Assembly (NCBI GenBank): GCA_025655555.1
Contig: JAHXIQ010000007.1
Coordinates: forward strand, 83,010-147,009
Direction of reading: 5' to 3'
DNA from: Candidatus Thiodiazotropha sp. (ex Myrtea sp. 'scaly one' KF741663)
GTDB lineage: Bacteria > Pseudomonadota > Gammaproteobacteria > Chromatiales > Chromatiaceae
DNA length: 64,000 nt
Shown here: in pieces, positions 1 through 64,000 of the stretch
How positions within the stretch are numbered: position 1 is the stretch's first letter
Layout of the letters: every line of letters begins with the position of its first letter
Program-made: the position numbers and the translations under genes
Notes under the pieces: model-generated
Seen by the model: the letters and a program-made list of their open reading frames with translations, nothing else
The model's database searches: none
Told to the model about the DNA's origin: nothing

Positions 1-2
1 AG

Positions 3-401
3 GTGCCAATCTATACGGGCGGAGCGGTAAGTGCTCAAACGCGCCAGGCGATGGCCAACTTCCGTGCTGCCCAACAGGGTCTGGATCAGACACGCCGATC
101 GGTAAACCGTCAGGTTAGAGATGCCTATCGAGGTGTTCTTTCAGCCATCAGTCAGGTTGAAGCACTCAAGGCGGCAACCATTTCGGCGCAGAGTGCTTTG
201 GAGTCTACCCAGGCGGGTTATGAGGTGGGTACGCGCACCATCGTCGATGTATTGAACGTGCAGCGGAATCTTTTCTCCTCGCAGCGGGACTATCTCAACT
301 CACGATACAGCTACATTCTGAACGGTCTCTCGCTGAAATCCGCTGCAGGCACACTCAGCGAAGAGGATCTGCAGCGTGTCAATACCTGGTTGGAGCGCTG
401 A
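3..401 (+). CDS. tolC: TolC-family outer-membrane channel protein, C-terminal part (5' end lies outside the window)
   Basis: The ORF is open at the window start. The helical repeat text (AQSALESTQAGYEVGTRTIVDVLNVQRNLFSSQRDYLNSRYSYILN) is typical of the TolC/OMF C-terminal half. The stop lies 7 nt before aroC. Confidence 0.75.
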   Translation: MPIYTGGAVSAQTRQAMANFRAAQQGLDQTRRSVNRQVRDAYRGVLSAISQVEALKAATISAQSALESTQAGYEVGTRTIVDVLNVQRNLFSSQRDYLNSRYSYILNGLSLKSAAGTLSEEDLQRVNTWLER

Positions 402-407
402 GTTCTT

Positions 408-1502
408 ATGTCCGGCAACACAATCGGCAAACTCTTTTCGGTGACCTCTTTTGGTGAGTCCCATGGGCCTGCCATTGGCTGTATTGTGGACGGCTGTCCC
501 CCTGGGCTTGCATTATCCTCCAGCGATCTGCAGCCAGATCTGGACCGCCGTAAGCCGGGTACTTCTCGCCACACAACACAGCGTCGGGAGGATGATGAAG
601 TAGAGATCCTCTCTGGTGTTTTCGAGGGCAAAACTACCGGTACGCCCATTGGCATGATCATTCGCAATACAGATCAGCGATCCAAGGACTATTCCGATAT
701 CATGGACCGCTTTCGTCCCGGACATGCAGACTATACCTATAACCAAAAGTTTGGTTTCCGTGACTACCGTGGCGGTGGCCGCTCCTCGGCCCGTGAGACT
801 GCCATGCGGGTGGCGGCGGGGGGGATCGCCAAGAAATATCTGCGAGAGCGCTACGGTATTGAGATTCGGGGCTATCTGGCCCAACTAGGGCCACTGAGAC
901 CAGAGAAATTCGACTGGGATCAGGTAGAGCAGAACCCATTTTTCTCGCCTGATGAAAATATGGTGCCGGAGATGGAAGCCTATATGGATGCACTGCGCAA
1001 AGAGGGTAACTCCATCGGTGCACGTATCAACGTAGTCGCCACCGGTATGATGGCCGGTATCGGTGAGCCTATCTTCGATCGCCTGGATGCGGATTTGGCA
1101 CATGCCCTGATGAGTATCAATGCAGTCAAAGGTGTCGAGATCGGTGACGGTTTTCTCTGCGTGGAGCAGAAGGGGACCGAACACCGGGACGAGATGACAC
1201 CTGAAGGATTTCTTAGCAACCATGCGGGTGGTGTGCTGGGAGGCATCTCCAGTGGCCAGGATTTGGTCGCGAGCATTGCTCTTAAACCCACCTCCAGTTT
1301 ACGCTTACCGGGACATACGGTGAATCGTGAGGGTGCTCCGGTCGAAGTCGTTACTCAGGGACGTCACGACCCCTGTGTTGGTATTCGCGCCACACCCATT
1401 GCCGAAGCCATGATGGCGATCGTGGTGATGGACCATGTGTTACGCAATCGTGGTCAGAATATGGACGTCAACTCAGGTCTGACGGATCTCGGTTCAGAAT
1501 AG
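408..1502 (+). CDS. aroC: Chorismate synthase
   Basis: 364 aa. The N-terminus [28 protein letters not shown] and the motifs RPGHADYTY and [11 protein letters not shown] are classic AroC. Confidence 0.97.
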
Positions 1503-1504
1503 GG

Positions 1505-2653
1505 ATGCCATACTGGCGTCTTTCGGGATTCTATCTCTTCTATTTCGCCTCACTGGGCGCTTTGCTGCCATTTTGGGGACTCTACCTACAGGATCGGGGC
1601 TTCACGCCGGTTGAGATTGGTGAGTTGATGGCGGTGATCATGATCACCAAGCTGATTGCACCCAACATCTGGGGTTGGATCGCCGATCATACCGGCCTGC
1701 GCATGCCCATCGTCCGGATGGCTTCACTACTCTCCATCGTCTGTTTTGTGGGTGTTTTCTATGCCGAGGGTTTCTGGCTACTGGCCCTGGTCATGATGCT
1801 CTTCAGCTTCTTCTGGAACGCTTCATTGCCTCAGTTCGAAGCGGTCACCATGAGTCATCTCAAAGATCGTATCCAACACTACAGTCGCATCCGGCTTTGG
1901 GGTTCCATTGGCTTTATCCTGACAGTCACTGTACTGGGTTACCTGCTTGACGAAATGGGTGTGGATTTAGTACCGAAAATGGTCCTGCTGATCTACATCG
2001 GTATCTTTATCAGTAGCCTGCTGGTGCCGGAGAAGCGGGCCGTGATGCCGAGCCAGCACCAGGGCTCGATTATGCAGGTGCTGAGACGCAAGGATGTGGT
2101 CGCCTTCCTGTTGGTCAGTTTCTTAATGCAGGCTAGCCACAGTGCCTACTATGCCTTCTACTCGATCTATATGGAAGGTATCGGTTATTCAAGCAGCACG
2201 ATTGGCGAACTTTGGGCATTGGGTGTGATTGCAGAGGTTTTGATCTTCCTGGTCATGCATCGCCTGCTTCATCGCTGGAGTGCCCGGCAGGTATTGATCG
2301 TCAGTTTGGCGATTGCTGTGGTGCGTTGGATTCTGGTGGGTATCGCGCCAGAAAATCTGCTGCTGGTCCTGTTGGCGCAAGTGATGCACGCAGCAACATT
2401 CGGCACCTTTCATGCCGCCGCAATACACTTGGTACACCACTATTTTGTTGGCCGGCACCAGGGTAGGGGGCAGGCGCTATACAGTAGTATCAGTTTTGGC
2501 GCAGGTGGTGCCTTTGGCAGTCTGTTGAGTGGGTATTTCTGGACAGGTATTGGCCCGGCGGCTACCTATGGTGTTGCTGCAGGCTATGCTTTGTTAGCGG
2601 TTTTGATTGCCTGGCGATGGGTCGATCGGGAGGCTGGGGTGAAGCCGGCTTGA
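1505..2653 (+). CDS. MFS transporter (PPP / 3-phenylpropionate-transporter-like family)
   Basis: 382 aa and highly hydrophobic, about 12 helices by eye. The N-terminus YWRLSGFYLFYFASLGALLPFWGLYL is typical of MFS_1_like/HcaT-type proteins. It starts 2 nt after the aroC stop. Confidence 0.8.
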   Translation: MPYWRLSGFYLFYFASLGALLPFWGLYLQDRGFTPVEIGELMAVIMITKLIAPNIWGWIADHTGLRMPIVRMASLLSIVCFVGVFYAEGFWLLALVMMLFSFFWNASLPQFEAVTMSHLKDRIQHYSRIRLWGSIGFILTVTVLGYLLDEMGVDLVPKMVLLIYIGIFISSLLVPEKRAVMPSQHQGSIMQVLRRKDVVAFLLVSFLMQASHSAYYAFYSIYMEGIGYSSSTIGELWALGVIAEVLIFLVMHRLLHRWSARQVLIVSLAIAVVRWILVGIAPENLLLVLLAQVMHAATFGTFHAAAIHLVHHYFVGRHQGRGQALYSSISFGAGGAFGSLLSGYFWTGIGPAATYGVAAGYALLAVLIAWRWVDREAGVKPA

Positions 2654-2740
2654 CACAACTGTCAGAGCGCAGTACCTTGCGCACCGTTGCTGCGCTGCAG
2701 CATTCATAGCTACCTTATACTACAACTCCGGAGCTTCTCA

Positions 2741-3169
2741 ATGGCCATTGAACGCACTTTCTCTATCGTCAAACCCGATGCTGTGGCAAAGAACGTAATC
2801 GGTCAAATCTACGGTCGATTCGAGGCGGCCGGGTTGAAAATCGTGGCGTCGAGGATGCTCCATCTTAGCCGAGAACAGGCAGGTAATTTCTACGCGGTAC
2901 ACAAGGAGCGTCCTTTCTACAATGATCTGATCGATTTCATGACCTCCGGTCCTGTCATGGTGCAGGTGTTGGAAGGTGAAAACGCCATCGCGAGAAACCG
3001 TGAAATCATGGGTGCCACCAATCCGCAGGAAGCTGCACCTGGCACCATCAGAGCCGATTTTGCCCAGACAGTGGACGAGAATGCAGTGCATGGTTCCGAT
3101 GGACCCGATACCGCAAAGGCCGAGATTACATTCTTCTTTCCTGAGGGCGTCTGCGAACGGACTCGCTAA
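2741..3169 (+). CDS. ndk: Nucleoside diphosphate kinase
   Basis: I trimmed the ORF to ATG 2741, giving [15 protein letters not shown] and 142 aa, the normal Ndk length. The NAVHGSD active-site His motif is present. Confidence 0.97.
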
Positions 3170-3174
3170 GCGAC

Positions 3175-5487
3175 TCAGTGGTCAAAGTTCATCTGAATAT
3201 AGTCGGCGGACATTGACCACTGCAGGCCTATCTGATCATGGCATTCCACACGTGGGAGGATGATTTCCGCCCCTAACGAGTGGACCTGCGTGGCGATATG
3301 CTGGATCTTCTCGTTGTCGATCTTTAGCAGTGACGGGTGTGGTCTGACGGCATTGCCTTGAAGGTATGCGAGGACCTTATAGGCTGTATCGTTACAGGCA
3401 AAGTTATCCAGTGAGACACTGATACCTAAGCCGGCAAGCTCTCCCATCAGGGCTCTTGCCTGTTTCAGATTGGCAGCCAGAGAAGGTAGGTCAAACTCTA
3501 TCATGAGACCGGTACCGACCATCTGGCGTCTGCGCAACTCCGACTTAATAAAATCGAGATAGGCCGTGTCTTGGATTACCTGCGCGGATTGATGGAAGAT
3601 CAATCTTCCCCTGCTACCTTGCATGACAAGTTTTCCCAATCTTTGCAGAGCCTGGTCGCAGATGAAATGGTCGAATTCAACCAAGGCGCCGGCATCGGTC
3701 GCCATCTGATAAGGATTTTTTGTCTCACCATCGAGAATGGGTATCAGTTCTATAGTCTCTAAGGATTGTTCCTTTCGGCCGGTGTAGTGTTGCTCTTGAA
3801 GGGTCACCAAGCCGTTTCCAACAGCGTTTAAAAATTTCTCCTTTGGCAAGGTTTCGACGGCATATTTGTTTACCTCGGCTGAGGTAGGTTGTTCTTCACC
3901 GTAGAGTTGGTAGCCTGTTTTGCCTTGGCGATAGGCAAAATGTGCACTCGATTCGGCATGACAGAGCCGCTCGTGAGCACTCCCTGTTGTACTGTCCAGC
4001 AGCGTCATGCCAATACCGAGCCTGGTATGATCCGTTTCTTTTAATACCGGGAACACTGCTGTATAGACAGCTTCTCCCAGTTGTTCCACCTCATGTTCCT
4101 GATCTCGTTGAAACAGGATTGACAGGCTGAGGTCACCAATCCTTGCCAATGTGTCGCTTTGTCTCAGAAGTGGTTTGATCGTATTGGCAACCTGAACCAG
4201 TAGAGATCCCCTTGCCTCATTGTCGATTTCAATCGATTCATCTTGGTTATCGCTAAGGCAGCAGACGAGGATTGAACGGTAGGCATTCGATTTTGAAAGG
4301 GTCAGATCGATCAGTGAGAGAAACTCTCTTCTTGTAGGCAGACCTGTTATCTGGTCTGTATAAAGTTGTGCGGCACCGGCGCAGATGCTCTTAGCGCGAT
4401 CGATACGGGTGTTGACGGTGGCCAGCAGTTGTTGTGGGCGCACCGGTTTGGTAAGGAAGTCATCCGCCCCTGCGTAGAGCGCCAGCAGCTTTTTCTCCAG
4501 GTCGTCCTCACCCGAGAGAAACACAATGGGAATGGCTTGCGTCTCTTTACGGTCACGAATCAACCGGGTGAGTTCAATTCCGTCAGCGCCCGGCATATAG
4601 AGGTCCATCAGGATAAGGTCTGGCTGAAACTGGGTGACACCCTCAATGACACTCAGGGGATTGTAGATGGCGAGCGTGTCCATACCGGTCTTCTGTAACA
4701 ATTTTGCAGCGAAATTGGCCTGCGACTCATCATCCTCGACAATCAATACCCGTTTGCGAGGGATCGCTTTCGGATTGATTCGGCTCTCAAGTGTGTCTAT
4801 CAGATCATCGATATGGATCGGTTTGGTGAAGAAATGTCTGGCACCCGTGCGCATAGCGCTTAAACGGGTTTCCATATTGTAGTGCTCGGAGAGAAAAACC
4901 AGTTCGGATTGAGTGGTGTGCTTTTTATTGTTTAGCAAATCGAGTACTTGGTTGAGCATGTCACTATCCAGAAACGCTGCATCGATCAGAAGTACTGTTG
5001 CCCCCTCACGGGAAACGATGGCATAGAGTTCATCAGCCTGCTCCAGTGTGCAATGCCGCCACGGTTGAGTCTCAAGGGCTTGAGAAATCGGGTCACTCTT
5101 GTCCACCACTTGTGGCAGATAGATCAGATCGAACGGGATGACATCCTCTGGGCGCGCCGGTTTAGATACCGTCGAGTTGAAAACATGATCCTTCAGTTGG
5201 TCCAGCGTCTCATTCAGCCTTTTGATCTGTTCATTGCTTGGTGATGTGTTGCTGTCAATGACGGCATTAACCATATCGTCTATCGAGGTGATCTGTCCGA
5301 TCAGCGTCTTCTGGCCGGTCTCTTCACAACGGCGTGAAAACGCATGCAGGTGACGTGATAGTTGTCGAGTTGAAGAGCTATTCCAGATGCCTGATGGCAA
5401 GATTGGCCAGTTTGCCTCAATCTTCTTCATGATTGCCTGAAACTCGGCTGAGAGATCATCGGCGAGGTGATTTTCAGTCTTCGACAT
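3175..5487 (-). CDS. Response-regulator-type protein with two receiver-like modules plus degenerate GGDEF and degenerate EAL domains (probably non-catalytic)
   Basis: 770 aa. A canonical receiver is present (VLIVEDDES...LILMDLYMPGADG...FLTKPV), preceded by a receiver-like module (VLLIDAAF...FFTKPI). The GGDEF position reads RIGDLSLS. The EAL-domain signatures are replaced: ELI for EAL, DNFA for DDFG and LPRVE for AEGVE. Confidence 0.8.
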   Translation of the reverse strand: MSKTENHLADDLSAEFQAIMKKIEANWPILPSGIWNSSSTRQLSRHLHAFSRRCEETGQKTLIGQITSIDDMVNAVIDSNTSPSNEQIKRLNETLDQLKDHVFNSTVSKPARPEDVIPFDLIYLPQVVDKSDPISQALETQPWRHCTLEQADELYAIVSREGATVLLIDAAFLDSDMLNQVLDLLNNKKHTTQSELVFLSEHYNMETRLSAMRTGARHFFTKPIHIDDLIDTLESRINPKAIPRKRVLIVEDDESQANFAAKLLQKTGMDTLAIYNPLSVIEGVTQFQPDLILMDLYMPGADGIELTRLIRDRKETQAIPIVFLSGEDDLEKKLLALYAGADDFLTKPVRPQQLLATVNTRIDRAKSICAGAAQLYTDQITGLPTRREFLSLIDLTLSKSNAYRSILVCCLSDNQDESIEIDNEARGSLLVQVANTIKPLLRQSDTLARIGDLSLSILFQRDQEHEVEQLGEAVYTAVFPVLKETDHTRLGIGMTLLDSTTGSAHERLCHAESSAHFAYRQGKTGYQLYGEEQPTSAEVNKYAVETLPKEKFLNAVGNGLVTLQEQHYTGRKEQSLETIELIPILDGETKNPYQMATDAGALVEFDHFICDQALQRLGKLVMQGSRGRLIFHQSAQVIQDTAYLDFIKSELRRRQMVGTGLMIEFDLPSLAANLKQARALMGELAGLGISVSLDNFACNDTAYKVLAYLQGNAVRPHPSLLKIDNEKIQHIATQVHSLGAEIILPRVECHDQIGLQWSMSADYIQMNFDH

Positions 5488-5913
5488 GGTTTAGGGCCTG
5501 CATATTAACCACAAGAAAAGTAAGTGAAGATTCTACTGCTTTTTCAGAAAATCAAAAGCTTAGTTTGCGCTGTTTTGTAGGACATTTGTGGAAGCGTAGA
5601 AATTCACTGGTTCTGCTGGACACCGGTATCAGATAGGTCGATAGGCCATGTTTTTCTGTAGTTCGTAAGCCACTTAGGTTCCAGGCCAGCCCGACACATC
5701 GTCAATGTGAAATGCTGAAGCACTTATTTCGATTGGAAACTGATATTCAGAGGAGTGAGTGGAAAATCAGTATGTCATTTGACTGGGCCTTCTATTCCAA
5801 AGGTGATATTAACTCACTAAATTAATCAACTATTGTTAGGTAATACGGACGGTAATCATTCTCACTGCTCAAATCTGATCTGGCGGGCAGCCAGGTGTCA
5901 GAGGAGGTACTTG

Positions 5914-7176
5914 ATGAAATTGCACCCGACCCCCATGCTCGATCAGCTGGAGAGCGGCGAGTGGCCAAGTTTTGTCACTGGCATTAAACGCTTACGTGAT
6001 AATCATCCCGATAGTCGTATCCGCGAAACTACCAACGATCTGTTGGGCCAACTGGAACACTCCTATGAAACCCGAAAGGGCTATTGGAAAGGGGGAACGG
6101 TGAGTGTCTTTGGTTATGGCGGCGGCATAATTCCCCGCTTTTCAGAAGTGGGCGACCTATTTCCAAAATCGAGGGAGTTCCACACCCTGCGAGTACAGCC
6201 TCCTGCGGGAAACTACTACACCACCGATATCCTACGCCGAATGGCGGACAGCTGGGAGAAATGGGGGTCCGGTCTGGTCACCTTCCATGGCCAGACAGGG
6301 AATATCATGTTCATTGGTGCTACCACGGAGAACACTCAGCACTTCTTCAACGAGATTAATGAGTATGGGTTTGATCTGGGTGGGGCAGGTCCCTGCGTAC
6401 GAACTGCCCAGTCCTGCGTCGGTGCCGGTCGCTGTGAGCAGTCCTGCGCCAATGAACATGAGATTCATCACCGGCTGGTGAATAATTTTCTCGATGAGAT
6501 GCATCGACCGGCACTCCCTTACAAATTCAAATTCAAGGTTTCGGGTTGTCCCAATGACTGTATGAACGCAATCGAGCGGGCTGATTTCGCCGTCATCGGT
6601 ACCTGGCGGGATGATATGCAGGTGGAACAGGACGAGGTAAAACAGTATGTGGCCACAAAAGGCCGGCAGTATCTCATTGATAATGTCATTACCCGCTGCC
6701 CAACCCACGCCCTCTCACTGAACGATGATGACACCTTGAGTGTGGATAACCCCGATTGTGTGCGCTGTATGCACTGTCTCAATGTGATGCCCAAGGCACT
6801 TTCGCCTGGCAAAGACAGGGGCGTCAGCCTGCTGATTGGCGGCAAGCGTACGCTGAAAATCGGTGACCGCTTTGGGACTGTCATTATTCCGTTCATGAAA
6901 CTGGAGGATGAATCGGATTACCAACGTCTGGTCGATATCGCAGAGGAGACCATCGATTTCTTTGCCGAGAATGCATTAGAGCACGAGCGCATCGGTGAGA
7001 TGATTGAGCGTATCGGTCTGGTTAACTTTCTTGAGGCGCTGGGTATCGAGATGGACCCCAATATGATCGTACATCCACGGGAAAACTCTTATGTGAGAAC
7101 CGATCACTGGGATGAGGAAGCGGACAAGTGGTTTGAACAGCATCCTCGTCGTAACAAATCGGCGGATGCAGCCTAA
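5914..7176 (+). CDS. dsrA: Dissimilatory sulfite reductase alpha subunit, oxidative (reverse) type
   Basis: 420 aa from ATG 5914, which is preceded by GAGGAGG at 5901-5907. TPMLDQLESGEWPSFVTGIKRLRD and LGQLEHSYETRKGYWKGGTVSVFGYGGGIIPRFSEV match my memory of Allochromatium vinosum DsrA. The siroheme/FeS Cys clusters (SGCPNDC) and the ferredoxin insert (CP...CVRCMHC) are present. Confidence 0.93.
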   Translation: MKLHPTPMLDQLESGEWPSFVTGIKRLRDNHPDSRIRETTNDLLGQLEHSYETRKGYWKGGTVSVFGYGGGIIPRFSEVGDLFPKSREFHTLRVQPPAGNYYTTDILRRMADSWEKWGSGLVTFHGQTGNIMFIGATTENTQHFFNEINEYGFDLGGAGPCVRTAQSCVGAGRCEQSCANEHEIHHRLVNNFLDEMHRPALPYKFKFKVSGCPNDCMNAIERADFAVIGTWRDDMQVEQDEVKQYVATKGRQYLIDNVITRCPTHALSLNDDDTLSVDNPDCVRCMHCLNVMPKALSPGKDRGVSLLIGGKRTLKIGDRFGTVIIPFMKLEDESDYQRLVDIAEETIDFFAENALEHERIGEMIERIGLVNFLEALGIEMDPNMIVHPRENSYVRTDHWDEEADKWFEQHPRRNKSADAA

Positions 7177-7190
7177 GGGAGTAATGATCT

Positions 7191-8267
7191 ATGGCGCATG
7201 CAGAACGTAGAGTCCCCATCGAGAGCGGTTGTCCAGACGGTATCCAATACATGCATCCGGTGATGCGTGAGAATTTTGGCCACTGGCGCTATCACGAAGA
7301 CCCGAAGCCGGGTGTTTTGCGGCATGTGGCGGAAAGCGGAGATGAGATTTGGACGGTGCGCGCCGGTACCCAGCGTATTCTCGATCTCTTTACCCTGCGC
7401 AAGCTTTGCGAGATTGGTGATGAGTATGCCGATGGCCATGTGCGATTTACTATCCGCAGCAACATTGAATTCATGTTGTCGGATGGCTCCCGGGTAGAGG
7501 CCCTGATCGCGGCATTGGAAGCGAGCGGCTTCATCGTTGGCGGTACGCGAAATTCTGTAGCAGCCATTTCACACACTCAGGGCTGGCTGCACTGTGATAT
7601 TCCAGCCACAGACGCCTCGGGTGTGGTCAAGTCGATGATGGATCAGCTAATCGATGAGTTTCGCCACTGGAACATGCCCAACCGGGTGCATATCACCACC
7701 TCCTGCTGTCAGATCAACTGTGGTGGGCAGGGTGATATTGCGATCAATATTCAGCACACTAAACCACCCAAGATCGATCACACCCTGGTCGCTAACGTCT
7801 GTGAGCGTCCCTCTGTGGTGGCCCGTTGTCCGGTAGCGGCGATTAGGCCCGCCATGGTCAATGGTAAGCCATCATTGGAGGTGGACGAACGCAAGTGTAT
7901 CTGTTGCGGTGCTTGTTATCCTCCCTGTCCACCCATGCAGATCAATGATCCGGAGCATTCCAAGCTGGCGGTCTGGATCGGCGGTAATCACTCCAATGCC
8001 CGCGGGCGACCCTGCTTCCAGAAGCTTGTCGCAGCCGGGATCCCCAACAATCCGCCACGCTGGCCGGAGGCAACCGCCATCGTCATGCGCATTCTCAAAA
8101 CCTATCAAGAGAGTGCGAGAGACTGGGAGAGGATCAACGATTGGGTTGAACGCATCGGCTGGCCCCGCTTCTTCGAGCTGACCGAGCTGCCCTTCACCAA
8201 ATTTCATATCGACAACTGGCGTGGTCAGCAGAAGAGCCTGAACGCATCGAGTCATTTGAGGTTCTAA
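7191..8267 (+). CDS. dsrB: Dissimilatory sulfite reductase beta subunit
   Basis: 358 aa, starting 14 nt after the dsrA stop. Cys motifs SCCQINCGG and CICCGACYPPCP (ferredoxin insert) are present. Size and order fit DsrB. Confidence 0.93.
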   Translation: MAHAERRVPIESGCPDGIQYMHPVMRENFGHWRYHEDPKPGVLRHVAESGDEIWTVRAGTQRILDLFTLRKLCEIGDEYADGHVRFTIRSNIEFMLSDGSRVEALIAALEASGFIVGGTRNSVAAISHTQGWLHCDIPATDASGVVKSMMDQLIDEFRHWNMPNRVHITTSCCQINCGGQGDIAINIQHTKPPKIDHTLVANVCERPSVVARCPVAAIRPAMVNGKPSLEVDERKCICCGACYPPCPPMQINDPEHSKLAVWIGGNHSNARGRPCFQKLVAAGIPNNPPRWPEATAIVMRILKTYQESARDWERINDWVERIGWPRFFELTELPFTKFHIDNWRGQQKSLNASSHLRF

Positions 8268-8269
8268 AG

Positions 8270-9330
8270 AGAAAACCCTTGGGACGTTCTATTGAACGGC
8301 AGGAATTAGTCCTTGTACCCATGACGGATTATAAAAATGTGGAATTCACGCGCCGTCGAATAGTGAGGCAGAACCGATGAGAACAGTCATAGTTTCTTCT
8401 GCGGGCACTGTTTTTTTTTACCTTATCTTGAGGCAGACCTTAATATTGTCGGTATTTTGGATATGAGGAAATCCTCTGATTCAAAGGCGGCCAAAGAGCG
8501 TTTTCTAATTAGGGTTTTCAATCGTCTTAAACTCATCAAAATATGCAGATTGAGACTCAATCATCTGACAAGAAAGAAGTCATGCCGTTTTATCCGTATT
8601 AAAGACAGATCACTTGAAGAACTGGAAAACCGGCTTATTGAACTGAAGCCGGATGTTGTGCTCGCCTATCGTATACCCATATTGAATAAAAAAACCCTGG
8701 CTATCCCAAGATTGGGATTTATCAATTTGCACCCATCATTGCTTCCCAAATATCGTGGCGGCCATCCAATTCTCTGGATGGCGAAGGACTACGATTTACA
8801 GGGCGGGGTAACGATTCACTATATGGAGGAGAAAGAAGACAGGGGACCCATACTTGAACAGGGAGAGTTCCTCATAAAGCCCGGCGCCAGTGAAGAGGAA
8901 GTTGAACGACAGGCCATTTTTCAACATGGTATCCCACTATCAATTAAGGCGTTGAAGAAGCTCCAATCGGGGAGCTCCATAAAGATAATGCAGAGTGAAT
9001 CAAGCCCCACACCTTACGCTTATCGAAAAAAACCGGAAGAACTCTGGCAGATGATTGATTGGCAGTCATGGTCGCTGGAGCATACATGGCATATGTTGCG
9101 TTGCCATTCATTCTGGAAATACAAACTACCTAAAATGTCGGGTTGGCGTAAGTGGGTGGATTGGCAGATCGGTATGGGTGTGACGGGAATGCATGATACT
9201 TCATGGGGGTCTGTGGTTGCTGACACGCAAGGCTATCGCATTTATCATCGAGAAGGCTGGATTGAGGTAAGGCCGTCAGTTCGTTTCAAACGGATTGTGA
9301 GAAAATTACTTAGCTGACTTTGTTGTTTGG
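8270..9330. other. A+T-rich patch immediately downstream of dsrB
   Basis: Hand counts give 24/60 G+C for 8461-8520 and 20/60 for 8521-8580, against 39/60 for 7981-8040 inside dsrB. I did not compute composition over the whole patch. Confidence 0.7.
8457..9317 (+). CDS. Formyltransferase-family protein (Fmt/PurN-like fold), apparently separated from its N-terminus by a frameshift at a T9 run
   Basis: Formyl_trans_N signature: PDVVLAYRIPILNKKTLAIPRLGFINLHPSLLPKYRGGHPILW...GGVTIHYMEE. There is no Shine-Dalgarno before 8457/8463. A good start (GAGG then ATG 8377, MRTVIVSSAGTVFF) sits upstream in another frame; see finding. Confidence 0.7.
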   Translation: MDMRKSSDSKAAKERFLIRVFNRLKLIKICRLRLNHLTRKKSCRFIRIKDRSLEELENRLIELKPDVVLAYRIPILNKKTLAIPRLGFINLHPSLLPKYRGGHPILWMAKDYDLQGGVTIHYMEEKEDRGPILEQGEFLIKPGASEEEVERQAIFQHGIPLSIKALKKLQSGSSIKIMQSESSPTPYAYRKKPEELWQMIDWQSWSLEHTWHMLRCHSFWKYKLPKMSGWRKWVDWQIGMGVTGMHDTSWGSVVADTQGYRIYHREGWIEVRPSVRFKRIVRKLLS

Positions 9331-9383
9331 GACTTGGGCATCATCTCCTTCTTTTACCTAAATGCTTTAGCGATTCGCCTGCT

Positions 9384-10268
9384 TCAAGAAGCTGATGAAT
9401 GGGCTATCGCCAACAGCTGCTCCCGCATTGCCAGCGCAGCATTAGAGAGTGTGCGTTTTCGATGCGTTACGATACCGAGTGACCTTGAGAGATTTAGCTC
9501 CACCACATCAAGTGGCAGCAGGTGCTTGTCGATCATGATCTGTGGCAGCAGACTCCAGCCCAAACCGATGTTCACCATCATCTTCAATGTTTCGAGATAG
9601 TCAGTGGAGAGGGTACAGTCCACCTCTCGGCTGAATGTGCTGATCCGCTGTTCGAGAATGGTTCGCGTGTAGGTGCCGCGTGTTGGTAACACGGCAGGAT
9701 ACTCTAACAGGTCGCTGAGTCCGGCCTGCTTGTATTTTGCCAGCGGGTGATCAAGTCCTACCACCGGCCTTAACGGGTCACTCCAGATAATCTCCGTTGT
9801 CAGTGATGTGGCGGGTTCCAGGGGGAGGGTCACCACAGCCAGTTCCAGCTCTCCATGTTCCACTGCCTGACAGGCTTTTTCCGATTCCATAAATCGAATG
9901 TCCAATGCCACTTTGGGGTAGCTGTCGCTGTACTCACGTAGCACCTTTGGCAGACGGTGCAGGCCGATATGGTGACTGGTGGCCATGGCCAGTCTGCCTC
10001 CAATCTCACCAGAGAGATTGGTCAGCTCCCGGCGAATATCTGTCAATTCGAGAATAATCCGTTCCGCTCTGGGCAACAGATGGCGGCCGGCTTCTGTCAG
10101 GGTTACCTGGCGCCCTGCACGATCGAGCAGCCGGATTGACAGCTCCTCCTCCAATCCCGCTATACGCTTACTAATGGCGGGTTGGGTCAGAAAGAGATTT
10201 TCTGCCGCCTGGGAGAAAGACTCCTCACGGGCAACTTCAACAAAGGCACGAAGACTGGCGAGTTCCAT
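9384..10268 (-). CDS. LysR-family transcriptional regulator, divergent from leuC
   Basis: I trimmed the ORF to ATG 10268. The N-terminal wHTH (MELASLRAFVEVAREESFSQAAENLFLTQPAISKRIAGLEEEL) is canonical LysR. A C-terminal substrate-binding domain is present. Confidence 0.9.
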   Translation of the reverse strand: MELASLRAFVEVAREESFSQAAENLFLTQPAISKRIAGLEEELSIRLLDRAGRQVTLTEAGRHLLPRAERIILELTDIRRELTNLSGEIGGRLAMATSHHIGLHRLPKVLREYSDSYPKVALDIRFMESEKACQAVEHGELELAVVTLPLEPATSLTTEIIWSDPLRPVVGLDHPLAKYKQAGLSDLLEYPAVLPTRGTYTRTILEQRISTFSREVDCTLSTDYLETLKMMVNIGLGWSLLPQIMIDKHLLPLDVVELNLSRSLGIVTHRKRTLSNAALAMREQLLAIAHSSAS

Positions 10269-10273
10269 AACTA

Positions 10274-10288
10274 TTCCAAAAAAGAATA
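10274..10288. promoter_or_regulatory. Possible LysR-type T-N11-A palindrome
   Basis: ATTCcaaaaaaGAAT is an inverted repeat (ATTC-N7-GAAT) in the LysR/leuC divergent intergenic region. It lies 6 nt upstream of the LysR start. Confidence 0.25.
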
Positions 10289-10365
10289 CATAAAATGAAA
10301 AATATGAATTTGTATTATGTAGCACACTCCCCTATGTTTTGCCTACCGAGAAAGAGGAATGAGAT

Positions 10366-11781
10366 ATGAGTGCCAAGACGCTTTACGACAAACTCTGGGA
10401 GTCCCATGTGGTACGGACAGATGAGAACGGTACCGCATTGATCTACATCGACCGTCATCTGGTGCATGAGGTGACATCACCGCAGGCCTTCGAGGGGCTG
10501 CGCCTGGCCGGCCGCAAACCCTGGCGGGTCAGCGCAAATCTGGCGACACCGGATCACAATGTACCGACCACAGAGCGTTCAGGTGGCGTGAGCACCATTG
10601 TCGACCCAATCTCTCGAACTCAAGTAGAGACCCTGGATGAAAACTGCAACAGTTTTGGTATTCCAGAATTCAAGATGCTCGACCCGAGACAAGGTATCGT
10701 GCATGTCGTAGGGCCGGAGCAGGGTGCCACCCTTCCCGGTATGACGGTTGTCTGTGGTGATTCACATACATCGACCCATGGCGCCATGGGTGCGCTGGCT
10801 TTCGGTATCGGCACCTCAGAGGTGGAGCACGTACTGGCCACCCAGTGCCTGATCCAAAAGAAATCGAAAGCGATGCAGATTCGTGTAGAGGGGCGGGTGG
10901 CTCCCGGTGTTACGGCGAAAGATATCGTCTTGGCAATTATCGGTGAGATTGGGACGGCCGGTGGTACCGGCTACGCCATAGAATTTGCCGGTCAGGCGAT
11001 CAGTGATCTCTCCATTGAAGGCCGTCTGACCCTTTGCAACATGGCCATTGAGGCAGGTGCAAGGGCGGGTTTTGTGGCGGTGGACGAGAAGACCATTGAC
11101 TATGTCAAGGGGCGACCCTATGCACCGAGTGATGAAAATTGGGAGCAGGCTGTGACCAATTGGCGCACTTTGCATAGTGACGAGGGTGCAGTGTTCGATA
11201 AGGTGTTGGTACTCGATGGCAGTGCCATCAAACCCCAAGTGACTTGGGGCACCTCTCCTGAAATGGTGGTGTCAATCGATCAATCCGTACCCGACCCAGC
11301 CGGGGAAGCGGATGACGTCAAGGCGGGTGGTATGCGTCGTGCACTCGAGTACATGGGACTTGAAGCCGGGACCCCCATAGAAATGATTCGTCTCGACAGG
11401 GTCTTTATCGGCTCCTGTACCAACTCGCGCATCGAGGATCTGCGTGCCGCTGCCGAGGTGGCGAAGGGCCGCCGAGTCGCCGAGAGCATCAAGCAGGCGC
11501 TGGTAGTACCTGGTTCAGGACTGGTCAAAGCACAGGCCGAGGCAGAAGGTTTGGACGAGGTCTTCATCGAGGCTGGATTTGAGTGGCGTGAGCCGGGTTG
11601 TTCCATGTGTCTGGCCATGAATGCAGATCGTCTGGAGCCAGGCGAGCGATGTGCTTCTACCTCAAATCGCAATTTTGAGGGCCGGCAGGGACAGGGGGGC
11701 CGTACACATTTAGTCAGCCCGGCAATGGCGGCCGCAGCTGCGGTTGCGGGTCATTTTATTGATGTTGGAAAATTGGATTAA
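10366..11781 (+). CDS. leuC: 3-isopropylmalate dehydratase large subunit
   Basis: 471 aa. The N-terminus [16 protein letters not shown]...[22 protein letters not shown] and the motifs GSCTNSR and CSMCL are aconitase-family and LeuC-specific. Confidence 0.97.
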
Positions 11782-11797
11782 GAGGAAGGAGATAGCG

Positions 11798-12436
11798 ATG
11801 GAAAAGTTCGAGACATTCACCGGTATTGTCTGTCCCCTCGACAGGTCCAATGTAGATACAGATGCCATTATCCCAAAGCAGTTTCTGAAATCGATCAAGC
11901 GGTCGGGCTTCGGACCGAATCTGTTCGATGAGTGGCGTTACCTCGATCAGGGGGAGCCTGGTATGGATAACAGCCGGCGGCCATTGAATCCCGATTTTGT
12001 GCTTAACGATCCCCGTTATCAGGGCGCTAAAATGCTTCTGACAAGAAAGAATTTTGGCTGTGGCTCATCTCGCGAGCATGCCCCCTGGGCGCTTGAAGAC
12101 TATGGATTTCGTGTGATTATTGCGCCAAGTTTTGCAGATATCTTCTTTAATAACTGCTTTAAAAATGGGATTCTTCCTATTGTTTTAAATGAAGAGATAG
12201 TGGAAAAGTTGTTCTCAATGGCAGGCCATCAGCAGGCTTTGGCACTGACCGTGGATCTACAGGAACAACACCTGTCTCTGTCAGACGGGGAGACAATTCC
12301 CTTCGAGGTCGACGCCTTCCGCAAGCACTGTCTGCTGAATGGCTTGGATGATATCGGTCTGACGCTTGAGCACGTTGACGCTATCAAGGCCTATGAAGCG
12401 CGGCGGCAATCTGAAGCGCCCTGGCTCTTCGCGTGA
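11798..12436 (+). CDS. leuD: 3-isopropylmalate dehydratase small subunit
   Basis: I trimmed the ORF to ATG 11798 ([30 protein letters not shown]). [13 protein letters not shown] is present. It lies immediately after leuC. Confidence 0.97.
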
Positions 12437-12496
12437 AATAGCTTAGTCGGGTTGGTAATGACTTCAATCCTGAATAACTAAAGGTAACCAATTGAA

Positions 12497-13576
12497 ATGA
12501 GTAAAAAGATTCTGGTATTGCCGGGTGACGGCATCGGCCCCGAGATTGTCGCTGAAGCGATCAAGGTCCTGGCAACACTGCGCGATGAGGTGGATTTGGA
12601 TATCGATCTTGATGAAGCGCTGATAGGCGGCGCCGCCATTGATGCCACTGGTGGCCCTTTGCCGGATGCCACGCTGGAATTGGCTAAAGAGGCGGACGCC
12701 ATCCTGCTGGGGGCTGTGGGCGGACACCAATGGGAATCGCTCGATATCTCAATTCGGCCTGAGAAGGGTTTGCTGGGTCTACGCTCCGAGCTCAATCTGT
12801 TTGCCAATCTGCGTCCCGCTATCCTCTATCCGCAACTGGCGGATGCTTCCAGTCTCAAGGCCGACATTGTGGCCGGGCTCGATATCATGATCGTGCGTGA
12901 GCTGACAGGTGGTATCTACTTTGGGCAGCCTCGGGGAGTCCGGGAACTGGATAATGGTGAGCGCCAGGGTTTCAACACCCTGGTCTATGCCGAATCTGAG
13001 ATTGAGCGGATTGCCCGGGTCGCCTTCGATATTGCCGGCAAGCGGGGCGGCCGGGTCTGTTCGGTGGACAAGGCCAATGTCCTGGAGTGCACGGAACTCT
13101 GGCGTGAGGTCATGATGAAGGTTGGTGAAGGACATCCCGATATTGAACTGAGTCACATGTATGTGGATAACGCCGCTATGCAGCTGGTCAAGTGGCCGAA
13201 ACAGTTCGATGTGATGGTGACGACTAACATGTTTGGCGATATCCTGTCAGATTGCGCCGCGATGCTGACCGGTTCCATCGGCATGCTGCCTTCAGCCTCC
13301 CTGGACGAGAACGGCAAGGGTATGTACGAGCCGATTCATGGCTCAGCACCCGACATTGCCGGGCAGGGCGTTGCCAATCCGTTGGCGACCATCCTCTCCG
13401 TGGCGATGATGTTGCGTTACAGTCTGGATGAGCCGGCCATGGCCGATCGAATTGAACGGGCTGTGGATAAGGTACTCGACGATGGCCTGCGTACGCCGGA
13501 TATCATGTCTGAGGGTATGACTGAAGTGAGTTGCGAAGCGATGGGTGATGCGGTCACAGCTGCGCTGAATAGCTAG
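12497..13576 (+). CDS. leuB: 3-isopropylmalate dehydrogenase
   Basis: 359 aa. [22 protein letters not shown] and NMFGDILSD motifs are present. Confidence 0.97.
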
Positions 13577-13621
13577 GATTCTGCTGCTTTCGGCAGCGAT
13601 AACGTTAATTAGGTCTGAAAG

Positions 13622-14737
13622 ATGAAAAGAGTCGGTTTTGTGGGTTGGCGAGGTATGGTGGGTTCAGTACTTATGAACCGCATGCTGGAAGAGAATGATT
13701 TTGCCTCGATTGAGGAGCCGGTCTTCTTTACCACGTCCCAGGTGGGCCAGGCAGGGCCCGATATCGGTAAGGATATTCCGCCGCTAAAGGATGCCACCGA
13801 TATTGATGAGCTGATGAAAATGGAGGCGATTCTTACCTGCCAGGGTGGCGGTTATACCAATGCGATCTACGAAAAGTTGCGTGCTGCCGGTTGGCAGGGG
13901 TACTGGATAGATGCAGCTTCCAGTCTGCGCATGAAGGATCACACCTTGATCGTGCTCGACCCGGTCAATGATTCAGTCATTCGTGATGGACTGGTGAACG
14001 GCAAGAAAGATTTCATTGGTGGCAACTGCACCGTCAGTTTGATGCTGATGGCTCTTGGTGGGCTTTTTAGGGAAGACTTGGTGGAGTGGACGACATCGAT
14101 GACCTATCAGGCCGCCTCTGGCGCCGGTGCACGTAATATGCGTGAGTTGATCAGCCAGATGGGCAGTATCGAACGTGCGGTTGAAGACAAACTGGCTGAT
14201 CCCGCCTCCGCCATACTCGAAATCGATCAAGCGGTGGCAGAAAATCTGCGCAGTGACAGCTTCCCAACCGAGAATTTCGGTGCGGCCTTGGCGGGCAGTC
14301 TCATCCCTTGGATTGACGTACCGTTAGAGAATGGTCAGAGCAAGGAAGAGTGGAAGGGTTTTGTGGAGACCAACAAGATTCTTGGCCGTAGCGAAAATCC
14401 GGTGCCGATTGACGGCACATGCGTGAGAATCGGTGCTATGCGCTGCCATAGCCAGGCCTTGACCATAAAGTTACGCCAGGATGTGCCGATAGACGAGGTT
14501 GAGTCGATACTGAGTAGCGCTAACGATTGGATCAAGTTAATACCGAACGAGCGTGATATTACCGTATCGGAGTTGAGTCCGGCCAAGGTAACCGGTTCGC
14601 TAAGTGTCCCGATTGGACGTCTGCGCAAGATGAACCTGGGTAGCGAGTATCTCAACGCTTTCACGGTAGGTGATCAGCTTTTATGGGGTGCGGCAGAACC
14701 GCTCAGACGTATGCTGGGGATTCTGCTGGAACAATAG
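13622..14737 (+). CDS. asd: Aspartate-semialdehyde dehydrogenase
   Basis: 371 aa. [21 protein letters not shown] and [13 protein letters not shown] (active-site Cys) are present, as in gammaproteobacterial Asd. Confidence 0.97.
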
Positions 14738-14764
14738 AACGCGATGGATATTGAGTGTTTTATA

Positions 14765-14812
14765 AACCCCGTCGTGAAGTTGTTTGGCTGGCGACGGGGT
14801 TTTTCCGTTTTT
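14765..14812 (+). terminator. Rho-independent terminator after asd
   Basis: The stem AACCCCGTCG (14765-14774) pairs with CGACGGGGTT (14792-14801). It is followed by TTTCCGTTTTT. Confidence 0.6.
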
Positions 14813-14819
14813 AAAGGTA

Positions 14820-15860
14820 GTGATAGATCAAGTGGATAATTCGCTGAAACTGGCCATCTTCGGCGCCAATGGCTTGGTCACAGAATCACTACTGGGATTG
14901 ATTGCAGACCACCGGACGCTGCAGGGTGAAATTGTTCTGCTGGGTGACGAAGATAACGCGGGAGAGCCCGTGGAATTTGGGCGTCAGACGTTGATTATTG
15001 CCGAGGCTGCGCTGTGTGACTTCAGTGAGGTTGACATTCTGGTGTCAACCGGTGAAGCGCCTTGTGGTAGCGACTGGCTTGCAGAGGCCCGGGATGCCGG
15101 TTGTGTGATACTGGATATCGGCGGGCAATTGCGTGCACATTCAGATTTGCCACTTGTGGCAGCTGAGGTAAACCCAGGCGTACTCGATGGGGTGACCCGG
15201 GGGAGTTTTATATCCCTGCCCGATGCGGCAACACTGCAGTGCGCCACGCTGCTCAAGCCGCTAATGGATCAGGTGGGACTGGAGCGTGTGAGTCTTTTTA
15301 GTTGTCAGGCTGTTTCTGAGCTTGGCCAGGCGGGGGTCGAGGAGATCGCAAGACAGAGTGCCCAGATGTTGAATGGTAAGCCGGCAAGACCGCTGCTGTT
15401 TCCCAGGCAGGTGGCATTCAATATGGTGCCTTTGGCGTTGGAAACGGATAACCGGGATACTCAAGTACAGGAAAAGGCTGTCGCACAACATGTTGGCGAG
15501 TTATTGGACAGTCCGGCTTTACCGTTGACGGTCAGTTGCTGTTGGGTGCCGGTCTTTTTCGGGCACACGCAGGCGATTCATTTCAGTACATCGAGAGAGA
15601 CTGACCTTGAAAGCTTGAAAAGAATCTACCGGCAGACGCCGTATGTTGAATTGAACGACGATGCACAGAATCCACCCACAGCGGTGACCGACGCATCTGG
15701 AAAGAATGTTTTAGTGGTGGGAAACCTGATCGCAAGGGCGGAAAGTAAGACGGATTTCTCACTTTTGGGGGTTGCGGACAACCTGCGCTACGGTATTGCA
15801 GGAAATGCTGTGAAGATCATTGAAGTTTTGGTAAAAAGATTATTTCTCAGCTATAGTTAG
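14820..15860 (+). CDS. Aspartate-semialdehyde dehydrogenase paralogue (USG-1-like)
   Basis: LKLAIFGANGLVTESLL is a Rossmann N-terminus. The gene has the same position (asd-paralogue-fimV) as in Pseudomonas. I moved the start from TTG 14784 to GTG 14820 (GTG 14832 is also possible) because the asd terminator overlaps the longer ORF. Confidence 0.85.
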   Translation: MIDQVDNSLKLAIFGANGLVTESLLGLIADHRTLQGEIVLLGDEDNAGEPVEFGRQTLIIAEAALCDFSEVDILVSTGEAPCGSDWLAEARDAGCVILDIGGQLRAHSDLPLVAAEVNPGVLDGVTRGSFISLPDAATLQCATLLKPLMDQVGLERVSLFSCQAVSELGQAGVEEIARQSAQMLNGKPARPLLFPRQVAFNMVPLALETDNRDTQVQEKAVAQHVGELLDSPALPLTVSCCWVPVFFGHTQAIHFSTSRETDLESLKRIYRQTPYVELNDDAQNPPTAVTDASGKNVLVVGNLIARAESKTDFSLLGVADNLRYGIAGNAVKIIEVLVKRLFLSYS

Positions 15861-15975
15861 CGGCACATTGTTATGTTTATTCTAAACCTATCGGAGCTGA
15901 TCAGGGGGGTGCTAATTACCCTCTGTACAGGAGCGAGTTCAACCGATGGGGTATGTTTTCTGGCAAGGAGGAAGC

Positions 15976-18609
15976 ATGATTCGTAAGCTGTCTCTGGCAG
16001 TGGCTGTAGCAACAGCCCTGTCACCTATGGGCGCATGGGCGCTTGGGTTGGGTGACATTAATTCTAAATCGGCACTCAACCAAGACTTCAACGCCGAGAT
16101 CGATCTGCTATCCGTCGACCAGGAAGAGGTTCAGGACATCCGCGTCGGGCTGGCCTCCCAAGAGGCTTTCGACAGAGCGGGTATCGAACGACTGTTTCTC
16201 CTCTCCGGTTTGAAATTTCAACCGATGATGAGTCCGTCGGGGAAACCGGTGATTGCAGTTACCAGTTCCGATCCGATCAGAGAGCCGTTTCTCAATTTCC
16301 TGCTAGAGGTCAACTGGCCGAAGGGGAGACTGGTACGCGAATATACTGTCCTGCTTGATCCTCCGGTGACGATTAATCGTGCACCTCAAGCAGTTGCGGC
16401 ACCCAGAGTGAGTACGTCACCAGCACGTCAGGTGACAAGGCCACCCGCACGCCAGGCCATGACTGCCCCGCGTGCATCTTCTGCGACAACATCTGCTACA
16501 GGTGGCAGGGAGTATGGCCCTGTGCAACGTAATGACAATCTCTGGACAATCGCAAAGATGTTGCGTGAGCAGGGAGAGTCTGTTGAACAGGTCATGATGG
16601 CGTTGCAGCGTCACAATCCCAGCGCCTTTATCAACAACAACGTCAATAACCTGAAGGTTGGTAAGGTGCTGCGTTTGCCAGAAGAGGCTGATGTCCAGTC
16701 ACTTTCCAAGCAGGCAGCAAGAGAGGAGTTTCTTGCGCAGACTCGCGCCTGGCGGTCGGGCAAGCCCGTAGCAGCAACCGGTACGCCTAAGTCGTCAGCA
16801 CCCAGCAAACCGAGTGAGGATAGGCTCAAGCTGATCTCTTCCAAACCTGAGGGTGGCGAGGCCATGACTCGGGAAGGGGCGGATGCGGAAGTTGATCGGC
16901 TTCAGCAGGAGATATTGCTGGTACGTGAATCCAATGAAAGCGCACTGCAGGAGAACGATTCTCTGCGTAATCGTGTGAGTGAACTCGAGAAACAGATCGA
17001 TGATATCCAGCGCCTGGTCACACTCAAGAGTGATGAACTGGCCGAGATGCAGACAGCACAGCAGATCTCTTCAGAGAAAATGGCTGAGATGCAGCCGGAA
17101 GAAAAGCCTGAGATGGTGGAGGCCGAGCCTGAAAAAGAGACTGCGATGGCTCCAGCACCCGCTGAAACAGTTGAGACGCCTGTCATTCCTATCCCTGAAG
17201 GAACGGTGATAGAAGAGGCCAACATCGAGGAGATAATTACCCAGGCGGGTAAGGCTGAAGAGCCGGTTGCTCCCGCTGTGGAGGCGAAGCCACCCGTTGC
17301 AGAGCAACCAGCTGTGGCAGAAGCACCTGTGAAACCTGAGCCGGTCGAAACTCCGGTCTCCAGGACTCCCGAGAAGAAGGTCACTTACTTCGACAATCTC
17401 AAAGGGAATACCACCATGATGGGCATCATCGGTGCAGTGGCTGTGCTACTGATCGGGATGCTGTGGATGATCATGCGTCGACGCAAAGAGGCCGAGGCTG
17501 AATTTGCTGAGAGTATTCTTGTTTCGCCTGACAGTGAGGCAATATCTGCTGGCAAGGATGATGGAGACTCTCTCCATGAGGCGAGTGATGAAACCTCCTT
17601 CATGAGTGATTTTTCTCCCAGTGATATCGACGCTTTGCAGGATGAAACGGGTGAGGTCGATCCTCTCTCCGAGGCAGACGTCTATATCGCCTATGGTCGC
17701 TATCAGCAAGCTGAAGAGCTGATTAAGCAGGCAATCGAAAAATTTCCAGAACGCGAAGAACTCAAGCATAAGCTGCTGGAAATCTACTTTTCAGCCAAGA
17801 AGGGCAAAGAGTTCACCGGCCTTGCAGAGGAACTGCATGATGGAGGCCTCGAGAGCAATAATCCGGACGCGTGGTCCAAGATCACTTCCATGGGTAAGGA
17901 GCTCAATGCATCCCATGCACTTTTTGCCGGTGCAGCAGGTGCTGCTGGCATGGCGCTGTCGGATGATGATGGCCTGGATGATCTCGGCCTTGATCTCGGT
18001 TCTGATTTTTCTGAGCCAGCACCAGTGGCAGAGCCAGCGCTCGACAGTGATGAAATCGATTCCATGGATCTGAGTGGCCTGGATAATCTCGATGAAATGG
18101 ATTCAGAAAATCTTGAGGCCGATCTGTCTCTCGATTCTGAATTCCTCGATAAGATGGAATCTGGTGTCGTAGATGATTCTGATGAGGCCTTGGATATCGA
18201 TCTGAGCGATTTGGATGCAGGGTCTGAAACATCTTCTCAACAGACCGAATCTGCCAGCCTTGATTTGGCCGGTCTTGATGGCCAGGCTGGAGATGCCATC
18301 GAGCTGGAAGATTCTGAATCGTTGGACGATCTGGATCTTGAAAGTATAGAGCAGGAGCTTGAAAATCTTTCCGAAGATCTCGATGGTCAGCCGGCTGAAC
18401 CGCTTGAATTGCCTGATGTGGATAGTGAAGAGATCTCCCTTGATCTGGACTCCACTGATGAGGTGACCACCAAGCTTGACCTGGCCCGAGCCTACATCGA
18501 TATGGGTGATAATGAGGGTGCTAAGAGTATCCTGGAAGAGGTGGCCAGTGAAGGGAGTGATCAGCAAAAGCAGGAGGCTGAGGAACTGATGGGTACTATC
18601 GGTACCTGA
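15976..18609 (+). CDS. fimV: FimV-type peptidoglycan-binding (LysM) pilus/polar-organisation protein
   Basis: ATG 15976 follows AGGAGG. The protein has a signal peptide and a LysM motif (YGPVQRNDNLWTIAKML...LKVGKVLRLP). It also has a coiled-coil/Pro-rich region, one TM helix, a very acidic C-terminal half and the terminal FimV motif LDLARAYIDMGDNEGAKSILEEV. Confidence 0.9.
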   Translation: MIRKLSLAVAVATALSPMGAWALGLGDINSKSALNQDFNAEIDLLSVDQEEVQDIRVGLASQEAFDRAGIERLFLLSGLKFQPMMSPSGKPVIAVTSSDPIREPFLNFLLEVNWPKGRLVREYTVLLDPPVTINRAPQAVAAPRVSTSPARQVTRPPARQAMTAPRASSATTSATGGREYGPVQRNDNLWTIAKMLREQGESVEQVMMALQRHNPSAFINNNVNNLKVGKVLRLPEEADVQSLSKQAAREEFLAQTRAWRSGKPVAATGTPKSSAPSKPSEDRLKLISSKPEGGEAMTREGADAEVDRLQQEILLVRESNESALQENDSLRNRVSELEKQIDDIQRLVTLKSDELAEMQTAQQISSEKMAEMQPEEKPEMVEAEPEKETAMAPAPAETVETPVIPIPEGTVIEEANIEEIITQAGKAEEPVAPAVEAKPPVAEQPAVAEAPVKPEPVETPVSRTPEKKVTYFDNLKGNTTMMGIIGAVAVLLIGMLWMIMRRRKEAEAEFAESILVSPDSEAISAGKDDGDSLHEASDETSFMSDFSPSDIDALQDETGEVDPLSEADVYIAYGRYQQAEELIKQAIEKFPEREELKHKLLEIYFSAKKGKEFTGLAEELHDGGLESNNPDAWSKITSMGKELNASHALFAGAAGAAGMALSDDDGLDDLGLDLGSDFSEPAPVAEPALDSDEIDSMDLSGLDNLDEMDSENLEADLSLDSEFLDKMESGVVDDSDEALDIDLSDLDAGSETSSQQTESASLDLAGLDGQAGDAIELEDSESLDDLDLESIEQELENLSEDLDGQPAEPLELPDVDSEEISLDLDSTDEVTTKLDLARAYIDMGDNEGAKSILEEVASEGSDQQKQEAEELMGTIGT

Positions 18610-18628
18610 CGACTCTCTGATTATTCAT

Positions 18629-18660
18629 GGGGGGCGCACTTTGTGCGCCCCCTTTTTTTA
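18629..18660 (+). terminator. Rho-independent terminator after fimV
   Basis: GGGGGGCGCAC-tttg-TGCGCCCCC is a GC-rich hairpin. It is followed by TTTTTTT. Confidence 0.8.
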
Positions 18661-18943
18661 TGCTGTCAGGTAACAGAAATCCGGCAACCAAATTGATTGT
18701 GCTCAGAACTCAAAGCTTGCCCCAGACAAGAGTTACAACGCAGAGTAAGGGCATGCTTGAAGCCCCTTACCGATTTATATAAGCAAGAAAGGCCGATGTG
18801 TACCAGCCTACAGACTGCATTATCAAAGATGATTGTATGAGTGCTACAGTGGCATTTTGGCGCTTTGCTGTAGACAGGTACGCACCGGCTGAATGCGATA
18901 TTTTTGTTTGCCGGGTTAATCATTACCGGCAGGTAAATAGACG

Positions 18944-19699
18944 ATGAAGATTGCTCTGGGTGTTGAGTACGATGGCAGTGCCTTCCATGGTTGGCAGTTC
19001 CAGGGTGACGTGCGAAGTGTCCAGGAATCACTGGAGATTGCACTCTCCAAGGTGGCTGATCACCCGGTCACAGTTCAGTGTGCCGGCCGTACGGATACCG
19101 GTGTGCATGCCACTGGTCAGGTGGTCCACTTTGATACTGAGGCAGCTCGCTCAGTGCGCTCCTGGATACTTGGGACCAACAGCAATCTCCCTAACGACAT
19201 CAGCATCTCCTGGGCCAGGGAGATGCCGGAAGACTTCCATGCCCGCTTCTCGGCAATTGGCCGTCATTACCGTTACCGAATCATCAACCGGGTATATCGC
19301 TCGGCACTCTGGAGAGACCGTGCCGTCTGGATACACCATCCCCTGGATGCCTCACGTATGCACCTTGCAGCCCAGTATTTAGTGGGTACCCACGACTTTT
19401 CCTCATACCGGGCCTTGGCTTGTCAGGCGAAACACCCGGTCAGAACCATTCATAGTCTCGATGTGAAACGTGAGGGAGAGATGGTCACGATAGCGGTGCA
19501 TGCCAATGCCTTTCTGCATCATATGGTCAGAAATATCGCTGGGGTTCTGATTGCCATTGGTAAAGGAGAGCAACCAGTATCCTGGGCAGAGGAGGTGCTG
19601 GGTCTTCAAGATCGCACCCTTGGCGGTGTGACGGCGCAGCCGCAGGGGCTCTGTCTGACCCGAGTGGAGTACCCGGCTGAGTTTGGACTTTATGGCTGA
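18944..19699 (+). CDS. truA: tRNA pseudouridine(38-40) synthase
   Basis: MKIALGVEYDGSAFHGWQ.Q and AGRTDTGVHATGQVVHFD (catalytic Asp) are present. The synteny position after fimV fits. Confidence 0.95.
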   Translation: MKIALGVEYDGSAFHGWQFQGDVRSVQESLEIALSKVADHPVTVQCAGRTDTGVHATGQVVHFDTEAARSVRSWILGTNSNLPNDISISWAREMPEDFHARFSAIGRHYRYRIINRVYRSALWRDRAVWIHHPLDASRMHLAAQYLVGTHDFSSYRALACQAKHPVRTIHSLDVKREGEMVTIAVHANAFLHHMVRNIAGVLIAIGKGEQPVSWAEEVLGLQDRTLGGVTAQPQGLCLTRVEYPAEFGLYG

Positions 19700-19765
19700 T
19701 TACCCACGAGAAATCCCGGCTAAACATGGCGTCAATTAACGCCATGCTGTATCTTTCCGAAGCTT

Positions 19766-20392
19766 ATGAGAACCCGTATTAAAATCTGTGGCATCACCCG
19801 GGTGGAGGACGCTTTGGAGGCTGTGCGTCTGGGTGCCGACGCCATCGGCCTGGTCTTCTATCCGCCCAGTCCCAGAGCAGTCACCATCGAGCAGGCGAAA
19901 GCCATTGTGAAGCACTTGCCACCCTTTGTGACGGTGGTTGGGCTTTTTGTGAATGAGTCCAGAGAGCGCATCGGGCAGGTGATACAAGAGGTACCACTGG
20001 ATCTGTTGCAGTTTCACGGAGACGAACTGCCGACTGAATGCACGGGATATCACCGACCCTGGATCAAGGCAATTCGCATGCGTGAGTCCGTCGACCTGCA
20101 ACAAATGGGACAGACATACTCAGAGGCCACAGGACTATTGCTGGATACCTATCAGAAAGGTATGCCGGGTGGAACAGGCCAGTCCTTTGACTGGTGTAGA
20201 ATCCCGCATGATATCGCATCAAAAATCACCCTTGCGGGCGGGCTGAATTCACACAATGTGGAGCAGGCGATCGATCAGATACATCCCTATGCGGTAGATG
20301 TGAGTGGTGGTGTTGAAGCGGCCAAAGGTATCAAAGATGCAAAAAAAATTGCAGCTTTCATTGCAGGAGTGAAGCGTGTCGACAACAGCTGA
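19766..20392 (+). CDS. trpF: Phosphoribosylanthranilate isomerase
   Basis: 208 aa. [13 protein letters not shown] and LLQFHGDE motifs are present. The gene precedes trpB. Confidence 0.95.
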
Positions 20393-21593
20393 AAAGATTA
20401 TCGGTACCCTGCCGGATGCACGGGGGCATTTTGGCCCCTATGGGGGACTGTTCGTCTCTGAGACCCTCATGGAACCTTTGCAGGAACTGCGAGAGGCCTA
20501 CGAGCGCTATATGCAAGACGAAGACTTTCTCCGTGAGCTGGACGAGGATTTGGCCAACTATGTGGGGAGACCCTCACCGATCTACCATGCCCGGCGCTGG
20601 AGTGAGCAGTTAGGCGGGGCTCAGATCTATCTGAAGCGGGAGGATCTGAACCATACCGGCGCCCACAAGGTGAATAACACCATTGGCCAGGCTTTGCTTG
20701 CCAGGAGGATGGGCAAGACCCGTATCATTGCTGAAACCGGCGCCGGTCAACACGGCGTGGCGACTGCCACCGTAGCTGCCCGCCTGGGTCTGGAGTGTGT
20801 GGTCTACATGGGTGCTGTGGATATCGCCCGCCAGGAGGCAAACGTTTATCGAATGCGTCTGCTGGGTGCTGAAGTGAGAGCCGTCTCTTCAGGCTCCAAG
20901 ACCTTGAAGGATGCACTCAACGAGGCGATGCGAGACTGGGTGACCAATGTAGACAATACTTTTTATATCATCGGCACAGTTGCCGGCCCGCACCCCTATC
21001 CGGCAATGGTGAGAGATTTCCAGACTGTGATCGGCCGGGAGGCACGTGAGCAGATGCAGCACCAGACAGGCAGGTTGCCTGATGCACTGGTGGCCTGTGT
21101 CGGTGGCGGCTCCAATGCAATTGGACTCTTCTATCCTTTTCTCGATGACCAGGATGTGAAGATCTACGGTGTCGAGGCAGCCGGAAATGGGGTGGATACA
21201 GGTCTTCATGCCGCACCCCTGTGTGCGGGTAAGCCAGGGGTGCTGCATGGCAACCGCACCTATCTGATGGAAGATTCTGATGGGCAGATTATAGAGACCC
21301 ACTCAATTTCGGCGGGTCTGGATTACCCAGGTGTTGGACCTGAACATGCCTGGTTGAAAGATAGCGGTCGGGCAAATTATGTCGCTGTGACTGATGATGA
21401 GGCACTGGCCGCTTTCCACGATCTGACACGTATCGAAGGGATCATTCCCGCTCTCGAATCAAGTCATGCGCTTGCTTACGCAAAGAAACTGGCTCCTGAG
21501 ATGAAGCGTGATCAATCTATTCTGATCAACCTCTCCGGCAGAGGGGACAAGGACATGCATACCGTGGCTGCCAGGGAGGGTATCGAAATATGA
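20376..21593 (+). CDS. trpB: Tryptophan synthase beta chain
   Basis: The GTG start overlaps the trpF end by 17 nt. [19 protein letters not shown] (PLP Lys) and GGGSNAIG are present. Confidence 0.97.
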
Positions 21594-22396
21594 GCCGTCT
21601 CGAAGCAAGATTCAGTCAGCTCAAGGCGACGGGCAAAAAGGCACTGATCCCCTTCATCACCGCCGGTGATCCGGTACCGGATATTACCGTGGACCTGATG
21701 CAGGACCTGGTCTCTGCCGGGGCCGATATCATCGAGTTGGGTGTGCCCTTTTCAGACCCTATGGCAGATGGGCCGGTGATCCAGCGTGCCAGTGAACGGG
21801 CCCTGGAGCACCACGTCAGTCTGCGAGATGTCATGCAGATGGTGAGCCGTTTCCGAGAGTTGGACAACGAGACTCCTGTGGTGCTGATGGGCTATCTCAA
21901 TCCCATCGAGATTATGGGTTACGAGACCTTTGCTGCGCAGGCGGCTGAAGCGGGGGTGGATGGTATATTGGTGGTGGATCTTCCCCCGGAAGAGGGTGCA
22001 GAATTATTAGAGGCAATGAAGGGTAGAGGACTTGATCAGATCTACCTGATTGCACCGACCAGCACACCGGAGCGGATAAAAACCATCTGTGACGCAGCAG
22101 GCGGCTTCGTCTACTATGTCTCAGTGAAGGGTGTGACAGGCGCCAGCCATCTCGATCTCCAAACAGTGGAGAGTAAACTGCGGGATATCAGGGCCGTTAC
22201 TAACCTGCCGGTAGGTGTTGGTTTTGGTATCAAGGACGCCCAGACGGCTGCTGCTGTCTCTCGTCTGGCAGATGCGGTAGTTGTGGGTAGCGCGCTGGTC
22301 TCCCGAGTGGAGGCGCTGGCTGAAGAGCCGGAAAAAATTGGCCGCGCACTGGAAGAGGTCATTGCATCCATGCGAAAAGCCATGGATGAGGTATAA
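21590..22396 (+). CDS. trpA: Tryptophan synthase alpha chain
   Basis: ATGA overlap with trp[10 protein letters not shown] and [17 protein letters not shown] motifs are present. Confidence 0.97.
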
Positions 22397-22429
22397 ACAA
22401 ACCATAAAGATGAAGGGCCGGAAACAACC

Positions 22430-23290
22430 ATGAGTTGGTTCGAAAAATTAATGCCAAGCCGCATTCGTACGGATGCCGGCCATAAACGAGCGGTGCCTGA
22501 GGGGCTTTGGACCAAATGTCCCGGGTGTAACGCAATTCTCTATCGGGCTGAGATGGAGCGCAATCTCGATGTCTGCCCCAAATGTAATCATCACAATCGG
22601 ATCAGCGCACGTCGCCGGATCGAAACCTTCCTCGACCCGGAACCGCAGGAGGAGATTGGTGCCAGTCTCGAGTCGGTCGATCCACTGAAATTCAAGGACA
22701 GCAAAAAGTATAAGGAGCGTATCAGTCAGGCACAGAAGGTTTCCGGTGAAAAGGATGCATTGGTTGCTGTGCGTGGTCAGGTGAAAGGCCTGGATGTGGT
22801 AGTCGCCGCTTTTGAGTTCAGTTTCATGGGGGGCTCCATGGGTTCGGTCGTGGGTGAGCGCTTTGTGCGAGCCGTCAACATGGCCCTGGAGCGGCATATA
22901 CCACTGGTCTGTTACTCTGCCAGTGGCGGCGCGCGTATGCAGGAGTCACTCTTCTCGCTGATGCAAATGGCCAAGACCAGTGCCGCATTGGAACGCTTGC
23001 AAAAGAGGGGTTTACCCTTCATTTCCATAATGACCGATCCCACCATGGGTGGCGTTTCAGCCAGCTTGGCAATGTTGGGCGACATCAATATCGGCGAACC
23101 CAATGCACTGATCGGCTTCGCCGGCCCCAGGGTTATCGAGCAGACGGTGCGGGAGAAACTGCCCGAGGGATTCCAGCGCAGTGAATTTCTGTTGGAACAT
23201 GGTGCTATCGACATGATCATTGATCGCAGGGATATGCGTGACCGGGTTGCCGACCTGCTTAGCATCATGATGGACAAAGCGCGTCCCTGA
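22430..23290 (+). CDS. accD: Acetyl-CoA carboxylase carboxyltransferase beta subunit
   Basis: MSWFEKL is followed by the Zn ribbon CPGC...CPKC. FMGGSMG is present. Confidence 0.97.
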
Positions 23291-23303
23291 GCCTAACTGC
23301 TCT

Positions 23304-24572
23304 ATGCGATTCGACACGCTGGATCAGTGGTTAGACTGGCAGTCGACACTACATCCACAGGAGATCGAGCTGGGACTTGAGCGGGTTGCCGATGTCTGGC
23401 AACGTCTCAAACCAGATGGACTCGCAAGCCTGGTAATTACTGTGGCTGGAACCAACGGCAAAGGCTCCTGTGTGGCGATGCTGGACAGCATCTACCGTCA
23501 AGCGGGGTATCGAGTCGGAGTCTACACCTCACCGCATCTAATCCACTATAAAGAGCGCATCAAGCTGGACGGTAAACCTGTCGAGGACAGGCGTCTGTGC
23601 GAAATTTTTGATGCTATCGACAAGGCGCGTGGCGATACAACCCTGACCTATTTTGAGTTCGGTACCCTGGCGGCACTCTATGTTTTTGCTGAGGAACATC
23701 CGGATCTGGTGATTCTGGAGGTGGGGCTTGGTGGCAGACTGGATGCTGTTAATATCATTGATGCCGATCTTGCGCTGATCTCCTCTATTGATCTTGACCA
23801 TACCGATTGGCTGGGTGAAACCCGGGAGGAGATCGGTATGGAAAAGGCGGGCATCATGCGACCGGACAGACCGGTAGTATTGGCAGATCCCGAAATGCCC
23901 AACTCGGTCTTTACCGCCGTGCAACAGGTAGGGGCACGTGCATTAACGCTCGGACGAGATTATAACTTTCATCAAACTGCCGCGGGTTGGCAATGGTCAG
24001 GGCCAGACGGAACTCTACTCAATCTGCCCGTGCCGGCGCTGCCAGGCCTATGGCAGCTTCAGAATGCCGCTGCCGTTGTGATGGCTTGTCGATGTTTGCA
24101 ACAGCAGCTTGAATGCAGAGATGAGGATTTGGTTGCGGGCCTTGAGCAGGCCAGGCTCCCAGGTCGTCTGCAGCTGATAACCGGCAGGCCAAATGTATTA
24201 CTGGATGTGGCGCACAATCCTCAGGCGGTGAGAAGCCTGCGGTCATATCTTGCCAGGCACCCTGAGCAGAGCCCAATAAGGGCTGTTTTTGGTCTGTTAC
24301 ATGACAAGGATGCCGCGGCTGTCGCCTCGATTATGGGCGACAGTATCGAAGCGTGGCATTTGATGGATCTGCCCGGGAATCGTGGACGCTTATCCAACGC
24401 GCTGGCGGGGACAATGCGGGATGCAGGCATTACCGCCCCAATACACGGTTACCAGACTTTCACAGAAGCTTTTGACGCTGCCCGATCAGAGGCAAAAGGC
24501 CAGGGTTTGATTCTAATATTCGGCTCATTTCTCGTGGTTGGTGAAGCAATGCAATATTTGAGTATTGAGTAG
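23304..24572 (+). CDS. folC: Bifunctional folylpolyglutamate synthase / dihydrofolate synthase
   Basis: 422 aa. The P-loop VAGTNGKGS and the motif YTSPHL are present. The accD-folC synteny fits. Confidence 0.95.
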   Translation: MRFDTLDQWLDWQSTLHPQEIELGLERVADVWQRLKPDGLASLVITVAGTNGKGSCVAMLDSIYRQAGYRVGVYTSPHLIHYKERIKLDGKPVEDRRLCEIFDAIDKARGDTTLTYFEFGTLAALYVFAEEHPDLVILEVGLGGRLDAVNIIDADLALISSIDLDHTDWLGETREEIGMEKAGIMRPDRPVVLADPEMPNSVFTAVQQVGARALTLGRDYNFHQTAAGWQWSGPDGTLLNLPVPALPGLWQLQNAAAVVMACRCLQQQLECRDEDLVAGLEQARLPGRLQLITGRPNVLLDVAHNPQAVRSLRSYLARHPEQSPIRAVFGLLHDKDAAAVASIMGDSIEAWHLMDLPGNRGRLSNALAGTMRDAGITAPIHGYQTFTEAFDAARSEAKGQGLILIFGSFLVVGEAMQYLSIE

Positions 24573-24664
24573 CCGATATCCACTACCCAGCTGATATACT
24601 TGGACGAAGTGGGTTTGGTGGACTGTCCATTGACCTGTCAAATACGTATAAGTGGATCTGATCT

Positions 24665-25192
24665 ATGGCCTTGGAGGAGAGATTAAAACAGCGGTTGATC
24701 GGTGCTGCCGTATTGGTGGCGCTGGTGGTGATCTTCGTGCCCATGCTGATCGATGAACCCATTGACAGCAAATTGGTGTCAGATCACACGATCCCTGCCA
24801 AGCCACCTGCACTGGTCAAGCCTATGCCGGAGATCCTGCCTGCTAAACCACCGATTGTGAAACCTGTTGAACGGGTGCCGGAAGTCCCACCGAAACCTGC
24901 AGCACCAGAGCCGGTTAAGAAACCGGTAGCTCAAAAAGAGCAAAGAAAGTCACCAACGGCCTGGATGATTCAAGTTGCGAGTCTGACGGTTCAGAAAAAT
25001 GCGGAAAAACTGGTTGCTGATTTAAAAAAAGCCGACCTGCCGGCACAACTGGAAAAGGTCGCGGTAGCGGGTAAAAAACACTATCGTGTACGTGTCGGCC
25101 CTGAAGTGGATTTCAAGACCGCTGAACGGATGGCGAAAAAAATCAAACGTGATTTCAAATTGACGCCAAAAGTCATGCGCTATCCCGAATAG
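24665..25192 (+). CDS. SPOR-domain cell-division protein (DedD-like)
   Basis: The protein has one N-terminal TM helix, a Pro/Lys-rich linker and a C-terminal SPOR-like fold (WMIQVASLTVQKNAEKLVADLKK...YRVRVGP). Its position after folC matches dedD in enterics. Confidence 0.8.
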   Translation: MALEERLKQRLIGAAVLVALVVIFVPMLIDEPIDSKLVSDHTIPAKPPALVKPMPEILPAKPPIVKPVERVPEVPPKPAAPEPVKKPVAQKEQRKSPTAWMIQVASLTVQKNAEKLVADLKKADLPAQLEKVAVAGKKHYRVRVGPEVDFKTAERMAKKIKRDFKLTPKVMRYPE

Positions 25193-25212
25193 CTAGATTA
25201 ACTCATCTGAAC

Positions 25213-26142
25213 ATGAACATAGCAACACAAGCTCAATCAGTCCTCAACGGTCTTTTGGATAAAAATCCGCCAAAGTGGCTGGAGTCTTTTATCTCCAACA
25301 CCCTTCCTATGGTTGTGACGCTTTTGCTGGTTGTGATCATCGGAGCGAAGTTGGCTGAGCTGACCTGGCGACTGATTCCGGTGCCTGATAGCGAGCTGTC
25401 TAGCAAGCAGCAGATAGTACGCAAACCGTTGCCAAGCGGTAGTCGCAAGGACGATGAGGTGCAGCTGGAGCAGACTGCGAATCTTCATCTCTTCGGCGAG
25501 GCTGGCATGGTAAAACCGGTCAAACAGATTGAGCAAAAAGCGCCTGAAACACGCTTAAATTTGACCCTGCATGGTGTGTTCGTTGAGGAGAATCCGGAGC
25601 AGGGTGCGGCCATCATTGGCACATCCGGCGCCAAACAGAAATATTACAAGGTGGGTGCCAATGTGATGAGTGGGGTGAAGCTTCAGGGCGTTTTCGATGA
25701 TCGCGTGGTACTGTTGCGCAATGGTCAGTCGGAGGTCCTGCGCTTTCCGAAAGTATCCAACAGAAGTGCCAATGTGGCATCTGCCAGACCTGCAGCATCG
25801 ACCCGTTCGAGTAGAGCCGGTGCTGTGAATGCGGCCTCTCTGAGTGAATATCGTGAGGTTTTTCAGAAGGAACCACTCAAGATCTTCGAACATGTGAGAT
25901 TTGTACCTGTCAGGTCAAGAGATGGCCTGAAAGGTTATCGAGTACTGCCACAGAAAAATCGTGAACTATACAACAAGCTTGGCATCCGCCCCTCGGATCT
26001 TGTGACGGGAGTCAATGGTGTGACGTTGACCAATGACAAGGAGGCCATGAAGTTGATTCAAATGCTCAAGGATGCCAGCTCGGTTCAGGTCGATATTGTC
26101 AGAAACGGCCAACCGCAGTCTCTTAATTTTAATCTCAACTGA
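25213..26142 (+). CDS. gspC: Type II secretion system protein C-like (TM + HR domain + PDZ)
   Basis: The protein has an N-terminal TM helix. The HR-type segment is LNLTLHGVFVEE...AAIIGTSG.KQKYYKVGANV..VKLQGVFDDRVVLLRNGQSEVLRFP. A C-terminal PDZ-like segment is present (GYRVLP....LYNKLGIRPSDLVTGVNG). Confidence 0.65.
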   Translation: MNIATQAQSVLNGLLDKNPPKWLESFISNTLPMVVTLLLVVIIGAKLAELTWRLIPVPDSELSSKQQIVRKPLPSGSRKDDEVQLEQTANLHLFGEAGMVKPVKQIEQKAPETRLNLTLHGVFVEENPEQGAAIIGTSGAKQKYYKVGANVMSGVKLQGVFDDRVVLLRNGQSEVLRFPKVSNRSANVASARPAASTRSSRAGAVNAASLSEYREVFQKEPLKIFEHVRFVPVRSRDGLKGYRVLPQKNRELYNKLGIRPSDLVTGVNGVTLTNDKEAMKLIQMLKDASSVQVDIVRNGQPQSLNFNLN

Positions 26143-26182
26143 TCAATCGTCTTACTGCCGTTTGTGGATTTCAGCGTGCTGC

Positions 26183-26821
26183 TCAGAGATCCGGTGTCGC
26201 AGGTGGTGTGGGTTGGGTGGGCACCAGAGCGACTTCATCTCCCTGTTCAAGCTTGGTGAAATACTCCGCAAATTGCTTGTTGATCGTCGGTCGCAGCAGC
26301 GACTCATCAAATATGGGTGCCAGCTGAGGGCGCCGTGTACGTAGCAGCTTCAACAGATCGGAGATAGTGATAACCGATTTTGGCAGGTTGATCTCCTCAC
26401 TCTCCTTGCCTGCTTTGTTGGCCAGCCAGGCGAAATAGAAGAGCTTGATGTTGCGCTCTTGATCCACTGTCTCATTACGCTGGTACCCCAGGGCTTCCAG
26501 CTTCTCGAGATAGATCTGCCAGTTCTTTTCCTGATCTTGTCCGAGTTGATAGAGGGTTTCCCAGGCATAGATGCCGGTGTCGTGCCCATCATCGAAGATT
26601 AACCGGATGGCGTACTGACCCTGAGGTTCAATCCGTTCGATATTGACCAACTCCTTGCCGGTCACCAGTGTTTTGCCGGATTTGACCTCGGCAGCAGTGG
26701 AGAAGACACGGAGATATTCACAGGGTAATTCGAAGCTGGCTCCATCCGAGAAGCGCAGGGCCAGAAGGCGTGACTTCTGATGCAGGTTGATTTCCACAGG
26801 TATGGGAATTTCATTGCTCAT
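26183..26821 (-). CDS. DUF971 domain fused to a MoaD/ThiS-like beta-grasp domain
   Basis: I trimmed the ORF to ATG 26821. The N-terminal half (LALRFSDGASFELPCEYLRV.S....IRLIFDDGHDTGIYAWETLYQLG) reads as DUF971. The C-terminal half (IKLFYFAWLANKAGKESEEINLP...LEQGDEVALVP) reads as MoaD-like, but it ends TQPTPPATPDL rather than GG. Confidence 0.7.
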   Translation of the reverse strand: MSNEIPIPVEINLHQKSRLLALRFSDGASFELPCEYLRVFSTAAEVKSGKTLVTGKELVNIERIEPQGQYAIRLIFDDGHDTGIYAWETLYQLGQDQEKNWQIYLEKLEALGYQRNETVDQERNIKLFYFAWLANKAGKESEEINLPKSVITISDLLKLLRTRRPQLAPIFDESLLRPTINKQFAEYFTKLEQGDEVALVPTQPTPPATPDL

Positions 26822-27096
26822 GGTGATACCGATCAATCTTGCGGGGCAGGGAGCGGGATGATGTCATAATTTGCTATCCGGCTTCAACCGGGAGGAGCCT
26901 CTGTGAACGAACCGGGATCAGTGATTATGGGGCCTTATCTGAGCGGGAAAAACCTACAAATACTTGCTTTTTATGGATTCATCCGGTTTTCAGGTCGATT
27001 GTCTGACTGATAAAGGTGAGTCGCAAGGAGATCGAGTGACAGATGGTGCCTTCGATTCATACTATTAAGGTGCCAGGTTAATATTGTGGCGGACCC

Positions 27097-27945
27097 TCAT
27101 CTCTGACCCTTGCCAGAAACAGAAAGCAAAGCCTTGTCCATGACTCGGCTGCTAAGCAGTCGACGTAGAAAAGCGAATAGATGAGTGGGAAAGGTGACGT
27201 GATAGCGGGGTTTGGGATGGGGGCTCTCCAGAGCATGAATCACCTTCTTTAAAACCGCCTCAGGTGGCAGGGTGAAGGGGGCAGCCGGTCCCTCTTTCTC
27301 CAATCGCGCAAGCATGGATTGGTAGTGATCTTTATGAAAGGAGTGCGCCTGATCGATGTTTTTACGCCAATGCGCTAAGGCATTGATGCGAAAGCGACTC
27401 TCAATGGGACCGGGTTCGATCAGGGAGACATGGATGCCACTGTCCGCCAGTTCCAGCCGTAAAGTATCACTCAATCCCTCCAGGGCAAATTTACTGGCTA
27501 CATAGGCGCCACGGTAGGGTAAAGTCATGAATCCCAGAATGGAGCTATTTTGAATGATGCGGCCTTCCCCATGTCGACGCATGTGAGGTATGAGCAGGCA
27601 GGTCAATTCGTGCAAGCCGAATAGATTGGTCTCGAACTGGTGACGGAGGGTCTCACGAGATAGATCCTCCACTGCGCCTGGTTGCCCATAGGCACCGTTG
27701 TTGAAGAGTGCATAGAGCTTACCCCCCGAGAGAGCCAGAGTCTGCTCAACCGCAAGGGTGATGGATTGACTGTCATCCAGGTCCAGGGGGAGCGCATCAA
27801 ACCCCTGCTGTTGCAGATGCTGGACATCATGTGCCTTTCTTGCTGTAGCAATGACATGATAACCACGGGCTTTCAGCCCCTTTGCGACACAGTACCCGAT
27901 GCCACTGGAGCAACCGGTGATGAGTACAGTTTTTTTACCAGACAT
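27097..27945 (-). CDS. Short-chain dehydrogenase/reductase (SDR) family oxidoreductase
   Basis: TGCSSGIG is the cofactor-binding motif, NNG is present, and Y....K (YVASK) is the catalytic motif. Confidence 0.9.
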   Translation of the reverse strand: MSGKKTVLITGCSSGIGYCVAKGLKARGYHVIATARKAHDVQHLQQQGFDALPLDLDDSQSITLAVEQTLALSGGKLYALFNNGAYGQPGAVEDLSRETLRHQFETNLFGLHELTCLLIPHMRRHGEGRIIQNSSILGFMTLPYRGAYVASKFALEGLSDTLRLELADSGIHVSLIEPGPIESRFRINALAHWRKNIDQAHSFHKDHYQSMLARLEKEGPAAPFTLPPEAVLKKVIHALESPHPKPRYHVTFPTHLFAFLRRLLSSRVMDKALLSVSGKGQR

Positions 27946-28031
27946 GGGCCAAAGAATACTCGATTAGGTTCATCATTGTCTCGTGCTTGGGAAATGTAAA
28001 CTTTTCGTCACTTTTATGACGTAAAAGGAAT

Positions 28032-28058
28032 TAAAGTTTCACCACGGATGTCCGCTAA
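28032..28058 (+). promoter_or_regulatory. Sigma28 (FliA)-type promoter upstream of pomA
   Basis: TAAAGTTT (28032-28039), an 11-nt spacer, then TCCGCTAA (28051-28058). Against the consensus TAAAGTTT-N11-GCCGATAA this is 8/8 and 6/8. It lies about 120 nt upstream of the pomA GTG. Confidence 0.55.
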
Positions 28059-28181
28059 ATAAATCAGAGTGGGATCGAAGAAGCGGCCTCATCCGATCTG
28101 CCTTATTGATAAGAAAAATGAGCCAGAACAGCCAGCTTCTTCGATAGAGCGTTAACTATCGGGGAGTCGGAGTTTACACAG

Positions 28182-28940
28182 GTGGATATTGCTACACTGG
28201 TCGGTTTGCTGGGTGGGTTCGGCATCATCATCGGCGCCATTGCTTCGGGTGGCGATGTCATGCTGTTCGTCAATGTCCCCTCGATTCTCATTGTTGTGGG
28301 CGGCACCTTTATGGTGACCCTGATGCAGGTCTCCCTGGGGGATTTTCTTGGCTCCTTCAGTATCGGCATGAAAGCCTTCTTCTACAAAACTGACGACCCG
28401 AAAAAACTGATCGAGGAAGCGGTTGAGCTGGCGGACATCGCACGTAAAAATGGCCTGCTGGCCCTGGAGGGACAGGAGATCGGTAACCCATTCCTCCAGC
28501 AGGGTATCAGTCTGTGTGTCGATGGACATGATCCCGCCCTGGTAAACAAATTACTGACAAAAGATATTGACCTGACCATTCAACGTCATGAAGTCGGGCA
28601 GACCATGTTCAAGAACATGGCAACCATGGCTCCCGCAATGGGTATGATCGGTACCCTGGTAGGTCTGGTACAGATGCTGGCGAATATGTCAGATCCGGCG
28701 AGCATAGGCCCCGCCATGGCCGTGGCCCTGTTGACCACGCTCTACGGTGCGGTCATCGCCAATGCCTTTGCCCAACCGATGTCTGAAAAGCTGGCGCGTG
28801 CCAGTAGTATGGAAAAGACGAACAAGTCTCTGATCATCGAGACCATATCCGGGATACAGGAAGGTATGAACCCGCGGGTGCTTGAGCAGTTGTTGAGTAC
28901 TTATCTGCCGACCGGTAAGCGCCCGACTCAGGAAGCCTGA
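28182..28940 (+). CDS. pomA: Flagellar stator protein PomA (MotA family)
   Basis: 252 aa. MDIATLVGLLGGFGIIIGAI...ILIVVGG and APAMGMIGTLVGLV.ML.NM.DP..IGPAMAVALLTTLYGA closely resemble remembered Vibrio PomA. Confidence 0.92.
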   Translation: MDIATLVGLLGGFGIIIGAIASGGDVMLFVNVPSILIVVGGTFMVTLMQVSLGDFLGSFSIGMKAFFYKTDDPKKLIEEAVELADIARKNGLLALEGQEIGNPFLQQGISLCVDGHDPALVNKLLTKDIDLTIQRHEVGQTMFKNMATMAPAMGMIGTLVGLVQMLANMSDPASIGPAMAVALLTTLYGAVIANAFAQPMSEKLARASSMEKTNKSLIIETISGIQEGMNPRVLEQLLSTYLPTGKRPTQEA

Positions 28941-28944
28941 CACA

Positions 28945-29814
28945 ATGGCAGATGAATGCCCCAAATGTGATGCAGGGTTACCGCCCTGGCTGGCAACCTT
29001 TGCAGATCTGATGTCACTTCTGATGTGCTTCTTCGTACTGTTGCTATCATTTGCTGAGATGGATGCTGTGCGATTCAAGAAGATGGCAGAGTCGATGAAG
29101 GACGCTTTTGGTGTACAGCGGGAGATTCCGACCAACGAAATCGTCAAGGGCACCAGCGTGATTATGCAGGAGTTCAGCTCCGGCAAGCCAGAGCCGACGC
29201 CGATCAAGGAGATTCGCCAGCAGACCACTGAGATCGAGAAGGAGCATCTCGATTTAGAGCAGCAATCCCAAGAGTCATTAGATATTGATGCCGCCAAGGC
29301 AGCGATGCAGGCTGAGCTGGAAAAAGAGGTGGAAGCACAGGCGGAAGAGCTGAAAGAGCAGCTTGATCAGGAGATTGAAGAAGGTTTGCTTGATGTGGAA
29401 AGAGAGGATACCAAGATCATTATCCGTATTCAGGAGAAGGGCTCGTTCCCATCTGGCCGCGCCAACCTGAACCCGGATTTTTTCGAGGTAATCTCAAAGA
29501 TTACCGATGTCATTGCTGGTACACCTGGCAAGATCATCGTCGCGGGTCATACTGACAATATACCGATTTCTACCAAGCGGTTCCGCTCCAACTGGGAGCT
29601 CTCTTCTGCGAGAGCGGTAACTGTGGTGCATGCGATGTTGAGTAATGCAGCCCTCGACGAGAATCGCTTCCTGATCCAGGGCTTTGCCGATTCACAACCG
29701 TTGATGCCCAATGATTCCCGGGAGAATCGGGCGCAGAACCGCCGGGTTGAGCTGATCATCCAGCGTGGTGATGATGTCGATAATGGTGAGGTGATCCAGG
29801 CCAGCGAAAGCTGA
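28945..29814 (+). CDS. pomB: Flagellar stator protein PomB (MotB/OmpA family)
   Basis: The N-terminus CPKCDAGLPPWLATFADLMSLLMCFFVLLLSFAEMD is PomB-like. An acidic coiled-coil linker follows. The C-terminal OmpA-like domain is GHTDN.P....FRSNWELSSARA. Confidence 0.92.
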   Translation: MADECPKCDAGLPPWLATFADLMSLLMCFFVLLLSFAEMDAVRFKKMAESMKDAFGVQREIPTNEIVKGTSVIMQEFSSGKPEPTPIKEIRQQTTEIEKEHLDLEQQSQESLDIDAAKAAMQAELEKEVEAQAEELKEQLDQEIEEGLLDVEREDTKIIIRIQEKGSFPSGRANLNPDFFEVISKITDVIAGTPGKIIVAGHTDNIPISTKRFRSNWELSSARAVTVVHAMLSNAALDENRFLIQGFADSQPLMPNDSRENRAQNRRVELIIQRGDDVDNGEVIQASES

Positions 29815-29869
29815 AGATCTGAGCAGCAATACCACGTAAAGAATGATGACGAGAGGAGAGCTGGACAAA

Positions 29870-30454
29870 ATGACCGACGAACGCAGAGAGTTCTTTCGAA
29901 TCGATGATGCCATCCAGGTGAGTTACAGCGTCATCCAGGCAGCGGATCTGCCTGCCAGCATTGATGACCGGTTGCAGGATGATAGATTTAGCGTCATGAC
30001 GCGCATGCAGGCAATCAGCCAACACCTCTCGGCCCCCCTGCATCGCATCGAGCAGCGGGACCCGGATGTGGCCGATTACCTCAAGGCCCTGGATGAGAAA
30101 ATTAATCTGCTGGGGCAGAGTTTCCTGGCGGAAGAGAGTGAGCTGCTGGGCCAGCCATCCCGTTCTGTCAACCTGAGTGCCGGTGGATTGGCGATGGATA
30201 TCGTTGAACCCCTGGAAATCGGCAATTTGGTCGAAATCAAGCTTTTGTTGTTACCTTCTTATACCGGCGTGCTGGCTTATGGCGAGGTAGTCGGGGTGGA
30301 TGCCTCTCAAGATGGGGATGTAGGCTATCCACATCATGTCCGTATCAATTTTTCTCTCATTCGCAATAGTGATCAGGATGCCCTGATACGCCACATCATG
30401 CGACGTCAGGGTGAGATGTTGCGACAGCGCAGAGAACAGCAGGAGCTGACTTAG
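29870..30454 (+). CDS. PilZ-domain protein with widely separated c-di-GMP-binding half-motifs
   Basis: I chose ATG 29870 because GAGGAG lies about 10 nt upstream; the ORF track starts at 29843. RxxxR is RREFFR at the N-terminus. N.S..G (NLSAGG) follows about 90 residues later, then a beta-rich C-terminus. Confidence 0.8.
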   Translation: MTDERREFFRIDDAIQVSYSVIQAADLPASIDDRLQDDRFSVMTRMQAISQHLSAPLHRIEQRDPDVADYLKALDEKINLLGQSFLAEESELLGQPSRSVNLSAGGLAMDIVEPLEIGNLVEIKLLLLPSYTGVLAYGEVVGVDASQDGDVGYPHHVRINFSLIRNSDQDALIRHIMRRQGEMLRQRREQQELT

Positions 30455-31151
30455 TGTAGTGTTAGCAGGCCTTACTGAGTCCCACAGAATTTGCTCATTT
30501 TTCCACTCAGTCAACACTCACCCAGAAACTACGGAATGTAAATTCAGTTAAACCCTTTAGCTGAATTTGGACCCAACTGTATTTTTCCCGCTTCTGACAT
30601 CACTCACAGCTTCAGTCAGCGTTCACGAGTAATGGGTTGGTCATAAATGATCAACAGTCCTACAAATGCAATATCCACTTTTTTTAACAATAAACACGTC
30701 AGCACCTGATCCTCTATTTACTATTGGCTGAATTAATGAAGCTAGTGTGTCCTGGAGGGAACTCTAATAATTAATTTCAGTTCGGTGAAGGGGAACCATA
30801 GGTTGCGAGGTTTTAATCAAGAGTGATCAGCCACAAGTCACTCTGTGAAGGTCATATTAGGAATTATCTTCTGATATAGCCATTTATTTGAATTGCAGCA
30901 TCAAATCTAAGAACTAACCGACTAAATCTTCTGGAGTAGTCGTCGATACATATTTCATACGAATTTTCAATATGAGTTTATTGAAAGCAGGTGAGAGGAG
31001 TCATACAGCCCTTTCACTGTATTGTGAGTGCCAAGCATGTCTCCGCGCTCTTTTTTGTGCCCGCTGACTGCATCCTAATCCGATTCGGAAAGATGCGATT
31101 GAGCTTTATGAGATAAGTCACTCTTCCAGGATGTATTGCAGGAAAGAAATT

Positions 31152-31931
31152 ATGAACATCTCAAGATATCTACTAACCTTTTGCCTTACCTTCATGCTGG
31201 CGTTTTCATTTTCTGCTTATTCGGCTGAAGTAAATCTGTCCAAGGCCGTCAATAAAGCCGGCAAGCAACGCATGCTCTCTCAGAGAATCGCCAAGGCTTA
31301 CTTCTTTCTTGGTAATGGTGTGAGGCGTGACAAAGCCAAGCAACAGTTGCAAATGAGCATCGCTGAATTTAAAAAGAATCATTCTGAATTAAAGGCTGAA
31401 ATCAGCAATCAGAATGTGCAGAAAATGCTGGCTTTTGTGGATATTGTCATTGAGGAGTATATCGATCTTGCAGGTCGTCCTTACAGCAAAGAGAGTGCAG
31501 CCCAAGTACTCGACATGAGTGAGACTATTTTGGAAGCCAGTCATGACATCGTGGTCAAGATTGAGGCGCTCGCCAATGTTTCAAAGCCGAAGATTATCAA
31601 TATTTCCGGCAGACAGCGTATGCTCTCTCAACGCATTGCGAAATACTACATAGCCTATCAGTCAGGATTCAAGGACCAGGACTCTATCAATCAAATCAAA
31701 AAAGCAGTTAGAGAGTTTGAGACCGCATTGGCGCTCCTTAAGGTCGAAAAGATCAATACCCCTCAGATCACTGCCAATCTTTCCCGGGTTACCCTGCTCT
31801 GGCGGGTTATTCGTCCCTTCTTCATGGATGTTGAGAAGGGTGGATTGCCTGTTACCGTTTTTGCGACCACAGATAAAATCATGGAGCATATGAACAACAT
31901 TACAGGTATGTACGTGAAAGCTGCTGCCTGA
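31152..31931 (+). CDS. Secreted protein with two PilJ-N/NarX-P-box-like four-helix sensor repeats and no output domain
   Basis: I trimmed the ORF to ATG 31152. A signal peptide ends AYSAEV. There are two copies of the motif: AVNKAGKQRMLSQRIAKAYFF and INISGRQRMLSQRIAKYYIAY. Confidence 0.7.
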   Translation: MNISRYLLTFCLTFMLAFSFSAYSAEVNLSKAVNKAGKQRMLSQRIAKAYFFLGNGVRRDKAKQQLQMSIAEFKKNHSELKAEISNQNVQKMLAFVDIVIEEYIDLAGRPYSKESAAQVLDMSETILEASHDIVVKIEALANVSKPKIINISGRQRMLSQRIAKYYIAYQSGFKDQDSINQIKKAVREFETALALLKVEKINTPQITANLSRVTLLWRVIRPFFMDVEKGGLPVTVFATTDKIMEHMNNITGMYVKAAA

Positions 31932-31940
31932 AAAGTCATG

Positions 31941-31978
31941 GCTGGTGTCGGTATCATTTAAGACACCAGCCGTTTTGA
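31941..31978 (+). terminator. Rho-independent terminator
   Basis: GCTGGTGTC (31941-31949) pairs with GACACCAGC (31962-31970). It is followed by CGTTTTG. Confidence 0.7.
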
Positions 31979-32386
31979 TTGTGCGGTGTGGTTTTTGAGT
32001 TGTTGTGACAACCCACCAAACGGTTGCCCTGCAGTTTTAGTATCTGATGCATGGATCAAAAACAGGCCATTGTTTTGAATGATCCTGATTTCCCCCAAAC
32101 CAATTCAAATTCCTCCCAGTAACGCCTGTAAATTTACCTGACGGTATTCGTCCACCATAAGGGACCCGAATAGTGTTAAATCGACACATGAAATGTGCTG
32201 TCATTTTCAACTGGAATTGTCCTGCACTTTGTCGTTTGTGATCTTCGTCTGTCAAAATGACGATTCAAATGGGGTGTCACAAACCGGGAAATAGCCCTTA
32301 TCGGCTGTCAGTATGTTAGGATTCCCGGCTTTTAGTGGTGCGCTTTGGCGCAGTACCAAGCTGAATTTGATCATTGAGGAATCGAC

Positions 32387-32653
32387 ATGCCGATCTACGA
32401 ATACCGCTGTGAATCCTGCGGCCATGAACTAGAAGCACTACAGAAGATGAGTGACCCGCTGCTTACGGAATGTCCCGAATGCAAGCAGGCGTCTCTAAAG
32501 AAGGCACTTACCGCAGCAGGTTTTCGCCTCAAGGGTAGCGGTTGGTACGAGACAGATTTCAAGGGCGGTAAAAAGAAATCAGAGGACAAGCGCAGCAATT
32601 CCGACAGCAAGTCATCCAGCTGCAGTAGTGGTTGTGGCTGCCACTCATCGTAA
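32387..32653 (+). CDS. FmdB-family zinc-ribbon protein
   Basis: MPIYEYRCESCGHE......CPECK is the CxxC...CxxC signature. WYETDF and a Ser/Cys-rich tail are present. Confidence 0.85.
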   Translation: MPIYEYRCESCGHELEALQKMSDPLLTECPECKQASLKKALTAAGFRLKGSGWYETDFKGGKKKSEDKRSNSDSKSSSCSSGCGCHSS

Positions 32654-32668
32654 CCCTTAGATATTAAT

Positions 32669-33319
32669 ATGAATTTTCTGCGCCGCTACCTGGTGGCCGG
32701 ACTGTTGGTCTGGTTACCGCTGGTGGCAACCTTTTTCGTCATCAGGCTGCTGGTCAACTGGATGGATCAGAGCCTGCTGTTGCTGCCGGAAACCTATCAT
32801 CCGGACAACCTGTTGGGATTCCACCTCCCCGGACTCGGGGTGGTTCTCTCCCTGCTGATTCTGTTACTCACCGGCCTGGTTGCCGCCAATCTGTTTGGGC
32901 GTAAGCTGGTCAGCCTGTGGGAACACCTGCTCTCCCGGATTCCATTGGTTCGCTCGGTTTACTCCGCAGTTAAGCAGATGGTGGAGACCATGTTCTCCGA
33001 TAATGGCAAATCCTTTCGCAAAGTGGTGCTTGTGGAATTTCCCCGGCGTGGGATGTGGACGCTCGCATTTCTCACTTCTGACGAGCAGGGTCCGGTTCAG
33101 CAGGCCACCGGGCAAGAGGTCATCAGCGTCTATGTACCCACCACACCCAATCCGACCGGCGGCTACTTCGTGCTGGTGCCGAAAGATGATGTGCGTGAGA
33201 TTGACCTCAGCGTGGACGATGGCTTGAAGCTGCTGCTCTCCATGGGGGCGGTGAATCCTATGGAAAAAGAGGCCATCGCCAGCGTTGGCGGACTTGCAGA
33301 GGCAGAGCCCAGGCCGTAA
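32669..33319 (+). CDS. DUF502 family membrane protein
   Basis: The protein has two N-terminal TM helices. The motifs IPLVRSVYSAVKQ and TTPNPTGGYFVLVPKDDV are typical of DUF502. Confidence 0.85.
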   Translation: MNFLRRYLVAGLLVWLPLVATFFVIRLLVNWMDQSLLLLPETYHPDNLLGFHLPGLGVVLSLLILLLTGLVAANLFGRKLVSLWEHLLSRIPLVRSVYSAVKQMVETMFSDNGKSFRKVVLVEFPRRGMWTLAFLTSDEQGPVQQATGQEVISVYVPTTPNPTGGYFVLVPKDDVREIDLSVDDGLKLLLSMGAVNPMEKEAIASVGGLAEAEPRP

Positions 33320-33382
33320 CATTCCCGCTTTTTAGCGTCCCGCTCTTAGCGACGCTTACAAGACTTTTCACAGGAAACACCC

Positions 33383-35173
33383 ATGCGCAGCCATTATTGC
33401 GGACAGATCAACAGTGCCCATATCGGTCAGGAAGTGGAACTCTGCGGCTGGGTCCATCGCCGCCGCGACCATGGCGGTGTGATTTTTATCGATTTGCGGG
33501 ACCGCGAGGGACTGGTGCAGGTGGTCTATGATCCTGACCTGCCGGAGGTCTTCGGTCTGGCCGAGCAGGTGCGCAACGAGTTCGTCCTGCGTATCAAGGG
33601 TCGTGTTCGCCCAAGGCCTGAAGGTACGGTCAATAAAGACCTGCCTACAGGAGAGATCGAAATCCTTGGACTTGAGCTAGAGGTCCTAAACAAGGCAGAT
33701 ACGCCGCCATTTCAGCTCGATGAGCATGAAAATGTTTCTGAAGAGATCCGCCTGCGCTACCGCTATGTGGATTTACGACGTCCCGAGATGCTGGAGAAGA
33801 TCCGCATTCGTGCCAAGGTGACCCAGATCCTGCGCCGTTTTCTCGACGACAGTGGCTTCCTCGATATCGAAACTCCCATGCTGACCAAGGCGACACCGGA
33901 AGGTGCAAGAGACTATCTGGTGCCTAGCCGCACGCATCCCGGCCAGTTTTTTGCCTTACCCCAATCACCTCAGCTGTTTAAACAACTGCTCATGATGGCA
34001 GGTATGGACCGCTACTATCAGATCGTGCGCTGTTTCCGCGACGAGGATCTGCGGGCCGACCGGCAGCCGGAATTCACCCAGCTCGATATCGAGACTGCGT
34101 TTCTGAATGAAGATGAGATCATGCAGCTCAATGAGGAGATGATCCGCCAGCTCTTCAAAGCCATTCTCGATGTGGACCTGCCTGACCCCTTTCCCCGCAT
34201 GACCTATGCGGAGGCGATGGACCGTTATGGTTCTGATCGCCCCGATCTGCGCATACCCCTGGAGCTGGTCGATCTGCAGGACCTGATGGCATCGGTGGAG
34301 TTCAAGGTCTTCTCCGGGCCGGCTAAAGATCCAAAAGGCCGCGTGGCGGCACTGCGGGTACCGGGTGGCAACACACTCAGCCGCAAGCAGATCGATGAAT
34401 ACACCAAGTATGTAGGTATTTATGGTGCCAAGGGTCTGGCCTATATCAAGGTCAACGAGAAGGCCAAAGGTGTCGAAGGTCTGCAGTCTCCGATTCTCAA
34501 ATTCCTGCCTGATGAGGTGGTGAGCGCAATCCTGGATCGTACCGAGGCTGATGACGGCGACCTGATCTTTTTCGGTGCCGATAAGGCGAGTGTGGTAAAC
34601 GAGTCCCTGGGTGCGCTTCGGGTACGCCTTGGGCAGGATCTTGATCTGATGGACGGTGAATGGAAACCGGTCTGGGTGGTCGATTTCCCCATGTTTGAAT
34701 GGGACGATCAGCACAACCGCTGGACGCCATTGCATCACCCTTTCACCTCGCCAAAGCTGGATCAGGTCGATCTGCTCGATTCAGATCCGGGCGCATGCGA
34801 TTCTCGCGCCTATGACATGGTCATGAACGGTGTCGAGCTGGGTGGTGGCTCCATCCGTATCCATCAACAGGAAGTACAGCAGAAGATCTTCAAGCTGCTG
34901 GAGATCGGTGAGGAAGAGGCTGAGGAGAAGTTCGGCTTTCTGCTCTCCGCGCTCAAATTCGGCTGCCCGCCCCATGGTGGTCTTGCCTTCGGCCTGGATC
35001 GTCTGGTGATGTTGTTGACCGGTTCTGCCTCGATACGTGATGTGATGGCCTTCCCCAAGACACAGACTGCGGCTTGCCCGCTCACCTCTGCCCCCTCAGA
35101 AGTCGCTGCAGAGCAGTTGCGGGAGCTCTCTATCCGGGTGCGCAAGCCGGCCAGTGAGGAGACCTCTGCGTAG
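33383..35173 (+). CDS. aspS: Aspartate--tRNA ligase
   Basis: 596 aa. [45 protein letters not shown] and GGGSIRIH are present. Confidence 0.98.
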
Positions 35174-35642
35174 TCAGTTTAAACGGCCGGAATCTGTGCT
35201 GGTGGTGGTCTACACCACCCGCGGAGAAGTGCTGCTACTGCGTCGTACCCGCCCCAGCGATTTCTGGCAATCGGTAACCGGCAGCCTGGCATGGGGTGAA
35301 TCCCCGAGGCTGGCCGCGAGCCGGGAACTCTACGAGGAGACCGGCATTATGGCCGGTAGCCGGTTGATCGATCTTTCTGTCAGTGTCCGCTTTCCGATCC
35401 TGCCTGCCTGGCGTGATCGCTATGCGCCATCAGCGCATAGCAATACCGAGCACTGGTTCGCACTGCCTCTGGCCTATCGGCGTGTGCCTCGCCTGCAAGC
35501 CAACGAACATACCGATTACCGATGGCTGCCATATAGACAGGCAATCCGTCTGGCCACTTCCTGGACGAACCGTAAGGCGATCCGACAAGTGATTGAGGGG
35601 GTTAGCAGCGCTAGGAAATCCCAGATACTAATCGGACAATAA
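35154..35642 (+). CDS. nudB: Dihydroneopterin triphosphate diphosphatase (Nudix)
   Basis: [12 protein letters not shown]...DFWQSVTGS...GE and WFALPL....EH.DYRWL closely parallel remembered E. coli NudB. The aspS-nudB synteny fits. The GTG start overlaps the aspS end. Confidence 0.88.
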
Positions 35643-35704
35643 AGCTTTTTATCCTCTATCCCTTAGGAAGAGGGGAATCATAATCTGACTTGTCCAGAGC
35701 TTCC

Positions 35705-36094
35705 CTAGAAGCTGAGTTTCTCTATCACCCGCAGCAGCTTCTCCTTGGCCTCTGCCGCCACACGCTTCGGTTCCTCTGTCAGACAAAGTCCCAACACGGT
35801 CACCGGATCCATAAAGCTGACTATGGTTTTACCTTCATCGGTTTCGCGAAGAATGAAGTTGCAGGGGAGGAGGGTGCCGGCATTGGGTTCGCTACTCAGC
35901 ACCCGGTCAGCCAGCTTGGGATTGCAGGCGCCGAAGATACGATAGGCGGGGATATCCTTGTCCATCTTGTTTTTGAAAATAGCCTGTACATCAACTTCAC
36001 TGACGATGCCGAGGTGCGCTTCCATTAAGGTGGTTTTCACCTTCTCCATCGCCTGCTCGAAGGGAAGATCGATTTCGCCGTTAATTTCGTACAT
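35705..36094 (-). CDS. DUF302 domain protein
   Basis: I trimmed the ORF to ATG 36094, which has AGGAGG 5 nt upstream. The text EAHLGIVSEVDVQAIFKNKMDKDIPAYRIFGACNP and LLPCNF is DUF302-like. Confidence 0.85.
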   Translation of the reverse strand: MYEINGEIDLPFEQAMEKVKTTLMEAHLGIVSEVDVQAIFKNKMDKDIPAYRIFGACNPKLADRVLSSEPNAGTLLPCNFILRETDEGKTIVSFMDPVTVLGLCLTEEPKRVAAEAKEKLLRVIEKLSF

Positions 36095-36185
36095 AGTGCC
36101 TCCTGTTTTGTGGGAGGCCGCATTGCAGCAGAGCAGGTGTAAACTCACATTGAAGTTTATCAAAAACCCCAGGGAGATACGGGTT

Positions 36186-36596
36186 ATGCAACAGACGATT
36201 CATCTTGAAACCCATAAGCGGGAGACACTGGTGGATATTACTCAACAGGTGGAATCAGTTGTCAGAAAAAGCGGTACACGTAGTGGCATTGTGAGTGTTT
36301 ATGCACAAGGCGCCACTGCGGCCATTATGATTCAAGAGAATTGGGATGAGAGTGTGCAGACTGATGTGGTGAATCTACTGCGCAAAGTGATTCCCCAGGG
36401 CGAGTGGCTGCATGATGCGCAGGATGGCAATGGTGATGCCCATCTGAAGGCGGGTTTGGTGGGACCATCCGAGACCATTCCACTGATTGATGGTGTCATG
36501 GGCCTGTCCCGTTGGCAGAATATCTTCTTTTGTGAATTCGATGGTCCACGGGCAGACCGCAAGGTGGTCTGTTCGATTCTGGAGGATGCGGGATGA
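36186..36596 (+). CDS. yjbQ: YjbQ/UPF0047 family protein (secondary thiamine-phosphate synthase-type)
   Basis: I trimmed the ORF to ATG 36186; the longer ORF overlaps the DUF302 gene on the other strand. TAAIMIQENWDESV..D, GDAHLKA and GLSRWQNIFFCEFDGPR are family signatures. Confidence 0.88.
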   Translation: MQQTIHLETHKRETLVDITQQVESVVRKSGTRSGIVSVYAQGATAAIMIQENWDESVQTDVVNLLRKVIPQGEWLHDAQDGNGDAHLKAGLVGPSETIPLIDGVMGLSRWQNIFFCEFDGPRADRKVVCSILEDAG

Positions 36597-37453
36597 GCAA
36601 CACGGGGCTGCTGCGACATATAGAAACCCTGAATCAATGGAATCCACAGAATTTCTGCGGGTTTTATCAAGCTGAACAAAGGTACGGCTATCTCAAAGCA
36701 TCAGTTGTGGAGGCGCTGCGTCAGTGGCCGGCCTATTTTCAGGTCGAGTCGAAGGCGGTGCATCTCAATTCGGCACTGGATACGTTCGAAGTCCGTACCC
36801 AGGTGTTGGCTGAAGTCACACATAAATTGGTCGGGCAGGGGGTCATCTCCCATGCCCACGGTGAGCGCTATCCCGTGACATCGAGTGGTCGGGAGACAGC
36901 GATTGCCACTATCGACCGCACTGCGGCTTCCTACTTCGGTCTGCGCGCCTATGGTCAGCATCTGAATGGTTTTGTGCGTAGGCCAGATGGGTTGATGCTT
37001 TGGATTGCCCGCCGCTCTGCGGATAGACGCGTCTACCCCGGTAAGCTGGACAATATGGTGGCAGGAGGTCTGCCATACGATCTCTCATTGGCAGAAAATC
37101 TCAACAAGGAGTGTATGGAGGAGGCATCTGTGCCGGTGAATATTGCCGCCAAAGCCGAGTCGGTGGGGGCGCTGACATACTGTAAAGAGACTCGGGTAGG
37201 GCTCAAACCGGATACACTCTATTGTTATGACTTGGAACTGCCTGATGATTTTCAGCCTCGGAATACCGATGGTGAAGTGGCGGAATTCATGCTGCTGCCG
37301 GTGGAGGAGGTCTTGCGGTTGGTGCGGGATACGGATGAATTCAAGCTAAACTGTAATCTGGTACTGATCGATTTTTTTATTCGGCATGGGATTTTGGATC
37401 CTGAAACCCCGGACTATCTGGATTTGGTCCAGGGGTTGCATGAGAAGTTCTGA
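36593..37453 (+). CDS. Nudix hydrolase of the DUF4743/Tnr3-NUDT20-like (thiamine-diphosphate-related) subfamily
   Basis: ATGA overlap with yjbQ. FGLRAYGQHLNGFV, PGKLDNMVAGGLPYDLSLAENLNKECMEEASV form a variant Nudix box. Confidence 0.7.
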   Translation: MSNTGLLRHIETLNQWNPQNFCGFYQAEQRYGYLKASVVEALRQWPAYFQVESKAVHLNSALDTFEVRTQVLAEVTHKLVGQGVISHAHGERYPVTSSGRETAIATIDRTAASYFGLRAYGQHLNGFVRRPDGLMLWIARRSADRRVYPGKLDNMVAGGLPYDLSLAENLNKECMEEASVPVNIAAKAESVGALTYCKETRVGLKPDTLYCYDLELPDDFQPRNTDGEVAEFMLLPVEEVLRLVRDTDEFKLNCNLVLIDFFIRHGILDPETPDYLDLVQGLHEKF

Positions 37454-37594
37454 CCGATGAGTGCTAAATTATTGCGCAAGTACACACTTTTCGCGTCGGA
37501 TGGAACCACCAGGCTGGTATTCCAGTCAAAATCGTATTCCAATCAGTTTGATAGCTGCGTAAATACCTATTCAGCAGCATATTTAGGTGGATGA

Positions 37595-39682
37595 ATGAGA
37601 CATACCCGATCTATTGCCTTCTGTTTTCTCCTGTTGCTTGCCGCATCGCAGGCCTGGGCACAGAAACAACTGGTGCCCGTTTCCGAGCTGCATCCCACGC
37701 AGGAGCAGCAGCAGACAGCCCACGTCATCGTCAAGGTTATTGATAAGTACCATTACAAGGATGTGTTACTGGACGATGATATGTCGGAGATGATCCTGGA
37801 TCGTTATTTCGATGCATTGGATCCCAACCGCTCATTTTTTCTTGCTAACGATATTCGCCGATTCTCCGTTTTTGAGGGAAAACTGGATGACTATCTGAAA
37901 AATGCCAGAATCGAACCCGCCTTCGAGATTTTTCGAATCTACCGTCAGCGTGTGGGTGAAGCGATCTCTTATGCACAGGAGTTGTTGGAAAAAGATTTCG
38001 ATTTCACCATTGATGAGGCTTACCAGTTTGAACGCGAAGATGAGCTTTGGCCGCAAACCCGTGCGGAACTGAACGATCTGTGGCGCAAACGGGTAAAAAA
38101 TGATTTCCTCAATCTGAAATTGACCGACAAGGCGGATGAAGAGATTCGAAAAACCTTGCGAGCACGCTATACCCGGCTTGAGAATCGTGTACTGCAGTTT
38201 GATTCCAATGACATTTTCCAAACATTCATCAATGCCTATACGTTGAGTCTGGAACCTCATACCAGCTACATGTCGCCAAGTACCTCTGAAAATTTCGATA
38301 TCAGCATGAGTCTTTCCCTGGAAGGCATTGGCGCGGTGTTGAAGGACGAGGACGGCTATACCGTTGTACAGAAGACGGTGGTCGGCGGACCTGCGGAGCT
38401 AAGCAAGCTGCTGCATGCCGGGGATCGTATCATCGGTGTCGGCCAGGGACTGGAAGGCGAAATTATCGATATCATCGGTTGGCGGTTACAGGATGTGGTG
38501 GAACAGATCCGCGGTCCGAAAGGTTCGGTGGTCAGACTCCATATCGTGCCCAAGGGCAGTCAGAGCGAGGCAGATCCCGAGGCCATTACACTGGTCAGAA
38601 ACAAGATCAAACTCGAAGAGCAGGCAGCGAAGAGCTATATCATCGACGGACTCGATGGTATGGAGAAGTATCGTGTGGGCGTCGTTGAAGTACCGACCTT
38701 CTACCGTGATTTCGCCGCAGAGTCGCGCGGGGAAGAGGATTTCCGTAGCACCACAAGGGATGTGCGTAATCTATTGGCCGATCTCAATAAACAGGGCGTC
38801 GACGGTATTGTTATCGATCTCAGGGAGAATGGTGGCGGATCGCTCTCGGAAGCCACGGAACTGACGGGTTTGTTTATCAAGACCGGGCCTGTGGTGCAGA
38901 TCAAGGACGCCTTCGGCAAGGTTGAGGTCGAGCGGGATCCTGATACCGAGATTGCCTACAGCGGTCCCATGGCGGTACTGGTGGACCGGGACAGCGCATC
39001 TGCCTCGGAGATCTTTGCGGGCGCTATACAGGACTACAAACGCGGTATCGTCATCGGTGAACCCACATTTGGCAAAGGCACGGTGCAGACACTGGTCGAC
39101 CTGGGTCGTTTTGTTCCCGGCAGAAAACAGGATCTTGGCCGGTTACGCCTGACCATGGCACAGTTCTTCAGAATCAACGGCGGCAGTACACAGCATCGTG
39201 GCGTGGTACCTGACATACTTTTTCCAACCGCCAAATTCTCCGATGAATATGGGGAGCGTTCGCTGGACAATGCATTGCCATGGGCACAAATCCAACCCGC
39301 AAAATTTCAAGTGCAGGCAAAAGGCACGGTTCCCCACCTGATGGAGTCTCATTTGAGCCGTATCTCGCATGATCCTGGCTTTGAGATGCTGGTTGATCGT
39401 GAGAAACGTTTCAAAGACCTCGATCTTCGTACCGAGGTCAGCCTGCTGGAATCCAAGCGCCGTGCTGAGTGGGATCAACGTGAAGAAGAGCGGCTGTTGC
39501 ATAAAAATCGATTCAGAACCTCACAGGGGCTTGAAGCGATCAAGCCGCAGCAGGATGACGAAAACAGTAACGATGATGACGGCGAGGAGAGTAAGGCCAC
39601 CCGTCGGATAGAACTCAATGAAGCAGCGCGTATTCTTGTTGATTCCATCCGCCTGCAGGCGCCTATGGCTGTCATGCGGTGA
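37595..39682 (+). CDS. prc: Carboxy-terminal (tail-specific) processing protease
   Basis: 695 aa with a signal peptide and a PDZ segment. The S41 catalytic region is DLRENGGG and VLVDRDSASASEIFAGAIQD. The DUF3340-like acidic C-terminus is present. Confidence 0.95.
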   Translation: MRHTRSIAFCFLLLLAASQAWAQKQLVPVSELHPTQEQQQTAHVIVKVIDKYHYKDVLLDDDMSEMILDRYFDALDPNRSFFLANDIRRFSVFEGKLDDYLKNARIEPAFEIFRIYRQRVGEAISYAQELLEKDFDFTIDEAYQFEREDELWPQTRAELNDLWRKRVKNDFLNLKLTDKADEEIRKTLRARYTRLENRVLQFDSNDIFQTFINAYTLSLEPHTSYMSPSTSENFDISMSLSLEGIGAVLKDEDGYTVVQKTVVGGPAELSKLLHAGDRIIGVGQGLEGEIIDIIGWRLQDVVEQIRGPKGSVVRLHIVPKGSQSEADPEAITLVRNKIKLEEQAAKSYIIDGLDGMEKYRVGVVEVPTFYRDFAAESRGEEDFRSTTRDVRNLLADLNKQGVDGIVIDLRENGGGSLSEATELTGLFIKTGPVVQIKDAFGKVEVERDPDTEIAYSGPMAVLVDRDSASASEIFAGAIQDYKRGIVIGEPTFGKGTVQTLVDLGRFVPGRKQDLGRLRLTMAQFFRINGGSTQHRGVVPDILFPTAKFSDEYGERSLDNALPWAQIQPAKFQVQAKGTVPHLMESHLSRISHDPGFEMLVDREKRFKDLDLRTEVSLLESKRRAEWDQREEERLLHKNRFRTSQGLEAIKPQQDDENSNDDDGEESKATRRIELNEAARILVDSIRLQAPMAVMR

Positions 39683-39773
39683 GCCTGGCCAAGTCCGACC
39701 CTGATGGCTGCTCAATTTATCCGTGTTTGATCCGTAACGGCAAGCTATAATCTGCGCTCTTTGAACAGGACGC

Positions 39774-41357
39774 GTGGGTTTGTACAAAACATCTGAAAAG
39801 CGGTTGCTGCGCCTGCAGCAGTCAGGCAAGGTGGGATTGCTCAGGGGTGGTCTGATTGGCCTGGAAAAGGAGGGACTGCGCGTCTCCCCCAGGGGCTGCA
39901 TCTCACAAAAGCCACATCCGGTGGCACTGGGCTCCCCGCTGACCCATCGCTATATCACCACCGACTATTCCGAAGCGCTGACCGAAATTATCACGCCACC
40001 CTCCGGTGAGCGGGCCGAACCCCTGCGCTTTCTGTTCGAGGCCCACCACTTTCTCTATCAACACCTGGGTGAAGAGATTCTCTGGTCCAGCAGTATGCCC
40101 TGTGTGGTAGAAGGGGATGCCAATATTCCCATTGCCGAATACGGTAACTCCAATGCGGGTTTGATGAAAACTGTCTATCGGCGAGGATTGGGCCACCGAT
40201 ATGGGCGGGTCATGCAGGTCATCGCCGGTGTGCATTTCAACTATTCACTACCTCAGCCGTTCTGGCATGGCTACCAGACTCTGGAAGAGGATACGCGGTC
40301 CGCTCAAACATTTATTTCAGAAAACTATTTCGGCATGCTGCGCAACCTGCAGCGATTCGGTTGGTTGATACCCTATCTGTTCGGCGCCTCGCCGGCTGTG
40401 TGTAAATCTTTTCTTGGAGGAAGACCGACCAGTCTGCAATCCTTCGATGACACAAGCTACTATTCTCCCTATGCCACCTCTCTTCGCATGGGGGATATCG
40501 GTTATCAGAACAGTAAGGAGGCGGGGACAGGCATCAAGGCCTGCTACGACTGTCTGTCAGCCTATGTGGAGACACTCTCCTGTGCGATTGAGACACCCTG
40601 TCCCATCTATCAGGCTATCGGCGTCAAAGTGGACGGGGAATACAAGCAATTGAATGCCAATATTCTGCAGATCGAGAATGAGTACTACAGTACCGTCCGA
40701 CCTAAACAGGTACCTGAATCCATGGAAAAACCGATTCATGCACTGCAACGGCGTGGTGTTCGTTATGTGGAGTTGCGCTCACTGGATGTCAATCCTTTCC
40801 ATCCCCTGGGTATTGCTGAGGAGCAGATCTATTTCCTTGAGGCGCTGATGCTCCTGAGTCTCTTGCAGGAGAGTCCTGCGATCAATGTGGCGGAACAGAA
40901 GGCGATCGACTGGAACGAGTTGGCGGCAGCCCATCAAGGGAGAGATCCTGCGCTGAAGCTGAAGCGAAATGGTGCTGAGATTCCACTCACTCAGTGGGGA
41001 CTGGAAATCTGTGATGCCATGCAACCGATCTGCGAGGTACTGGACGAGGGCATGGATGAGACACCCTATCAGACAAGTCTTCAGTTGCAGCGGAGTCGTT
41101 TACAGGATGCGGATCTGACACCATCGGCCATCATGTTGGCAGAGATGCACGAGCGGGGGGAGGGCTTTTATCATTTTGCTCAGCGCAAGTCGCAGGAACA
41201 CTATCAATATTTCATGCAGCATGAGCACTCAATGGAAGATCAGCATCTACTGGCGCATGAGGCAACGGATTCCTGGCGTCGGCAGCGAGACATTGAAGCT
41301 TCGGACAAAGTCAGTTTTGATGCATTTCTGCATAGCTACTTCTCGCAACAGCTCTGA
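39774..41357 (+). CDS. gshA: Glutamate--cysteine ligase
   Basis: 527 aa with a GTG start. GLEKEGLRV, HP.ALGS.LTH.YITTDYSEALTEIITP and RYVELRSLD are as in gammaproteobacterial GshA. Confidence 0.95.
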   Translation: MGLYKTSEKRLLRLQQSGKVGLLRGGLIGLEKEGLRVSPRGCISQKPHPVALGSPLTHRYITTDYSEALTEIITPPSGERAEPLRFLFEAHHFLYQHLGEEILWSSSMPCVVEGDANIPIAEYGNSNAGLMKTVYRRGLGHRYGRVMQVIAGVHFNYSLPQPFWHGYQTLEEDTRSAQTFISENYFGMLRNLQRFGWLIPYLFGASPAVCKSFLGGRPTSLQSFDDTSYYSPYATSLRMGDIGYQNSKEAGTGIKACYDCLSAYVETLSCAIETPCPIYQAIGVKVDGEYKQLNANILQIENEYYSTVRPKQVPESMEKPIHALQRRGVRYVELRSLDVNPFHPLGIAEEQIYFLEALMLLSLLQESPAINVAEQKAIDWNELAAAHQGRDPALKLKRNGAEIPLTQWGLEICDAMQPICEVLDEGMDETPYQTSLQLQRSRLQDADLTPSAIMLAEMHERGEGFYHFAQRKSQEHYQYFMQHEHSMEDQHLLAHEATDSWRRQRDIEASDKVSFDAFLHSYFSQQL

Positions 41358-41425
41358 TCCGGGCATAGACTTACGCATAGTGTGTACTATTAAAAGTGCC
41401 GGATTAAATACTTCGAGGTTTCAAG

Positions 41426-42616
41426 ATGGATAATAATAATGAGAGAGGTTGGGGATTTTCCACCCAGGCGATTCGTACTGGCCACCACAGAACCCCGGAA
41501 GGTGAGCATGGTGAACCCATCTTTCCCACATCAAGTTTCGTTTTCAGCAGCGCAGCTGAGGCAGCGGCCCGCTTCAGTGGCGACGAACCGGGAAATATCT
41601 ATTCAAGATTCACGAATCCCACAGTAAGAAATTTTGAACAGCGCCTGGCTGCGTTGGAAGGTGGAGAGAGTTGTGTCGCTACTGCCTCCGGCATGGCTGC
41701 GATCCTCGCGACCTGTATGGGGCTGTTACAGACAGGCGATCATATTGTTTCTTCTCGCAGCGTGTTCGGCAGTACCACCCTGCTTTTTAATAAATACCTG
41801 ACCCGGTTTGGGATTGAGACCAGTTTTGTGCCGCTCGATGACGCGACTGCCTGGGAGCAGGCCATCAGTCCAAAGACCAAGCTTTTGTTTGTCGAAACGC
41901 CGTCCAATCCTCTGACGGAGGTAGCCGATATTCGCTGGTTGAGCGAACTGGCCCACGCCAATGGCTGCTGGCTGGTGGTGGATAACTGCTTCTGTACGCC
42001 GGCATTGCAGCGGCCGCTTGATCTGGGTGCTGATATCGTTGTGCATTCGGCGACCAAGTATCTTGATGGGCAGGGTCGGTGTGTTGGTGGTGCTGTGGTG
42101 GGTAGCCGGGAGCTGGTTGGTGAGGAGATCTACGGTGTCTTGCGTACAGCCGGACCCACCATGAGTCCTTTTAATGCATGGGTCTTTCTCAAGGGATTGG
42201 AGACCCTCGAATTGCGTATGCAGGCCCACTCCCGCAATGCACAGCAATTGGCGGTCTGGCTGGAAGATTTGCCACAGATCGAACAGGTCTACTTTCCCGG
42301 TCTGGCGTCTCATCCTCAGTACGCACTGGCGCAACAGCAGCAGAAAGCACCTGGTGGCATTGTTTCATTCGTCGTGAAAGGGGGGCAGCCTGCTGCCTGG
42401 TCGTTGATCGATGCGACGCGCATGCTTTCCATTACCGCCAACCTGGGTGACACCAAGACCACTATCACTCACCCGGCGACGACGACCCATGGCCGATTGA
42501 CACCGGAGCAGCGTGTCGAAGCCGATATCGGTAACGGCATGGTGCGGATAGCTGTGGGACTGGAGTCTATAGAGGATATTCAGGCCGACCTCGTACGTGG
42601 GCTAGACCAACTCTAA
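41426..42616 (+). CDS. metZ: O-succinylhomoserine sulfhydrylase (Cys/Met-metabolism PLP enzyme)
   Basis: 396 aa. YSRFTNPTV and HSATKYLDGQGR (PLP Lys) are present. The length and termini are typical of MetZ. Confidence 0.88.
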   Translation: MDNNNERGWGFSTQAIRTGHHRTPEGEHGEPIFPTSSFVFSSAAEAAARFSGDEPGNIYSRFTNPTVRNFEQRLAALEGGESCVATASGMAAILATCMGLLQTGDHIVSSRSVFGSTTLLFNKYLTRFGIETSFVPLDDATAWEQAISPKTKLLFVETPSNPLTEVADIRWLSELAHANGCWLVVDNCFCTPALQRPLDLGADIVVHSATKYLDGQGRCVGGAVVGSRELVGEEIYGVLRTAGPTMSPFNAWVFLKGLETLELRMQAHSRNAQQLAVWLEDLPQIEQVYFPGLASHPQYALAQQQQKAPGGIVSFVVKGGQPAAWSLIDATRMLSITANLGDTKTTITHPATTTHGRLTPEQRVEADIGNGMVRIAVGLESIEDIQADLVRGLDQL

Positions 42617-42618
42617 AG

Positions 42619-43212
42619 GTGTCAGTTATGCCGAATGAATCGCTGAAATCCAAGTGGGATACCAGGCATGGGGATGCTGAAAAGCGACCAAAAGCGGCAG
42701 AGGTGCTTACGCAGAATCTGCATCTGCTACCACACAGGGGGCAGGCACTCGATCTGGCCTGTGGGCTTGGTGGTAATGCGCTGGCCATGGCTGCGCGAGG
42801 TATGCATGTCACTGCATGGGACCTGTCATCGGTGGCCATCGAACGTCTGCAGAAATTCAATGAAGCGCAAGGGCATTCAAACCTCAATGCAACGATGAGG
42901 GATGTGGAAAAAGAACCGCCGCTGCCGAATAGCTTTGATGTGATTGTCATCAGTTACTATATCGATCGGCAACTGATTCCCCATCTGATCGCTGCGCTGA
43001 AGCCAGGCGGATTGATTTTCTATCAGACCTTCACCCAGATCGCCGTTTCTGATGAAGGTCCCACTAACCCGGAGTACCGGCTGGGCGACAATGAGCTGCT
43101 CGCGCTTTTTTCAGACCTCAAGCTCCGCTTCTACCGAGAGGAGAATCGGCTAGGTGATCTGGCAGTTGGGATGCGCGATGTGGCGATGCTGGTGGCGGAA
43201 CGGGTGACTTAG
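42619..43212 (+). CDS. Class I SAM-dependent methyltransferase (TehB-like size)
   Basis: ALDLACGLGGNALAMA is the SAM motif I. The gene starts 2 nt after the metZ stop. ATG 42628 is an alternative start. Confidence 0.8.
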   Translation: MSVMPNESLKSKWDTRHGDAEKRPKAAEVLTQNLHLLPHRGQALDLACGLGGNALAMAARGMHVTAWDLSSVAIERLQKFNEAQGHSNLNATMRDVEKEPPLPNSFDVIVISYYIDRQLIPHLIAALKPGGLIFYQTFTQIAVSDEGPTNPEYRLGDNELLALFSDLKLRFYREENRLGDLAVGMRDVAMLVAERVT

Positions 43213-43254
43213 CCTTCAACTCCTGCCTTCTCATAAAAAGTATTTTATTGGCGA

Positions 43255-43473
43255 TCAGCGACCGACCCGGGTGAAGTCGGTTCCCGGCTTGAGGCCAAAT
43301 GCTGTCTCCAAGTCAAATTCACGAATGAGCTGATCACCGGCCTGCAGGCCGTACTCCCGCTGGATCTCTCCCAGCAATAGCCGTACGGCATTTCGATTGT
43401 ACCCACTACCGAAGCTAATCTGCTGTTGGAGGATCTCTCTTGCCCGTTCCAGAGTCATGTGCATGCGCTCCAC
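43255..43473 (-). CDS. Hypothetical small protein
   Basis: 72-codon ORF convergent with the methyltransferase gene. I recognised no family. The codon usage looks native. Confidence 0.4.
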   Translation of the reverse strand: MERMHMTLERAREILQQQISFGSGYNRNAVRLLLGEIQREYGLQAGDQLIREFDLETAFGLKPGTDFTRVGR

Positions 43474-43523
43474 ACCGTTGTTTTAACTATCAATCTATTC
43501 AATAAACCTAGCTGGACCTTTGA

Positions 43524-43557
43524 TTGTTGGGCTTCGCTTTGCTCTGCACCAACCTAC
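43524..43557 (-). repeat. REP-like palindromic element, copy A
   Basis: The reverse complement reads GTAGGTTGGTGCAGAGCAAAGCGAAGCCCAACAA. This is the same family as copy B, in inverted orientation. Confidence 0.45.
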
Positions 43558-43632
43558 GCTCTCGTTGAGTATTTCACATGAAGTGATTGCAAAAATATCT
43601 GCAATGGCCGGTCAAGCCACAGTTGTATTTGT

Positions 43633-43662
43633 GTAGGCTGGGCTGAGGCACGAAGCCCAGCG
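43633..43662 (+). repeat. REP-like palindromic element, copy B
   Basis: GTAGGCTGGGCTGAGGCACGAAGCCCAGCG. The internal 8-bp stem is GCTGGGCT/AGCCCAGC. Confidence 0.45.
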
Positions 43663-43805
43663 TTGCCACTGCCAGGTTAACCTATGCACCTCTATGAAAC
43701 CCCTGTTCATTGACGGGTTGAATAAGAACCGGCGGGCTCCCAAATAAAAACCAAGTAATATACTATGAAATACAATTAGGCAGCCGGTACTAATCTGGAG
43801 GCAGT

Positions 43806-44495
43806 ATGCAGGTTCGACAACTTTTCGATAATCAATCAAGCACTTATACTTATCTTGTTTGGGATGAGGCAAGCCGTGAAGCGGCAATAGTCGATGCAGT
43901 AATAGAACAGGTCGATCGGGATGTCAGGTTAATCCAGCAACTCGGTCTTCAATTACGCTATGCCCTGGAGACACACATACATGCGGACCATATTACTGGC
44001 AGTGGACGCTTGCGTGAGTACCTTGGCTGCGAGATCGGTGTTCACCTGCAGGCAGGCAGTGAGTGTGCAGATCTTGAGCTGGTCGATGGTGATCGGATTC
44101 AACTCGGTTCTCAGCATCTGGAGGTTCTCTATACGCCAGGGCACACCGACACGGACATCTGCTTGCTGGGTGACAACATGGTTTTCACCGGTGATATTCT
44201 CCTGATCCATGGCAGTGGCCGTACCGATTTTCAGTCAGGAGATGCTGCACGTTCCTACGACTCCATCACTGGCCGGCTCTTCTGTTTGCCCGATCAGACA
44301 CGGGTCTATCCCGCACATGACTACAATGGGTATACCTGCAGTACGATTGGAGAGGAGAGGCAATTCAATCCTCGTCTGGGTGGCGGCAAAAGCCGGCAGG
44401 AGTATATCCGGATCATGGAAAGTCTGGTGTTGGATAAACCCGAGTTGATCGACCTGGCTGTACCTGGCAACCAGGTCTGTGGTCAAAACGTTTAG
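43806..44495 (+). CDS. MBL-fold hydrolase of the persulfide dioxygenase (ETHE1-like) type
   Basis: FDNQSSTYTYLVWD, THIHADHITG, YTPGHT and FTGDILLIHGSGRTDFQSGDA are present. Confidence 0.82.
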   Translation: MQVRQLFDNQSSTYTYLVWDEASREAAIVDAVIEQVDRDVRLIQQLGLQLRYALETHIHADHITGSGRLREYLGCEIGVHLQAGSECADLELVDGDRIQLGSQHLEVLYTPGHTDTDICLLGDNMVFTGDILLIHGSGRTDFQSGDAARSYDSITGRLFCLPDQTRVYPAHDYNGYTCSTIGEERQFNPRLGGGKSRQEYIRIMESLVLDKPELIDLAVPGNQVCGQNV

Positions 44496-44505
44496 GTGAG
44501 GCATC

Positions 44506-44811
44506 ATGGATCGTGTTGCGTTGGAGAAGATGTTGGAGCAAGGGCAAGACAATGCCTTGCTGCGCTATACCCTTGGATCTCTCTGCCTTAAAGCTGCCGA
44601 TTTTGAGTCGGCAATTGAACATCTTGAGCAGGCTTTGAAGTTTGACGAAAGCCATTCCGTCAGCTGGAAACTCTATGGCAAGGCACTGGCGCATCTGGAA
44701 CGCAGTGATGAGGCCAAGGCTGCCTACGTGAAGGGTATCGATGTGGCCGAGTCGAAGGGGGACGTACAAGCGGCAAAAGAGATGCGAGTCTTCCTCAAGC
44801 GGCTCGGTTAG
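44506..44811 (+). CDS. Small TPR-like repeat protein
   Basis: 101 aa and helical. TPR-like texts are AADFESAIEHLEQALKFD and WKLYGKALAHLERSDEAKAAY. The gene starts 10 nt after the MBL gene. Confidence 0.7.
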   Translation: MDRVALEKMLEQGQDNALLRYTLGSLCLKAADFESAIEHLEQALKFDESHSVSWKLYGKALAHLERSDEAKAAYVKGIDVAESKGDVQAAKEMRVFLKRLG

Positions 44812-44841
44812 CCTGAGCTGAGTTAGTTCTCACTGTGCTAG

Positions 44842-46444
<1,603 letters not shown>

Positions 46445-46672
46445 GCGCCACGTAAAAAATATCCTGAAAAAATAATATGTTATGACTCTCTATTAACTTA
46501 ATTCCTACTGCATGCCGTGCGGATATACTGCTCGATTTGCATGGGGGGATAAGGTCTCCTTTCTGTCAATCACGGGTTGCCTGTGGTAAATACTTCCTCT
46601 CTTTGTGGATTTATTCCTCACAAGGGCAGAAAACAAAACATAACTAGATAACAATGACGGAGGACTCCGACT

Positions 46673-47656
46673 ATGGCCTTCAGAAATCGTCTTCACAGAA
46701 GCGAACTGGCCGTACCGGGCAGTAATCCGCGCATGCTTGAGAAGGCGCCCGAAGCGGGTGCTGACCTGGTCTTTCTCGATCTGGAGGACGCTGTGGCGGT
46801 GTCCGACAAGGAGGAAGCCAGAAAGAACATCATCCATGCGCTGAACCATTACGATTGGTCACACTGCTCGGTCTCTATTCGAATCAACGGGCTCGACACC
46901 CATTTCTGCTACCGCGATATCATCGAGGTGGTGGAAGCGGCTGGGGACAAGCTCGACACTATTCTGGTGCCCAAGGTTAATCAGCCATCCGATCTGCAGT
47001 TTGTGGCATTGCTGCTGGAGCAGATCGAGGCAGCCAAGGGTTTCAAGCAGATCAACCTGCACGCCCTCATCGAGACCGCCATGGGTATGGCCAATGTGGA
47101 GGCCATCGCCCAGACCTGTCCCGAGCGCTTGGAGGCCCTGGTTTTCGGTGTGGCCGACTATGCCGCCTCGACTCAGGCGCGAACCACCAGCATGGGCGGC
47201 ATCAACCCGGATTATCTGGTGCTTGATGATGCGGATGCCAAGGGACATCGGCAGACCTATTTGGGCAACCAGTGGCACTTCGCCATGTCGCGTATGATCG
47301 TGGCTTGCCGCGCCTATGGCCTACGGCCCATCGACGGACCCTATGGCGACTTTAGCGATCCGGATGGCTATCTGGCGGTGGCCCGTGCCTTCGCTGCCCT
47401 GGGTGGTGAGGGTAAGTGGGCGATCCACCCTTCACAGATTGAGCTGGCGAACCAGGTCTTTACTCCCGGAGAAGCAGAGTATGAGAGAGCCTGCCGCATT
47501 GTCTCTTCCATGGAGGAAGCGGCGGCAGAAGGGCGTGGGGCGGTCAGCCTCGACGGCCGCATGATCGATGCCGCCTCCATCCGCCAGGCTCAGGTGGTGA
47601 TTGAGAAGATGGCGCAGATTGAGCGCTTGTCCGGCAAGGAGGCCGTGGTGGCATGA
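46673..47656 (+). CDS. mcl: Malyl-CoA lyase-type HpcH/CitE-family lyase
   Basis: 327 aa with a GGAGG RBS. LDLEDAV, SIRINGLDT.F.YRD, DGPYGDFSD..G, GKWAIHPSQIELAN.VFTP and DAASIRQAQVV closely parallel remembered Rhodobacter Mcl1. Confidence 0.8.
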   Translation: MAFRNRLHRSELAVPGSNPRMLEKAPEAGADLVFLDLEDAVAVSDKEEARKNIIHALNHYDWSHCSVSIRINGLDTHFCYRDIIEVVEAAGDKLDTILVPKVNQPSDLQFVALLLEQIEAAKGFKQINLHALIETAMGMANVEAIAQTCPERLEALVFGVADYAASTQARTTSMGGINPDYLVLDDADAKGHRQTYLGNQWHFAMSRMIVACRAYGLRPIDGPYGDFSDPDGYLAVARAFAALGGEGKWAIHPSQIELANQVFTPGEAEYERACRIVSSMEEAAAEGRGAVSLDGRMIDAASIRQAQVVIEKMAQIERLSGKEAVVA

Positions 47657-48825
47657 ATATCCATGAGTATCAGACCAAGGAGCTGTTCCGCAGCTACGGT
47701 ATGCCGGTGCCTGAGGGGCGCATGGCCCATTCAGCCAATAAGGCGGTTTCCGTTGCCGAGCAGGTGGGTGGCGACGGCTGGGTGGTGAAGGCGCAGATCC
47801 ATGCCGGTGGCCGGGGTAAGGCCGGTGGTGTGCAACTGGCCAGGAGCCTGGATGAGGTGCAGCAGCATGCTGAGAAACTCATCGGTTCACGTCTGGTGAC
47901 CAAGCAGACCGGTGAAACGGGCCGCATGGTGAACCGGGTGCTGGTGGAGCAGATGCAACAGATCGATAAGGAGTACTATCTTGGCCTCGTCATCGATCGT
48001 GCCTCTCAACGCATCACGCTGATCGCTTCGGCTTCCGGCGGGATGGACATCGAAGAGGTCGCGGCGGCCACACCGGATCAAGTGATCAACGAGGTGGTCG
48101 ATCCGGCAGTGGGCTTGCAGGATTTTCAATGCCGTAAGGTGGCAGCCGCCATCGGTCTCAACGGCAAGCAGATCATCAAGGCGGGTCGCGTCATGAAGCA
48201 GCTCTATCGCTGTTTTCGTGACAAGGACGCTTTGATGGTGGAGATCAATCCCCTGGTAACCACTCAGGACGGTCAGTTTTTGGCCCTCGACGGAAAGATG
48301 TCTTTCGACGGCAATGCGCTTTTCCGTCAACCGGAGATTGCAGACTTGCGGGATTTTGATGAAGAGGATCCCAAGGAGGTTGAGGCTTCAGGCCACGACC
48401 TAAACTACATCGCCCTAGATGGCGGTGTCGGCTGCATCGTCAACGGTGCCGGTCTGGCGATGGCCACCATGGACGCCATCAGCCTCTACGGTGGGCGCCC
48501 GGCCAACTTCCTCGATGTGGGTGGTGGCGCCTCACCAGAGAAGATCGCCAATGCCTTTCGCATCGTGCTGGAAGATCCTAACGTAAAAGTTCTGCTGCTC
48601 AATATTTATGCAGGTATCAACCGCTGCGACTGGATCGCGGAAGGCATCGTCAAGGCGATGGCGGATCAGACCATCGAGGTGCCGATCGTGGTCAGACTGG
48701 CGGGTACCAACCTGGAGGCGGGCAGGAAGATCCTCAGTGAGTCCGGGCTCGACTATATCCATGCGGACCGGCTCAGCGATGCCGCCGAGAAAGCAGTGAG
48801 GGCAGTTAACGGGGAGGTCGTATGA
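47653..48825 (+). CDS. mtkA: ADP-forming acyl-CoA synthetase beta subunit (SucC-like; malate thiokinase MtkA by context)
   Basis: MNIHEYQTKELF, VVKAQIHAGGRGKAGGV, VNGAGLAMATMD and ANFLDVGGGA are present. ATGA overlap with mcl. Confidence 0.8.
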   Translation: MNIHEYQTKELFRSYGMPVPEGRMAHSANKAVSVAEQVGGDGWVVKAQIHAGGRGKAGGVQLARSLDEVQQHAEKLIGSRLVTKQTGETGRMVNRVLVEQMQQIDKEYYLGLVIDRASQRITLIASASGGMDIEEVAAATPDQVINEVVDPAVGLQDFQCRKVAAAIGLNGKQIIKAGRVMKQLYRCFRDKDALMVEINPLVTTQDGQFLALDGKMSFDGNALFRQPEIADLRDFDEEDPKEVEASGHDLNYIALDGGVGCIVNGAGLAMATMDAISLYGGRPANFLDVGGGASPEKIANAFRIVLEDPNVKVLLLNIYAGINRCDWIAEGIVKAMADQTIEVPIVVRLAGTNLEAGRKILSESGLDYIHADRLSDAAEKAVRAVNGEVV

Positions 48826-49745
48826 GTATTCTGGTCAATAAGGATTCACGGGTTATTTTTCAGGGCTTCACCGGCCAGCACGCCACATTCCATGCCCAGG
48901 AAGCGATCCGTATGGGTACCAATGTGGTGGGGGGCGTGACGCCGGGTAAAGGCGGGGAGACCCATATCGACCGGCCGGTCTTCGACACGGTGAAAGATGC
49001 TGTGGCTGAGACGGGCGCGGATGTCAGCGTGGTCTTTGTGCCACCACCTTTCAGTGCCGATGCCATCATGGAAGCCATCGAGGCCGGCATCGAGGTCATC
49101 GTGGTGATCACCGACGGGGTACCGGTACAGGACATGGTGCGGGTGAAACGCTATCTGATCGGCCATGACGCCATCATCATCGGCCCCAATACCGCCGGTG
49201 TCATTACCCCGGAGGAGTGCAAGGTCGGCATTATGCCGGCGCATATCTATCCCAAGGGACGTATCGGTCTGGTCTCTCGCTCCGGCACTCTCAACTATGA
49301 GGCGGTGGAGCAGATGAGTGAGCTGGGGCTGGGTATCTCCACCAGCATCAGCATTGGTGGTGATCCGGTCAACGGCTGTGATTTCCTCACCCTGATGAAG
49401 CAGTTTGCCGATGACCCCGAAACCGATGCTGTGCTGATGATAGGTGAGATTGGTGGGTCTCAGGAGGTGGATGCGGCGACCTGGGCCAAGGCGCATATGG
49501 ATAAGCCTTTGATTGGCTTTATCGCCGGTGCTACGGCGCCCCCCGGACGCACCATGGGACATGCAGGCGCGATCATCTCCGGTGAATCGGACACAGCCCA
49601 AGCGAAGATGCGGCGGCTTGATGAGTTGGGTGTCAGTGTCGTTCAGAATGCCGCTGAGATTGGTCAGACGGTGCTGCAAAGTGTCAACGGGCGTAGCAAT
49701 GAGAGAGATGAAGCGGCTAACCCCAGTTGCGTTTCATCTGTCTGA
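48822..49745 (+). CDS. mtkB: ADP-forming acyl-CoA synthetase alpha subunit (SucD-like; MtkB by context)
   Basis: MSILVNKDSRVIFQGFTG, GGVTPGKGG, SRSGTL.YE and MGHAGAII (phospho-His) are present. ATGA overlap with the beta subunit gene. Confidence 0.8.
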   Translation: MSILVNKDSRVIFQGFTGQHATFHAQEAIRMGTNVVGGVTPGKGGETHIDRPVFDTVKDAVAETGADVSVVFVPPPFSADAIMEAIEAGIEVIVVITDGVPVQDMVRVKRYLIGHDAIIIGPNTAGVITPEECKVGIMPAHIYPKGRIGLVSRSGTLNYEAVEQMSELGLGISTSISIGGDPVNGCDFLTLMKQFADDPETDAVLMIGEIGGSQEVDAATWAKAHMDKPLIGFIAGATAPPGRTMGHAGAIISGESDTAQAKMRRLDELGVSVVQNAAEIGQTVLQSVNGRSNERDEAANPSCVSSV

Positions 49746-49790
49746 TGTCAGACTGGAGGTAGGATCTGGCTAGATAATTTTTGAGCTTTC

Positions 49791-50363
49791 ATGTTGCATA
49801 AAACACCCCGGCGTTTAATCCCCATCATACTATTTCTCTTATGGGGAGAGAGTGCCATTGCACAGACTCGTACAGTCGACCCCGAGACGGGTAGTGTGAC
49901 CTGGGAGATTCAGGTGCATGGGGTGACGCTTTCACTGACCCAGATTCTGCCTGATCAGGCCCGGGCCTTCTACGTCAACCGGGGGCTGCCAACAACGGCG
50001 ACGGAATCCTATGCCAAGTCCTGTGTCTACATGACGATATTACGTAACGACAGCGCACCGGGTGCCGTACATTTTCGATTGTCTGACTGGTCTGTCGTCA
50101 GTACAACAGGATCGCAACCACCCATTGGTGCGGCAACCTGGCTCAAACGGTTTGAGGCCGATGGGTTGAGCCAGTCGGCACGTATCGCTTTCCGCTGGGC
50201 TCAGTTTCCCCCTGAGCAAGAGTACCAGCCGGGTGGAGACTGGAACCAGGGCATGCTATCCGCAGGTCTGCCGCCAGACAGTGAGTTTGATTTAATAGCC
50301 CGCTGGGATGTGGCAGGTGAGCCATTCGAGGGGATACTGAAGAATGTTCGTTGTGCAAAATAG
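49791..50363 (+). CDS. Hypothetical exported protein
   Basis: 190 aa. The signal peptide is LIPIILFLLWGESAIAQ. I recognised no family. Its 3' end overlaps the next gene by 20 nt. Confidence 0.6.
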   Translation: MLHKTPRRLIPIILFLLWGESAIAQTRTVDPETGSVTWEIQVHGVTLSLTQILPDQARAFYVNRGLPTTATESYAKSCVYMTILRNDSAPGAVHFRLSDWSVVSTTGSQPPIGAATWLKRFEADGLSQSARIAFRWAQFPPEQEYQPGGDWNQGMLSAGLPPDSEFDLIARWDVAGEPFEGILKNVRCAK

Positions 50364-50886
50364 AAGATGCCAATGGGTGCTGCTGCTGACAGCCTGGCTG
50401 GTGTTCCCTGTTCTGGCTGATTTACCACCACTTACACATGGTTTGACTCCTATCGCCGAGCCGGCTGATTCCCCCACGCTACGGCTAACCTCCATGGATG
50501 ACGAGATCGTCGATCTGGCGTCGCTGCGTGGTCAGGTAGTCGTGGTCAACTTCTGGGCAACCTGGTGTCCTCCCTGTCGTCGTGAGATGCCTTCATTAGA
50601 GCATCTCTATCAGCAGGTCGGTGATAAAGGCGTGACCGTGCTTGCGGTCAATGTGGGAGAGGATGAGGACACTGTGTTTCCCTTCCTCGGCACCGTCGAG
50701 CCTTCGCCGACCTTTCCCATCCTGTTTGATACCGATTCGAGTGTCTTGACCCAGTGGCGTGTCAGAGGGTTACCGACAACCTTTGTTGTGGGTCCCAATG
50801 GAAAACTGGCCTATCAGGCTGTCGGTGGCAGAGAGTTCAACCATCCTGACTTGATAGACCAGCTGTTGCAGCTGTTGGAAAAGTAG
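50344..50886 (+). CDS. TlpA-family periplasmic thiol:disulfide oxidoreductase
   Basis: A signal peptide is present. VVVNFWATWCPPCRREMP is a thioredoxin fold with a CxxC motif. Confidence 0.85.
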   Translation: MFVVQNRRCQWVLLLTAWLVFPVLADLPPLTHGLTPIAEPADSPTLRLTSMDDEIVDLASLRGQVVVVNFWATWCPPCRREMPSLEHLYQQVGDKGVTVLAVNVGEDEDTVFPFLGTVEPSPTFPILFDTDSSVLTQWRVRGLPTTFVVGPNGKLAYQAVGGREFNHPDLIDQLLQLLEK

Positions 50887-50897
50887 CAGCACTATCA

Positions 50898-51641
50898 TCA
50901 GTGATACTTTTCCGTGGTGAAGTGGCCCGGCTCCTTCTTGCGGTGTTTTCGCATACCTCTGGATTCCAACGCTTCAGACACTTCGCGGATCATACCCATG
51001 TTGCCGCATAGCATGACGTGTGAGTTGTCGGCTGTGAGCTTGAGCCCCGCCTGCCGTTCCAGCCGGCCATCCTCTAGGGTGGCGAGAATGCGTCCGTGCA
51101 GTGCCCCGTCTGATTCTTCGCGGCTGGTAATGGGGAGATAGTGGAAATGATCCCCGTAGGTTGCCTGCAGGGCGGCGATCTCCTCGTTATAACTAAGTTG
51201 GTCACGGGTACGGACATTATGTACCAGTACCAAACGGTGGAATCGCTGCCAGGCTTTTTCGGTCCGTAAGATAGAAAGGTAGACACCGAGGGCGGTACCG
51301 GTGGCTATCATCCAGAGATTCTCGCTGTCCGGTAGCTGATCGAGTGTGAAGAAACCATTCGGCCTGGCGGTGACCCAGAGATTGTCTCCCGGCTGTAGGG
51401 CTGCGAGCCGGGGGCTCAATGGGCCTTCCAAGACTTCGTTGAAGTAGACTTCGAGTAGTGCGTCATGAGGTGGGTTGACGAAGGAGTAGGGGCGCGCCAC
51501 ACGTTCTCCATCAATCTCCAGGGCGAGTCGGGTGAACTGGCCAGCACTGAACGGCTCCACCGGCGCTTGGAAGCGCAGAGAGTAGAGACCATCGCTCCAG
51601 TGCCGTTTTTCCACTACCGTGGCTTCTATCCACTGCTCCAT
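50898..51641 (-). CDS. fpr: Ferredoxin--NADP(+) reductase (Fpr type)
   Basis: I trimmed the ORF to ATG 51641, which has GAGGAGG upstream. FSAGQFTRLALEIDGERVARPYSFVN, LWMIATGTALGVYLSIL and HVMLCGN...EKYH parallel E. coli Fpr. Confidence 0.93.
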   Translation of the reverse strand: MEQWIEATVVEKRHWSDGLYSLRFQAPVEPFSAGQFTRLALEIDGERVARPYSFVNPPHDALLEVYFNEVLEGPLSPRLAALQPGDNLWVTARPNGFFTLDQLPDSENLWMIATGTALGVYLSILRTEKAWQRFHRLVLVHNVRTRDQLSYNEEIAALQATYGDHFHYLPITSREESDGALHGRILATLEDGRLERQAGLKLTADNSHVMLCGNMGMIREVSEALESRGMRKHRKKEPGHFTTEKYH

Positions 51642-51810
51642 CTGTCTCCTCCTCAAAAACGTGTCGCGAAACATGAAAAGAGCATGCTCCGCTTAAAAGA
51701 GTATGGGTGATTGTAAGCCGGTGTTCGTGCGATTTACGGTGTATTTATTGTGGTTACTGCGGCTATTGAGTGGAAAAGATGGGAAGATGATCTCCCTGAA
51801 AGAGAGGCAA

Positions 51811-51835
51811 GAAAAAGCCCCCAATGATGGAGGCT
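51811..51835 (-). terminator. Probable terminator downstream of the FN3 lipoprotein gene
   Basis: On the minus strand, an imperfect hairpin AGCCTCC-atcatt-GGGGGCT is followed by TTTTTCTT. Confidence 0.45.
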
Positions 51836-51895
51836 TGTTAATCAGCACCTGGGCATCAGGTGCCGTCTTTGCCGTCCCTGGGCCTGGATGCTTAC

Positions 51896-52267
51896 TTACA
51901 CATCCTTGTTGACCACATTGGAGTATCCACTCTCCACACCATCTGCATCATAGGCAGTGACGGCAAAGTAGTAGCTGCCGGATGGGAGAGTATCGATGGA
52001 GAACTCGGTGATACTGTCATCGTTCAAGTCGACCAGCATGTTGAGATTGTCCGAGGAGGTGCCGTAATAGATCCTGTAACCCTGTAGCTCTGTGAGCGGC
52101 AGATAGCTGCCATCAGTACGGGTAGCGGGTGCGGCCCAGGAGAGTGTCTTTTCTGATGGAACCGTTGTGTCACGGTTGTCACTGGTGCTGCCGGTGGAGC
52201 TACCGCCACAAGCGGATAGGACGAGACTTGTGAGGATGACCAGTATGAGAGTGCTGATTTTTTTCAT
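51896..52267 (-). CDS. Small lipoprotein with a fibronectin type III-like domain
   Basis: The lipobox is LVLSAC. The text LSWAAP.....GY.IYYGTSS......VDL.......FSIDTLPSGSYYFAVTAYDADGVES is FN3-like. Confidence 0.75.
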   Translation of the reverse strand: MKKISTLILVILTSLVLSACGGSSTGSTSDNRDTTVPSEKTLSWAAPATRTDGSYLPLTELQGYRIYYGTSSDNLNMLVDLNDDSITEFSIDTLPSGSYYFAVTAYDADGVESGYSNVVNKDV

Positions 52268-52685
52268 GATTGCTTGCCTGAAAGCGCCTCCTGTTATCTT
52301 CTCTGGCGGCGGTCAGGGCAAAACCTTCAGGTACTGGTTCACACTTTGTATGGGGGATTAATTCCTGATTGGTATTTTTGGGATAAATATCATCAACTCA
52401 TTGTATTTAAACGATAAAAAAATTCTGATGAACTTTAGAGTGCTAGGTTTTTTAAAGAGGGATATCAGTGATCATGACTGCATTTTCAGCAAGTAATGAA
52501 AGTATTGTTGTGAAAACAAATCTGCCTGGAAGATTCAACAGAGTTGCCTGATGGGCCGGGATGCAGTCATAGCAGGAATGAAATCAAATAGAAAACAAAT
52601 AGTTAATATGGCTTGATAACTTGAAATCTCTCATCAATAGGAGGATTATTGCCTTCAATTTCTCCACCGGAGCGGGCTCCGTGCG

Positions 52686-53390
52686 ATGAAAAAACTTTTA
52701 ATCCTCAACAGCAAGGGAGGCTGTGGGAAGACAACAATTGCGACGAACCTGGCAGGCTACTACGCCTCCTCAGGTACGCATACCGCATTGATAGATCAGG
52801 ATCCCCAGGGTTCCAGCAGACGCTGGTTGGAACTTCGTCCGGAACGTTTCTCAGACATTCATGGTGTGTTTGCGGGTAAACCCACCCAAGCCGGTGTGAC
52901 CCGTGCTTTCGCCATGCGCGTGCCCGGTGAAACCCAACGCATCGTGATCGATACACCTGCCTCCATGAAGCGTCTGGATATGATGGATCTGTTGAGATCC
53001 GCATCCGCCGTCATCGTACCTTTACTGCCTTCTGCCATTGACCGCCATGTCACGCTGGACTTTCTCAAAGAGTTGACAACCCTGTGTCGCCAGATGGGAC
53101 TGGATATTCCCATGGGCATCGTGGCCAATCGCGTGCGTCTTAATACACGCTCTTTCAAGCATCTCAAAGAGATACTGGAGCATGTCGAGATTCCATTGGT
53201 TGCTTATCTCAGAGATACCCAAGGTTATGTTCATGCAGCGGAAGAGGGCTGTTCTATTGTTGAACTGAAAGACCCGGCGATGAAGAAAGAGATGATGCAA
53301 TGGAGTGCGCTGATCTACTGGTTGGAGACCGGTAAAATCCCCCCTCATGTCCAGCAGAGAGAACCCGCGCCAGTCAAGCTGCAGGCTTGA
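52686..53390 (+). CDS. ParA/MinD-family P-loop ATPase (orphan)
   Basis: MKKLLILNSKGGCGKTTIATNLA is a deviant Walker A, KGGxxK[ST]. DQDPQGSS and IDTPAS are present. Confidence 0.88.
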   Translation: MKKLLILNSKGGCGKTTIATNLAGYYASSGTHTALIDQDPQGSSRRWLELRPERFSDIHGVFAGKPTQAGVTRAFAMRVPGETQRIVIDTPASMKRLDMMDLLRSASAVIVPLLPSAIDRHVTLDFLKELTTLCRQMGLDIPMGIVANRVRLNTRSFKHLKEILEHVEIPLVAYLRDTQGYVHAAEEGCSIVELKDPAMKKEMMQWSALIYWLETGKIPPHVQQREPAPVKLQA

Positions 53391-53599
53391 GGCAGCTAGA
53401 TGTAAATGTCTCTTGGTGCAGAGACGGATCCTGATTGCCTGATATCCTGTGTCAGCAATATCAATACTATTAACAATCTGCACAGGAATGGTGCTACAAG
53501 GGATATCCAAGCCAGGAACGGTAAGAATAGTGGGTCCCTAAATAATGTGAGAGAATTGAGCGGGTACAATGACAGTTAGTCGGCCACCCCTAATCTACC

Positions 53600-56500
53600 G
53601 TGTTTTCTCTAAATACTAATAATATATGCTTCATAGTATTGCTGGCTGTCTCGTCGATGTTGTGCGCTTCACAGGCTGTTGCGTCAGGCTCGTTGAAGAT
53701 TTTAATCGTACACGCCTACAGCCAGGAGTATCCCTGGACCAAGGGGCAACATCAGGGCTTTGTCGACAAACTTAACCAGGAGGCAGCATTACAAATCACC
53801 ATAAAAACTGAGTATCTGGATACTAAACGCATACAGTATGAGCAGAATTATGCAGATCGTTTTGCCGCCTACCTGAATCAAAAATATCATCAGTTCGAGC
53901 CAGATGCCATATATGTCACCGATGACAACGGCTTAAGTTTTGGCCTCGATAAACTCTCCAGACTATTTCCTAACGCGCCATTACTTTTCTCCGGAGTTAA
54001 CGACTACTCTATCCAGTCGAGATTGGATAAGAACAGCGTGACAGGTGTTTTCGAAAAAAAGGAAATTGGGCCCAACCTGGATTTACTACAACAAATGTTT
54101 GGCGATGTGCAGCATATTGTTGTGATTGGTGATGATTCCAATACTTATCATGCCATCGAGCGAGAAATTAGAGAGGAGATGGCGACACGGGAACAAATGA
54201 GGATTACCTATCTGTCTGATAGTCGACTGGATGTCCTTTTGGGTCGTCTAAATCATTTCGATAATCCTATTGTTCTACTAACTACTTTGGGTGCAGTAAA
54301 GGATAGTAAAGGCGAGATACTCAATCTTGATCAGACGATCGGTCAGATAGTTTCAGCCGGTGTTAAAGTCGCAATTAGTATGGAAGACGCTTATCTGTTT
54401 GATGGTGTATTGGGCGGCTATGTCACAAGCGGATCTGCTCAGGGGTATAGTGCGGCATCACTGTTGCTTTCTTATATAAACGGTCAATCCATCAACTCGA
54501 TTGCTCCTGTTGTCGATAGTCCTAACGAATATATTATTGATAACAGAGTGGTGCAATCCCTTAAGTTGGATATACCCGCGGATATCCGAAATATTGCGAA
54601 GATCCTTCATCCTGGCGTAAGCTTTTACCAGGGTAACCGAAACGCAATACTGTCAATTCTTTTTTTTCTTTCTCTCGCCTTGGTTGCAACGCTGATTTTG
54701 TACAGCCTGGTTACTTCACGCAAGAATCGAGAACTGAGACTACAATCGACCCGACTGCAGCGTCAGGGACTAATGCTTCAAGAAAGCGAAGAGAAATATC
54801 GTTTGTTATTTGAGCTTTCTGACGATCCAATGCTTGTTATCCAGGGTGACAGTTTTGCCCTCGCAAATGAAGCTGCAGTAAGAATCCTGGGATATGACAA
54901 GGCAGATGACCTGCAGAAATTGCATCCGTCGAGGTTGTCGCCAGAGAGGCAGCCTGATGGTGAGCTGTCAAAAAATAAAGCTGATGTAATGATGGCTCAG
55001 GCCCACACAGATGGGTACCATCGATTCGAATGGCAACACATCAAAAAAGACGGTATGCCGCTTCTTATAGAGGTATCGCTAACACGGATACCTTATGAAG
55101 GTGGAAATGCACTTTTTTGCGTATGGCATGATATAACTGAATGGCGCCATGCCGAGTGGGGATTGCGTGAAAAAACAGCCTATCTTAATAGCGTTCTCAG
55201 CGCATCGGTCAAAATCGGTTACATAGCTACTGATAATGACCTTAACATTACTTACTATAATCAAACTGCTGTACAGATATTTGGTATGAAACCAGATGAG
55301 CTGCAAGGGAAAGATATTCATTTCTTTCATGGAGGGAATAGAAGTGTGGCTGATGATCGTATGGTCAAGGCATTAGAGTTGGCCGAGAAGGAGGGAGAGT
55401 TTCGTTTTTCTATAAAGCGAGATGTGGATAGTAATACTCAATATATTGACGCAAGAATTTCGCCTATCTTAGATGAATCTCGTGTATTAAACGGTTTCAT
55501 GCTGATGGTTGAAGATGTAACTAAACAGCATGCTGATGAAGAGCTAATAAAATTCCAGGCGACTAACGACATCCTGACTAGTTTGCCAAATCGTCGAACC
55601 CTGGTGGATCGCTTATCCCGGACTATTTCGCGCTGCTTGCGTCATAAACAGTTAGGGACTGTAATCTTCATTGATTTGGATCACTTTAAATATACTAATG
55701 ATACATTGGGCCACACTATCGGTGACAACTTGCTACAGCAGGTGGCCACTCGTATGCAGGAATCGGTGCGTAGTGAAGATACCGTGGCACGCCTTGGTGG
55801 AGATGAGTTTGTCATTCTGCTATCGGATATCACTGGCAATCTAGAGTCAGCAATTAACGATGCAAGATTGATTGCTGACAATTTACTACAAGCCATTGCA
55901 GTACCTTACAGTATTGAAAAGCATGAAATACGAATTAGTGCCAGCATAGGTATTACTATTTTTCCGTCCAATAATGAATCCGCTGATGATGTTTTGCGTA
56001 AAGCAGATACCGCGATGTACCAAGCAAAAGATGCTGGCCGCAATACAATCAAATTTTTCTCGCAAAAAATGCAGCAGAAAGTGGAAGCGCGGTTGCGGTT
56101 GTTAGATCAGTTACATCAGGCAGTCGAAAATAGAGAATTTATGGTCTATTTTCAACCGCAAATTAATAGTCGAAATCAGTTGGTTGGTGCAGAATCTTTG
56201 GTGCGCTGGCACAAGCAGGACAATACTGTAGTGTTACCAGACAGATTTATCACGCTGGCTGAAGAGAGTGGTCTGATAGACCCAATCAGCGAGTTTGTAC
56301 TGCGTGAGTCGTTACGTGCTCAGGTAAAATGGGCAGAAGAACAGACTTGGGATCACACGCCGCGTGTATCCATAAACGTCAGTGCTATACAATTCCGCCA
56401 AAAAGACTTTGTTGATACGATCAAGCGAGCTGTAAAAGAAATTGGTAGTGCCCCAGAAAAATTGACGCTGGAAGTCACAGAGAGCATGCTCATCGGTAAT

Positions 56501-56857
56501 GTCACCGAAACAGTAGAGAAGATGCAGCAGCTCAAAGAGTTGGGGGTTAGATTCTCTATTGACGATTTTGGTACTGGCTATTCATCATTGGCCTATCTCA
56601 AACAATTGCCCATCAGTGAGATTAAGATTGATCGCTCTTTTGTCCAGGATATACTTACTGATCCGAATGATGCAGCATTAGTAAATACTATTCTTAATCT
56701 TGCCAAACAGTTGCATCTTGAAGTTGTTGCAGAAGGTGTGGAGTCACAAGAAATTCGTAATACGCTTTTAGCGTATGGGTGTACCGTTTTTCAGGGTTAT
56801 TATTTCAGTAAGCCGGTACCATTGACGCAATTCGAACGAGAGTATCTTACTGGTTAA
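53600..56857 (+). CDS. Membrane sensor: periplasmic ABC-substrate-binding-like domain, TM, two PAS, GGDEF and EAL domains
   Basis: 1085 aa with a GTG start. A signal/TM segment precedes LKILIVHAYSQEYPWTKGQHQGF (ABC_sub_bind-type). A second TM segment is ILSILFFLSLALVATLILYSLV. The PAS texts are followed by an intact GGDEF (ARLGGDEFVILL). The EAL domain has ESLVRW, EVTES, DDFGTGYSSL, KIDRSF, AEGVE and QGYYF. Confidence 0.9.
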   Translation: MFSLNTNNICFIVLLAVSSMLCASQAVASGSLKILIVHAYSQEYPWTKGQHQGFVDKLNQEAALQITIKTEYLDTKRIQYEQNYADRFAAYLNQKYHQFEPDAIYVTDDNGLSFGLDKLSRLFPNAPLLFSGVNDYSIQSRLDKNSVTGVFEKKEIGPNLDLLQQMFGDVQHIVVIGDDSNTYHAIEREIREEMATREQMRITYLSDSRLDVLLGRLNHFDNPIVLLTTLGAVKDSKGEILNLDQTIGQIVSAGVKVAISMEDAYLFDGVLGGYVTSGSAQGYSAASLLLSYINGQSINSIAPVVDSPNEYIIDNRVVQSLKLDIPADIRNIAKILHPGVSFYQGNRNAILSILFFLSLALVATLILYSLVTSRKNRELRLQSTRLQRQGLMLQESEEKYRLLFELSDDPMLVIQGDSFALANEAAVRILGYDKADDLQKLHPSRLSPERQPDGELSKNKADVMMAQAHTDGYHRFEWQHIKKDGMPLLIEVSLTRIPYEGGNALFCVWHDITEWRHAEWGLREKTAYLNSVLSASVKIGYIATDNDLNITYYNQTAVQIFGMKPDELQGKDIHFFHGGNRSVADDRMVKALELAEKEGEFRFSIKRDVDSNTQYIDARISPILDESRVLNGFMLMVEDVTKQHADEELIKFQATNDILTSLPNRRTLVDRLSRTISRCLRHKQLGTVIFIDLDHFKYTNDTLGHTIGDNLLQQVATRMQESVRSEDTVARLGGDEFVILLSDITGNLESAINDARLIADNLLQAIAVPYSIEKHEIRISASIGITIFPSNNESADDVLRKADTAMYQAKDAGRNTIKFFSQKMQQKVEARLRLLDQLHQAVENREFMVYFQPQINSRNQLVGAESLVRWHKQDNTVVLPDRFITLAEESGLIDPISEFVLRESLRAQVKWAEEQTWDHTPRVSINVSAIQFRQKDFVDTIKRAVKEIGSAPEKLTLEVTESMLIGNVTETVEKMQQLKELGVRFSIDDFGTGYSSLAYLKQLPISEIKIDRSFVQDILTDPNDAALVNTILNLAKQLHLEVVAEGVESQEIRNTLLAYGCTVFQGYYFSKPVPLTQFEREYLTG

Positions 56858-56981
56858 CTGCCAGCTAAATAGTTGGTCCATGCTTTCGCTGTAGGCTTGG
56901 GGTGACTCATATTCACTAAGGTATTGTGAGAGAGATTTCCTATTGACAGGATGATCAGCGCCGCAAGATGTAATACCAAGG

Positions 56982-57569
56982 CTAGCGGGATCGGGGGAGT
57001 GTCTCCAGCATGTCTTTAACGATCCTGGCTATCCGTTTTTGACGGCTCTCTTTTTCCGCATCGAAGTCGACAGCTGCCTGAGTCGCACAGCGCCAGACAA
57101 CCGTACGTTGGGGATCTACCAGATAGATGATCAACGACCCCCGCTCGAAGCGCGACTGGTTGGAATGGATGGCAGGGTAACCGGGCAGAAGACCAAAGCG
57201 CGACAGGATATCCTGATCGGTCAGGTCTATTTCCAGCGCGGCGGTATAGGCGATCTGGTATCTGGCATCATCTTTCGGGGCTATAAATTCAAAGCCCAAC
57301 GACACCAGCGTACTTTCGATACTGGTATCAATCATCTCTTTGATATTTGTATTCTTCAGGCGATCATCCGAGTGGATCTCCCGTCCGTTCTCAAGCCAGG
57401 TGAATGTTGTGTCATCAGAAAGATGCAGTTCAGGACTGGCCACGGAAACAGAACTGGTCATACGCAAGGGATCGGGTTTGCTCGGTAGTCTATCGCCTGC
57501 TGCAGGTAAAGAGCCCATCATCGCGGTGAGTATGAGAAATAGCTTGGTCCTGGACATCGGTCGACTCAC
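56982..57569 (-). CDS. Exported protein, DUF4136-like
   Basis: The N-terminus is signal-like. The C-terminal text GSLIIYLVDPQRTVVWRCATQAAVD.....RIARIVKDMLETLP resembles DUF4136. There is no Cys lipobox. Confidence 0.6.
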   Translation of the reverse strand: MSRPMSRTKLFLILTAMMGSLPAAGDRLPSKPDPLRMTSSVSVASPELHLSDDTTFTWLENGREIHSDDRLKNTNIKEMIDTSIESTLVSLGFEFIAPKDDARYQIAYTAALEIDLTDQDILSRFGLLPGYPAIHSNQSRFERGSLIIYLVDPQRTVVWRCATQAAVDFDAEKESRQKRIARIVKDMLETLPRSR

Positions 57570-58311
57570 TTTATTTGAGAAATGCAGATTGGAGATCCTA
57601 GCAGGATAACATTAGAAGAAACCCTTCAGATACAGAGAAAACCACAGATAAAGAATCATGTTGTTCTCTATCTCGGTCCATTTAGCAGGAAGGTGAGAGT
57701 CCTCCAGAAGAGAGGAATATGCTGGATATCAATGAGATGCTGACAGCTACAAGCAACGGGATACTCATCAGCCTCAAAGAACAATGCGCTGCGGTTCGAG
57801 AAATCACACTGAGTATCATTCTTGGACAACTTGAGACTCGTGGGATGCTCCATGAGGCATAAGTGCTTAGTTAGGATGTGGTAGATGAGATCATCGACAA
57901 CTTGATGGAGCGATGTTTGAGTGCCTGTTGTTCTGGGAGGTCGCAGTTATTAAGCCAAATGGCGTCACATCAGGAGAGGTATGTGGTCTGATGCGTGATC
58001 TACATGGGGCAGACTGAAGTGATTTAACATGGTTGCAGTATCGATAGTGATTCATATCCGATCAGACAGCCGGTGAAATGTGAATTCCACTTCTTTCAAA
58101 CAGGCACAATGGTATAGCGGCAGACTGAAATCCGTCCACAATCAGTACGCCTGCCGGTATGACGTTCGGGCATTACCTTCAGAAAGGATCTGAACCTTCC
58201 TTAACGAAGGAGGCCATTCGAATAAGACGAACTAAACAGAGCACAGACCAGGGTTCATGCGGCGAAAAACCGTGGTCCGCCCTTTCTTTCGAACGGGAAA
58301 CTGAGCGAGTT

Positions 58312-58446
58312 TCAGGCTTGGGCTCTCTTTTGGAAGAAAGCTCGTGCTTGACCTATGGCCACTCCGAGGACGGTGGCGACACTTAAAGCAGCGACAGCAA
58401 AAATGAATACTGCTGATGCCATGATCAAGATGGGTGCTACATTCAT
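58312..58446 (-). CDS. Possible 44-aa hydrophobic peptide
   Basis: ATG 58446 follows GGAGAT. The peptide is MNVAPILIMASAVFIFAVAALSVATVLGVAIGQARAFFQKRAQA, with one or two TM spans and a basic tail. I recognised no family. Confidence 0.3.
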   Translation of the reverse strand: MNVAPILIMASAVFIFAVAALSVATVLGVAIGQARAFFQKRAQA

Positions 58447-58613
58447 GATGATCTCCAACAGGCAATCTGAAATTGAAAACGTCTGCAATCTCGAGGCGAA
58501 TGTTAGCATATCATGAAATAATTGAAAGCCAGGTCAGGCATTAAGTTTATTTTGTGTGAAACAGGAATTATATTTTTATTGATCAGGATCAGTATTCACC
58601 TGCCTTACTCCCC

Positions 58614-58627
58614 TTGACATCGGTCAA
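58614..58627. promoter_or_regulatory. FNR/CRP-superfamily-type palindrome upstream of the multihaem cytochrome gene
   Basis: TTGACatcgGTCAA is a perfect 5-4-5 inverted repeat that fits the TTGA-N6-TCAA core. Its centre lies about 170 nt upstream of ATG 58794. Confidence 0.35.
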
Positions 58628-58793
58628 TGTCATGGAAGCGATGTTGACCAGAATAAACCCTGGAGGAGATACTCCGAACCGCAATGGAAAGTCGGTCCGT
58701 TTGGCACTGTTGTACCGTTTTGGCTCCGTTTGATGTATTTAACGTATAAGCCTCTTCGTAGCGTTTGTGCACTTAGTCCGCGAGGAAATAATA

Positions 58794-60776
58794 ATGAAAT
58801 ACATCGCATCCAGATCGTCGGTCTGGTTTTTCTTTTTTCTTTTCACTCTCTGCTTCTTCACTCCCGTTCAGAGTGCCGAGAGTGAGTTAACCATTCTGGG
58901 GGAAACGCCACCCCCGGGTTTCGACCCCGTTACGGGGGAACGCATCATCCCCAACGAACGTTGCTTGACGTGCCATGGCGATGCGCACGAGAAAACCGAT
59001 ACGCGGGATGACGGCACCATCGTCGATATCTACGCGGATCCGGAGAAGATGGAGGATAGTGTGCATGGCGAGCAGGCCTGCACCAACTGTCACGCCACCA
59101 TCGACCGCGTACCGCACCGCGAGGCCCCGGATGTTGTCGTTGGCTGCGTGGAGTGTCACCGGGAGACTTGGGACAAGCACAGGAACGATCCGGAAGGTAA
59201 ATACGAACGCCTCGGCGTGGTGATGGAGACAATCGACTCCTACTACGATTCCATACACGCCCGCCCCAACAGGCACGACCAATCTGAGACCAATGCCACC
59301 TGTTACGACTGCCATGAAGCCCACGACATCGGCACCCTTGGCAGTCATCAACGGGCCGAACATCGCCTGAAGAATCCCGAGATGTGCGGCGAGTGCCACC
59401 GGAAAGAGCTCAACGAGTACAAGGAATCCGTCCACGGCAAGGCGGTGCTGGAGGAGAATGACAGCGAATCGGCCGTCTGCTCCGATTGCCACACGACCCA
59501 CACCATCGACGATCCCGACAGCGACAAGGCCAAGCTATCGATCACCAAAAATTGCGGTGACTGCCACAAAGAGGCCCAGCGCACCTATTTCGACTCCTAT
59601 CACGGCCAGGTGCATCGCCTTGGTTATACCAACACTGCAAAGTGCCACGACTGCCACAGTGGTCACTCGGTCAAGGGCGAGGATGATCCGACATCGGAGA
59701 TTCATGCCAACAATCGTCTGGAAAACTGCAGAGTCTGCCACGAAGATGCCAATGAAAACTTCCTGACCTTCTGGCCCCACGGTGATGCGGACGACAGGGA
59801 AAATTACCCCGGCCTTTGGTTCTTCAAGATCTTCATGCAGATGCTGATCTTCTCGGTCATGGCCTTCTTCTGGGTCCATGTGTTTATGTGGCTCTATCGC
59901 GAGGTGATGGACCGTATTCAGGGCAAGGGTTTTATCGAGGATCTGAATAAACCCGATGTGGTCTATTTCCGCCGTTTCCCGTCAGTTTGGCGCTGGATCC
60001 ACGGCCTGTTCGCCATCTCCACCATGACCCTGATCCTAACCGGCACCACCCTGTTGTTTGCACATACCGGTTGGGCCAAGGCCGTGGTGGTGTTACTCGG
60101 CGGACCGGAGATGGAGGGCATTATCCATCGTACCGCAGCCGTCATCTGGCTGGGTATATTCCTCGCCCACCTGACCATAGCTATCAGCAATATCTGGAGC
60201 AAGCGCGATAGCTTCAAGTGGTTCGGTAGCACTTCTATGCTGCCCAACTGGAAGGATTGGGATGATCTGAAAGGCATGTTCAAGTGGTTCCTCGGCCGAG
60301 GCCCGCGTCCCGAGTTCACTCACTGGACCTATTGGCAGAAGTTTGACTACTGGGCACCCTTCTGGGGTGCGGCGATAATCGGTTCATCCGGTATCATGCT
60401 GTTCGCACCGGAGGCGACCGCCATCATCCTGCCGGGCTGGATGTTCAATATCGCCACCCTGGTGCATGCCGAAGAGGCGCTGCTGGCGGCCATCTTCCTC
60501 AACTCTGTGCACTTCTTTAACGTGCATTTCCGGCCCGAGCGCTTCCCGATGAGTACGACTATCTTCACCGGTGCGATCCCCATCGAGGAGTTCAAGCATG
60601 ACCACCGTCTCGAATACGAGCGGCTGGTTGAGAGCGGTGAACTTGACAGTCATCTGGTCAGTCGTCCCTCGCGTCGTGCAGACCTGGCGGCCTCCTTCAT
60701 CACTACCGTGCTGATCATGGCCGGTCTGGCCTTGCTGACGCTGGTGCTGATCGGTCTGATGACCTCGCCGGCTTGA
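58794..60776 (+). CDS. Nine-haem c-type cytochrome fused to a polytopic b-type-cytochrome-like membrane domain
   Basis: ATG 58794 follows GAGGAA. A signal peptide ends VQSAES. There are nine CxxCH motifs: CLTCH, CTNCH, CVECH, CYDCH, CGECH, CSDCH, CGDCH, CHDCH and CRVCH. The C-terminal about 330 aa has about six hydrophobic helices carrying conserved-looking His (WIHGLF, IHRTAAVIWLGIFLAHL, LVHAEE, SVHFFNVHF). Confidence 0.88.
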   Translation: MKYIASRSSVWFFFFLFTLCFFTPVQSAESELTILGETPPPGFDPVTGERIIPNERCLTCHGDAHEKTDTRDDGTIVDIYADPEKMEDSVHGEQACTNCHATIDRVPHREAPDVVVGCVECHRETWDKHRNDPEGKYERLGVVMETIDSYYDSIHARPNRHDQSETNATCYDCHEAHDIGTLGSHQRAEHRLKNPEMCGECHRKELNEYKESVHGKAVLEENDSESAVCSDCHTTHTIDDPDSDKAKLSITKNCGDCHKEAQRTYFDSYHGQVHRLGYTNTAKCHDCHSGHSVKGEDDPTSEIHANNRLENCRVCHEDANENFLTFWPHGDADDRENYPGLWFFKIFMQMLIFSVMAFFWVHVFMWLYREVMDRIQGKGFIEDLNKPDVVYFRRFPSVWRWIHGLFAISTMTLILTGTTLLFAHTGWAKAVVVLLGGPEMEGIIHRTAAVIWLGIFLAHLTIAISNIWSKRDSFKWFGSTSMLPNWKDWDDLKGMFKWFLGRGPRPEFTHWTYWQKFDYWAPFWGAAIIGSSGIMLFAPEATAIILPGWMFNIATLVHAEEALLAAIFLNSVHFFNVHFRPERFPMSTTIFTGAIPIEEFKHDHRLEYERLVESGELDSHLVSRPSRRADLAASFITTVLIMAGLALLTLVLIGLMTSPA

Positions 60777-60792
60777 ACGGAGATATAAGTCA

Positions 60793-61374
60793 ATGAGATA
60801 CAACAACAACATTGCAATCCTGGCGCTGCTGATGATCCTGCCCGCTTTTTCACAAGCGGAGAGTCCATCCGGCCAGGCGCTCGCCTTCACCTGCGCGGGT
60901 TGCCACGGTACCGACGGTTCCAGTGTCGGTCCCTCCAGTCCGTCAATCGCCGGGATGGATCCCGATGTCTTCGTCGACGTTATGAAGGGCTATCGTGAGG
61001 ACAGGCGCAATTCGACCATCATGAATCGCATCGCCAAGGCCTATACCGATGAACAGCTCAGGGGCATGGCCTGGTTCTTTGCCAAGCAGAAGCTGCAGGT
61101 ATCGTCCCAAAAATACGATCCGCAACTGGCTGTGGTCGGCGAAAAGCTGCACAACAAGTATTGCAATAAGTGTCACGAGAAAGGCGGCGCAGCAGGGGAT
61201 TCCGGTACTCTTGCCGGTCAGTGGATGCCTTACCTCAGGTACAGCATGGCTGATTATATCGACGGTCGACGTCCCTATCCGCGCAAGATGAAACGTAAGG
61301 TCGATGCCGTAATCGAGGCTGAAGGCACCGATGCAGTACCGGCGTTGATCCACTACTACGGCAGCCAGCAATAA
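60793..61374 (+). CDS. fccA: Flavocytochrome c sulfide dehydrogenase, dihaem cytochrome c subunit
   Basis: A signal peptide is present. The two haem sites are CAGCHG and CNKCHE. SVGPSSPSIAGMDP.VFV.VM, TIMNRIAKAYT, LAGQW.PYL.Y.M.D and YYGSQQ closely parallel remembered A. vinosum FccA. Confidence 0.92.
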   Translation: MRYNNNIAILALLMILPAFSQAESPSGQALAFTCAGCHGTDGSSVGPSSPSIAGMDPDVFVDVMKGYREDRRNSTIMNRIAKAYTDEQLRGMAWFFAKQKLQVSSQKYDPQLAVVGEKLHNKYCNKCHEKGGAAGDSGTLAGQWMPYLRYSMADYIDGRRPYPRKMKRKVDAVIEAEGTDAVPALIHYYGSQQ

Positions 61375-61393
61375 GCGCAGAAGGATAAGAACA

Positions 61394-62689
61394 ATGAGTA
61401 AATTCAACCGCAGAGACTTTATCCGTTGGTCTGCCGGAATAACCCTGGCCAGTGGTTCGTTGGGATTTCCTGGATTGCTGCTGGCAGCAACCCGCAAGGT
61501 AGTGATAGTGGGTGGTGGTGTCGGCGGCTGCACCGCCGCCAAGTACCTCCGCAAGCTCGATCCCAATGTCGAGGTCACGCTGATCGAGACCAAAAAGGCC
61601 TATACCTCCTGCTTCATGAGTAACGAGGTATTGAGCGGCGATCGGACACTGGAATCCCTCACCTTCGACTATGAAGGGCTGAAACGACACGGGGTCAATA
61701 TAGTGATCGACCGGGTGACGGCCATCGATCCGGCCAAGAAATCGGTGGCGACCGAAAGTGGAGAGACGTTTGCCTACGACGCCTGTGTGGTGTCCCCCGG
61801 GGTCGATTTTAAATGGGATGCAATCGAGGGTTACAACGCAGAGGTTTCCGAAACCATACCCCACGCCTGGTTCGCCGGTCCACAGACCCAGACCCTGCGG
61901 AATCAGATTGAATCCATGCCCGAAGGGGGCAAGGTGATTATCGTGGCACCGCCGAATCCCTACAAGTGCCCGCCAGGACCCTACGAACGGGCTGCTCAGA
62001 TCGCCATGTATTGTAAGCACCACAAGCCCAAGGCCAAGATCCTGATCCTAGACCCCAAGGACCGTTTCTCCAAGCAGGGGTTGTTCCGGCAGGGTTGGAG
62101 CAAGCTCTACGGTTTCGGTACTGAGAACAGCATGATCGAGTGGGTGGGTGCCGCCGGTGGGGGTACCGTCGAGGCCATTGATCCTTCCACCCGTACTCTG
62201 CAGGCGGAGATCGAAGAGTTTCAGGCCGATGTAATCAACATCATCCCGCCACAAAAGGCCGGCAAGGTCGCCTTTGCCTCCGATCTGGTGGAAGGGGATT
62301 GGTGCCCCGTGGATAAGCTCACCTTCGAATCCACCCGTCATCCCGATGTCTATGTCCTGGGTGACGCCTCCAGCGCCGCCAAGATGCCGAAGTCGGCCTA
62401 TGCCGCCAACTCCCAGGCCAAGGTGGCGGCGGCTGCCATCGTGGCTCGGTTCAACGGCCAGTCACCTGGTGAGCCTACCTTCGTCAATACCTGCTACAGC
62501 ATACTGGGTGAAGAGCATGGCATCTCTGTGGCAGCGGTCTATACCCTGAACCGTGAGAGCAATACCATCCTGCCGATCAAAGGGGCAGGGGGGCTCTCGC
62601 CCATGGATGCATCGGAGGCACAACGCAAACGTGAAGTGAGTTACGCCCACAGCTGGTTTAAAAATGTCATCGACGACATGATGGGTTGA
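61394..62689 (+). CDS. fccB: Flavocytochrome c sulfide dehydrogenase, flavoprotein subunit
   Basis: The Tat-type signal is NRRDFIRW. The FAD fold is KVVIVGGGVGGCTAAKYL. YKCPPGPYERA, GFGTENSMIEW, DVINIIPPQKAG, GDWCPVD, MPKSAYAANSQAKVAAAA and TCYS are as in FccB. Confidence 0.95.
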   Translation: MSKFNRRDFIRWSAGITLASGSLGFPGLLLAATRKVVIVGGGVGGCTAAKYLRKLDPNVEVTLIETKKAYTSCFMSNEVLSGDRTLESLTFDYEGLKRHGVNIVIDRVTAIDPAKKSVATESGETFAYDACVVSPGVDFKWDAIEGYNAEVSETIPHAWFAGPQTQTLRNQIESMPEGGKVIIVAPPNPYKCPPGPYERAAQIAMYCKHHKPKAKILILDPKDRFSKQGLFRQGWSKLYGFGTENSMIEWVGAAGGGTVEAIDPSTRTLQAEIEEFQADVINIIPPQKAGKVAFASDLVEGDWCPVDKLTFESTRHPDVYVLGDASSAAKMPKSAYAANSQAKVAAAAIVARFNGQSPGEPTFVNTCYSILGEEHGISVAAVYTLNRESNTILPIKGAGGLSPMDASEAQRKREVSYAHSWFKNVIDDMMG

Positions 62690-62694
62690 GGCTG

Positions 62695-62716
62695 TCAGGA
62701 GAGACGCTCCTCTCCT
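62695..62716 (+). terminator. Hairpin just after the fccB stop (no U-tract)
   Basis: CAGGAGAG-acgctc-CTCTCCTG is a perfect 8-bp stem 6 nt after the TGA. The lack of a following T-run makes its terminator function uncertain. Confidence 0.35.
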
Positions 62717-63643
62717 GTCGCCGAATACCCAGACCCGGTTAACTTAATCGCTATCCGGAAAATCCGCCATTCGAATTCCGTTCTAATGGGAATGCCATTT
62801 TGTCGGCTTTAAAAAGGTGGATGAGTCACGCCGAATAATATGAGTATCCCAGTCTATGCCAACAGCGCGACAAAACGGTTGCTCGCTGCCGCCTATGCCG
62901 GCGTCCGTTTCGCCACGTGAGTGGTGATACATCGTTTTAATCCCATTTTTCCTTGGGATGTGTCATGCCACTTACTGCAGGTGTTTACTCACTCTCCAGG
63001 ATCATTTGGTTGGCAAAGTGTTGTGCAATGCAGAAGTTATGATGATTGTGTCGAAAGGTCACTCTCAGATTCTGTTTGGACGGTGTCTGCGGCAACTGTC
63101 TGCGAATATGGTGTCGTACTTATCATCCAACCATCTATTTCTCCGAGAAGCACGGAAAATCACAGTAGGGGAGCAGTCCTGGCCGAACCTTTTCCTGGGA
63201 CGGTGGCTCAAGGGGCTAGCCAGGTATTTGCGGGAGAATTCAGACAATGATGAAGTGGCGGGATGGGAATGGCCTCGGGAGGCGGGGCGATAGGTGTTTA
63301 CGGAGAGAGATATAGGATTGCTTCGCTTTTCGCGGCGGTCAACAGCGTTCAGACGCGACGGAGTGTATGCTCATTGTTTGGCGGATAGCGAACGTCTTGA
63401 TCCGGTCAACAGGGTGAGCTGATTCCAAGAGGAACTAGAGCAAACGATCGCTTGAGTATTCAGTCCATTTTTATTTTCTGGAGGAAGTAGTACGATTGGT
63501 ATCAGTGAGGTTACATCTGTTCGCCTGCCATTCGACGAACTTTCCTTCACAATGTAATTCACCACAGTGTGCTGTGGTGCAAGAGATACGTGGTTACAAA
63601 AGCGAGCTGGGGCGGTTTCGATGGCTATGAGCCGGAATGGAAT

Positions 63644-64000
63644 ATGCTGATGGATACGACCAGAATCGGAAGGCACCCGCTGACGATACTAACAAGTAGT
63701 ATCACATGTCTTGCAGTGTTTCTTAGCTTGTCGATAATCGCAGGTTGCTCGTCTGAAGACCAGGTAAAACCTCTTAAGCCGCTGCGAGTTGCGACCGGAA
63801 ACTGGCAACCTTTCGTCGGCGAAGAGCTCCCGCATGGCGGTCCACTGGCGACGATGATCTCGACGATTTTCGTTGACTTGGGTTATGTCCCTGAATTCCA
63901 GTTTTATGACTGGCCCATGGTAGAGATACATCTTGAAACTGGCTATCCGAGTCTAGCTTTTCCGTTTATCAAGAGTGACGAAAGAGTGGCTAAGGGTTTC
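63644..64000 (+). CDS. Lipoprotein of the family-3 solute-binding-protein type, N-terminal part (3' end lies outside the window)
   Basis: This ORF is not in the supplied track because it runs off the window end. My own translation gives MLMDTTRIGRHPLTILTSSITCLAVFLSLSIIAGCSSEDQVKPLKPLRVATGNWQPFVGEELPHGGPLATMISTIFVDLGYVPEFQFYDWPMVE.... It has the lipobox IAGC and SBP_bac_3-like text (LRVAT..W.PF). Confidence 0.6.
   Translation, partial: MLMDTTRIGRHPLTILTSSITCLAVFLSLSIIAGCSSEDQVKPLKPLRVATGNWQPFVGEELPHGGPLATMISTIFVDLGYVPEFQFYDWPMVEIHLETGYPSLAFPFIKSDERVAKGF

What the first reader, a model, noticed from the sequence alone, without database searches (positions are those of the whole stretch)
58794..62689. 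Nine-haem cytochrome c / b-type cytochrome fusion apparently co-operonic with fccAB: candidate membrane electron outlet for flavocytochrome c sulfide dehydrogenase
- **What the sequence shows.**
  - One ORF encodes a signal peptide, a periplasmic domain of about 300 aa with nine CxxCH sites, and a C-terminal membrane domain of about 330 aa.
  - The membrane domain has about six helices with His residues placed as in FdnI/HydC-type dihaem cytochromes b (WIHGLF; IHRTAAVIWLGIFLAHL; LVHAEE; SVHFFNVHF).
  - Its stop is 16 nt from fccA, and fccA is 19 nt from fccB.
  - The whole unit is bounded upstream by a 1.2-kb gene-poor region and downstream by a hairpin.
- **Established knowledge.**
  - FccAB is a soluble periplasmic sulfide:cytochrome c oxidoreductase whose physiological electron route is still debated.
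  - A similar nine-haem plus HydC/FdnI-type b-cytochrome architecture was reported, as I recall, for Geobacter CbcL. There it exchanges electrons between the quinone pool and periplasmic carriers.
- **Inference.** This protein may dock FccAB to the membrane and pass sulfide-derived electrons to the quinone pool, or in the opposite direction. That would make a three-gene sulfide:quinone wire distinct from SQR. I do not know of a described fccAB-linked module of this kind.
Basis: partly seen in the sequence, partly recalled or inferred. Interest (0 to 1): 0.78.

Follow-up and report, generated by a model that had tools for sequence, protein, structure and literature searches.

The report
Membrane cytochrome wired to sulfide dehydrogenase
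A membrane protein predicted to carry eleven haems shares an apparent operon with the soluble sulfide-oxidising enzyme FccAB here and in dozens of related sulfur bacteria, suggesting an undescribed route from sulfide into the membrane quinone pool.

Summary
**Observation.** It is confirmed. ORF 58794-60776 encodes a signal peptide, nine CxxCH haem sites with nine further invariant His, and six membrane helices. The central four helices match FdnI by fold and by profile, and all four axial His align.

**Neighbours.** fccA and fccB follow after 16 and 19 nt. Both are canonical.

**Family.** The protein belongs to the already described CbcL/MtoC/MtrH family of quinone-linked inner-membrane cytochromes. 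The architecture is therefore not new.

**What appears new.**
- Among relatives at least 74% identical, 17 of 17 dereplicated lineages carry fccAB directly downstream.
- At 61-74% identity, 8 carry it downstream, 2 carry it divergently upstream and 2 lack it.
- Below 55% identity, 1 of 58 informative lineages carries it. Those relatives sit instead next to mtoA/mtrB-type genes or c4-type cytochromes.
- Linkage spans Gamma- and Betaproteobacteria with unrelated flanks.
- I found no paper describing it.

**Best reading (confidence about 0.5).** FccAB passes sulfide electrons through the nine-haem wire and two b haems to quinone, as in formate dehydrogenase-N.

**Limits.** Direction of flow and physical docking are untested.

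The parts
58644..58673 (+). Weak sigma-70-like promoter candidate (TTGACC-18-GATACT), about 120 nt upstream of the start codon
   Evidence: It matches 9 of 12 positions, and the region yields no more such sites than shuffled sequence, so this is only a candidate. No sigma-54 box was found in the window.
58794..58874 (+). Sec-type signal peptide (aa 1-27, cleavage likely after VQS)
   Evidence: Hydrophobic N-terminal segment. The N-terminus aligns with close homologues.
58875..59798 (+). Periplasmic nine-haem c-type cytochrome domain (aa 28-335)
   Evidence: Nine CxxCH motifs. These motifs and nine further His are invariant. Pfam hits to Cytochrome_C7, Cytochrom_c3_2 and MtrC/MtrF II-IV. AlphaFold model of this domain has pLDDT 89. 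Fold matches are weak and only to the haem cores of HAO-type enzymes.
59799..60776 (+). Six-helix membrane domain containing an FdnI/HydC-type dihaem cytochrome b (aa 336-660, plus the stop codon)
   Evidence: Helices from the model. Foldseek top hit is 1kqf_C FdnI, probability 1.0 and TM-score 0.75. The profile against PDB hits FdnI at E 2.4e-5 with all four axial His aligned. Pfam PF01292 E 6e-6, below the cut-off.
60793..61374 (+). fccA, dihaem cytochrome c subunit of flavocytochrome c sulfide dehydrogenase
   Evidence: Matches 1fcd_C at E 6e-50 over the full length. Two cytochrome c domains. The gene starts 16 nt after the upstream stop and has a GGAG ribosome-binding site.
61394..62689 (+). 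fccB, flavoprotein subunit with a TAT signal
   Evidence: FCSD_central and FCSD-flav_bind domains. Matches 3vrd_B and 1fcd_A at E 1e-145 and 1e-142. The FAD-binding Cys (C73) and both active-site Cys are conserved in the alignment.
62690..62722 (+). GC-rich hairpin immediately after the fccB stop. It may end or stabilise the transcript. It has no U-tract.
   Evidence: dG -33.7 kcal/mol, z -3.46, and 0 of 200 shuffles fold as well.

Best explanation
**Proposed module.** The three genes encode one membrane-attached sulfide dehydrogenase, built like formate dehydrogenase-N or hydrogenase-1. That design has a periplasmic catalytic dimer, an electron wire and a dihaem cytochrome b anchor.

**Proposed path of electrons**
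1. FccB oxidises sulfide at its FAD and disulfide centre.
2. FccA's two haems take the electrons.
3. The nine bis-His c haems of the membrane protein carry them to the outer b haem (ligands H445 and H558).
4. They cross the membrane to the inner b haem (ligands H403 and H573).
5. They reduce quinone in a pocket formed by the very conserved cytoplasmic loop, aa 471-522.

**Consequence.** Sulfide electrons would enter the quinone pool instead of the soluble cytochrome c pool. They could then pass through the bc1 complex or drive reverse electron flow for CO2 fixation. If the quinone site faces the cytoplasm as in FdnI, the step would also build membrane potential.

**What is shown and what is inferred**
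- Shown: the architecture, family membership, conserved His ligands, canonical FccAB, operon-like spacing and clade-wide conserved linkage.
- Inferred: physical docking, direction of flow, position of the quinone site and electrogenicity.
For: **Architecture and cofactors**
- establish the domains, the haem sites and the aligned axial His.

**Canonical FccAB**
-.

**Tight spacing**
- The window has 16-nt and 19-nt spacers with ribosome-binding sites.
- The terminator-like sites found in the region (6, all weak) are no more than the shuffles give (mean 5.1).
- In 22 related loci the median gaps are about 0 and 11 nt.

**Conserved linkage** (dereplicated at 95% identity)
- At least 74% identity: 17 of 17 lineages have fccAB directly downstream.
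- 61-74% identity: 8 downstream, 2 divergent upstream, 2 absent.
- 55-61% identity: 7 divergent upstream, 14 absent.
- Below 55% identity: 1 of 58.

**Signs that the unit is inherited and selected as a unit**
- Flanking genes differ completely between loci.
- Linkage survives rearrangement to a divergent orientation and spans two proteobacterial classes.
- FccB identity tracks the membrane protein's identity, r = 0.87 over 44 loci.
- L045 shows an apparently independent association inside the MtoC-like clade.

**Link to sulfide metabolism**
- In the betaproteobacterial group a sigma-54 activator and -24/-12 boxes precede the membrane-protein gene.
- In L003 a type I SQR lies on the other side of that regulator.

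**Quinone site**
- FdnI's quinone-site segment (YNAGQK) aligns with the invariant TYWxKF motif.

**Thermodynamics (established values, from memory)**
- S0/HS- is about -270 mV and ubiquinone about +100 mV, so flow from sulfide to quinone is downhill.
Against: - Sister relatives at 55-62% identity often lack fccB. They carry instead a c4-type dihaem cytochrome and an ankyrin-repeat protein. The membrane protein therefore does not require FccB.
- More distant family members sit next to mtoA/mtrB-type outer-membrane conduit genes.
- The only studied member, CbcL, oxidises menaquinol and reduces the periplasmic cytochrome PpcA. Its haem domain has a midpoint of -194 mV (PMC9129911). A potential that low here would make transfer from FccA uphill.
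- SQR coexists in one locus, so the need for a second route to quinone is unclear.
- FccA haem potentials near 0 to +50 mV (from memory) leave little driving force for an electrogenic step.
- No docking model, transcript data or biochemistry is available.
Confidence: 0.5

Rival explanations
1. The protein works in the opposite direction, as a quinol oxidase like CbcL. Electrons would leave the quinone pool through the b haems and the nine-haem wire to FccA, acting as a c4-type shuttle. FccA would pass them to terminal oxidases or denitrification enzymes. Alternatively FccB would run in reverse as a sulfur or polysulfide reductase during anoxia.
For: - CbcL, the only characterised member, is a quinol oxidase that reduces a periplasmic cytochrome.
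- Many family members pair with c4-type dihaem cytochromes and no FccB. From memory, c4 cytochromes donate electrons to cbb3 oxidases.
Against: - Ubiquinol to S0/HS- is uphill by more than 350 mV (from memory).
- With a cytoplasmic-side quinone site, quinol oxidation would consume membrane potential.
- This reading does not explain why fccB, and not only fccA, is retained in every lineage at 74% identity or above.
- In the beta group the unit lies beside a divergent sigma-54 activator, and in one locus (L003) a type I SQR lies on that regulator's other side. This fits sulfide oxidation better.
Confidence: 0.2
2. The protein is a general gateway between periplasmic cytochromes c and the quinone pool, with no specific complex with FccAB. 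Adjacency would reflect co-regulation within a sulfide or redox regulon. FccA would be one of several interchangeable partners.
For: - The family is found with many different periplasmic modules: mtoA/mtrB, c4-type cytochromes, a NapC/NirT-type cytochrome and Tll0287-like proteins.
- fccB is lost in some sister lineages.
- A divergent arrangement is tolerated.
Against: - Stop-start gaps of -1 to about 20 nt are conserved across lineages, and the partners are inherited together.
- An apparently independent second association exists in L045.
Confidence: 0.2
3. The protein serves extracellular electron transfer (iron, manganese or electrodes), as proposed for MtoC and MtrH. Its position next to fccAB would have no functional meaning.
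For: Homologues at 40-47% identity lie next to DmsE-family decahaem and MtrB/PioB genes. The family is published in that context.
Against: - No mtoA/mtrB-like genes occur within 5-10 kb in any fccAB-linked locus.
- Linkage to fccAB is conserved in 27 dereplicated lineages at 61% identity or above, counting both arrangements (17 + 8 + 2).
Confidence: 0.05

Closest known systems
CbcL of Geobacter sulfurreducens (GSU0274; PMC9129911, PMC6295460)
   Same: - Nine c-type haems, all bis-His, in an N-terminal periplasmic domain.
- Six membrane helices with a dihaem b-type HydC/FdnI-like core.
- The same signature cytoplasmic loop: 28 of 51 residues are identical to OCR fragments of CbcL.
   Different: - CbcL is a menaquinol oxidase feeding PpcA for metal and electrode reduction, and it is not next to fccAB.
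- The published identity between CbcL and MtoC-type proteins is only about 35%.
- I could not align the full CbcL sequence here.
MtoC / MtrH of iron-oxidising and iron-reducing Betaproteobacteria (PMC6295460)
   Same: Same family and architecture. Homologues at 40-47% identity lie next to DmsE-family decahaem and MtrB/PioB genes. These proteins are proposed to be quinone reductases receiving periplasmic electrons, which is the direction proposed here.
   Different: The partner is an outer-membrane conduit for iron, not a sulfide dehydrogenase. The window protein's clade (at least about 60% identity) has no such genes nearby.
Formate dehydrogenase-N (FdnGHI) and hydrogenase-1 (HyaABC) of E. coli
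   Same: The membrane anchor has the same fold and the same four axial His. The overall logic also matches: a periplasmic dehydrogenase, an electron wire, and a dihaem b that reduces quinone at the cytoplasmic face.
   Different: The wire here is nine c haems fused to the anchor, not an iron-sulfur subunit. The anchor has two extra helices and three extra conserved His. The catalytic partner is a flavocytochrome.
Flavocytochrome c sulfide dehydrogenase FccAB of Allochromatium vinosum and Thermochromatium tepidum (1FCD, 3VRD)
   Same: FccA and FccB here are full-length orthologues with the catalytic Cys conserved.
   Different: The classical enzyme is described as soluble and as donating to soluble cytochromes. 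A published comparison of fccAB contexts in A. vinosum, Chlorobium, Paracoccus and Thiobacillus found no conserved neighbours (PMC6382920).
Sulfide:quinone oxidoreductase (SQR)
   Same: The proposed net reaction is the same: sulfide to quinone.
   Different: SQR is a single monotopic flavoprotein with no haems. FccB is only distantly related to it (E about 1e-12). SQR coexists with the module in L003.

Membership tests
CbcL/MtoC/MtrH inner-membrane cytochromes | N-terminal periplasmic multihaem c domain (nine CxxCH in CbcL) | tested here: met
   Nine CxxCH motifs, all invariant in 14 and in 43 homologues.
CbcL/MtoC/MtrH inner-membrane cytochromes | All c haems bis-His ligated (conserved extra His, no conserved Met) | tested here: met
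   Nine further invariant periplasmic His and no invariant Met in that domain. This is conservation only, not spectroscopy.
CbcL/MtoC/MtrH inner-membrane cytochromes | Six C-terminal membrane helices | tested here: met
   Hydropathy and AlphaFold helices. The distribution of positive charges fits a periplasmic N-terminal domain (counted from the sequence).
CbcL/MtoC/MtrH inner-membrane cytochromes | Sequence homology to named members | tested here: met
   45% identity to a Sulfuritalea homologue encoded beside DmsE-family decahaem and MtrB/PioB genes. 28 of 51 residues identical to OCR fragments of G. sulfurreducens CbcL. Full-length CbcL was not available for alignment.
CbcL/MtoC/MtrH inner-membrane cytochromes | Exchanges electrons with the quinone pool | not testable with these tools
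   This needs membrane biochemistry.
FdnI/HydC-type dihaem cytochrome b (Pfam PF01292) | Passes the curated Pfam score | tested here: not met
   26.5 bits against a cut-off of 30.1, E 6.4e-6. Several homologues do carry a precomputed PF01292 hit.
FdnI/HydC-type dihaem cytochrome b (Pfam PF01292) | Four-helix fold and four axial His (one on helix 1, one on helix 2, two on helix 4) | tested here: met
   Foldseek top hit is 1kqf_C, probability 1.0 and TM-score 0.75, followed by HyaC. In the profile alignment H403, H445, H558 and H573 correspond to FdnI His18, 57, 155 and 169.
FdnI/HydC-type dihaem cytochrome b (Pfam PF01292) | Quinone site at the cytoplasmic face | tested here: inconclusive
   FdnI's YNAGQK segment aligns with the invariant TYWxKF motif in the conserved cytoplasmic loop. 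No coordinates or ligand could be examined.
Flavocytochrome c sulfide dehydrogenase (FccAB) | FccB has FCSD central and flavin-binding domains, a TAT signal, the FAD-linking Cys and the active-site Cys pair | tested here: met
Flavocytochrome c sulfide dehydrogenase (FccAB) | FccA is a dihaem c4-like subunit encoded directly upstream of fccB | tested here: met
   The spacer is 19 nt.
Three-gene operon (membrane cytochrome, fccA, fccB) | Co-transcription | not testable with these tools
   Only indirect support: short spacers, no convincing internal terminator, and conserved order.
Sulfide:quinone oxidoreductase (SQR) | A single flavoprotein of the SQR family | tested here: not met
   FccB matches SQR structures only at E 1e-11 to 1e-12, against 1e-145 for FCSD.

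The most novel reading that the evidence does not exclude
The module is an energy-conserving sulfide:quinone oxidoreductase. Sulfide would be oxidised in the periplasm, and its electrons carried across the membrane through two b haems to a cytoplasmic-side quinone site. This would build membrane potential as formate dehydrogenase-N does. It would yield more energy per sulfide than SQR or soluble FccAB, and it would define the long-debated physiological electron acceptor of FccAB in these bacteria.
Probability: 0.25. Interest if true: 0.85.

Novelty: new variant of a known kind. Interest (0 to 1): 0.64.

Why it matters
- **An open question becomes testable.** FccAB has been studied for decades, yet its role in vivo is unresolved. 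Mutants of A. vinosum still oxidise sulfide (PMC11267869), and published comparisons found no conserved gene neighbours (PMC6382920).
- **A candidate partner.** A conserved membrane partner from a quinone-linked cytochrome family suggests a concrete electron route.
- **Ecological reach.** The carriers include chemosynthetic symbionts (Candidatus Thiodiazotropha) and denitrifying sulfur oxidisers.
- **A wider family role.** The CbcL/MtoC/MtrH family has been viewed as a device for extracellular electron transfer. This linkage would extend it to soluble-substrate lithotrophy.
- If the step builds membrane potential, energy budgets for sulfide oxidation would need revision.

Tried and rejected
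- **Horizontal-transfer island.** The first profile suggested a GC jump. The window as a whole is 52% GC, and the low-GC outlier is the neighbouring GGDEF-EAL gene, not the fcc unit. The fcc genes only have somewhat high GC3.
- **Sigma-54 promoter in the window.** None was found, although relatives in the beta group have one.
- **Structured RNA in the flanks.** Rfam found nothing.
- **Solved structure of a family member.** A sequence search of the PDB with the full protein gave only marginal multihaem hits. No CbcL-type structure appears to have been deposited.
- **Fold of the nine-haem domain.** Only weak matches to the haem cores of HAO-type enzymes, TM-score about 0.38. This was not informative.
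- **Full-length Geobacter CbcL sequence.** Cluster look-ups gave no useful names. Only OCR fragments from a supplement could be used.
- **Literature on the linkage.** Eight of the ten literature searches looked for a description of the linkage and found none. The search for 'fccC' returned only unrelated acronyms.
- **Model geometry and docking.** A complex with FccA could not be predicted with the tools allowed.

Full report
**What is in the sequence**

The ORF at 58794-60776 on the plus strand encodes 660 aa. An upstream GTG at 58767 is possible. ATG 58794 is supported because close homologues align from residue 1.

The protein begins with a hydrophobic signal peptide. It carries nine CxxCH motifs between aa 57 and 316. 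All nine motifs are invariant in alignments of 14 and 43 homologues reaching down to about 30% identity. Nine additional periplasmic His are also invariant. This is the pattern expected for nine bis-His electron-transfer haems.

The C-terminal half forms six membrane helices in the AlphaFold model, with pLDDT of 80-90 in that region. The count of positive charges in the loops fits a topology in which the haem domain is periplasmic.

**The membrane domain is an FdnI-type cytochrome b**

- Pfam's Ni_hydr_CYTB model hits at E 6e-6 but falls below its curated score, so I tested the assignment further.
- The best structural match of the model in the PDB is the gamma subunit of E. coli formate dehydrogenase-N (1kqf_C, probability 1.0, TM-score 0.75). 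The cytochrome b of hydrogenase-1 follows.
- A profile of the membrane domain finds FdnI at E 2.4e-5.
- In that alignment H403, H445, H558 and H573 fall on FdnI His18, His57, His155 and His169, the ligands of its two haems.
- FdnI's quinone-site segment aligns with an invariant TYWxKF motif in the long cytoplasmic loop, which is the most conserved part of the domain.
- Three further conserved His (H459, H578 and near-invariant H362) remain unexplained.

**The neighbours are canonical fccAB**

- fccA starts 16 nt after the stop, and fccB starts 19 nt after fccA. Both have ribosome-binding sites.
- FccA matches the cytochrome subunit of the Allochromatium enzyme at E 6e-50.
- FccB matches the solved flavoprotein subunits at E about 1e-145. 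It has a TAT signal, the FAD-linking Cys and the active-site Cys pair.
- The terminator-like sites within the unit are weak and no more numerous than in shuffled sequence.
- A strong hairpin without a U-tract follows fccB.

**The family is already known**

The protein belongs to the CbcL/MtoC/MtrH family (PMC6295460). That family is described as having:
- a variable number of c haems, nine in CbcL;
- six membrane helices;
- a HydC/FdnI-like b domain;
- proposed roles as quinol oxidase or quinone reductase in extracellular electron transfer.

The periplasmic domain of Geobacter CbcL has nine low-spin bis-His haems, a midpoint of -194 mV, and reduces PpcA (PMC9129911).

The family is large. There are 681 representatives at 50% clustering with E below 1e-30. 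A homologue 45% identical to the window protein lies beside a DmsE-family decahaem cytochrome and an MtrB/PioB porin. OCR fragments of CbcL share 28 of 51 residues with the signature loop.

**The linkage to fccAB is conserved and clade-specific**

I collected 163 loci from genomes and metagenomes and located fccA and fccB in them. The counts below are after dereplication at 95% identity.

| Identity to the window protein | fccAB downstream, same strand | fccAB upstream, divergent | fccAB absent |
|---|---|---|---|
| 74% or more | 17 | 0 | 0 |
| 61-74% | 8 | 2 | 2 |
| 55-61% | 0 | 7 | 14 |
| Below 55% | 1 | 0 | 57 |

Further points:
- Contigs too short to be informative are left out of the table.
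- Gaps between the three genes are typically -1 to 22 nt.
- Flanking genes are unrelated between loci.
- Carriers include Candidatus Thiodiazotropha (closest, 86%), Thiohalomonas denitrificans, Candidatus Nitricoxidivorans, Tepidiphilus and Rhodocyclaceae.
- On a neighbour-joining tree the linked loci occupy a contiguous region. The gamma group has an FccB 68-87% identical to the window's, and the beta group has one about 48% identical.
- FccB identity tracks the membrane protein's identity, r = 0.87.
- One MtoC-clade protein (L045) has fccAB downstream. This looks like a separate recruitment.
- The metagenome contigs are not fully independent samples, and the tree is a simple distance tree.

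**Other contexts in the family**

- Sister relatives without fccB carry a c4-type dihaem cytochrome and a periplasmic ankyrin-repeat protein. Some have a Tll0287-like gene upstream, and some also carry a NapC/NirT-type cytochrome.
- Many relatives at 40-50% identity have a cytochrome with FccA-like dihaem domains downstream but no FccB.
- The recurrent partner across the family is thus a small periplasmic cytochrome. In the window's clade that partner is FccA, together with its flavoprotein.
- In the beta group a sigma-54 activator lies divergently upstream, and -24/-12 boxes precede the membrane-protein gene.
- In Candidatus Nitricoxidivorans a type I SQR lies on the other side of that regulator.
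- This places the unit in a sulfide-oxidation locus. It also shows that the unit coexists with SQR.

**How it most likely works**

The simplest reading is a membrane-attached sulfide dehydrogenase. The path would run from FccB through FccA, the nine-haem wire, the outer b haem and the inner b haem, to quinone. The design mirrors formate dehydrogenase-N, with a haem wire in place of the iron-sulfur subunit.

From standard potentials (from memory), sulfide to ubiquinone is downhill by about 370 mV. The reverse reaction at FccB would be strongly uphill.

I put the components of this reading as follows:
- functional coupling of the three proteins: about 0.7;
- the sulfide-to-quinone direction: about 0.5;
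- an electrogenic, energy-conserving version: about 0.25.

The main counter-arguments are these:
- CbcL runs from quinol outward.
- The membrane protein occurs without FccB in sister lineages.
- SQR coexists with the module.
- Nothing here shows docking.

**Novelty**

Both components are known kinds. The conserved module appears undescribed. None of eight literature searches found a paper linking the two. A published comparison states that fccAB has no conserved neighbours in the model organisms examined. A recent study of Candidatus Thiodiazotropha expression still describes FccAB as donating to soluble cytochrome c. The library searched covers open-access papers and preprints only.

**Verdict**

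- This is a new variant of a known kind.
- It gives a clear experimental path to the long-standing question of what FccAB does in vivo.

Noticed in passing
window 53600-56857 (+): A 1085-aa PAS-GGDEF-EAL signalling protein is the compositional outlier of the region. Its GC is 0.43 and its GC3 is 0.41, against 0.52 for the window. This may mark a recent acquisition.
   Followed up: partly
window 58312-58509 (-): A 65-aa ORF with a membrane-like stretch lies inside the supposed gene-poor 1.2 kb. It is 68-72% identical at the same position in the two closest relatives (L004, L001). About 490 nt of upstream DNA is conserved at 70-72%.
   Followed up: partly
L007, L009, L010, L142, L146, L150, L160, L162: Relatives at 55-62% identity that lack fccAB carry the membrane cytochrome, a c4-type dihaem cytochrome c and a periplasmic ankyrin-repeat protein as a recurrent trio.
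   Followed up: partly
L130-L135, L138, L140, L143, L161; also L002 6477-7262: A Tll0287-like (PF11845) gene lies directly upstream of, or close to, the membrane cytochrome gene in several lineages. From memory, Tll0287 itself is a haem c protein with a PAS-like fold.
   Followed up: partly
L003 4864-11906; also L104, L105, L106, L108, L113: In Candidatus Nitricoxidivorans the order is type I SQR, a 68-aa gene and a sigma-54 activator on one strand, then the membrane cytochrome, fccA and fccB on the other. Sigma-54 -24/-12 boxes precede the membrane cytochrome gene in six loci of the beta group.
   Followed up: partly
L016 2839-9140; L028: Some family members at about 45% identity lie next to a multihaem cytochrome, a TAT-exported 4Fe-4S protein and an NrfD-like membrane protein. 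This looks like a second quinone-interacting complex in the same cluster.
   Followed up: no
L045 1636-5649: A Rhodocyclaceae protein from the MtoC-like clade (44% identity) has fccA and fccB downstream. This appears to be an independent association of the two modules.
   Followed up: partly
window aa H362, H459, H578 of the ORF 58794-60776: Three conserved His beyond the four needed for two b haems should all lie near the cytoplasmic face. They could bind a third haem or form the quinone or proton site.
   Followed up: no
window 46673-49745 (+): Three genes encode an HpcH/HpaI-type lyase and two subunits resembling succinyl-CoA synthetase, possibly malyl-CoA lyase with malate thiokinase or a citryl-CoA system. 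Their GC3 is about 0.7, like the fcc genes.
   Followed up: no
window 62723-64000: The 1.3 kb downstream of the hairpin holds only short ORFs with no Pfam match and no similarity to the related loci.
   Followed up: partly
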